Source: Lytechinus pictus (taxonomy: Eukaryota). From it: a DNA stretch of 64,000 nucleotides. The position numbers were made by a program, and so were the translations under genes. The DNA is taken from NCBI RefSeq assembly GCF_037042905.1, contig NC_087245.1, forward strand, positions 30,506,001-30,570,000, given 5' to 3'. Shown here piece after piece: positions 1 through 64,000 of this stretch. Positions within the stretch are counted from its first letter, which is position 1. Each line of letters begins with the position of its first letter. The notes beneath the pieces are model-generated. The model had not been told where the DNA came from and did no database searches. It was given only the letters and a program-made list of their open reading frames with translations.

Positions 1-470
1 CTTCACAACAGTTGCTGGACTGTAACAAATAAGTGATAAAGGGTATTAAAATTAACAAGTTTACATGAAAAGACATGAAAGAAAGGAAGAAGGTGAGAAA
101 TAATAAAAGAAAAGATGTGACAAATAAAAAAAACACACAACGAGAAATTGCAAGGGGGTGGATATACATGAAGGCTGACTCTGCAACATATCCAGTGAGA
201 CAAAAGGCATGAAAAATAGATTTTTTAAAAGGACATTATTCGGTTTAATACAGACTCTAAAAAATGAAATAAAATAGTATCTATAGATATATAGTGTAAC
301 TTAATCTACAACAAATCAAAATTAAGAAGATATATCCCTTAATTTCATGCTAGAGAGTATTTATGGAATTTTATACATCTACATGCAATGAGAATTAATA
401 AATCCAAAAATCCACACCAAATATTAAAAAATAAGAGCAATTCCATGTTTCTGTTTCTCGCTGATTCCAG

Positions 471-640
471 GAACTTTGCAGCATCTACAGAAGTTGGAGC
501 AGCAAGCCCAGGACCTGAGACATGGATCCAGAAGCAGGGCAAAGCAGGAGAGGATGTTGAGAGCCCTTCAGAAAGCTGTGCACCAGCTCCAGGAGAGGAG
601 GGACTTCCTCAAGGTCCAGATTGCAAACTCACCAATTAAG
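471..640 (+). CDS. CENPO: CENP-O internal exon (coiled coil)
   Basis: ttccag|GAACT acceptor, AAG|gtacc donor; TLQHLQKLEQQAQ...SPIK. Confidence 0.75.
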
Positions 641-3600
641 GTACCAATATACCCAGTCCTAAGCCGCAGAGAAGGATTTTCTCAAGAGACTGGATTTTTA
701 ATTCCAATTATAATTGCATACTATGGCCAAGTCAAAACGCTGTTCAAATGACAGTTCAAAGCATAATTGTTTTCCTATTATGACACCTGTTTGACCATAT
801 AGAAAAAAAAATCCTAAAATTTGATTTGATTAAATTTCACACTTTTACATTCAAGAAATGCTCATCTTTTTTCCATATTTTTTTTGAAAAAAAGAAAATG
901 AAGAATATTCCTGTTTATTAATAATCTTCTGTTTATTATAGCGTTTAACATCTTTCAAAATCAAGGTAATGACTCCGGCCTATTGCATACAGTCAAACCC
1001 GTTTTAGCGGTCACCTGTCTATTTTGAAAACCTGTCTCCCATTTGAAAAAAAAAAGATCATATTTTATAAAAGTTTTAGAACCTGTCTATAAGCAGGGTT
1101 CCCAGCCCATCAGGAAAAATTATTTTACTTTTTTTCCAGTCAGGGAAAAATGCCTCAAATGAGAGAAAAATCAGGAAATTTTGATCAGCCCAAAAGTCGA
1201 AAGCACGGTAGTCATTTTTTTAGACTCTGTTATATTTTGTTGCTTATCGAAACAACATTCATTGAATGACTGGTTATGGTGGTAGTTAGTTTTACATTAT
1301 TGTTTTTATACTGAAAAAGTGAAAATACATGTAATTCACTGCAAAAACTTAGAAAACATGCGAAACTGAGAATGGGTTTAAATAATTATCAGGGAATTTC
1401 TAAATTTCATCAGGAAAAAATCAGGGAATTTTGTTTTCTTGAAAAGCTGGGAACCCTGATAAAGGACATCTGTCTCCAGTTGTCTTCTTCCCCCCTCCCC
1501 CCTTGGGGGTGGCCTTAATAGATTAGTTTGACTGAGCATAGAGGCAAGGTTATTGCAGAAGGCATTTAAGATTTGGAAGATGAGCCACTACTCGTGTTTA
1601 CATTGGATGCCTTGATAGCAAGCAATCAGCTAAAAAAAAAGCCCAGTGAGGTCACTAAGTTGTTAAAGAATGCATGATATATTTGATAGCAGAAGTTATT
1701 TGAAATATTAAAACCCTTTGCCTCTCAGTTTATGCACTGGTACATGTAAATCAAAGGACTTCAAATGCAATGAAAATTTTGTTAGTTTCAATTTTTTTCT
1801 TAATACAGGTATTCATTGTCTAAAAAAAAATCATGGTTGGTTTTCAGTACCGGTATAATGTAAATATTTTTGGATAAGTTACATGTTAAATTTTTTAAGC
1901 TATGCTAATGGGACAGTTGAAGGAGTGTTGATGAACTTGATGTATAGATTTTTTTTTTATAACTAACACTCCTGTGATGATTTGTTTGTCATCAGACATT
2001 TTGTTTTAATCATTCGACATTCCTTTGAAAATCGTTACAAATTCTGTGCATATTGACTGGATTAAATAGAATACAATGCTTTATTTCATTGAACGATTAC
2101 TCATGAAAATCTAGATCAAACTTTTAGCAGTGATGGCGGGTATGGATCGTAATTTCATTGCAAGAGGTTGATTTTGCCTCTGTCCTCTCTTTGTACAGGT
2201 GCTGGGCCCTGTTTTGCAGAGCACAGATTCCGGTGATGAAGCCGTGATGAAGGCTGTCAAGGAAACATTGAAGACAACAGACAAAAAGACTCTCAAGGAT
2301 GCTGTAACTGAAGCCACAAAACTTAAACAGAGAGAGTTGTCTGTATCATATAGACTAACAGGTAAAAGAGAATTTAAAATGTTTTGTCTTCTTTAACATA
2401 CTTTTGTAGTAGTGGGGGTGGTATTATTTTAATGAATGAATTTTACAACAAAATAACCACAAATGATTTTCACTACCTGATATAAGTATATGTATGTAAA
2501 TACATGCTAAGTGAATGGAAATGCATTGAAATTACCGGTACATAAAAAAGAAAGTTCTCTGTAATCCCTGTTTAGAAGCAAAATTGTGAAATACAGGTAG
2601 CAGTTCGTGGACTTCTGTTGGGTTGCCATTTTGAGGTAGAGAAGGATGAGTAAAACGTCATCATCCGAAAGACATGACCCAGGGCTATAACCTCTACATC
2701 AGTTTGTAACTTCCCCTTTTTAGCTTGGATTACAGGTGCATGCCACAATGCCTTGTGAAGTTGAATTTGTGCTAGCTAGGCTTGTCCCCAAACCCACAAG
2801 TATGATACATTTCAGTCAGGGTCTGTACCTGCAGACTAGCTACAACACACATTCACAATCCCAATTTTTTTCTTGCATTCTAAAAATTCAGGCCATGATG
2901 TTTTCCACAGAACAGGAGTTTACATCTGCATTGTGATTAATATGTATTTGTTTCCATCCAGGCTGCACTGTCCACAAAACAGATGGAAATAGGGTGCGGG
3001 TACGATGGGACACCTTCGACCATGGACAGTACTTTCAACCATACTACGCAGTCATATCCATCAACGCTTCAAAGAATCTCCACCTTGTCAAGCATAACCT
3101 ACCCTACTTTCTACCCATCAAAGACTTTGAGAAAGACTATCTCAACACAAATATGCAGGCCTTCATACAGGTGGTCAGCGACAGCCTAAATGCACTTGTT
3201 TCAAGAAGACATCAAGTAGAAGAAGCAAAAGTGAGTGCTTGTACAGGTTTAAAGGACAATAGCCAAGTATGAAATAGGGGTCCCATCGGAGAACACTTTT
3301 TTAACCAACTCTTTTGTGTTGCCTGAAGTGTCTAGATGATGACCTCTTATGTTTCGGGTCCATGGGGTTCAAAATTGGCAATTTTTTGGCTGCCATCTTG
3401 AAATTTTCATTAAGAACAATAATTTTCATACTCAGTGAGTAGGTTGAACAAACACTTATGAAATCTTTATTTTCACAAGTTTCCATGGAATTGGAAAGCA
3501 TGAGTACATTTTTGCTGGTATTTCCTTGCAATATGAGGGGGTGGGGGGAACATGTTCAAATGGATGAGCCTTAGTTTTTGCTTTAGATATGGCCCCTCTC

Positions 3601-6023
3601 ACAAGCCCAGCTCTAGGTCCTAAAAAACATTCATGTTATCATTAATAATAGTAATAGTTACATTTATATAGCACTTTATACATTGGTTTCTAAATGCTTT
3701 ACTTTGTAATTATTATTACCCTGTCATGGGATCCATCCACTGTTCCACACATCATGTGCACCATCTCCACTCCCTGGTGAGTATCCTGGCCAGGCAACCG
3801 TTTATCGGTGCACACATGCCAATCTAATCGCATTGACTTTCACATCCTACCGGGTACTCGTTTAACACCAGGGTGGAGGGTGACAAACATGGATATTAAA
3901 GTGCCTTGCCAAAGGTTGGATTCGAACCCTCGACCCTTGATTTAAGAGTTAAGTGACTGAAATTTCCGTTTTAACAGTGATCCATGTGCATGAAATCCAT
4001 TTGCTTCTGAATAACTCCATTCATTCATCCATTCATCTTGCATTATTTTTCAGGAGAAGTGCAAGAAATTGATCCCAGGAGAGATGACTTCAAGCAATGC
4101 CTTCAACAACATCGGAATGACCTTATCAAACTCGAGACAGGCATTTTGTGATGTTCAACTTATCTATGATGACCTCAAAGGAAATAGACCCACCAGTGTA
4201 ACAGTTCATTCAAATGGTGAGTTTCAACGGGGCCGACTGTTATCACCTTTCATTGGAAATAGACTTTATGACACTAGACTCTGTGAAAAGCAATGGAAAT
4301 CCCGTAACATATATATGTGATCAGCCACCCCTAAACCAACAATAGGTTGCCATGGAAGGTTCTCTGTAAATAGCCAAAGTAGTAAATTGGTCTTCAAAAG
4401 TAAGAATTGAATAAGATAGTTTATCTGAAAAGGCAATTCCTCTTTTTATACGCCCGTTGTACGGGACGTATTATGGTATCGCGCTCGGTGTCCGTCCTCC
4501 CGTCCGTTAACTTTTGCTTGTAAACGCGATAACTTCAGTTTAACTTAACGGTCACCAAATTATATGAGCTTAGGTTAAGTTAACCTAAGCTCATATAATT
4601 TGGTGTGTATATACTAGCATGGATCCCAGGAAGCCTTTTGATTTTGAGGTCAAAAGTCAAGGTCACAATGACATGCTTTCATCTTACCCTTCCGCAGTCC
4701 GTGTAAACGCGATAATATCAGTTTAACTTAATCTAGGGTCATATAATTTGGTGTGTATGATACTAACATGGATCCCAGGAAGCCTAATAATTTTGCGGTC
4801 AAAAGGTCAAGGTCACACTGACATGTTTCATACCCTTCTTCACTCCTTGTAAACGTGATATCTTCAGTTTAATTTAACCTAGGCTCATATAATTTGGTGT
4901 GTATAATACTAGGATGAATCCCAGGAAACTTATCGATTTTTAGGTCAAAAGGTCAAAGGTTAAGGTCACAGTGATATATTTTCATCTTACCCTTGTGCAG
5001 TCCTTGTAAACGCATTAACTTCAGTTCAATTTAACATAGGCTCATATAATTTGGTGTGTATGTTACTAGCATGGATCCCTGGAAGCCAGCGATTTTGAGG
5101 TCAAAATGTCAAAGGTCAAGGTTACAGTGACATGTTTTCATCTTACCCTTCTGCAGTCCTTGTAAGCGCGATAACTTCAGTTTAACTTATTCTAGGCTCA
5201 TATAATTTGGTGCGTATGATACTAGCATAGATCCCAGGAATTCTTTTGATTTTGAGGTCAGCAGGTCAAAGATGAAGTCGCCACCTTCCACTTTTCTTGC
5301 TTGACCAATAACTCAAATTTTCGTGTTACAGGTGGGTGTATCATGTGCTCTCCTTAGCGACACTCTTGTCTTTAGTTGAATAAAAGATGGGATACAAGAG
5401 TTTCTTTGACCTCATTTGTTTTTCCCTACTGCTTTAAGTTTCATAGTCCTTGCACAGTGTGCACATCTCATGCTTCAGTGATTCTGTCCTTCAAACTCTG
5501 TTTTCTCCTTATTCTTTGGATCTCTCATTGAATTCCGTCTATTTTCAATTGACTACTTGTGTAGGTTATATTTTTATCAATTTTGACAAGTTATATATCA
5601 TTTTAAAGCTTTTGGTGTGCTTTTTCAAGAAGAAAAAAAAATCACTTTAGGTGACCTATTGGTGTGGGGTGGCAGGTCACAAAATGTGAGGTTGTTACTA
5701 GTATGTACCATCAAAGTGGATCACAAGCATTCCGTTGCTGGATTCAGTGAATTTCGTGCCAGGAATCGGGAGATAATGATTTGATCTGATGAGGAGAGTA
5801 GAATAATATACATGATATTTTTCATAATACTTACTGCTTGTAAGACTCAACTCCACTCGGTGCAATCCTGGGAAATAATCAAATCCATTATTCATGGTTT
5901 CTATCATTTGCTTTTGTTTCTCCCCATGCAGGAGAACTATCCAAAGCAAAAATCAGGAGCATCAAAGAACTCTTCACTGAACACCGGATTGCAGAAGCCA
6001 TACTGCAGGCCCTATTTTCATGA
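471..6023 (+). CDS. CENPO: Centromere protein O (3' part; 5' exon(s) not identified in window)
   Basis: Five GT-AG exons with matching phases: 471-640, 2199-2361, 2962-3230, 4054-4216, 5932-6023 (TGA 6021-6023). The joined peptide SYRLTGCTV..VRVRWDTFDHGQYFQPYY..LVKHNLPYFLPIKDFEKDYLNTNMQAFIQVVSDSLNALVSRRHQV resembles the CENP-O RWD region (YxLTG...H.vP.FiP....L......F......LNA...R..Q) after an N-terminal coiled coil. Confidence 0.85.
990..1534. mobile_element. Tc1/mariner-type MITE, interrupted by a CAGGG-ended element
   Basis: ta|CAGTCAAAC ... GTTTGACTG termini. Confidence 0.55.
1094..1458. mobile_element. Non-autonomous CAGGG-ended DNA transposon (hAT-like, about 5-bp TSD)
   Basis: TIR CAGGGTTCCCAGC / GCTGGGAACCCTG; flanks ATAAG / ATAAA. 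Confidence 0.6.
2199..2361 (+). CDS. CENPO: CENP-O exon
   Basis: tacag|GTG ... ACAG|gtaaaa; ends SYRLTG. Confidence 0.8.
2962..3230 (+). CDS. CENPO: CENP-O exon (RWD-like core)
   Basis: tccag|GC ... AAA|gtgagt; KHNLPYFLPI motif. Confidence 0.85.
3655..3960 (-). mobile_element. tRNA-derived SINE fragment
   Basis: Minus-strand B-box-like GGTTCGAATCC (plus strand ggattcgaacc, about 3918-3928) and AT-rich tail; similar relic at about 61800-62075. Confidence 0.4.
4054..4216 (+). CDS. CENPO: CENP-O exon
   Basis: ttttcag|GAG ... AATG|gtgagt; LIYDDLKGNRPTSV. Confidence 0.8.
4443..5369 (+). mobile_element. Helentron/DINE-like (HINE) non-autonomous element with internal tandem array of about 150 bp
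   Basis: T-rich start, short inverted repeat TACGCCCGT..ACGGGACGTA, (GTCC)-like microsatellite, five units of about 146-183 bp rich in AGGTCA, 3' GGTGGGTGTA..GCGACACTCTTG end. Confidence 0.6.
5932..6023 (+). CDS. CENPO: CENP-O last coding exon
   Basis: atgcag|GA phase 1, ELSKAKIRSIKELFTEHRIAEAILQALFS*; AATAAA at 6049 and 6243. Confidence 0.75.
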
Positions 6024-6831
6024 GAACATTTCCCAAATGCCAGATGCAAATAAAGTTCCGGTCACAAACTATGGGGGAGTCGGCTTTGTCATCATGAAGA
6101 GAAGTTGTCAGTTTGTGTTTGTGATGGCGCTGGTAGAAATGATAACATGGCTTGCACTATGCTAATCCTATTGCACGCCTAAAATCTTATATGATGCAAA
6201 TACTGAAGGATTGAACACTGTATATTCAAGAGCCTTATCAGTAATAAAATCCCATCGGGTGATTGAGCTGGTAGACAAGTATGATTATTGATTTTTCTTT
6301 CTCGCCTTCATGCCAGAGACGAGACCTAAGCTCTACTTTTTCCGACGGCGATGGTGTCAATGCTGAAATGTTAACCAATGCCAAGTTTTTGAAACGTCAT
6401 AAAGAAAGTATGTAGACATATTCATGAAACTTGGACATACTGGTAATTGCACAAAAATGTACATGAGATATCCCCCTGCACATATCCGTTGTACATCTAA
6501 CGTATGCCAAACCTATTCTTAGACATCATCAATTAATTTCTATGAGCACACCTGATCTTGATGTGCATTATTTTTTGTATTAAATATATATTTGTTTAAT
6601 CATGGATAGATGCATCTTATTTAGTATGCTATGATTTGGTTTTACTTGGTAAACTTTGATATTTGACAAGGGGGTGTGTTTTACAAAGATTTAAAGAGTT
6701 GGACTTAAATTTCAGCTGTATACGGTATGTAACGCATCACTGCATTGGTCAGATCATGCACAACAGCTGCATCCATCAATCGTATTACACATTGAATAAC
6801 ATGCGTGCGTTGCCGTTTAAGCATAACTCGT

Positions 6832-7601
6832 TTAACCCTATCTAGGCCGGGGGGGGGGGGGCCTCGGAGGCCCCCCCTCAACGATTCGCGCAATATTTTC
6901 GCCGGGCAAAATTTGTTGACCGCGCCGCTCGCTGACTTTTTACTTTCAAGTCTTGCGCAACTTTTGAGACCAATTTTGCGTCACCTGGGTACGTGGTTCC
7001 GAAATTATGCAACATTATGTAAGTGCATGTCAGACCAAAAATTGCTCAAAAACGTGATTTTGTGTACAAAGTCAATGCAAATTGTGTTTTCAACCAAAAA
7101 TCATAAATGTATGATTATTTTTAGTTTTGCTGGTCTAAATGTATTTATTTTATGCTTTTTATGATCTCAGAAGAGTCCTCAACAATTTTCATTGAAAAAA
7201 CAATGAAAAACAAAAGGTCAAAAAACAAAGAAATACATAAGAAATTGCAAAAAACAATATAATACATAAGAAAATGATTTGATATCACAATTTTGTTCAT
7301 GTGTACTTGCTAGTAACACCACAAAGAGTTTCTATACCAAAAATTAGAACATTTAGAGCTTTATTTAGGGAGTTAGAGGAAAAAGTATGATTTTGCATAC
7401 TAATTACGCATAAATTAGTATAATCACTTAATAGCAATTCGTATGAAATAAATTAGTATGCAATTTTGTAGATCATGTCCCAGACAACCCGCGTGCCAAT
7501 TTTCGGCGCAGTCGACGGCCGAGATCTCAAGGGGGTACCTGGGAGGCCCCCCCCCCCCGGCCATATGAACTCCAAAAATACCCCGGCCTAGGTAGGAATA
7601 A
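6832..7601. mobile_element. piggyBac-like non-autonomous element
   Basis: TTAA-CCCTATCTAGGCCGGGG at left, CCCCGGCCTAGGTAGG-AATAA at right (degenerate TIR and TTAA). Confidence 0.55.
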
Positions 7602-7740
7602 GTCACGCTACTTAAATCCTTGTGAAGCACCTATCGGGAAACTGACACCTTTTTAATGTTACTGGAAAAAGAATTCTTTCTTTCTGGGAATCAATTTCAC
7701 CACAATTGAGTGCCAGAATATCTACATACATAATTATTAA

Positions 7741-8334
7741 AGGGGAATCCAGCCTTGGCCATAAAATGTTGTGTTGGGAAGGAGAAAAATAAATTAAACA
7801 GAATGGTGAAAGATTTAAAAAAATCGGACAAGCAATAAGAAAGTTATAGCTGCTTTGAAATTGAGATCACTAATTCTATGTAGATTTTAAATTGGCAAGT
7901 AGGTAAGTTAATTATGACAAGGGGCAAGGACAACTTTCCCATAGGCCATGTACTTTATTATTAGGGATTTTTGGTTTTCTCCTAAGTACCCATTCCCCTG
8001 GGGAAGTAATCTAAATACAACCCGGGTAGTATATTGTTTTATGTCCTCATGAAAGAAAAATATAATTTGAAATAAAACTTTTGGGAAAAATGACATTTTA
8101 GCCAAAATATGTATAGGAGTACATGGAAGAGTAGTCCTTGCCTTACATCACTATGACACCCCATATGCGGCCAATTTGAAGTCTCCATGGGTATAGTGAT
8201 TACCAATATTTACAACTTTTAGAAATTCACAACTTTTTTTTTGTTTGTCCAATATTGTTCAAACTTTCACCTATCAACTTGTCGGATTTTCTTTTCCTTA
8301 TAAAAACAAGTTTTTATTTGGGTTGGATTCCCCT
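7741..8334. mobile_element. Kolobok-like MITE, copy 1
   Basis: TTAA|AGGGGAATCCA ... TGGATTCCCCT|TTAT; highly similar copy at 37126-37720. Confidence 0.7.
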
Positions 8335-9036
8335 TTATTAATAGAGAATGATGTATTGATAACACATGATGAACATTATGCAGCTTCACGCATGCAATCC
8401 TTGCTGTAACAAGTGTAAAACTTTATGGCCTCTTAATCATCAAGGGCACAATTATTGATGGTAATTGTGTCCATTGTTCTTTATATTTGTATAAAATGTA
8501 AAGTAAACATATATCCTGCCATGTGCATAAAATATAAATATCCTGCATTGCAATTGTCCTTGTGTATTTCTGTTGATTTCTGGTGTGAATTTTATGAAAA
8601 AAAGAGAACTTGATATATTTGTAATTTTCAAGTGTTGTAGTTGTTGATATTTTAATCTATATTTGCTTATTTATGATCAATGTATCATGATAATATTACA
8701 ATTAAAATGAACATGCATCATTTGTAGCAAATGATATTATGGTTATCACCTTTGCTATTTTCATCATCCTGTAGCCATTTTTCGTCGCATTGATATTTGT
8801 CATTCACGGGCAGTGGCGTAAAAAACCTTCCAATTACTTATCGTTATACCGGTAGAGAGCCTGAATGATCAAAGAACCGCGACAGTGGGATAATTATAAC
8901 ACATAAAAAACACACACAAAATAATGATGTGCCGATCTCCGCAGAAGGAGAAGAAAGAAAGAATACACACACACACACTTATATATATATATATATATAT
9001 ATAAATAATTTATTGGTTGGATTGCTTAACTAAGCT

Positions 9037-9076
9037 AGTCGTACAGACTGTTTCACCCTAAGGCTCATCAGCGACT
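9037..9076 (-). ncRNA. Minimal type I hammerhead ribozyme
   Basis: Minus strand AGUCG-CUGAUGA-GCC UUAG GGU-GAAA-CAG U CUG-UA-CGACU: stems I, II and III pair and the core is complete. Confidence 0.85.
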
Positions 9077-9255
9077 GATTAGTATGAAGAACACAATTTT
9101 GGGACAGAATAAAGTATACAGAGCATGTGCATTAGGGTATAACATTGGGTTGACAGAGATGAAAGGGGTTACTGAAGGGGTACATGTGTATTGTTTATTA
9201 CATCAGGGGTACTTAGGGGTCATTACTACATGTGAGGGGGGGGGGGCTGGTGGGG

Positions 9256-10176
9256 CTATCCATATCCAGCAAGGAGGAACTTTTTCTTATGTCTACAGGT
9301 AGATATGAGTTCAGTTCGAGAGTTCAAATTGTTGTTTCTGTTTGCTGTGATGATGAAGTATTTCTCCCATAGGCAGAGGTTGCAGCGTTTTGTGAGTGGA
9401 GAGTAGGGTTGTGCATGGCGTACGATTCTCCAGGTTATCTTGTGGGGTGTGCCCTCATCTTTCAGTTTCCAGATATGCTTACTGAGCTCGGTGCTGTGCC
9501 TCTTCTCTTTATCTTTAAATGACGCTTTGTGAGATGCATGTCTGGTTTTGAATGTGGTGGCGGTCAGTCCGATGTAGGATTTTTCGTCGTGGGGGGTGGT
9601 AACTTTGGCTTCGTAGATCACGTTTTTTGTTGCGCATTTTCCTGGTAGAGGGCAGTCTTCTGTTTTCCGGCAGTTGCACTTTTCGGTTTCTCGGCTTTTT
9701 TCTGTTGTCGATACTTTGTTGTTGTGTGCCTTTATGGATTTGCCCATGTTATCCATGCAGCTGTAGCTTATCTTTAGGGTGTTTCTGTTGCAGATTTTAT
9801 GGAGTTCATGTTCCTTGGGGAAGTGTTGGTCCACCAGGGCCAGAAATCTTTTCCCGATGTTTGTGTTGACATTTTGGCTATATGGCGGGTTGAACCAGGT
9901 TATCGTCCTTTTCCTTTTCTGTTGGCTTGGCCTTGTATCCGTGTTGTTCTTGGGGTTGTAGGTGAGGGTAGCATTGTGGCCTGCTTCGTTCAGGGCTTTT
10001 TCGTATTCCGGTTTGGCATTGTTGAATATTTCCTCGCTGCTTGAGATGTTGGATAGTCGGGTTTCTATGGATTTGGGTATTCTTTTGGTGATGCTGGGTG
10101 GGTGGTTGGATTCAACATGAACGTACGTAGGGGTGTTTCCTGGTTTGGCGTATGGCTTGTATTCCATCTTGGTCAA
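9256..10176 (-). CDS. Penelope-like RT C-terminus and GIY-YIG endonuclease (open fragment, no true start)
   Basis: 306-aa uninterrupted frame with GIY-YIG motifs; RT catalytic core absent. Confidence 0.85.
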   Translation of the reverse strand: MTKMEYKPYAKPGNTPTYVHVESNHPPSITKRIPKSIETRLSNISSSEEIFNNAKPEYEKALNEAGHNATLTYNPKNNTDTRPSQQKRKRTITWFNPPYSQNVNTNIGKRFLALVDQHFPKEHELHKICNRNTLKISYSCMDNMGKSIKAHNNKVSTTEKSRETEKCNCRKTEDCPLPGKCATKNVIYEAKVTTPHDEKSYIGLTATTFKTRHASHKASFKDKEKRHSTELSKHIWKLKDEGTPHKITWRIVRHAQPYSPLTKRCNLCLWEKYFIITANRNNNLNSRTELISTCRHKKKFLLAGYG

Positions 10177-10882
10177 AGGGTTTTGCGAACCATACTTGTT
10201 TTTCTAGAAAGAGTTAGGCGAATAACATAAAAATATATTGATCATATATATATACATGTATATAATTAGAATTACAATTTCAGAATTTTGAGTGAAAAAC
10301 CTTCCCTTAAAATTCATAATATAATTATGGATTTAGTCCCTTCTTCATAAAAACTAATTTCAAGTTGTTGCTATGTCAGGCAAAGCTTCTTCATGTAACT
10401 AGTGTAATGTAACAATTTCAACATCTAGACCGATAATAGGAAGGCTAGGGGAATTGAAAAGTACTGTTATGTCCATGCTAAACCTTTTGTTCAGCTCTTA
10501 CCCCTCTTGAATTTTCATGCAAAAGGGACTAAATCCAAATATATATATAAAGATGATTAATTTAAATGAAAGACATTTGAAGGATTTGTTTAACTGTCAT
10601 TTTTATAACCTATTTAGAAAGAAAACTTCCTGAATGGAAACAAACTTGGGTGAAAAAAAAAATGATTTATGAAGATTGAGCAAAGGTGTTTCGGGTTTAG
10701 TCCGTTTGCATGAAAACATGAATTTCACATCAATTTTTAATAAACATCTTCAAACTTTTTTGATGCACATGGTGAATGTCTATCTGAACATGCAAAAAAT
10801 GCCAAATGGTGAAAAATTTATTATACATTACTAGTATATGTGTATATATATATATACATATGTATGTATGTTTATATATATA

Positions 10883-10913
<31 letters not shown>

Positions 10914-11544
10914 TCCCCTATATATATATATGTATATTGAGGGTAGCAGTGATTACAAAATGTGCTTAACAAAGTTTTCCACTTTTATGTCAACATAATT
11001 ATCACAAAATAATTTCAGATCGCGCTTAATTAATTTGCAGTGGTATTTATGAAGGTTCAACAAACTTTCCCATTTTAGATGATAATATCCAAAAAATAAA
11101 TTGCGTTTCATGCTCGCATGAATTATTTTTGTTTGATTATGTGTTTTTACAGTTTTAAGAATAATAAAAAACTTCCAATTACATAGAGCCTGGATTTTTT
11201 TTTTGTAATAGTAATTATTAAAATCATTCAGTTCAAAATCATACAAGTAATAGTATATCAACAAAACACTGTTCACAAAGTCAAATAATCATTCATTATA
11301 TAATTACAAAAAATACAGAATCATCTAGAACAAGGCAAATACTTAGTCTGAAGAAAAAAATATAGATATAACAAAAATGAATTTATAGCGACGCAATCGC
11401 AACCATGATCTAACTTGCGCACCTGAATCTTCACTCCAAATGCAAGCCACTCCGGCCCCCAATCACACCCCTCCCAGAGCGAGACAAGGGACTATAGTCC
11501 TTCCAGAAGCGGGACCCAAATATCCACCGAGAGTGCACCATAGC

Positions 11545-14500
11545 CAGGGACCTGAGAAGCGGGGGTGCTGGGGGTGCTGAAGCACCCCCAGAAATTATCC
11601 TGGGGGTGCTGCGTGTATTATTTTCCATAGGCAGCACCCCCACGAAATCAGGTTCCCCCTGTATTTTTTTAAATATGTTATAATGTACATAATTATCACA
11701 TCCGACAATCGAAAATCATTTACATAGTCGTTCACATATTCCAATAACATCCCTCCTATAACGCGACTCAATCAAGCTCCGGCACTCGATACAGACGTGG
11801 TCGCGCGCGATACGGGAGGGACATGGCTGTGATTGGACTTGAAACTTCGAGGGTTTTATGCCGAATCAAGTGTGCGCGCGCCCGTGTTTTGTAAAAAACA
11901 ATTACAAGTCAGACAATAGAAATCAAATTTCACAGTCTTTTTCACCCTGCCCCCATGGCCCTTGGAAGCGGGGGTGCTGGGGGTGAAGCACCCCAAATTT
12001 TGGGGATGCTGCATGTGTTATTTTCCATAGGCAGCACCTCCTTGAAATCTAGTGGTAAGTTGATGAATGACAGACCCTTTTTCAGATCGGAATATCAAAT
12101 ATTTTCTGCTCGCGCTTCGCGCTCGCATTATTCATTTTTTAATTAAAAAAAATGTATTTACAATGCCCAGATACTAGGGCTAACTCTTAACACGCGCACG
12201 CATGTTTATTCAGATACGCAGCTTGTTTTGGGGCTACTCCGGGCTGAAAATATTTATATCAAATACAATGTTATGAAAATCTGATAACAAATAGTTAAGT
12301 TATTTAATTCTAAAGTTTAGCAAAAGTTTATGAAAATGGTGATATGCATGTCGTCATGAATATTTAATAGGTGGGTTGACATAGGCGGAAATCTGTCCCC
12401 AAAGGTAGGGGGACCAGGGCCTGGAAAATTTGACAAGCAAAAAAAAAAATTTTTAACCCAAAATGTAAGGTCATTTAGTCCAAAAGGTATTATTTCGATT
12501 GTGAAGTGATGTATTTTTCTCCATGAAAGACCCCCCTACTATTTTTAGTTTCTGGGATTTCTGCCCATGCGGGTTGAAGATATCACATCCCCACTATCTT
12601 GTTTCTTGTGTTATTACATGGAATCAAAATTGTTTCATTTTTTCATACCAGTGTAAATGATATGTCTCCCTTATGTATAATGAAAGACTAAATCAGTTGT
12701 CAATTCAACTGTTTTTTGGTTATTGAAGGGAAAATATTAAATAAACCTAACTTTATATAATAAAATACAAAAAAAACAAGTGGGGATATGACATCATCAG
12801 TTTGCTCATTGAATATAAATGAAGACATGCTTAAAACTGTTTCACCGGAATAATGCTAATCTTTAAAATGCTTAACTTTGATATTCCTTGTCGGATTTTG
12901 ATCATATCTTTATTCTTATGCTCTTCTGATTTCTCTTTATCTGTTCAAACCATATTAAATTCAGTGTGGAGTTTCAGATCAGAATATCAAAGATTTTCTG
13001 CTCGCGCTTCGCGCTCACATTATTAATATAATAATATATCCAATTACCCATCTTTTTCTTGATTTACAAAACGTGAATAGAATGTCCCAATTATATATGT
13101 AGGTCTGAAATCTATTTTGTTTATGCTCGCGCTTTGCGCTTGCATCAATTGTATAGTTATATACCTATCCTGTTCCATGATTAGAAGAGTGCTTAGAATG
13201 TCTCGTTTTTTGGTCGGAAATCTTAATTTTGATTCCGCACGCGCTTCGCGCTCGCATCAATTGTATAGTTATATACCTATCCTCTTCATTATCAGAAAAG
13301 TGCTTAGAATGTCCAGTATTTAGGTCGGAATGTCAATTTTTTCAGCTCGCGCTTCGCACTCGCATTATTTGATTGTTGATATATGTATCGTCTACATGGA
13401 TAACTGCAAACAGTCCTTATAACACTTCCCTCGATCAGACCAGAGCGTATATAAAAAATATCTGCTCGCACTGATCACGTTCGCAGTTATCATTTGTTAC
13501 ATACGCATCTTGTTCAGGACCACAAACATTGCTCAAAATGTTCAATTTTTCAGGACAAAATACATGAATTTTCTCCCCCAAAAATCGCTCGCGCTTCCTT
13601 CGCGCTCGAGTTATCTAATTATGTGCGTCCCAAAAAAAACTATACACTTTTGAAATGGCTGCCAAATAAAAAAATGTAGCACTTTGGGGAAAAAGACTTA
13701 CATATATGGAAAGCCATTAAAGTCAACTTTCAAATGACACCAAAAAGTTGGAAAACTATTCATGCTTGAGCGAGCACTGCCCACTGAAACAAAGGGTATG
13801 AAAATTAGGGTGGGCTGGAATTAGCCTTCCAATTTATGTCAGTTTTTGAGAGGCAAATCCTTTCGAACTTGCAAAGTTAAGGGCGTTGTGATAAATGAAT
13901 GATCTACCGTGACCAGTTTTGGTTGCTTAAGCATTTTTTTTTTATTATTAAATTTAACTTTAATGCATGAGTGAACATAAATTACACTTTTTGGGCAGCA
14001 TTTCAACTTTATCATTTGGATCTCTTTTTGGGCAGCATTTCAACTTTATCATGTGGATCTCAGCAATGTGTTTATGGGAGTCGGGAGAATAGGGGATGAG
14101 ATAGGACTTAAGTGGGAGAAGTAGGTTAATGGAATAAGGGTCAACAGAACATTCAGCTCCCACCCCCTCCCTCTTTCCCGCCATCCCCTTCTGTTGAGAG
14201 ACTGATGGCTATTGTCATGTACGCGTGAAGTCCAGAGCAGAATGATGATTTGATTATTAATTCTGAATTGGGGCATCAACTTTTTCCTATCGATCATTTA
14301 ATCAACAATTTATCAGTAAATCAACTCATTCAATGTGCAATGTGATCAATCAAACATTCAGTTTTTTTCAATAAATTACTTCATTAATCATCATAATCAT
14401 TAAATTTCTTGGTAATCATTCAATAAAAAAAACTCAGCCACCGGTCACTTGGCGGCAGTTAAGTTTTGAATAGGCTACAATCAAGGAAGTGAGACAGAGA

Positions 14501-15668
14501 GAGAGAGAGGGGGGGTGGGAGGTGGAGAGGGGAGGGTACATATGATTTTTTTAATTTGTAAAAGGACAAACAAAAGAGGAATGCCCTTTTAACCAAGTCT
14601 TAGCATATCCCGCCCTGTTGCTTGTAACAGGTACCATCACATTAGTGACTCTCACGAACACACTTCTGAGGTCCACGAGATGAATATGCTACACTAAAAT
14701 TACAATTCCTGTTCAGTCATGCATTACATTTCAATTTAGTAACTCATGAAATTTGCCTAAGAAACCAAAACGTATCTCACTCATAAATTGCATAACACCC
14801 TTAGCTTTGTAACTTCCAAAGGACTAACCTAAAAAAAAAACTGTAAGGCTAATTTCTGTACAGCCTAGCCAAGCTTAGTCTCTCAGGAGGAGAGAAGTGG
14901 GGGGGGGGGTAGAGATGGAGGGAGGAGTTGCTAAATGTTCTGTTGACCTTTATCCCATCAACGTACTTCACCCGAGGAGTAGGTGATATCTCCTTGCTTC
15001 ACCTACCCCCCCCCCCCCCCCTCTTCTCCTGACTCTCATGAACACGTTGTTGAGATCCACATGATAAAGACAAAATGCTGCACTAAAATTTGCAAATCAT
15101 GATCACGCATGCATTAAATTTCAATTTAATAACGCGTTAAATTTTCACAAACAACGAACTGATCACATCTGATCTTTAATTCACAAATAACCCTCAACTT
15201 TGCAAGTACCAAACAAAAAAACCTGAAAGAAATTGGAAAGCTAATTCCGGCCCACCCTAATTTTCATACCCTTTGTTTAAGTGGGCAGTGCTCGCTCAAG
15301 CATGAATAGTTTCCAACTTTTTGGTGTCATTTGAAAGTTGACTTTAGAGGCTTTCCATATATGTATATTGTTTTCCCCAAAGTGCTACATTTTTTATTTG
15401 GCAGCCATTTCAAAAGTGTATAGTTTTTTTTGGGGACGCACTGTATATATTTGTTCTTTTATAAGAAGAAACCTAAGAAGTGACTGTCATATATATGTAT
15501 ATATATATATATGTGTGGGGGGGGGGGGGGGTTGGGTGTGTGTGTGGTGCCCTTAGAGGTGTGTGTGTGTGTAATTATGGAAAATTCAATTGGGTCCCCT
15601 CCCCCCCCCCCCCACCTTTGAGGAGAGATTTCAGCACCCCCACTGAAAAAATCGTTCCCAGGTCCCTG
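11545..15668. mobile_element. Non-autonomous hAT-like element (4.1 kb, with nested inserts)
   Basis: TIR CAGGGACCTG / CAGGTCCCTG; perfect 8-bp TSD ACCATAGC (11537-11544, 15669-15676). Confidence 0.85.
13621..15443. mobile_element. Tc1/mariner-like non-autonomous element with long TIRs, nested in the hAT-like element
   Basis: Inverted arms of about 210 bp (13623-13834 vs 15232-15443), right end CACTG|TA. Confidence 0.75.
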
Positions 15669-15737
15669 ACCATAGCTCCCTCTGGAGCGAACAGCGTATA
15701 TTTTTTTGTTACATTTTCACTCCAGAAGAAACCACAT

Positions 15738-15909
15738 TGTAATGAGATGAGTTGTATCTATTTGTACTGCGCGTATGTACACCCCTTGGCATGCGGGGTA
15801 AGGCGCGGCACTGTCCGAAGTAATAAATAAAGGATTAGTCAACTTGTATTATGGAACCTTAACAAATTGCCTTCGAGTCCTTATTTGTATGGGAATACAA
15901 ATCACAACA
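15738..15909 (+). repeat. 5' LTR
   Basis: TGTAATGAG...CACAACA; identical to 22135-22306 on reading. Confidence 0.95.
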
Positions 15910-15923
15910 TGGTGGCAGCGGTG
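15910..15923 (+). promoter_or_regulatory. Primer-binding site (tRNA-Leu-type)
   Basis: TGGTGGCAGCGGTG directly after the LTR, complementary to the ...CACCGCUGCCACCA 3' end of tRNA-Leu. Confidence 0.8.
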
Positions 15924-17625
15924 CAGAACTTTTATCATAGAAATGACTGGATCGATTTGATTCGATATATCTACCCTAAAGATGAGATGAGAAACGTTTT
16001 ATATTGTGCCGTGTGATTGACGGAATTGACTGAACCGGCCTGGTCGTTTGAGCGAAAGCCCAGTGAGACACCGTGCCGAAGTCTTCCCGTTGTGTGCCGA
16101 AGGAATCCACTACGGCGCTTGGGGTGATACGTTATGGTACACACACCCATGAACTTTTCAAGCGCAGGTTGCCATGACATCGACGCGGACTGATATTGAT
16201 TGGTCAAGCATCGAGACATAAATTATGTTGATGAGGATCGTCGACGTCACAATACGACCGGACGGGACCCTTTTGTGATAACGTCTACATCTAGCTCTTT
16301 ATTGGGAACGACAAGTAGACCAAGACTTGCTGAACTGGATCCCGGTGAAATTGAGATGTAACAGAGGGCCTGCAGTTCCATCATAAGAGAGACTTTCCAT
16401 AAGTTTCCACGGGCTGCCTAACTGAGTATCAGTAGGGTGTCTGAAGCCACACTGAAAAGTGTCAGCATAAAAACAGGCTAATTTAGGGGAAAATATGGCA
16501 CATTTTTTCGGGGAAGTTCAGGCTACTAGAAAAATGTGATCTGAATAGATTATTAACTTGTGTTTGGCATGTATGGAAAGAGAAAATTCAGGGGCTTCTT
16601 TTGACAGTAAGGACAAGTTTATATGATCATTTTAAATAAGGATTTAGAGATAAATTGCAAACCCTTATTTTTGTGTGTGTTGAAATTGCCATTTCTCCAT
16701 GCGTTTTCTATGGGAAAATGAAATTTCTGTTTTGCACAATTTTTTTCACTTTGTCGCAATTTTTCATTGTGATCTGGTTTCCAAATCTTTATAAAAATCA
16801 TACCATCAGATAGAGCATAAAAAATCCTATTGGACTCTTTATGGACAAGTTTTTGGCATTAATAATAAATTTATAACAGCTCTCGGAAGCTAAAAATTTG
16901 GATTTGTGTGTGTCCATTTCTTAACTACACAGTCTATGGCAGAGAAATGCTGAAAATTTACCTAATTTCATTCTTCTTTTTTGCAGCCAATAATTGGATT
17001 TTTTTCAAAAATGTTACATTTCTGTCAGTCTGAAGGTAATTTCTCTTCAAATTCACAAAGAAAATGTGATATTTTCTTGAAATAAGAAAAATAATTTTTT
17101 TCTCCAGACACCCTAGTATCAGAATGTTCAATGATTATGAATCTTAGATTCCAGTTGAGACAATGAGAGACAAATTGGGTGGTTGACTTAGACTGGATCT
17201 GCCAGAAGATAATTTTCACAGATGACAAACTAAGACTAAGTGACCGCGTCAGTGAGTATGTGAAAGGACATGTCAAAATCAGAGCCTATCTATTTCAAAT
17301 GAGGAACTGAGACTATGAATGTATATTGAGCATTGAGGACACTTTCTATTGAATTTGATGTTCTTACTCTTTCTATTGAAATTGATATTCCTTGATGTGT
17401 TAGACTTAAGGCAATTCCCTGAAATTATTTATGTATGAATGATGAATTATTACATGTTTCTCTATTTTGTATGTAGACTATATTTGATGTATGGATTCTA
17501 GATTTAGATCTAAGGTGTAACACAAGGTTTTACCAAACAGATCTGTACACAAATCTTCATCTGCACAAAAGAGAAAATTAAGCAAATTTATCACACACAA
17601 ATAGTGACGAGTTAATAATTTCAAA

Positions 17626-20600
17626 ATGGGGGAAATGACCGGTATTATACCACCTTGTATGGACTAGAAGTCCCAAGATCCTCCGTCATCTTTTCAGAAT
17701 TTTAGACAATATTGTGAAGTAATTTTCAAAGGTCCATTGTCAAAGAAATCAGATGAAGAGAAATGCAATTATACTCTCCTGTGGCTAGGACAAGAAGGGA
17801 TACAAGTATATAAGTCCTGGGCTAAGGAATTCAAAACGCCTGATGAGATTTTTGAAGCTTTCTCCAAGCATTTTGAGCCTAAATCAAACTTCCGTGTGAG
17901 TAGATTCAACCTCCAGAAGTTCAGACAAGATCAACATGAGACAGTTGATGATTTTGTGGCCAGGTGTAAACTTCAAGCAAGGAAGTGCAAGTTTACAGAT
18001 GCTGAAATGGAAGAACGTCTCATCGAACAACTCATCATTGGAACCAAGCATGTCAAGGTTCAAGAGAGACTCTTAGGAAAAGACGAGACACTCAAGCTGG
18101 ATGCAGCACTTGACACGGCCAGGACACATGAAGCAACAGAAAGCCACATGAGCATGATGAAGGCTGTTGGGAACCCCAAGATGAACATGGACGCAGTTCG
18201 AAAGAAAACACACACCGAAAGTAAATGGCAGAAGAAATGCCAAAACTGTGGTAGATCTCATCCGAGTAAGCAGTGCCCAGCATATGGTACCCAATGTCGC
18301 GGATGTGGAGGACAGAACCACTGGCAGAAGTGTTGCAGGAAATCTTCCCAAGGAAAGAAAACCACCTCGGGAAAATCATATCAGAAGAAGCAACAGGGTG
18401 AGAAGTATGAGATGGGACCAAAGAAATACCAAGGTCGCCATTCATCAAAGCAAGTCCATGAAATGCAAGAGGATGATTATCCAGAGGACGAGATTGAAGT
18501 ATGCAGATTTGAGACAATTACTATCGATTACATTGAGAAGGATGAAGCTTTTGCAGACATCGATATCATGCTTAAGCCAAAGAAACCAGCAGTCCTAAAG
18601 GTTAAAGTGGATACAGGAGCCCAAGGAAACCTCCTACCTTTACGTCTGTATAAGCTAATGTACACAGACCGAGTGGGCAAAGATGGCCGACCACTACCTG
18701 GGATGCTCAAGAAGTCAAGGACAATTGTTACAGGATATGGCCAGAAGGTTATACCATTGCTCGGAATCCACACAATCACATTCATGCGAGGCAACAAGAA
18801 GATTGACGCGAGATTCTATGTGGTGAATGCTGATGGACCAGCCCTAGGAGGATTGCCATTATCGCTGAAGTTGGGTCTTGTGAAAATGAACTGTGAGGTG
18901 AAGGAGTCCTCAGACTGCACTATCACAGACAAGGAGCAGTTGAGAAAACTCTACCCTGATCGATTTGAAGGCATAGGACAGTTCAGTGGAGAATATCACA
19001 TAGTCATTGATAAAGATGTACAGCCTGTCATACACCCTGCAAGGAGATGTCCAATACATATCAAAGATGAGATAAAACAAGAATTGGACGAGATGGAAAA
19101 ACTAGATGTGATAGAGCCTGTTTTCGATCCAACAGATTGGGTATCTAGTTTGGTTTATGCCCAGAAACCAAATGGACGTTGGCGTGTATGTCTGGATCCC
19201 AAAGACCTCAACAAGGCAATCAAGCGAGCGCATACCACAATTCCTAACCTAGAGGAGATAAAACACAAGTTTGCAGGAGCTCAGGTATTTTCAACGCTCG
19301 ATGCCAAGCACGGATACTGGTCAATAAAGCTGGATGATGAATCAAGTACCCTTACTACCTTTAACAGTCCATTCGGCAGGTACAAATTCAAAAGACTTCC
19401 GTTTGGATTGTCTGTATCCCAGGATATATTCCAGCAGAAGATGGACCAGATACTAGAGAAATGTCCGGGGGTAATAGGCCTAGCTGATGACGTCGCCGTC
19501 ATTGGAGCAAACTCAGAAGAGCACGACCAGAATCTACACCATCTCATGCAAGTAGCAAGGGAACATGGTCTAGTATTCAACATAGAGAAGTGTAGAATCA
19601 AGAAGGACCAGATCCGATTCTTTGGATTGATTTTTGACAAGGATGGTGTTCACCCAGACCCTCGGAAGACTGCAGCCATTGATGCCATCAAGGCACCAGC
19701 AAGTACGAAGCAGTTACAAGAGTTCCTCGGAATAGTGACCTACATGTCTCCATTTATCCCCAACCTTGCAACACAAACAGCTCCACTTAGAGAGTTGATG
19801 AAGAAGGATGCAATCTTTGCATGGACAGCATCGCATCAACAGGCATTCGAGTCCATCAAGAAGCTGATCAGTGATGAAGTTACCCTAGCGTACTTCAATC
19901 CTGAGGAAGATGTGGTGATCGAAGTTGACGCTTCATCTAGAGGACTCGGGGCTGCCTTGACACAGAAAGGCAGACCTATAGCCTTTGCATCAAAGTCACT
20001 GACTGACACAGAGAGAAGGTACGCCAACATCGAGAGGGAAATGCTCGCTGTGATATTCGCTTGCGAGAAATTCCATACATTCGTGTATGGCAAGCCATTC
20101 AAGATTCTTTCTGACCACAAGCCACTTGAGATGATTCATCTAAAGAACCTCGGAGCAGCTCCCCCAAGGTTACAGAGGATGCTTCTACGCCTTCAAGGTT
20201 ACGATGTAGTCATCAAATACAAGCCTGGACGTGAGATGTTGTTATCAGACGCAATGTCCAGACTCAATCCCCTGCCAGGTCCGACTATAGAAACACCAGT
20301 GCGCATCAATCATGTCATGTTTTCTGAAGAGAAAATTCAGCAAGTTCGAAATGCAACTGCCCAAGATGATGAGTTATGCGCATTGAGAGATGTCATCCTT
20401 CAAGGTTGGCCTGGAGATCGACGTGATGTAGCACAACCACTGAGAAAGTACTGGGCATACCGAGATGAATTGTCCATTGAAGATGGTGTGTTGCTCAAGG
20501 GGTCAAGAGTGTTCATTCCAAAAGCCATAACACAAGAGTTTCTAGACAAACTACACGATGCACATCAAGGAGTGATAAAAAGCCAGCTACTAGCCAAAAA

Positions 20601-21621
20601 TTCCATCTACTGGCATGGCATAAATTCACACATTGAAGAAAGAGTGAAGTCATGTCCAATATGCCAGCAATATGGAAAGTCACAAACACCAGAACCACTG
20701 CATCCTCATGACATCCCGACAAGACCTTGGCAAGTCATCGCAACCGATCTATTTCACCTGGATGGGAAGGAGTATCTGTTGGTTGCGGACGTCTACTCCA
20801 AGTTTCCGATCTTGAAGAAACTCCAGCATACAACAAGTGCCAATATCATCAGTTTGATCAAAGAAATATTTTCAGAACAAGGCACACCTGAAAAGTTATT
20901 GAGTGACAATGGCCCACAATACAGTAGCGCACAGTTCAAGACCTTCGCTGAAGAATGGAGGTTCACTCACATAACCTCAAGTCCAAGATACCCCCAGTCC
21001 AACGGTTACATTGAACGACAGGTCAAGACCATCAAGACGACAATGATGAAAGCAAAGCAAGCCAAGCAGGACATCAACAAAGCCTTGCAATACTTGCGAG
21101 CCACTCCCATTGACCATCACCTACCATCACCAGCAGAAATACTGTTAGGCAGGAAGATACAATCAGATCTTCCAACTAGGATCAGAAACCACGATCCTAA
21201 CAGAGACGCTATCAAAGAACGCCTCCAAGCAAGACAAGATCAGCAGAAGACCTACTATGACAGGAACACACGTTCCCTTCCACCACTACATCAGGGACAA
21301 CAGGTTCGAGTGCAGAATCAGGAGAGCGGAAAATGGGAAAAAGGAACAATCCTTAACAAGAGACCTGAACCTAAATCTTATGAAGTACGAACACCTAGTG
21401 GTCAAACTCTACGCCGCACCCGTAGGCATATCCGGGAAACCGGAGAAAAACATGAAACCCAACATGAAACAGAACAGGTCATTCCACAGCCTGATCATGA
21501 CAGTACTGATGCAAGTAGTGATACACTCAATTCACAAAAGTTCAGTGACAAACAAACTCAAAACACATATATCACTAGATCAGGTCGTCATGTGCACAGA
21601 CCTGAACGTTTTGACCCTTAA
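17626..21621 (+). CDS. Gag-Pol polyprotein (Gag with 2 Zn knuckles, protease, RT, RNase H, integrase); in-frame TAG at codon 14
   Basis: ATG 17626 is in frame with ORF 17737-21621. Motifs: CQNCGRSH..C and CRGCGGQNH, DTG protease, RVCLD/LDAKHGYW/LPFG/LADD RT, DAS/SDH RNase H, H..H/CPIC with D,D,E integrase. Order PR-RT-RH-IN. Confidence 0.93.
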
Positions 21622-22134
21622 AGTGTATTATATGTAAATATGTTTAGGCACGCAAAGTTAAAAGTGCTAAAAGCTTGTTAAATATTATTAATATGTACGA
21701 TGATTCAGATAACTAAGAACTGGAAAAATTTTTGCAAACAATTTACGTTAAAATTTATATGTGGATTGATGCACTACAAAGCAAAACAAGTGTGTTTTAA
21801 AGAGTTCAAACTTTTAACTGTTCATATTTTATAGTGAAAAACAATTGCCGAAATCATTGGCATTGTCTGGAATTTTTTTTGGTTAACATTGATGAAAAGA
21901 GAGATTTTCAATAGTTGAAGGATTGAGCATATGTACAGTTTTTTTTTGGGGAGGGATAAGTTTTGTGAAAATGTATGACATATGATATTGCAAATGAATA
22001 GGAAATGTGCATGCCTAAAAGCTTTTGCAAGTGAGAAGAAATTAAGTAACCAAAAGAAATCATTCCAAAATGTTATGGAAACTGTTCAAATTGTTTTAAG
22101 GATAAACACGATGTTGTTGTTAAAAGAAGGGAGA

Positions 22135-22306
22135 TGTAATGAGATGAGTTGTATCTATTTGTACTGCGCGTATGTACACCCCTTGGCATGCGGGGTAAGG
22201 CGCGGCACTGTCCGAAGTAATAAATAAAGGATTAGTCAACTTGTATTATGGAACCTTAACAAATTGCCTTCGAGTCCTTATTTGTATGGGAATACAAATC
22301 ACAACA
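22135..22306 (+). repeat. 3' LTR
   Basis: Preceded by PPT 22122-22134, followed by TSD CACAT. Confidence 0.95.
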
Positions 22307-22594
22307 CACATTGCACCCCAAAATGACCACCCCGACCTAGTGCGACTATAGGGACCAATTAAACCATCTCCCTCGCATTTAGAGTGTTTAATAACTCTAT
22401 GCTTGAACTTACTTTGCCCCAGCATCCCTAGAAAATAAACATGTCCCATTCTGAAATGGTTTGTTAATAGACCTCTCTGTTATCAGCTAGTTTTCTTTCT
22501 TCTAGTCTATCTTCTTGTATTTTCTCCTTAATGGTTAAGGGTCGGTGGATCCTTTGTGTTTCTACTATTTTTTTAAATCAAAAAGTCAAAAGGG

Positions 22595-22633
22595 GCCTAA
22601 GCTTTCGATCCTAGCAGAATCTTCGTCGGAGGC
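22595..22633 (-). ncRNA. Degenerate minimal hammerhead ribozyme (relic of a Penelope-type end)
   Basis: Minus strand GCCU-CCGACGA-A-GAUUC UGCUA GGAUC-GAAAGCUUA-GGC; palindromic AAGCUU stem III; core U replaced by C. Confidence 0.6.
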
Positions 22634-22929
22634 AAAATGACAAACATATGAAGTGGAACAACCATAATATAGACCACAGACAAGCTACAGCAACACTAGA
22701 GAAAAGGAGACAAAAGGGGCATTAGTAAGTAGAGAAGACCAATTAGGTTTAATAGTGAAGGGGATGAAAGAAAAGGAGTAGGCAGACACAAAGGGAAGTT
22801 AGTGTAAGTAAGGCCAGTAAAAGACCTCAAGCCAAAAAATCATATACTTTATATATAGGATTATTATGTGATTTAATAATTGAGCCTCTCCTCTAATTGA
22901 ACCTTCCACGCCAGCGTGAACACCGTTTT

Positions 22930-24775
22930 GATCTATAGGGAGTTGAGGCATGTTCCCACATTCTTTCCATATATAGTTTTATCTTTTCACACGAAAAAAT
23001 ATATGATCATATGTTTCTTTTTCTTTGCTGCAGAATGAACATAAATAATCTGTTGTCATTTTAAATAAATATAAATATTTTTTGTGAATAGCAAAAATGT
23101 TGAAATTCTCTGAGTTTACTGTTCAGAGTGGAATTTCGTGGTCTTAGAAAAATATCAAAAATATATATATTTTTTTTCCCTCAAGCTTTTTAAATGCTTT
23201 GGGTATATCCGTTCTCATACTTAAAAAAGTATCATATATTCTTTTTGATGTGATGTCTTGCAAGTCAAAAATCCTACCCTTTCAATGAAAATTCAATATT
23301 AATTACTATTTATGATACTTTGACCCTCGATCTTTTTTTCAGCGAGTCCTCCATAAGTATGGAGTGTTATTAAAAATTTCGAGAATCTCTTCTATTTCAA
23401 AACGATCTAACCCCATTTTTTGAAAGGTCGATATAGACTTTATCTTCCCATCTTTATCTTCAATATACAACATGATGGAGTTTATAAATACATGTATTCT
23501 TTAAAAAACAGCTTTTCATTATATGTTTGTCCATTCAAACGGATGAACCTATTATTGAAAATAATCTGATTTCTTTTACTCTGTTCTTCTTCAAGTAAAA
23601 ACAATTTCTTATTAAACCATACATCTAATATTTCTGTATAAAATTCCGGCAGTTCAAATCCTGTGAAATTCATTGTGAGGTACGTTACTAAATAAAATTA
23701 GCAATTCTCCCATACTGTGTGATAAGTGTCTGAAATATTTTTTTCCATTTCACTTTTGGCTCTCCCAATATAAATCTTTTGATCCACATAATTCTTTGTG
23801 TCTTTATTGAATAACTGAAAATCTGTCATTTTTAGACCAGCATTATCATAATCTAAATAGACAATATCTCTTTAAATTTTGTCTTTACCACCCCATAAAA
23901 ATCCAAAGATCAATGTATTAAGATCCTCTATTACCCATGTCGGGACAAGGGTAAGAGAAGAAATGTATTTCAATTTAGATAGTACAAATGTTTTAATTAA
24001 CCGGATTTTGCGCATTTTTTGAATGTCAAATCCCTTTGCTTCCACCACATCAAAATTTTCTTTATTCTACTAAGTATTTCTTTGTAATTTATTCTTATCT
24101 GATCTAATGAAAAATATATACCAAGATCCTAACCATCTGCTCCACTTTACCAAAAGGTAAACTTGGATCTATTTTTTCATGGTGTCCCAGTAACATAATA
24201 AAGGTTTTATCTTTATTCATCCTCAACCCTGACGCTTCGGCAAAACATTCGAACAGCATATCTAGCTTTTCAATCGACTGAGTGTCTTTTACAAAAACTT
24301 CATCTGCGTATAAAACTTTGCTTAACTTCTGTATTCCCAAACTTAATTCCGTGAATTTCTGGTTCAAGTCTTATTCTGTTAGCCAAGATTTCAATACATA
24401 AAGAGATAGGGGGACAATGGGTCTCCTATTGTCTTACCCCCTCCCTATATCAAAGTAACCTGTTGAAATACTGCCATTAAAAACACAACTTTCAGCTTTT
24501 TAATACAAAGTACTTATCCTTTTACAAAACGAGGGTCCAATGCTTGCATGCAATATTAACTTTTTAAAAAATGTGAAACAGAATCAAATGCCTTTTCAAA
24601 ATCAATGGCCAATAGATATGCCGATATATCATTTTTTGCCGAGTGAAAGATCATGTCATTTAAGTCTAATATAGCTTCCCAAATATTCTTCCTTTTAAAT
24701 ATCCTACTTGGTCGACATTCATTATTTCATGCAACACTTCCTTTATTCTTGTTGATAGTACCTTCGGAAAATTTT
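22930..24775 (-). pseudogene. Decayed L1/Tx1-clade LINE ORF2 (RT) fragment
   Basis: Minus-strand peptides LLAIDFEKAFDSVSH (about 24575-24615), GVRQ/GDPLSP (about 24410-24440), LYADE, DYDNAGLKM, LPEFYTEILDVW; many stops and frameshifts. Confidence 0.8.
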
Positions 24776-25199
24776 GTACAAGTAGCTAGCTATAGGGCCT
24801 ACATTTAACAGTCATGGCCCGATCGAATGGTTACAGCCCGATAGACCGCGGGTCCGATAGACCGCGGGTCCGATAGTCCGCGGGTCCGATAGACCGCGGG
24901 TCCGATAGACCGCGGGTCCGATAGACCGCGGGTCCGATAGTCCGCGGGTCCGATAGCCCGCGGGTCCGATAGACCGCGGGTCCGATAGTCCGCGGTGTGT
25001 GTAAAATTATGATCAGGATATAGTGAGATCCAATGCCATCAAGAGGTCAAAAGGCCAATGATACGAGTCCATGGGGTTCTATAACGATGACCCAAAGGAC
25101 AATCGCCCCCTGACATCTACTTCAAGGAAAATATTATCCCCATATTTTTATCGTCAGGGACTGTTACCCCCCCCCCGGAAATTTACCCTCTAGACGCCA

Positions 25200-25889
25200 T
25201 ACGGAGCCTCTAAAATGCCATCGACTTGACGACATGGCGAGATACTTTATCTTGCCATGTCGACTAAATAAGCTTATTATGTCCGCATGGCGCGATACGT
25301 TATCCTGCCACTTATAAAAAGTTATATGTCAACATGGCGAGATATTTTATCTTGCCAAGTCGACTTAATGTCAACATAGCGATATATCGGGATTCTCGCC
25401 GGGACTTGTACACTTCATATCTCGCCATGTGGACATATCGACTTGACAAGATTGAATATATCGCTATGTCGAAATAATAAGCGTATTAATTAAATGCGGC
25501 GGAAGCGGGGGGGGACCTTTCCCCCTAAATTTGAGGTGGGGGACGGTCCCCCCTAGATTTTTAGTTGAGAACCTTTTTTTTTGCTTGTCAATTTGTTTTC
25601 TACGTCCCCCCCCCTAAATTGAGGTGGACCCCCCCCCTAGAATCTTTTTGTCCCCCCCCCCCTAATTTTGGTTGATAACCTTTTTTTTCTTGTCAAAAAA
25701 TTTTGGTGGTCCTTCTCATAAATTTTAGTTGACTTGCTTGTCAATTTTTTTACCTGTGTCCATCCCAAAATTTCAGGTGGACCCCCCTACATTTTTTTTT
25801 TGCCTTCCGCCGCCAATGATTAATTAAGACATGGCAAGATAAAGTACCACGCCACGTCGTCACGTTGATGGCATTTTCAAGGCTCCGTA
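25200..25889. mobile_element. MITE with TACGGAGCCT termini at the foldback centre
   Basis: TACGGAGCCTctAAAATGCCATC / GATGGCATTTTcAAGGCTCCGTA; internal CATGGCGAGATA repeats; itself interrupted at about 25495-25818. Confidence 0.6.
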
Positions 25890-26996
25890 CTAGGGGTAAT
25901 TATCCGGGGTAATTGTCTGGAGGGTAAATTTCCGGGGGGGGGGGTATCAGTCCCCGGCGGTAAAAATGTGGGGATAATATTTTTCTTGAAGTAGTTGTCA
26001 GGGAGTGATTGCCCTTATTGGGTTATTGTTATAGAACCCAGGCGCGGATCCAGGATTTCGTGGGAAAGGGGGGGGGGCCAAATTTGACCTGATTTTTGGC
26101 GCCCATATGTGTACTTTTCGAAAAATAGCGCCCACTCCCTCCCGGCAAGGCTAACTTAAGTGCCTTAAATGGATTTTGAATTATCTTATAATCACAATAA
26201 AAAAAAATAAAGACCACTTTTTCATGTGTTCTTGAAAAAAAAATCCATAAATATATAATGTAATATCAATGGGAGCGCGAAGCACGAGTGATTTTTTTTG
26301 GGGGTTCAATTTGGTTTAACTTCTAACCAGAGTAGGCCCTACTAGTCAGAATATTGTGTGAACGGGAGCTGTAGTTTCTGTACTGTTGTGTTAGAATACC
26401 CTTCAATAATATTAATGATAACCTCTTGGGAATAATGCAATCTCGAAGCAATCGACTAATTCTCCTCATCATGACGTATTTATTCAGCATGGGTGCACGG
26501 AGGGGGGGGGGGGTGGCGAGGGCACCAAGTTAAAAAAAAATGAAATGGGGGGGTAGACGTCAAAGAAAATCTGATATTTCATTCTTAAAAACAAATTGAG
26601 GTATCTCACAAGGCCTAAATAAATAATGAGAACGCGAAGCGCGATCTTTTTTTTTTATATAGATTTTTCATGTATTATATCCTGAAAGCCTAAGTCAGGG
26701 GCGGACCCAGCTTCCGCCAATAGGGTGAGGGGCCATTTTTTCACCCATATTTTCCCCGATCGGCCGCTCAAAGTTGATTTTTTTTTTGTTTCTTTGAAGG
26801 GGTTGTCCCAGTGCCGTAATGAGCCAACAATTTCGAGGGGGCTCGATATGGTGTATCGCATAAAATTAATAAAAAGTTGCCAGTGAGCGAAGCGAGCAAG
26901 CAAATATCCTGACATTTTTATTACAAAAATACAAGGTTGTGATAGATTTTGACATAATATTTGGAAAATAATATTATATTTCATCCTAATCCCTTT

Positions 26997-29733
26997 TAGT
27001 CCGGCAGCCAAAGGGGGTAAGGTTGCATTGGAATGTCATAGTTTATTTTTTAACTGATTTTGACTGGTGAGACCTTCTATTTGAAGAATCTACATGCTGG
27101 AGCTCTGTCAGCATTGAGCAATTTCATATATATGCGAAAATCCAAAATGGCCGCTGGCAGCCATCTTGGATTTTCTGTTTACTCACTTTAGCATACCATG
27201 AAGTTTAAAAACTTGGAATTTAAAGGTTTTATGGGGCGGAGAATCCAAATCTGAAGTTATCTTTGAGATATAACCATGCTTTGATGTCGAAATATACAAA
27301 TAGCGGCAATTTTCCAAGATGGCCGCCATATAACATGCATTATATTGTTTATTTCCTGTATAGGGTACCTAGAATTTTCAAAACATGGAATATACTGGTT
27401 TTAGGGGATGGAGAGTCGAAATCTGAGGTTTATTTGGGAATATCAACATGTTTTGATGTCAAAATATACAAATAATGGCCATTTATCAAGATTGCCGCCT
27501 TAAAATATGCACTATTTTGTTTACTTATGTACCTAGAATTTTCAAAACATGGAATATAATGGTTTTAGGGGGCAGAGAGTCAAAATCTATTTTGAGGAAC
27601 CGACCATGCTTTGATGTCAAAATATACAAATAGATGAAGAAGGTGGCCACCATAGAACAAGTAGTCAAGTACATGTATTACAGTACCGTAACTATATACA
27701 CGCAGATACCTTATTTATCAGTTATTTTCCTTTTTCTATTTGGACAAGGTGGAAGGATTGGGATAATGAACAATATTGAGACTTCAATTGAATGAGGCAG
27801 TAATTGAAATATCAAGATTAAGTGCAAAAATTAGGATATCTGAGTTGTTCTCGCTTCATCTATGTGTATGATCAGGCATATTAATCATCTGAATCATTTC
27901 CAACTTATATATATTGAATGACTATTTTGATGGTCGTGATGATGTAATATAATATTATTACTCCTTAAGATATCTTAGAGTAACCTAAGTGAATGGGAAG
28001 GGGTGATATGTTTATCCTCTTCTGAAGGAATGGTTTGACCTTGACAAAACAATCATTTAATCCTCCTGAAGTGATTTACCACATTGCCAAATTTGCTGGC
28101 AAATGCTTGATTATTTGCATATCACTGCAGCTATAAGTTAAATATTACATATGTACTGCTTGACAGTTATTGAAAAAAAAACACGTGAAACAACTACTGT
28201 CTTCATTTGAGAATTAAAAAAAAGCAAAATCACGTTTCAATACTCCTCTCCTTTTACTGGACCACTGAAAAATACAATTGTATAGAGCCCATCTATTATC
28301 TCCTTTTACAGGACCGCTGAAAACATCTCTCGTAACTGTGATTTGGGCATTTCACCAAGTCATGAGTCCACTAGCAATGAGCCAATGGTAAGCTCAAGTC
28401 AGTTCATGTATGGTATCATCATGTCAGCAACAATGACTCCTATCGACTGCAGCCCTGAATTATTTCTTAGGACTTTCAAGAGATCCCCTTACCGATAATG
28501 AAAAATGCCCAAACTATATTAGCTAGTTAATTACTTGGTACCATCAGGTGGGTGATATCTTTTAGCTTGTCTACTGAGTATGTCAATGAAGGTTCTCTCT
28601 TTGATTGATTACTCCACCAGTGAAGGTGATGAAAGGTCTTGCCCATACATTTAATCAAATAAACCGGTTTCCTGTGAAATTTAAAACATCACCCTCTTTA
28701 CCCCTGAATAGCCCACCTCAAATGTTAATACATTGGAAATGATGCATAATGCGAACATCTTTATTGCCAATAATTCTTAATCAGTGTTACATTTTTTTTT
28801 CTTTATGCCCATTCTCCAACTTTTTCCAAATAAAAAAAAAGAGATATAAATGATTTAAAGATATCAGCGTGTATGCATGTACTTTTGGCAAATTTGCAAA
28901 TTTCCATATCAAAACACGGTTGTATCACCAAATAAACCTTACATTTTGATTTTACACCCCCTAAAATATATATATTCCATATTTTGAAAATTGTACGTAT
29001 GCTAAAGTAAGTGAGCAATATAATGCATATATAGCAGCCATCTTGCAAAATGGCCACTATTTGTATATTTCGACATCAAAGCATGGTCATACCCAAAAAA
29101 ACCTCATGCAGATTTTTCTATTTAGACTCTTAATCAACTTAAGCCATTACATTCCATGTTTTTAAAATTTTAGGTATCCTATAGGCCTACACTAAATAAC
29201 AATGCATGTTATATGACGGCCATCTAATTGGAAAATGGCCGCTATTTGTATGTTTTGACATCAAAGCATGGTCATATCCCCAAACCAACCTCAGATTTGG
29301 ACTCTCCACCCCCTAAAACCAGTATATTCCATTTTTTTTTTATTCTAGTTACCCTACACAGGAAATAAACAATATGAGGCATGTTATATGGCGGCCATCT
29401 TGGAAAATGGCCGCTATTTGTATATTTCGACATCAAAGCATGGTTATATCCCCAAAATACCATTCAGATTTGGGTTCTCCGCCCCCTAAAACCTCTAAAT
29501 TTCTTGTTTTGAAAATTCTAGGTATGCTAAAGTGAGTGAACAGAAAATCGAAGATGGCCGCCAGCGGCCATTTTGGATTTTCGCGTATATCTCAAATTGC
29601 TCAATGCTGACAGAGCTCCAGCATACAGATTCTTCAAATAGAAGGTCCCACCAGTCAAAATCAGTTAAAAAATAAACTATGACATTCCAATGCTACCTTA
29701 CCCCCCAAATCGCGGGGTTTGGCTGCCGGACTA
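26997..29733. mobile_element. Academ-like non-autonomous element with TIRs of about 600 bp
   Basis: TAGTCCGGCAGCCAAA / TTTGGCTGCCGGACTA termini, TTT flanks (3-bp TSD), long inverted arms with internal CAAGATGGCCGCC repeats. Confidence 0.7.
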
Positions 29734-32409
29734 TTTCCTTTTCTCTCTATTTTTCTTAGTCTTGATTCTCTCTATTTTTTTAACAGTCATTTCCTAGCTT
29801 TACTTTATAATCAACATAAATGTGTAATAATCTCTTAAGCCCTATGTAATCTAAAAATGAAATTTCATGTATTTTGTCCTGAAAATTGAACATTTTGGGC
29901 AATGTTTGTGAACCTGAACAGGACGCGTATGATTACCACGAGCGCGAAGCGCGAGCAGAAATGTTAAATATTCGTTCTGGCCTGGTCGAAAAGGGACCAG
30001 TAAAGGATGTTTTGCAGTTAGCCATTAAGACGATACACATTTCAACGATTAAATAATGCGAGCGCGAAGCACGAGCTGAACATTTTTTATATTCCAACCT
30101 AAAAAGATGAGATTTCAAATCCCCCAATGGGACATTCGATTCATGTTTGTAAATCATGAAAAAATATGGGTAATTTTTGGTATCTCCCTACAATAACAAT
30201 GCGAGCGCAAAGCGCGAGCTGAACATTTTTGATATTCTGATTCGAAACTGGATAATTTTAGCACGTTTTGAATAAGATCAAGCTTTGTATCTCAAAAAAC
30301 ATGCGTGCGCGTGTTTTAGAGTTAGGCAGAATCCTGGCAATCTGAATACATTTCATTCTTCATCATAAAAATCAATAATGCGAGCGCAGAGCCCGAGCTG
30401 AAAATAATATTTGAAATTCAGATATGAAAAGGGTCAATTTAAGCACTGTTTACAGCACTGTGTATATAGGGAAATTTGATAGCACTATATAAATAATGCG
30501 AGCGCGAAGCGCGAGCTGATATTTTATTATTTATTTGACCTAGAGATCGAGAAATTTTAGGCCTAAGGACATTTTGTCATCATATAAGAATGATGACTAT
30601 TTTCTATTTCTTTTCCTAAAACTTGTTGATATTTATTTCTGAAAAAGGGACAATTTAGTTATTATGAATTCATACAAATTTTATTTCATATTTATTAATC
30701 TGTTAAGCCTAATGAATGTGTGAAATTTGTTGACAGTGCATGAGGCCTGAAAACTGGATATTTTAAGTATTTTTGTAATCATGAATAGGATTCATTGGTT
30801 GATATATTTCTAGCAAATAATGCGAGCGCAAATTGCGATCCGGAATTTTTTAATGGGGGGATTTAAGTAGTTTGTTATAGAATTAATATATAGGTATACA
30901 TAACTCACCAATCAAAATGCGAGCGCACAGCGCTAGCTCATAGGCCTTTATTATTTTTTTTTTACAACCGGGACACCTGAAAAGGTATATTTAGAGAATC
31001 TTATATGAAATATAAAAAGACAATAGGTAGGCCTACTTGGCAAATAGTGCGAGCGCACAAAATGTTGCAAATGTTGATTCAAACCATAAAACGAAAATTT
31101 TCCAGAGCACTTAAAAACATAAATTGGTAAATAAAACAAAATAATGAAAGATCGATGTCCGAGCTGAATTTTTTTTGTATATTGATATCAAAACTTGATA
31201 TTTTAAACTACATATCAGCCTATTGAGCAAGATATGTATCTCATTGAACAGGCAATGCGAGCGCGATGCGCGAGCGAAACTTTAATATAGTGACATTAAA
31301 TATTTTTAAAAATTGTTTTCCAAGTCTTCTCCTGACCTTATTTTATTCACTCGTCTTCCTCCTTTTATGTTTTGTCTTCTTTTTTTCTCCTTTCTTTCCC
31401 CCTTTTTCACAATTTATTTGCTCTGTCAATAGGGGTGGGGGGGAGGTTGCCCTCGGGCCGCCTCAATCCGCCTATGTTAGTAGTTGTTATGATGAACACG
31501 ATGCGTATCTATTAAGAAATGAATGCGACCGCGAAGCGCTAGCTGAAAACTTTTATAAAGATGAAATGAAAAATACATTTTCAGTTGTCAGGTAAGAATA
31601 TCAAATATTTTCAGCTTGTGCTTCTCGTTCGCATAAAAAACTGTGAGGTCGGGATGCGTATATAACTAAACAATTTATTGATGCCAGCGCGAAGCGCGAG
31701 CTCAATTTTTTATATACTGACTTAAGAAGGACTAAGGTATAATTCCTATTCTAATTGCTTGTCCTTTTTCTCTTCCTTTTTTCTGTTTCTTAACCCTTTT
31801 TTGCGCCACCATGGGGGGGGGGGGCAAAATCTTTGCCCCCTGGATCGGCCTATGTATGTTGACTTGAAAAACACTAACACTTTCATGTGGGGTTGAAGCA
31901 GAGGATGAATACCTTATTAATCAAATATTGCGAGCGCGTAGCGCGAGCTGAATTTGATAATAACCTTTTTTTGTGACCCTCAACAGTGTATCTATCTCGC
32001 TAAACAGACTTAAAACTCGAAAACATTGTTTTTTTCTGTTATCGTAAAAACGGGATATTTTAATTCAGCCGTATTAATTTAAGTTTTTTGGGCAGGACAT
32101 ATATTTCACTATAAACAGGCAATACGAGCAATGTTGCACTCCCGGTCGAAAATGAATTTGCATGAAGCCCCCTAAGTTCAAGGTCAATTTGGCGCCCTCG
32201 GTTGAACATAAACTTGGCGCCCCCATGTGAAATATAACTTTGTCCTCCCTCCCCCTCTCTGAAACATGTATTTGACGCATTATGGTCAAAATTCAAATTA
32301 GCGCTCCCCAAGTTCGAACATCAATTTGGTGCCCCGCTAGATCGAACAGCAATTCGGCGCCCCATAGTTCGAACGTCATTTTGGCGCCATCAAATCGACG
32401 TCCGGGTCA

Positions 32410-32990
32410 ACATCTCCCTCTTCCGTTTCCCATCTCCTTTTCTTTCTTTTTTCTTTCTCTTATCCTCATTCCCCTTCCTTCCTTTCTCTTTCTTTCTCTC
32501 TTCTTTTCCCCTCTTCTTTTCCCCCTTTTCTTCTCTTCCCCCCATCTTTTCTTTCCCCCTTTACTTCTCCCTTTTTCTTTTTTTTCCTTTCCCTCTTTTT
32601 TCTCTTTTAATCTTTTTTCTTCTCTCCCTCCCCTTCCTCCCTCTCTCTCTCTTTCTTCTCTTCTTTTCCCCTCTTCCTCTCTCTCTATTTTTTCTCATCT
32701 TTCTTCCCATCTTCCTCTCTATTTAAATATTCTTCTCTTCCTTCCTCTTTTTTTTCTTCTTTTTCCTCCTTTTCCTTTCTCCTTTCTTTTCTTCTTTTCC
32801 TTTTCCCTCCTCTTTTTTTACTCTTCTTTCCCCTTTTCTTCTCCATTTTTTTCTTTTTCTTTCCTTTCCCCTTTTTCTTCTCTTTTTTTCTTCTCTTCCT
32901 TTCTCCTTCTTACTCTCTTTTCTATTCGCTTCTTTTCCCATCTTCCTCTTTTTTTATTCTCTCCCTTTTCCCCTCTTCCCCCCTCTTTTT
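32410..32990 (+). repeat. Polypyrimidine low-complexity tract
   Basis: Almost pure C/T; similar tracts at 33360-33600 (purine) and 34030-34260. Confidence 0.9.
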
Positions 32991-34304
32991 TGAGCTGGGG
33001 GTGGGGGGGGGGTGAGGCAGTTCCCCCTTGGCCCCCCATGGATCCGCACCTGATAGAACCCCATGGCCTCGTATCATTTTACCTTTGGACCTCTCGATGA
33101 CATTTGATATATCTGATCATAATTTTACACACACTGCGGACTATCGGACCCGCGGTCTATCGGACCCGCGGACTATCGGACCCGCGGTCTATCGGACCCG
33201 CGGTCTAACGGACCCGCGGTCTATCGGACCCGCGGTCTATCGGACCCGCGGTCTATCGGGATGTCCCCGATCGAATGAATGATCGAAGAGCCGTGATAGT
33301 GTAATTATAACACATAAAAACACACACAAAACAATGTGCCGATCTCCGCGGCAGAAGGAGAAGAGGAAAGAAAAGACAATGTAGAAAGAAAGGAAGGAAG
33401 GATAGGAAGGAAGGAATTAAGGTGAAGGAAGGAAGGAAGAAAGAAATAATTAAAGAAAGGAAGGGAGGAAGGAAGGAAGGAGGATGGAAGAAAGAAAGAA
33501 CTGGAGAGGAAAAAAAGGGGCGAAATGTTACAGCAAGGAAGGCCTATGGGGGAAATAAAGAATTAAAAGGAGATTTGAAAAAAAGAAAGAAGAAAGAATG
33601 TACTTTTCTACGGGATGCTCATTGGCCACTATCCTTCAGAAGCGCATGAGATTTTGAGTACAACTCTCGATTCAGTGTTAAAATTGTCAGGTTTCCCCTT
33701 ATCTTTCAAATTGCATCTAATTGCCTCCTTCTGAGCATAACATTTGTCATGGGAAAATAATTCACACTACATAATTATGTCAGGGTCAGGAAGAAATAAT
33801 GTGAAATATGTAAAATAAAGGGGGAACAACTTGAAAACAAAACTTTGCGGAAGCATGTTTGCCAATTTGAGCTGGATCCCCATAAAAAGTACAACATTAA
33901 GGCTTTTCGCAATAAACTTCCAAAACTCGCTTATTCTATTAACCGATTTTGATGAAAGTTTTATAATAGATTGCTCCTCTCATTTTATTCTTTCTGATAA
34001 GATGGGTTCTATATAGGTGTATTTATTGGTTTCCTTTGCATTTTTTCTCCTCGTCCTCTTCCTCCCTATTCTTATTCTTCTTCTTAATTCTAGCTTCTTC
34101 TTCTTCCATCTTCGATCTCCTCACAGTTCTGATGATCTTCTCCTCCTCCTCTTCCTCTCTCTTCTTCTTTTTCCCTCTTCTCCTATTCTCTTTCTTCTTC
34201 TCCCTCTTCTCCTCCTCTCCTCGATCCTCTTCTGATTTTCTCTCTGATTTTTTTCTTCTTATATATATATATATACAATGATATATGTATATATATATAT
34301 ATAT

Positions 34305-34816
34305 ATATGTGAAGTTATACATGTACTACAGCTTTGGCAACTCTTTTATTTAAATATTGCGTAAGCTACGCCTACCATTGTTCTCTTCATCCATTTCTTT
34401 CACACAATATTTAAATAAAAGAGTTGCCAAAGCTGTAGTACATGTATAACTTCACATATTTATATACATTTCTCCCATACGTGTACTGTATCAAAGCAAT
34501 ATAGCTTTGATCCAGCTGAGGCATGGCGGCTTGTCATTGTTCAAAACCCACCTTCACCCGACAAAGGAAATTATAATTGGTATGGTGTCGAAAATCTGTC
34601 TATCTGACGGTCAATCGGATCGGGGTCGCCCTAGCCACTAACCCGTCTCTGTGGTCTAGTGGTTAAGGCACCGGCGTTCAAAGCTGGGGGCTCGGGTTCG
34701 ATTCCCGGCAGAGACATTTTTTCGGCATCACCAATTTTTCCAAAGGGTAGATAGCTCTGGGGAACCTTGATTTAAGCTACGCCTACCATTGTTCTCTTCA
34801 TCCATTTCTTTCACAC
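34305..34816. mobile_element. Penelope-style non-autonomous partial tandem unit carrying a tRNA, set in (TA)n
   Basis: 44-bp direct repeat (34362-34405 = 34773-34816, period 411 bp), 55-bp inverted end (34305-34359 vs 34405-34459), (TA)n on both sides. Confidence 0.55.
34645..34716 (+). tRNA. tRNA or tRNA-like gene, anticodon TCA (opal-suppressor-like, not Sec fold)
   Basis: Acceptor GTCTCTG/CAGAGAC, D stem GTCT/AGGC, anticodon stem CCGGC/GCTGG with loop GTTCAAA, 4-nt variable loop, T arm TCGGG-TTCGATT-CCCGG; A and B boxes; TTTTTT at 34717-34722. Confidence 0.7.
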
Positions 34817-34847
<31 letters not shown>

Positions 34848-35222
34848 GTCTTTGTGTACCTATGTATATGAAACTAATTTCCTTTGTATACATATATATA
34901 TGTATATTTTTATACATTCATTGACGAATAAAAATCTCAGCAGACCAAAAAAGAAAGAAAAAAAAAACCCAAACAAACAAACAAACCAAGAAACAAAAAA
35001 AAAGAAAAAGAAAGAAAGACAACGCCACAGTAGGTATGACAAAGAAGCACGACCTCGGCCTTTTTCTTGCATGGAGTGAACTTCCGGGTCATAGAGTTTT
35101 CGCAATTCGGGACGTGCAAAAATGAAGCAGGAAGATCACTTGACATGCTGAAATAAACGTTCAACTACGGCCTATTTTGCCATTATTTAAATTCAAATTA
35201 TATAATTTTTGAAAGAGGAAAG

Positions 35223-59445
<24,223 letters not shown>

Positions 59446-61534
59446 TAATAAAAAGTCATGCATGGGATTTAATGCATCGGTCTGTGTTAAAATATCAATT
59501 TATCATCCTGCTAGTCATTCAACCAAAACTACATGTATATGTTTATGAAATAAGCAAAATATGATATGAATTACAACTTGTTACATTCTAAATAAAGATG
59601 GAATAAAGAACATGAAGAGGGCCTGTACTATAAAGCTTAGCTACTTATCATTAACCTTTATGTCATGGGGCCCTGGATATGTTTATGAAAGCCATCGGTT
59701 CAAATTCTCCATGATATCTTGAAGGAATGTGCTAAGCTTTTATTGTATAGCTGACCAAATGACACTTGTTTCAAATTGTAGTTATGATAAAATGCAAATT
59801 GTTCCGGGAAACCAAATTCTTGTGTTAATCAAGCAAGTAAATTGGTTTAAGAGTGATTTTAGTGTTAATGGTAATATGGTTGAGATGAGGGAAGTGATGA
59901 ATTTTCTTTGGAAATGGGACACAATCAGATTTAGCAGGTAATTTGGATGTCAGACAAATAAAATCACAATGCCACTATAGCAGGACGTTGATCTTCAAAG
60001 TTTGTTGCAGAATTTAAGAAAGTTGATCAATATGCATGATATAATATGATATGATATGACACGTTAAATTCAATTTTTGTTGATTTCATTTGACGTCATA
60101 TCACGTTTGCATGTGATTTATGAAAAGATATGTACTTATATAAACAGAATGCAAATCCAAGCATATTGAAGTTTGTATGTGAATCAAATGCTCCCGTGAA
60201 ATTAAAAGAAAAAAGAAAAATCCCTTCCTTGATCAGTTGAAAAAAGCTGTTTCTCCTCTTCTTCATGCTCCTTGCTTCAGCTTTAAGAAAACTTCAACAA
60301 AATAAATGATTTTAAAAATATGGTCTTGAGTTTGAGGATATGGAAGGGGTGGATAAGGAAGAAATTATATTGTAACCCCCAATCTCTGCTCAAAAAGAAG
60401 GCTGCCCCCCCAAAAAAAAAAATAATAATAACAATAATAATAATAATAAAATAAATAAATAAATGAATAAATAAAAATATGTTTGACAATACTTGTTTCA
60501 AATGATTTCATGGATTTGTATTGAACTTGATACAATTAGTGATTTGCATATTGATTAACCCCTTTCCACCAAAAATGCTATATATTATGCATGATTTCGA
60601 CTCTAAACATCCAATCTCACTTCGAATATCACCTCATGTTTAAAAGGTATGTATATATTAGATGTAAAAAAAGAGGAATTCATAAAAAAAATAGACAGAT
60701 TAGTGAATCTCCTGTAGCCAGAACCTGTCCCTAAGTCCTTTGCTTACAAAATAAGCTTGAAAGACAGATTAATGATAAAGTTAATGGATGGAAGGAATGT
60801 AAATATTCCTTAAGATATAATACCCAAACAAGTGAATAAATGCCTTGGCATCCAAAGATTTTTTTTTTAATAGTTATGTTTGTGGATGATTCTTGGTTGC
60901 TTACCTGATTGAAATGCATGTGTGATGAAATGATCTCAAAGATAAATGCAATCTTTCTCACAAGCTGAATTTAGTGAATGCAGAAAAGATTTCCAAGAAG
61001 CAAATTGGTGAAAGTTTTAATCGAATTTGTTCAATTGACATTGACAAACATCAAGAAAGAAGGATGTGAATCGTTGCATAATATTGAATATGATCCATTT
61101 ATAATCCTGAAATATAGTTCGAATTTTGAAGAGAGCTAGCTCAAGCTCGATAAAAGTTGGTTTCTTTTATTGGAAAACCAGATAGGTTTTTTTAGTATTT
61201 TTGAAAAAAAAAAAATTTATCAATTTTTATTTCAAAACAGATTGAAAAGTTGTTTAGTGATGCAATGCATTACAAGTATTACAATTTCAAAATTCTCTTA
61301 CTTCAATGCTGTGTTTAAATTGCTATCCAACTTGATACCAAGTTTCACTATCCTGCTTCATTAATTTTTCTGCACTCTATGTGAGAAAATTTTGCCTGTA
61401 AGGTTGAATTTCCGAAATGAAACTTTCCAAGATCATGATTTTTTTATTCAAAGTCCAAGATTGAATTTTCCCTCCCAAGGCTCCATTCTATGATTTCATT
61501 TTTTTGACTGAATTTTATGTTTTACTCCCTGCAG

Positions 61535-61558
61535 TGTCATATCCAGTGCAAACAGCAA
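61535..61558 (+). CDS. AGO1: Candidate 24-nt Argonaute micro-exon
   Basis: ttttactccctgcag|TGTCATATCCAGTGCAAACAGCAA|gtgagt; frame-preserving phase 2-2, (S)VISSANS. Confidence 0.55.
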
Positions 61559-64000
61559 GTGAGTGCATAAAATATCGCTTGTTACATACATCATATGGGC
61601 CCTGGTTTCGCAAAGAGTTGCGATTGATCCAACCATTCTCAATTATGGAAAGCCAGTGATGCTGTCACATAGAATGTAGTGTTCAAAGTGTTCTATGCAA
61701 CACTTGCGCATATGTGATTGTGTCGACCAATGAATAGGCTCCTTCTTGTTTACATAAAGGCTATGCATACTCCTTTAATGTAAAGAATTAGAATAATATT
61801 TATACTTGCTTGCATAGCACCTAACACCTCTTTAAGAAGTCTCTAGGTACTCTTCAATTCATTCACCATAATCACCCTGGCTTTGAATAGCAGAGCTGCT
61901 GTCATTCCTGTGGCATTTCAGGAAACAAATTCCCGCCAGGTCCCCATTTACCTCACTCGTGTTGGGTGCAGTACAATATCTACAACTTTCTCGCTGAGGG
62001 TGATTAATGCCTGGGGTAGGATTTGAACCTATAGCCCTCTCAGTAAGAAATGGGAGTCAGAACCACTACACCATGATATCAATGGCTTTCCATGGTTAGG
62101 ATTGATTGGATCAATCACAAGTCTTTGTCTTGTTGGGTCTACGTTTGATCAATGGTGCTTCACCCTCTTACTCATTCTAACTAACCAGACTTTTATTTTT
62201 TAAGCTGTGTTTTGAGGCTAATGTCAATCTCATATCCCTTACAACTGACATTTAATACTTTTATTTTGCCTACCATTGCATTGATGTTTCTTTGATGTGT
62301 TTTTCATATCATTTGCATTTTGGCCTGTCTTCATTTCTTAACATTCATAACCCTAATCTATGTTACAAGTTTGATTTTATTTTTCAAAAATCAATTTTGA
62401 AAGTATTTTTTTAGTTATTCTAGAAAATAAAATTTGAAATGCACAGTACAAAATGTAGCATAGTTGTTGCTCTGGACATATTGGAAAGAGTTTGATGAAA
62501 TAACAGAAAATAGCTGTGGGAATATTTTTTTCTACATGTACATGTATAAAACCATTGTCTGTGATATATTACATGTAGTAAAATCCTTTGGTTTACCCCT
62601 GAAATACGGGGATGTCCTCATATGTTTGAGAGACTGTTCATAGTTCCACGAAAGAAATTATCATGGAGCTGATTCTCATGGGGGATTGCATTGATCATTA
62701 TGTGCAGTCAATTCTAAGCATCTCCTATTAATTTGAATAATTTTGGAACAGTCAAATATACAATTTTGTAGATTATGTTATGGATTAAGTACATACGTGT
62801 TGATTTTCATTGATATTGCACTAGCAACAGCTGAGATCTTTGTGGAGAGGCCACTCTCTTTCTAGCACTACAGAATACCCCAGTCTTCTTAAATTAAAAA
62901 GGGCAATGAGTCAAGAATAATTAGGGGCATCTTGTTAACGTTTTAATTGATGAAATTAATCTCAAAATTAGTTGAGAATTATTTAACCATTTGCATCAAT
63001 TTATAATACAGGGTCCATTTTAAAGTGTGTACCCCCAAAATATGTATATATTTTTTTATTTCAGCCCTAAAATGATTAGTATAGCATGATATCAGAGTAA
63101 AAAATGCAGGACATGGCATTACCAAAACATGCTGGCAAAAAAGGCCAGCGTCAATAGATAATATCAGGCCAGCAGTAAGGAGAGAGGTTAGATGATCTCA
63201 TGAGAGTTGTTGCAATTTTTTCACAAATTGAATTAAATAGCCCATTTTTTATCTAGCCTGCACAGCAGAAGCTGCTTATTATTTCAATGTAAGGGCCACA
63301 CAAGTGTCTGATAAAAAAAACTATCACATTTGGACTCTTATTTCTTGAGTAAGAGCAAAATTTTGAATTTTGGCGTGGTAAGCAGCTGAGGTCCTGAGGG
63401 GGGGGGGGGGAGTTTGTTCCCAGGCCCGGCTTTATTACCTGTTGAAGTAGCCCATCCTAACGAGGGTTAAATTTCATTATTTTTATGGCAGGGACACTAT
63501 GCTACAGGGCACATTTCTTTATTAATAATATTAATATGCAACATTTATATAGCGCTTAATTGAATGTTTCTATAAAGCACTGCATACTAATATATGTTTC
63601 AAGTTCAATTTCTTTTACAACTCAAGGGGGGGGGGTGAATAGAGCATCAAAAATTTGACGAGGTAAACACTGCTGTTATATTGAATGCAGGCGAGACCAC
63701 TGGGGACGCTCCACTCTTTTTTCATTTGGATGCATTCATTATATTTTTTTGCTATTGATTTATTTTTTCAATAGATTAGGCCTACAATTACATTTACCCG
63801 TAAATTCCAAAATCTTTTAAAACTGAATATGGAAAGGTTCTAGAGATTATAGTTTACGGTTTAAATTGTTTGGAGCTAAGTCAACTATATTATATATGGT
63901 TTTGAACAAAATCCTAGAAATCAGGTTCATTTTGCGTTTATTTGTGAGCGACTGTCTGATTATGATAGGGCACATTTATACATTTAGTTAGTGGTGGAGG

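Follow-up and report, generated by a model that had tools for sequence, protein, structure and literature searches.

An opal-anticodon tRNA fold inside a Penelope-type repeat of Lytechinus pictus: a possible RNA handle acting in cis

Introduction

Animal non-LTR retrozymes are non-coding and consist of tandem units, each a few hundred bases long and low in GC, which occur as anything from monomers to long arrays (PMC7229834). They are related to the pseudo-LTRs of Penelope-like elements (PLEs) and are proposed to be mobilized by PLE enzymes (PMC7229834; 10.64898/2026.07.22.740005); their defining feature is a type I hammerhead ribozyme in each tandem unit. The insertions of EN+ PLEs are characterized by 5' truncation, partial tandems, an inverted 5' piece, an optional 3' tail and (TA)n or microsatellite targets (PMC8557442). 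The Naiads, reported in clams and spiders, recode UGA by means of a SECIS and the host tRNA-Sec (PMC8557442), the latter having a 9/4 fold, a long variable arm, a length of 90-101 nt and G73 (PMC5330540). Helenus/TRIMp3 elements are non-autonomous retroelements that have a tRNA-like module inside them, and they include families that give rise to false suppressor-tRNA predictions; in some rust fungi, Helenus LTRs, which keep A and B boxes, account for all predicted tRNA-Sup-CTA genes (Kojima, 2024; PMC10886601).

Here, we describe a repeat found in a 64,000-nucleotide stretch of Lytechinus pictus DNA (the window; assembly GCF_037042905.1, contig NC_087245.1, positions 30,506,001 to 30,570,000). 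Like the retrozymes, it is non-coding, low in GC and built of tandem units a few hundred bases long, from monomers to long arrays. Judged by its sequence organization, it works like a non-LTR retrozyme, yet it lacks the hammerhead core and carries instead a full tRNA gene with a terminator, directly upstream of what is probably the position of a decayed ribozyme. The word 'tRNA' does not occur in the available text of the preprint by Li, Clavereau & Pollet (2026; 10.64898/2026.07.22.740005). In its insertion anatomy the repeat resembles EN+ Neptune-type PLEs and the non-autonomous MRC1 (PMC8557442), and its 3' segment has a weak resemblance to hammerhead-bearing families of the same genome, but unlike EN+ PLEs it has no ORF and carries a tRNA gene. 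It shares with the Naiads the (TA)n targets, the lack of a hammerhead and the involvement of UGA; nevertheless, Naiads are not described there as tRNA carriers (PMC8557442), and a partial survey of the present genome found no Naiad-type ORF. Helenus is an LTR element with a PBS, a PPT and 4-5-bp TSDs (PMC10886601), whereas the repeat has PLE-type ends and covaries over its whole cloverleaf, its copies being truncated tandems and inversions in (TA)n rather than paired LTRs. With tRNA-Sec (RF01852) the repeat tRNA shares the UCA anticodon, but it is 72 nt long with a 7/5 fold, A73 and no long arm. In tRNA-derived SINEs, high-copy retroposed repeats with Pol III A and B boxes, the tRNA head stands at the 5' end and the tail is LINE-like; here, the tRNA is internal and followed at once by T6, a LINE-like tail is absent, and tandem and inverted insertions are the rule. 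The literature searched, with subscription papers and Repbase largely outside it, contained no description of an intact tRNA gene in a PLE-type repeat.

Results

The tRNA fold in the window

The sequence-only reading of the window had described a cloverleaf with A and B boxes, U33, a TCA anticodon, A37, a T6 run, a 4-nt variable loop and an unusual G32, and all of these were confirmed from the sequence, by ARAGORN, by Rfam and by minimum free energy (MFE) folding (Table 1). ARAGORN calls the module as the only tRNA in the window. Against RF00005 it scores 57.7 bits (gathering threshold 29, E 7.8e-10) with no non-standard pairs marked, and its MFE fold is the cloverleaf, at -28.8 kcal/mol (z -2.1). 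The 72-nt module keeps 21 of 21 stem pairs and has the canonical-tRNA features of a cloverleaf, both boxes, U33, a purine at position 37 and a terminator, as well as A73. Position 34692 is T in this copy and C in most copies; the first T-stem pair of the window copy is therefore U.G. No CCA follows the discriminator in the DNA copies read. The earlier distinction from tRNA-Sec was also borne out, since the fold is 7/5 over 72 nt and Rfam lists no tRNA-Sec match in the window; the genome contains two genuine tRNA-Sec genes elsewhere (76.9 bits with RF01852), and the repeat tRNA is not among the matches listed.

In decoding tRNAs a pyrimidine at position 32 is the rule, and the host Gly, Glu and Lys tRNA genes that we fetched have C or T there. 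The repeat tRNA breaks this rule, with G32 in its young family (Y) and in 18 of 20 copies of a sister family (O). A separate hairpin is predicted 3' of the tRNA at 34743-34785 (+), between two AGCT motifs; one of its pairs is changed on both sides between O and Y.

Table 1. Coordinates, in window positions, of the tRNA-bearing insertion and its parts
Feature	Position	Strand	Remarks
(TA)n target microsatellite, left flank	34260..34308	.	
Inverted, 5'-truncated piece	34309..34362	-	Extends to the second of the fixed 3' ends; 5' inversions of this kind are characteristic of PLE insertions
Full repeat unit, about 411 bp	34362..34772	+	Young family Y
tRNA module	34645..34716	+	7/5 cloverleaf, 4-nt variable loop, G32, TCA at 34678-34680, discriminator A
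A box of tRNA module	34652-34662	+	
G32	34676	+	Read from sequence
U33	34677	+	Read from sequence
Anticodon TCA	34678-34680	+	Read from sequence
A37	34681	+	Read from sequence
B box of tRNA module	34695-34705	+	
Discriminator A	34716	+	
T6 run, Pol III terminator-like	34717..34722	+	Directly 3' of discriminator
Probable decayed hammerhead	34723..34757	+	Colinear with the hammerhead (core, stem III) in Neptune-type PLE ends; catalytic core missing
Partial next unit to first fixed 3' end	34773..34816	+	Pseudo-LTR-like 44-nt direct repeat
AAGCTACG motif	34774-34781	+	Common to several hammerhead-bearing PLE families
(TA)n target microsatellite, right flank	34817..34847	.	

The carrier repeat and its insertions

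The genome searched comprises 812 Mb in 368 contigs. A 31-mer spanning the D arm and the anticodon arm has 1,827 exact matches in it, against 0 for the reversed control, which bears out the earlier claim that a repeat carries the tRNA; with up to three mismatches there are 2,495. When the 7-nt anticodon loop was left free, 1,919 matches were found, 1,827 of them (95%) with the same loop. At least one long satellite-like array, on contig C2, contributes to these copy counts. This array of the tRNA repeat (C2:8866000-8867300 onward) has a period of 406 bp and at least 38 units, and begins at the normal 3' end in (TA)n.

The tRNA occupies positions 282-353 of the unit, which has no long ORF. Among 122 scored 3' ends (83 insertion clusters), 98 lie at two sites about 52 nt apart, approximately 100 and 150 nt past the T6 terminator, whereas the 5' starts (n=120, 83 clusters) are scattered over the unit. 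Tandems and head-to-head inversions are common, and (TA)n flanks are present in the window and at most loci read. The insertion pattern is that of EN+ Penelope-like elements: a fixed 3' end with an optional tail, 5' truncation, partial tandems, 5' inversions and a microsatellite target. It was rightly proposed that the tRNA is no ordinary SINE head, being internal, with T6 directly 3' and 5' ends that are not fixed at it. The suggested link to Penelope-like elements stands for the carrier, on the grounds of insertion anatomy, but so far not for Naiads and in-frame UGA.

No viral, prokaryote-genome or metagenome contig matched the longer patterns from the repeat, giving no sign of a foreign origin; a shorter pattern had 28 metagenome matches and one viral match, in none of which a tRNA was present, and no relatives were seen in the other genomes scanned. 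A divergent subfamily had been proposed from variants in RNA reads and was rejected, as these have no genomic match.

The window also contains Argonaute exons (ArgoN, ArgoL1; 41090-44523, +), with the tRNA repeat about 6 kb upstream of the first exon seen, and an uninterrupted ORF of 1,317 aa with the gypsy-type domain order gag-RT-RNase H-integrase (17668-21621, +). Two arrays of 16-bp units (24838-24995 and 33136-33259) lie 8 kb apart in opposite orientation and are possibly the ends of a foldback-type element.

PLE families of the genome and a probable hammerhead relic

A GIY-YIG search of the genome gave at least 142 matches (150 of 468 candidates scored), to which a protein search was added. 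Several PLE families with RT and C-terminal GIY-YIG domains were recovered, most of which we take, from their motifs, to be Neptune-type. At their 3' ends a minimal hammerhead is followed by a tail that gives way to (TA)n at one of two sites, which lie about 50-63 and 86-126 nt from the ribozyme, and several hammerhead-bearing PLE 3' ends share the motif GCTACG with the repeat. In many hammerhead-bearing families two 3' end sites are about 35-60 nt apart, and these elements often adjoin copies of the tRNA repeat in the same TA tracts.

The hammerhead core CTGANGA is absent from both strands of the repeat unit, and Rfam finds no hammerhead there. When the 3' segment of a young copy was aligned with 12 hammerhead-plus-tail ends, 8 of the 12 gave a shuffle p<=0.05 and 4 gave p<=0.01, with no correction for multiple comparisons; family O copies were weaker in the same test (2-4 of 12 at p<=0.05). 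The aligned ribozyme position falls immediately 3' of the T6 run, and GATAGCT at 34750-34756 stands opposite GAAAGCT of hammerhead-bearing PLE ends. With moderate confidence, given the modest alignment, we conclude that a decayed hammerhead probably lies directly 3' of the tRNA.

The PLE families read include no near-identical autonomous partner or 3' end, the similarity being weak and colinear. One candidate partner, L193, was rejected: the DNA upstream of it belongs to a distinct repeat of LTR type, which at 18 other loci does not continue into the unit. The search for RT ORFs with in-frame TGA, which the sequence-only reading had suggested, found no family-wide TGA in the PLE ORFs examined. 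Seventeen of 18 intact RT-to-endonuclease frames have no in-frame TGA, and the remaining one has a lone TGA at a codon that is Cys in sister copies. An N-terminal endonuclease of the Naiad type was not found in 13 further GIY-YIG matches or in the other GIY-YIG matches read in this partial survey.

The window has a PLE of another clade (9259-10203, -; 3' end to about 9000), which is 5'-truncated with its endonuclease end intact and has no Pfam match. A minimal hammerhead core lies near 9070-9050 with (TA)n about 50 nt later, and relatives with open frames of 600-800 aa occur in the genome. This second clade gave 126 matches; most of the best are without a stop, and the stops present are of mixed types. 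At locus L102 (C2:50584000-50593999) the units of a PLE tandem recur every 2,664 bp, a length divisible by 3, and its ORF enters the next unit in frame, through three TGA and no other stop; UGA read-through would fuse the ORFs, although the arrangement may be due to chance.

Families O and Y and selection on the fold

Sister family O, which is much older than Y, has at least 47 matches (40 of 184 candidates scored), and 20 copies were fetched, chosen because the match covered the anticodon loop. Between the O and Y majorities, 10 of the 72 tRNA sites differ without an indel (14%), against 70 of 260 flank sites (27%) plus 28 gap columns (Fisher p 0.028); the tRNA has thus changed at half the rate of its flanks. 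The eight stem differences comprise three double changes (2-71, 6-67 and 28-42) and two wobble changes with no broken pair (p 0.0017 under a transition-only null), and the A and B boxes are identical. The compensatory stem changes that the earlier reading had said should be looked for are therefore present between the two families. In an alignment of 12 copies, 94% of cells are paired compared with 36-49% in slid controls; cloverleaf pairing was counted directly because in the RNAalifold structure the D and anticodon arms were wrongly paired. The three pairs changed on both sides do not exceed shuffles (145 of 500 reach this number), and the sequences are related.

Since the tRNA changes more slowly than its flanks and has compensatory pairs in O, the fold is under selection. 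In young copies, private changes amount to 0.0086 per site per locus in the tRNA and 0.0074-0.0128 in the flanks. The constraint between O and Y, set against this flank-like drift, indicates that selection acts on source copies rather than on inserted ones. The covariation thus shows a cloverleaf maintained by selection on source copies.

Parentage of the tRNA

Identity to host tRNA-Gly(TCC) is 53/72 for O and 49/72 for Y. Host tRNA-Glu reaches 44-45/72 with O, by which it was ruled out as the parent; with Y it reaches 48 and 44/72, a small margin. Among the host tRNAs compared, a set without Trp, Arg, Cys, Asp, Gln and His, tRNA-Gly(TCC) appears to be the closest; Gly(GCC) was excluded, its alignment being out of register. 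Relative to host Gly(TCC), and provided that this parent is correct, the repeat tRNA has seven double changes with 21 of 21 pairs kept. The host Gly pair G3-C70 and C36 are both changed in the repeat tRNA. In yeast, the glycine identity elements are C35, C36 and the pairs 2-71 and 3-70, while C34 is a tryptophan determinant (PMC9976931).

T6 is the majority state in family O and in every layer examined. In one of three host Gly genes fetched a T run follows the discriminator at once, and in a second gene the run comes close behind it; the terminator may therefore have been inherited. A host tRNA-Lys array at C4:9.70-9.74 Mb includes one variant, at overlapping loci, which ARAGORN reads with a TTA (ochre) anticodon.

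History of the anticodon

TCA is the state of the family (1,827/1,919) and is also present in the older family O, so that it is not private to the window copy, as a check proposed with the sequence-only reading had asked. A relaxed pattern revealed a minor layer of mid-age repeat copies with a TCC anticodon: 54 genome-wide hits consist of 27 repeat copies and 27 host tRNA-Gly(TCC) genes. Position-36 variants with an intact 3' side (n=22) have C in 16 cases, G in four and T in two. The TCC copies are older, with a mean divergence of 5.2% (n=16) compared with 1.6% for sampled TCA copies (n=78), and have older flank states in common. A sample by an old flank marker took 20 further copies, the first on C1-C4 out of 69 hits once four that belonged to the earlier samples (three TCA, one TCC) had been set aside; the 16 of these 20 that were readable by eye have A36 in 13 and T36 in three, with no C36.

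In the 20 family O copies, the loop has T34 in 20, C35 in 19, A36 in 20, G32 in 18 and G37 in 20, and ARAGORN reads TCA in 13 and TTA in one, with no call in six. G32 is present in all layers. Variation in the loop among O copies is 1/120 versus 6.9%, a low value that was set aside as evidence because the copies had been chosen by a BLAST match through the loop. A private or recent point mutation to TCA was ruled out by its presence in family O and in mid-age Y copies. From these sequences, either TCA would have persisted from the O/Y ancestor with TCC as a side branch, or it would have arisen twice from a Gly(TCC) ancestor; trees of copies, which have weak backbones and a single O copy past the filter as outgroup, do not separate the two. 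The occurrence of TCA in O, mid-age Y and young Y copies suggests more persistence than would be expected of a free position. Nevertheless, three anticodon bases unchanged at 27% divergence have a chance probability of about 0.4, which is not significant alone.

RNA reads and breakpoints

Two raw RNA-seq runs with the same species label (150-nt paired reads, 12.9 million each) contain 1,964 and 1,361 reads on the repeat unit, about equally from both strands. Neither run has a pile-up of starts or ends on the unit, although such reads are uninformative on a 72-nt product. Reads from both strands and free of pile-ups fit copies embedded in host transcripts. Tail-to-head joints are present in the reads; genomic tandems would also give them. 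Nine of 120 5' breakpoints fall within 8 nt of the tRNA start, compared with 4.9 expected (p 0.052, duplicated loci included), and form no clear pile.

Discussion

The explanation that we favour, and to which we give an even chance of being right, is that the tRNA is a processing or stabilizing handle acting in cis, which replaces the hammerhead on a non-autonomous, probably Neptune-type PLE, in a retrozyme-like unit. The unit would carry an intact Pol III-type tRNA gene, descended from a tRNA-Gly(TCC)-like ancestor, directly upstream of a hammerhead that has decayed. A PLE RT-endonuclease would act in trans, copying the element RNA into TA microsatellites from either of the two 3' sites about 52 nt apart. 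The cloverleaf could then serve as a handle on the element's own RNA for host factors that process or stabilize tRNAs, e.g. RNase P or RNase Z, and the fold may thereby do the job that the hammerhead does in sister families. The opal anticodon, together with G32, would shield the RNA from glycyl-tRNA synthetase and from decoding of sense codons, rather than being a device for reading UGA. Of the two roles that the sequence-only reading had put forward, an opal-decoding tRNA or a tRNA fold used as a processing signal, the latter is the better supported, though by indirect argument.

A tRNA captured once by a PLE end and kept as a neutral passenger, with TCA as an inherited accident, would agree with the toggling at position 36 and with young copies in which the tRNA gathers private changes about as its flanks do; it seems improbable in view of the halved rate between O and Y, where there are no indels, three double changes and no broken pair, and, if the parent is right, of the seven double changes from tRNA-Gly(TCC) with every pair kept. 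Because the stems covary, a function at the RNA level is favoured. This also argues against a tRNA that serves only as a Pol III promoter or a TFIIIC-bound chromatin barrier, the template arising by terminator read-through in tandems and the anticodon being irrelevant, as a promoter at the DNA level has no need of compensatory stem changes. The identical A and B boxes in O and Y and the slight surplus of 5' breakpoints near the tRNA start are what such a role would predict, and it has been proposed for TRIMp3/Helenus, Cassandra and SINE heads, with the A and B boxes of Helenus LTRs as a precedent (PMC10886601). On the other hand, T6 has stayed the majority state in every layer examined although its loss would help to make a template, and the fixed 3' ends lie well past the terminator; we consider the promoter or barrier role unlikely, but worth keeping in view.

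The remaining reading, a working opal suppressor, would have Pol III transcribe a 72-nt tRNA up to T6, which would be matured, charged and used to read UGA for a partner element or at host termination codons. The intact boxes, the 21 stem pairs, U33, the purine at 37, A73 and the immediate terminator are all as such a tRNA should have them, and TCA is found in both families across 27% flank divergence, whether it persisted beside a TCC branch or was gained twice. Yet G32 occupies a position where decoding tRNAs have a pyrimidine, and the glycine identity elements have been lost, while C34 is a tryptophan determinant (PMC9976931); for G32 and the loss of glycine identity we disfavour charging and decoding. 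Furthermore, no UGA-containing partner was found among the PLE ORFs examined, the TCC layer (27 repeat-type hits) has spread as well, copies change roughly as fast as their flanks, and the three unchanged anticodon bases could be due to chance. Some 2,000 active suppressor genes would also be likely to damage the host. A trans-acting suppressor also gives its source copy no edge over competitors; since selection among source copies rewards effects in cis, a cis role is favoured. A working suppressor is accordingly improbable, and we likewise think it improbable that the UGA-reading anticodon was kept, or reached twice, because the tRNA gene is truly expressed, matured and charged. If it were a suppressor, about 2,000 transposon-borne opal suppressors would increase read-through at stops, in competition with both termination and the insertion of selenocysteine. 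A charged tRNA would represent a natural, transposon-borne opal suppressor in an animal, of which the literature searched yielded no case.

The handle in cis has weak points of its own. The 5' breakpoints do not clearly pile up at the tRNA start, the RNA reads have no pile-up of starts or ends on the unit, and a terminator retained immediately 3' of the tRNA would be explained equally well or better by a tRNA product that stands alone. The persistence of TCA, the modest alignment of the hammerhead relic and a tRNA that in young copies is no more conserved than the flanks also weigh against it.

For the annotation of this genome, the repeat explains about 2,000 false 'tRNA-SeC' calls. If the tRNA is indeed a handle acting in cis, a retroelement would have swapped its self-cleaving ribozyme for a host tRNA fold, and the role of the hammerhead in Penelope-like elements could be compared within one genome.
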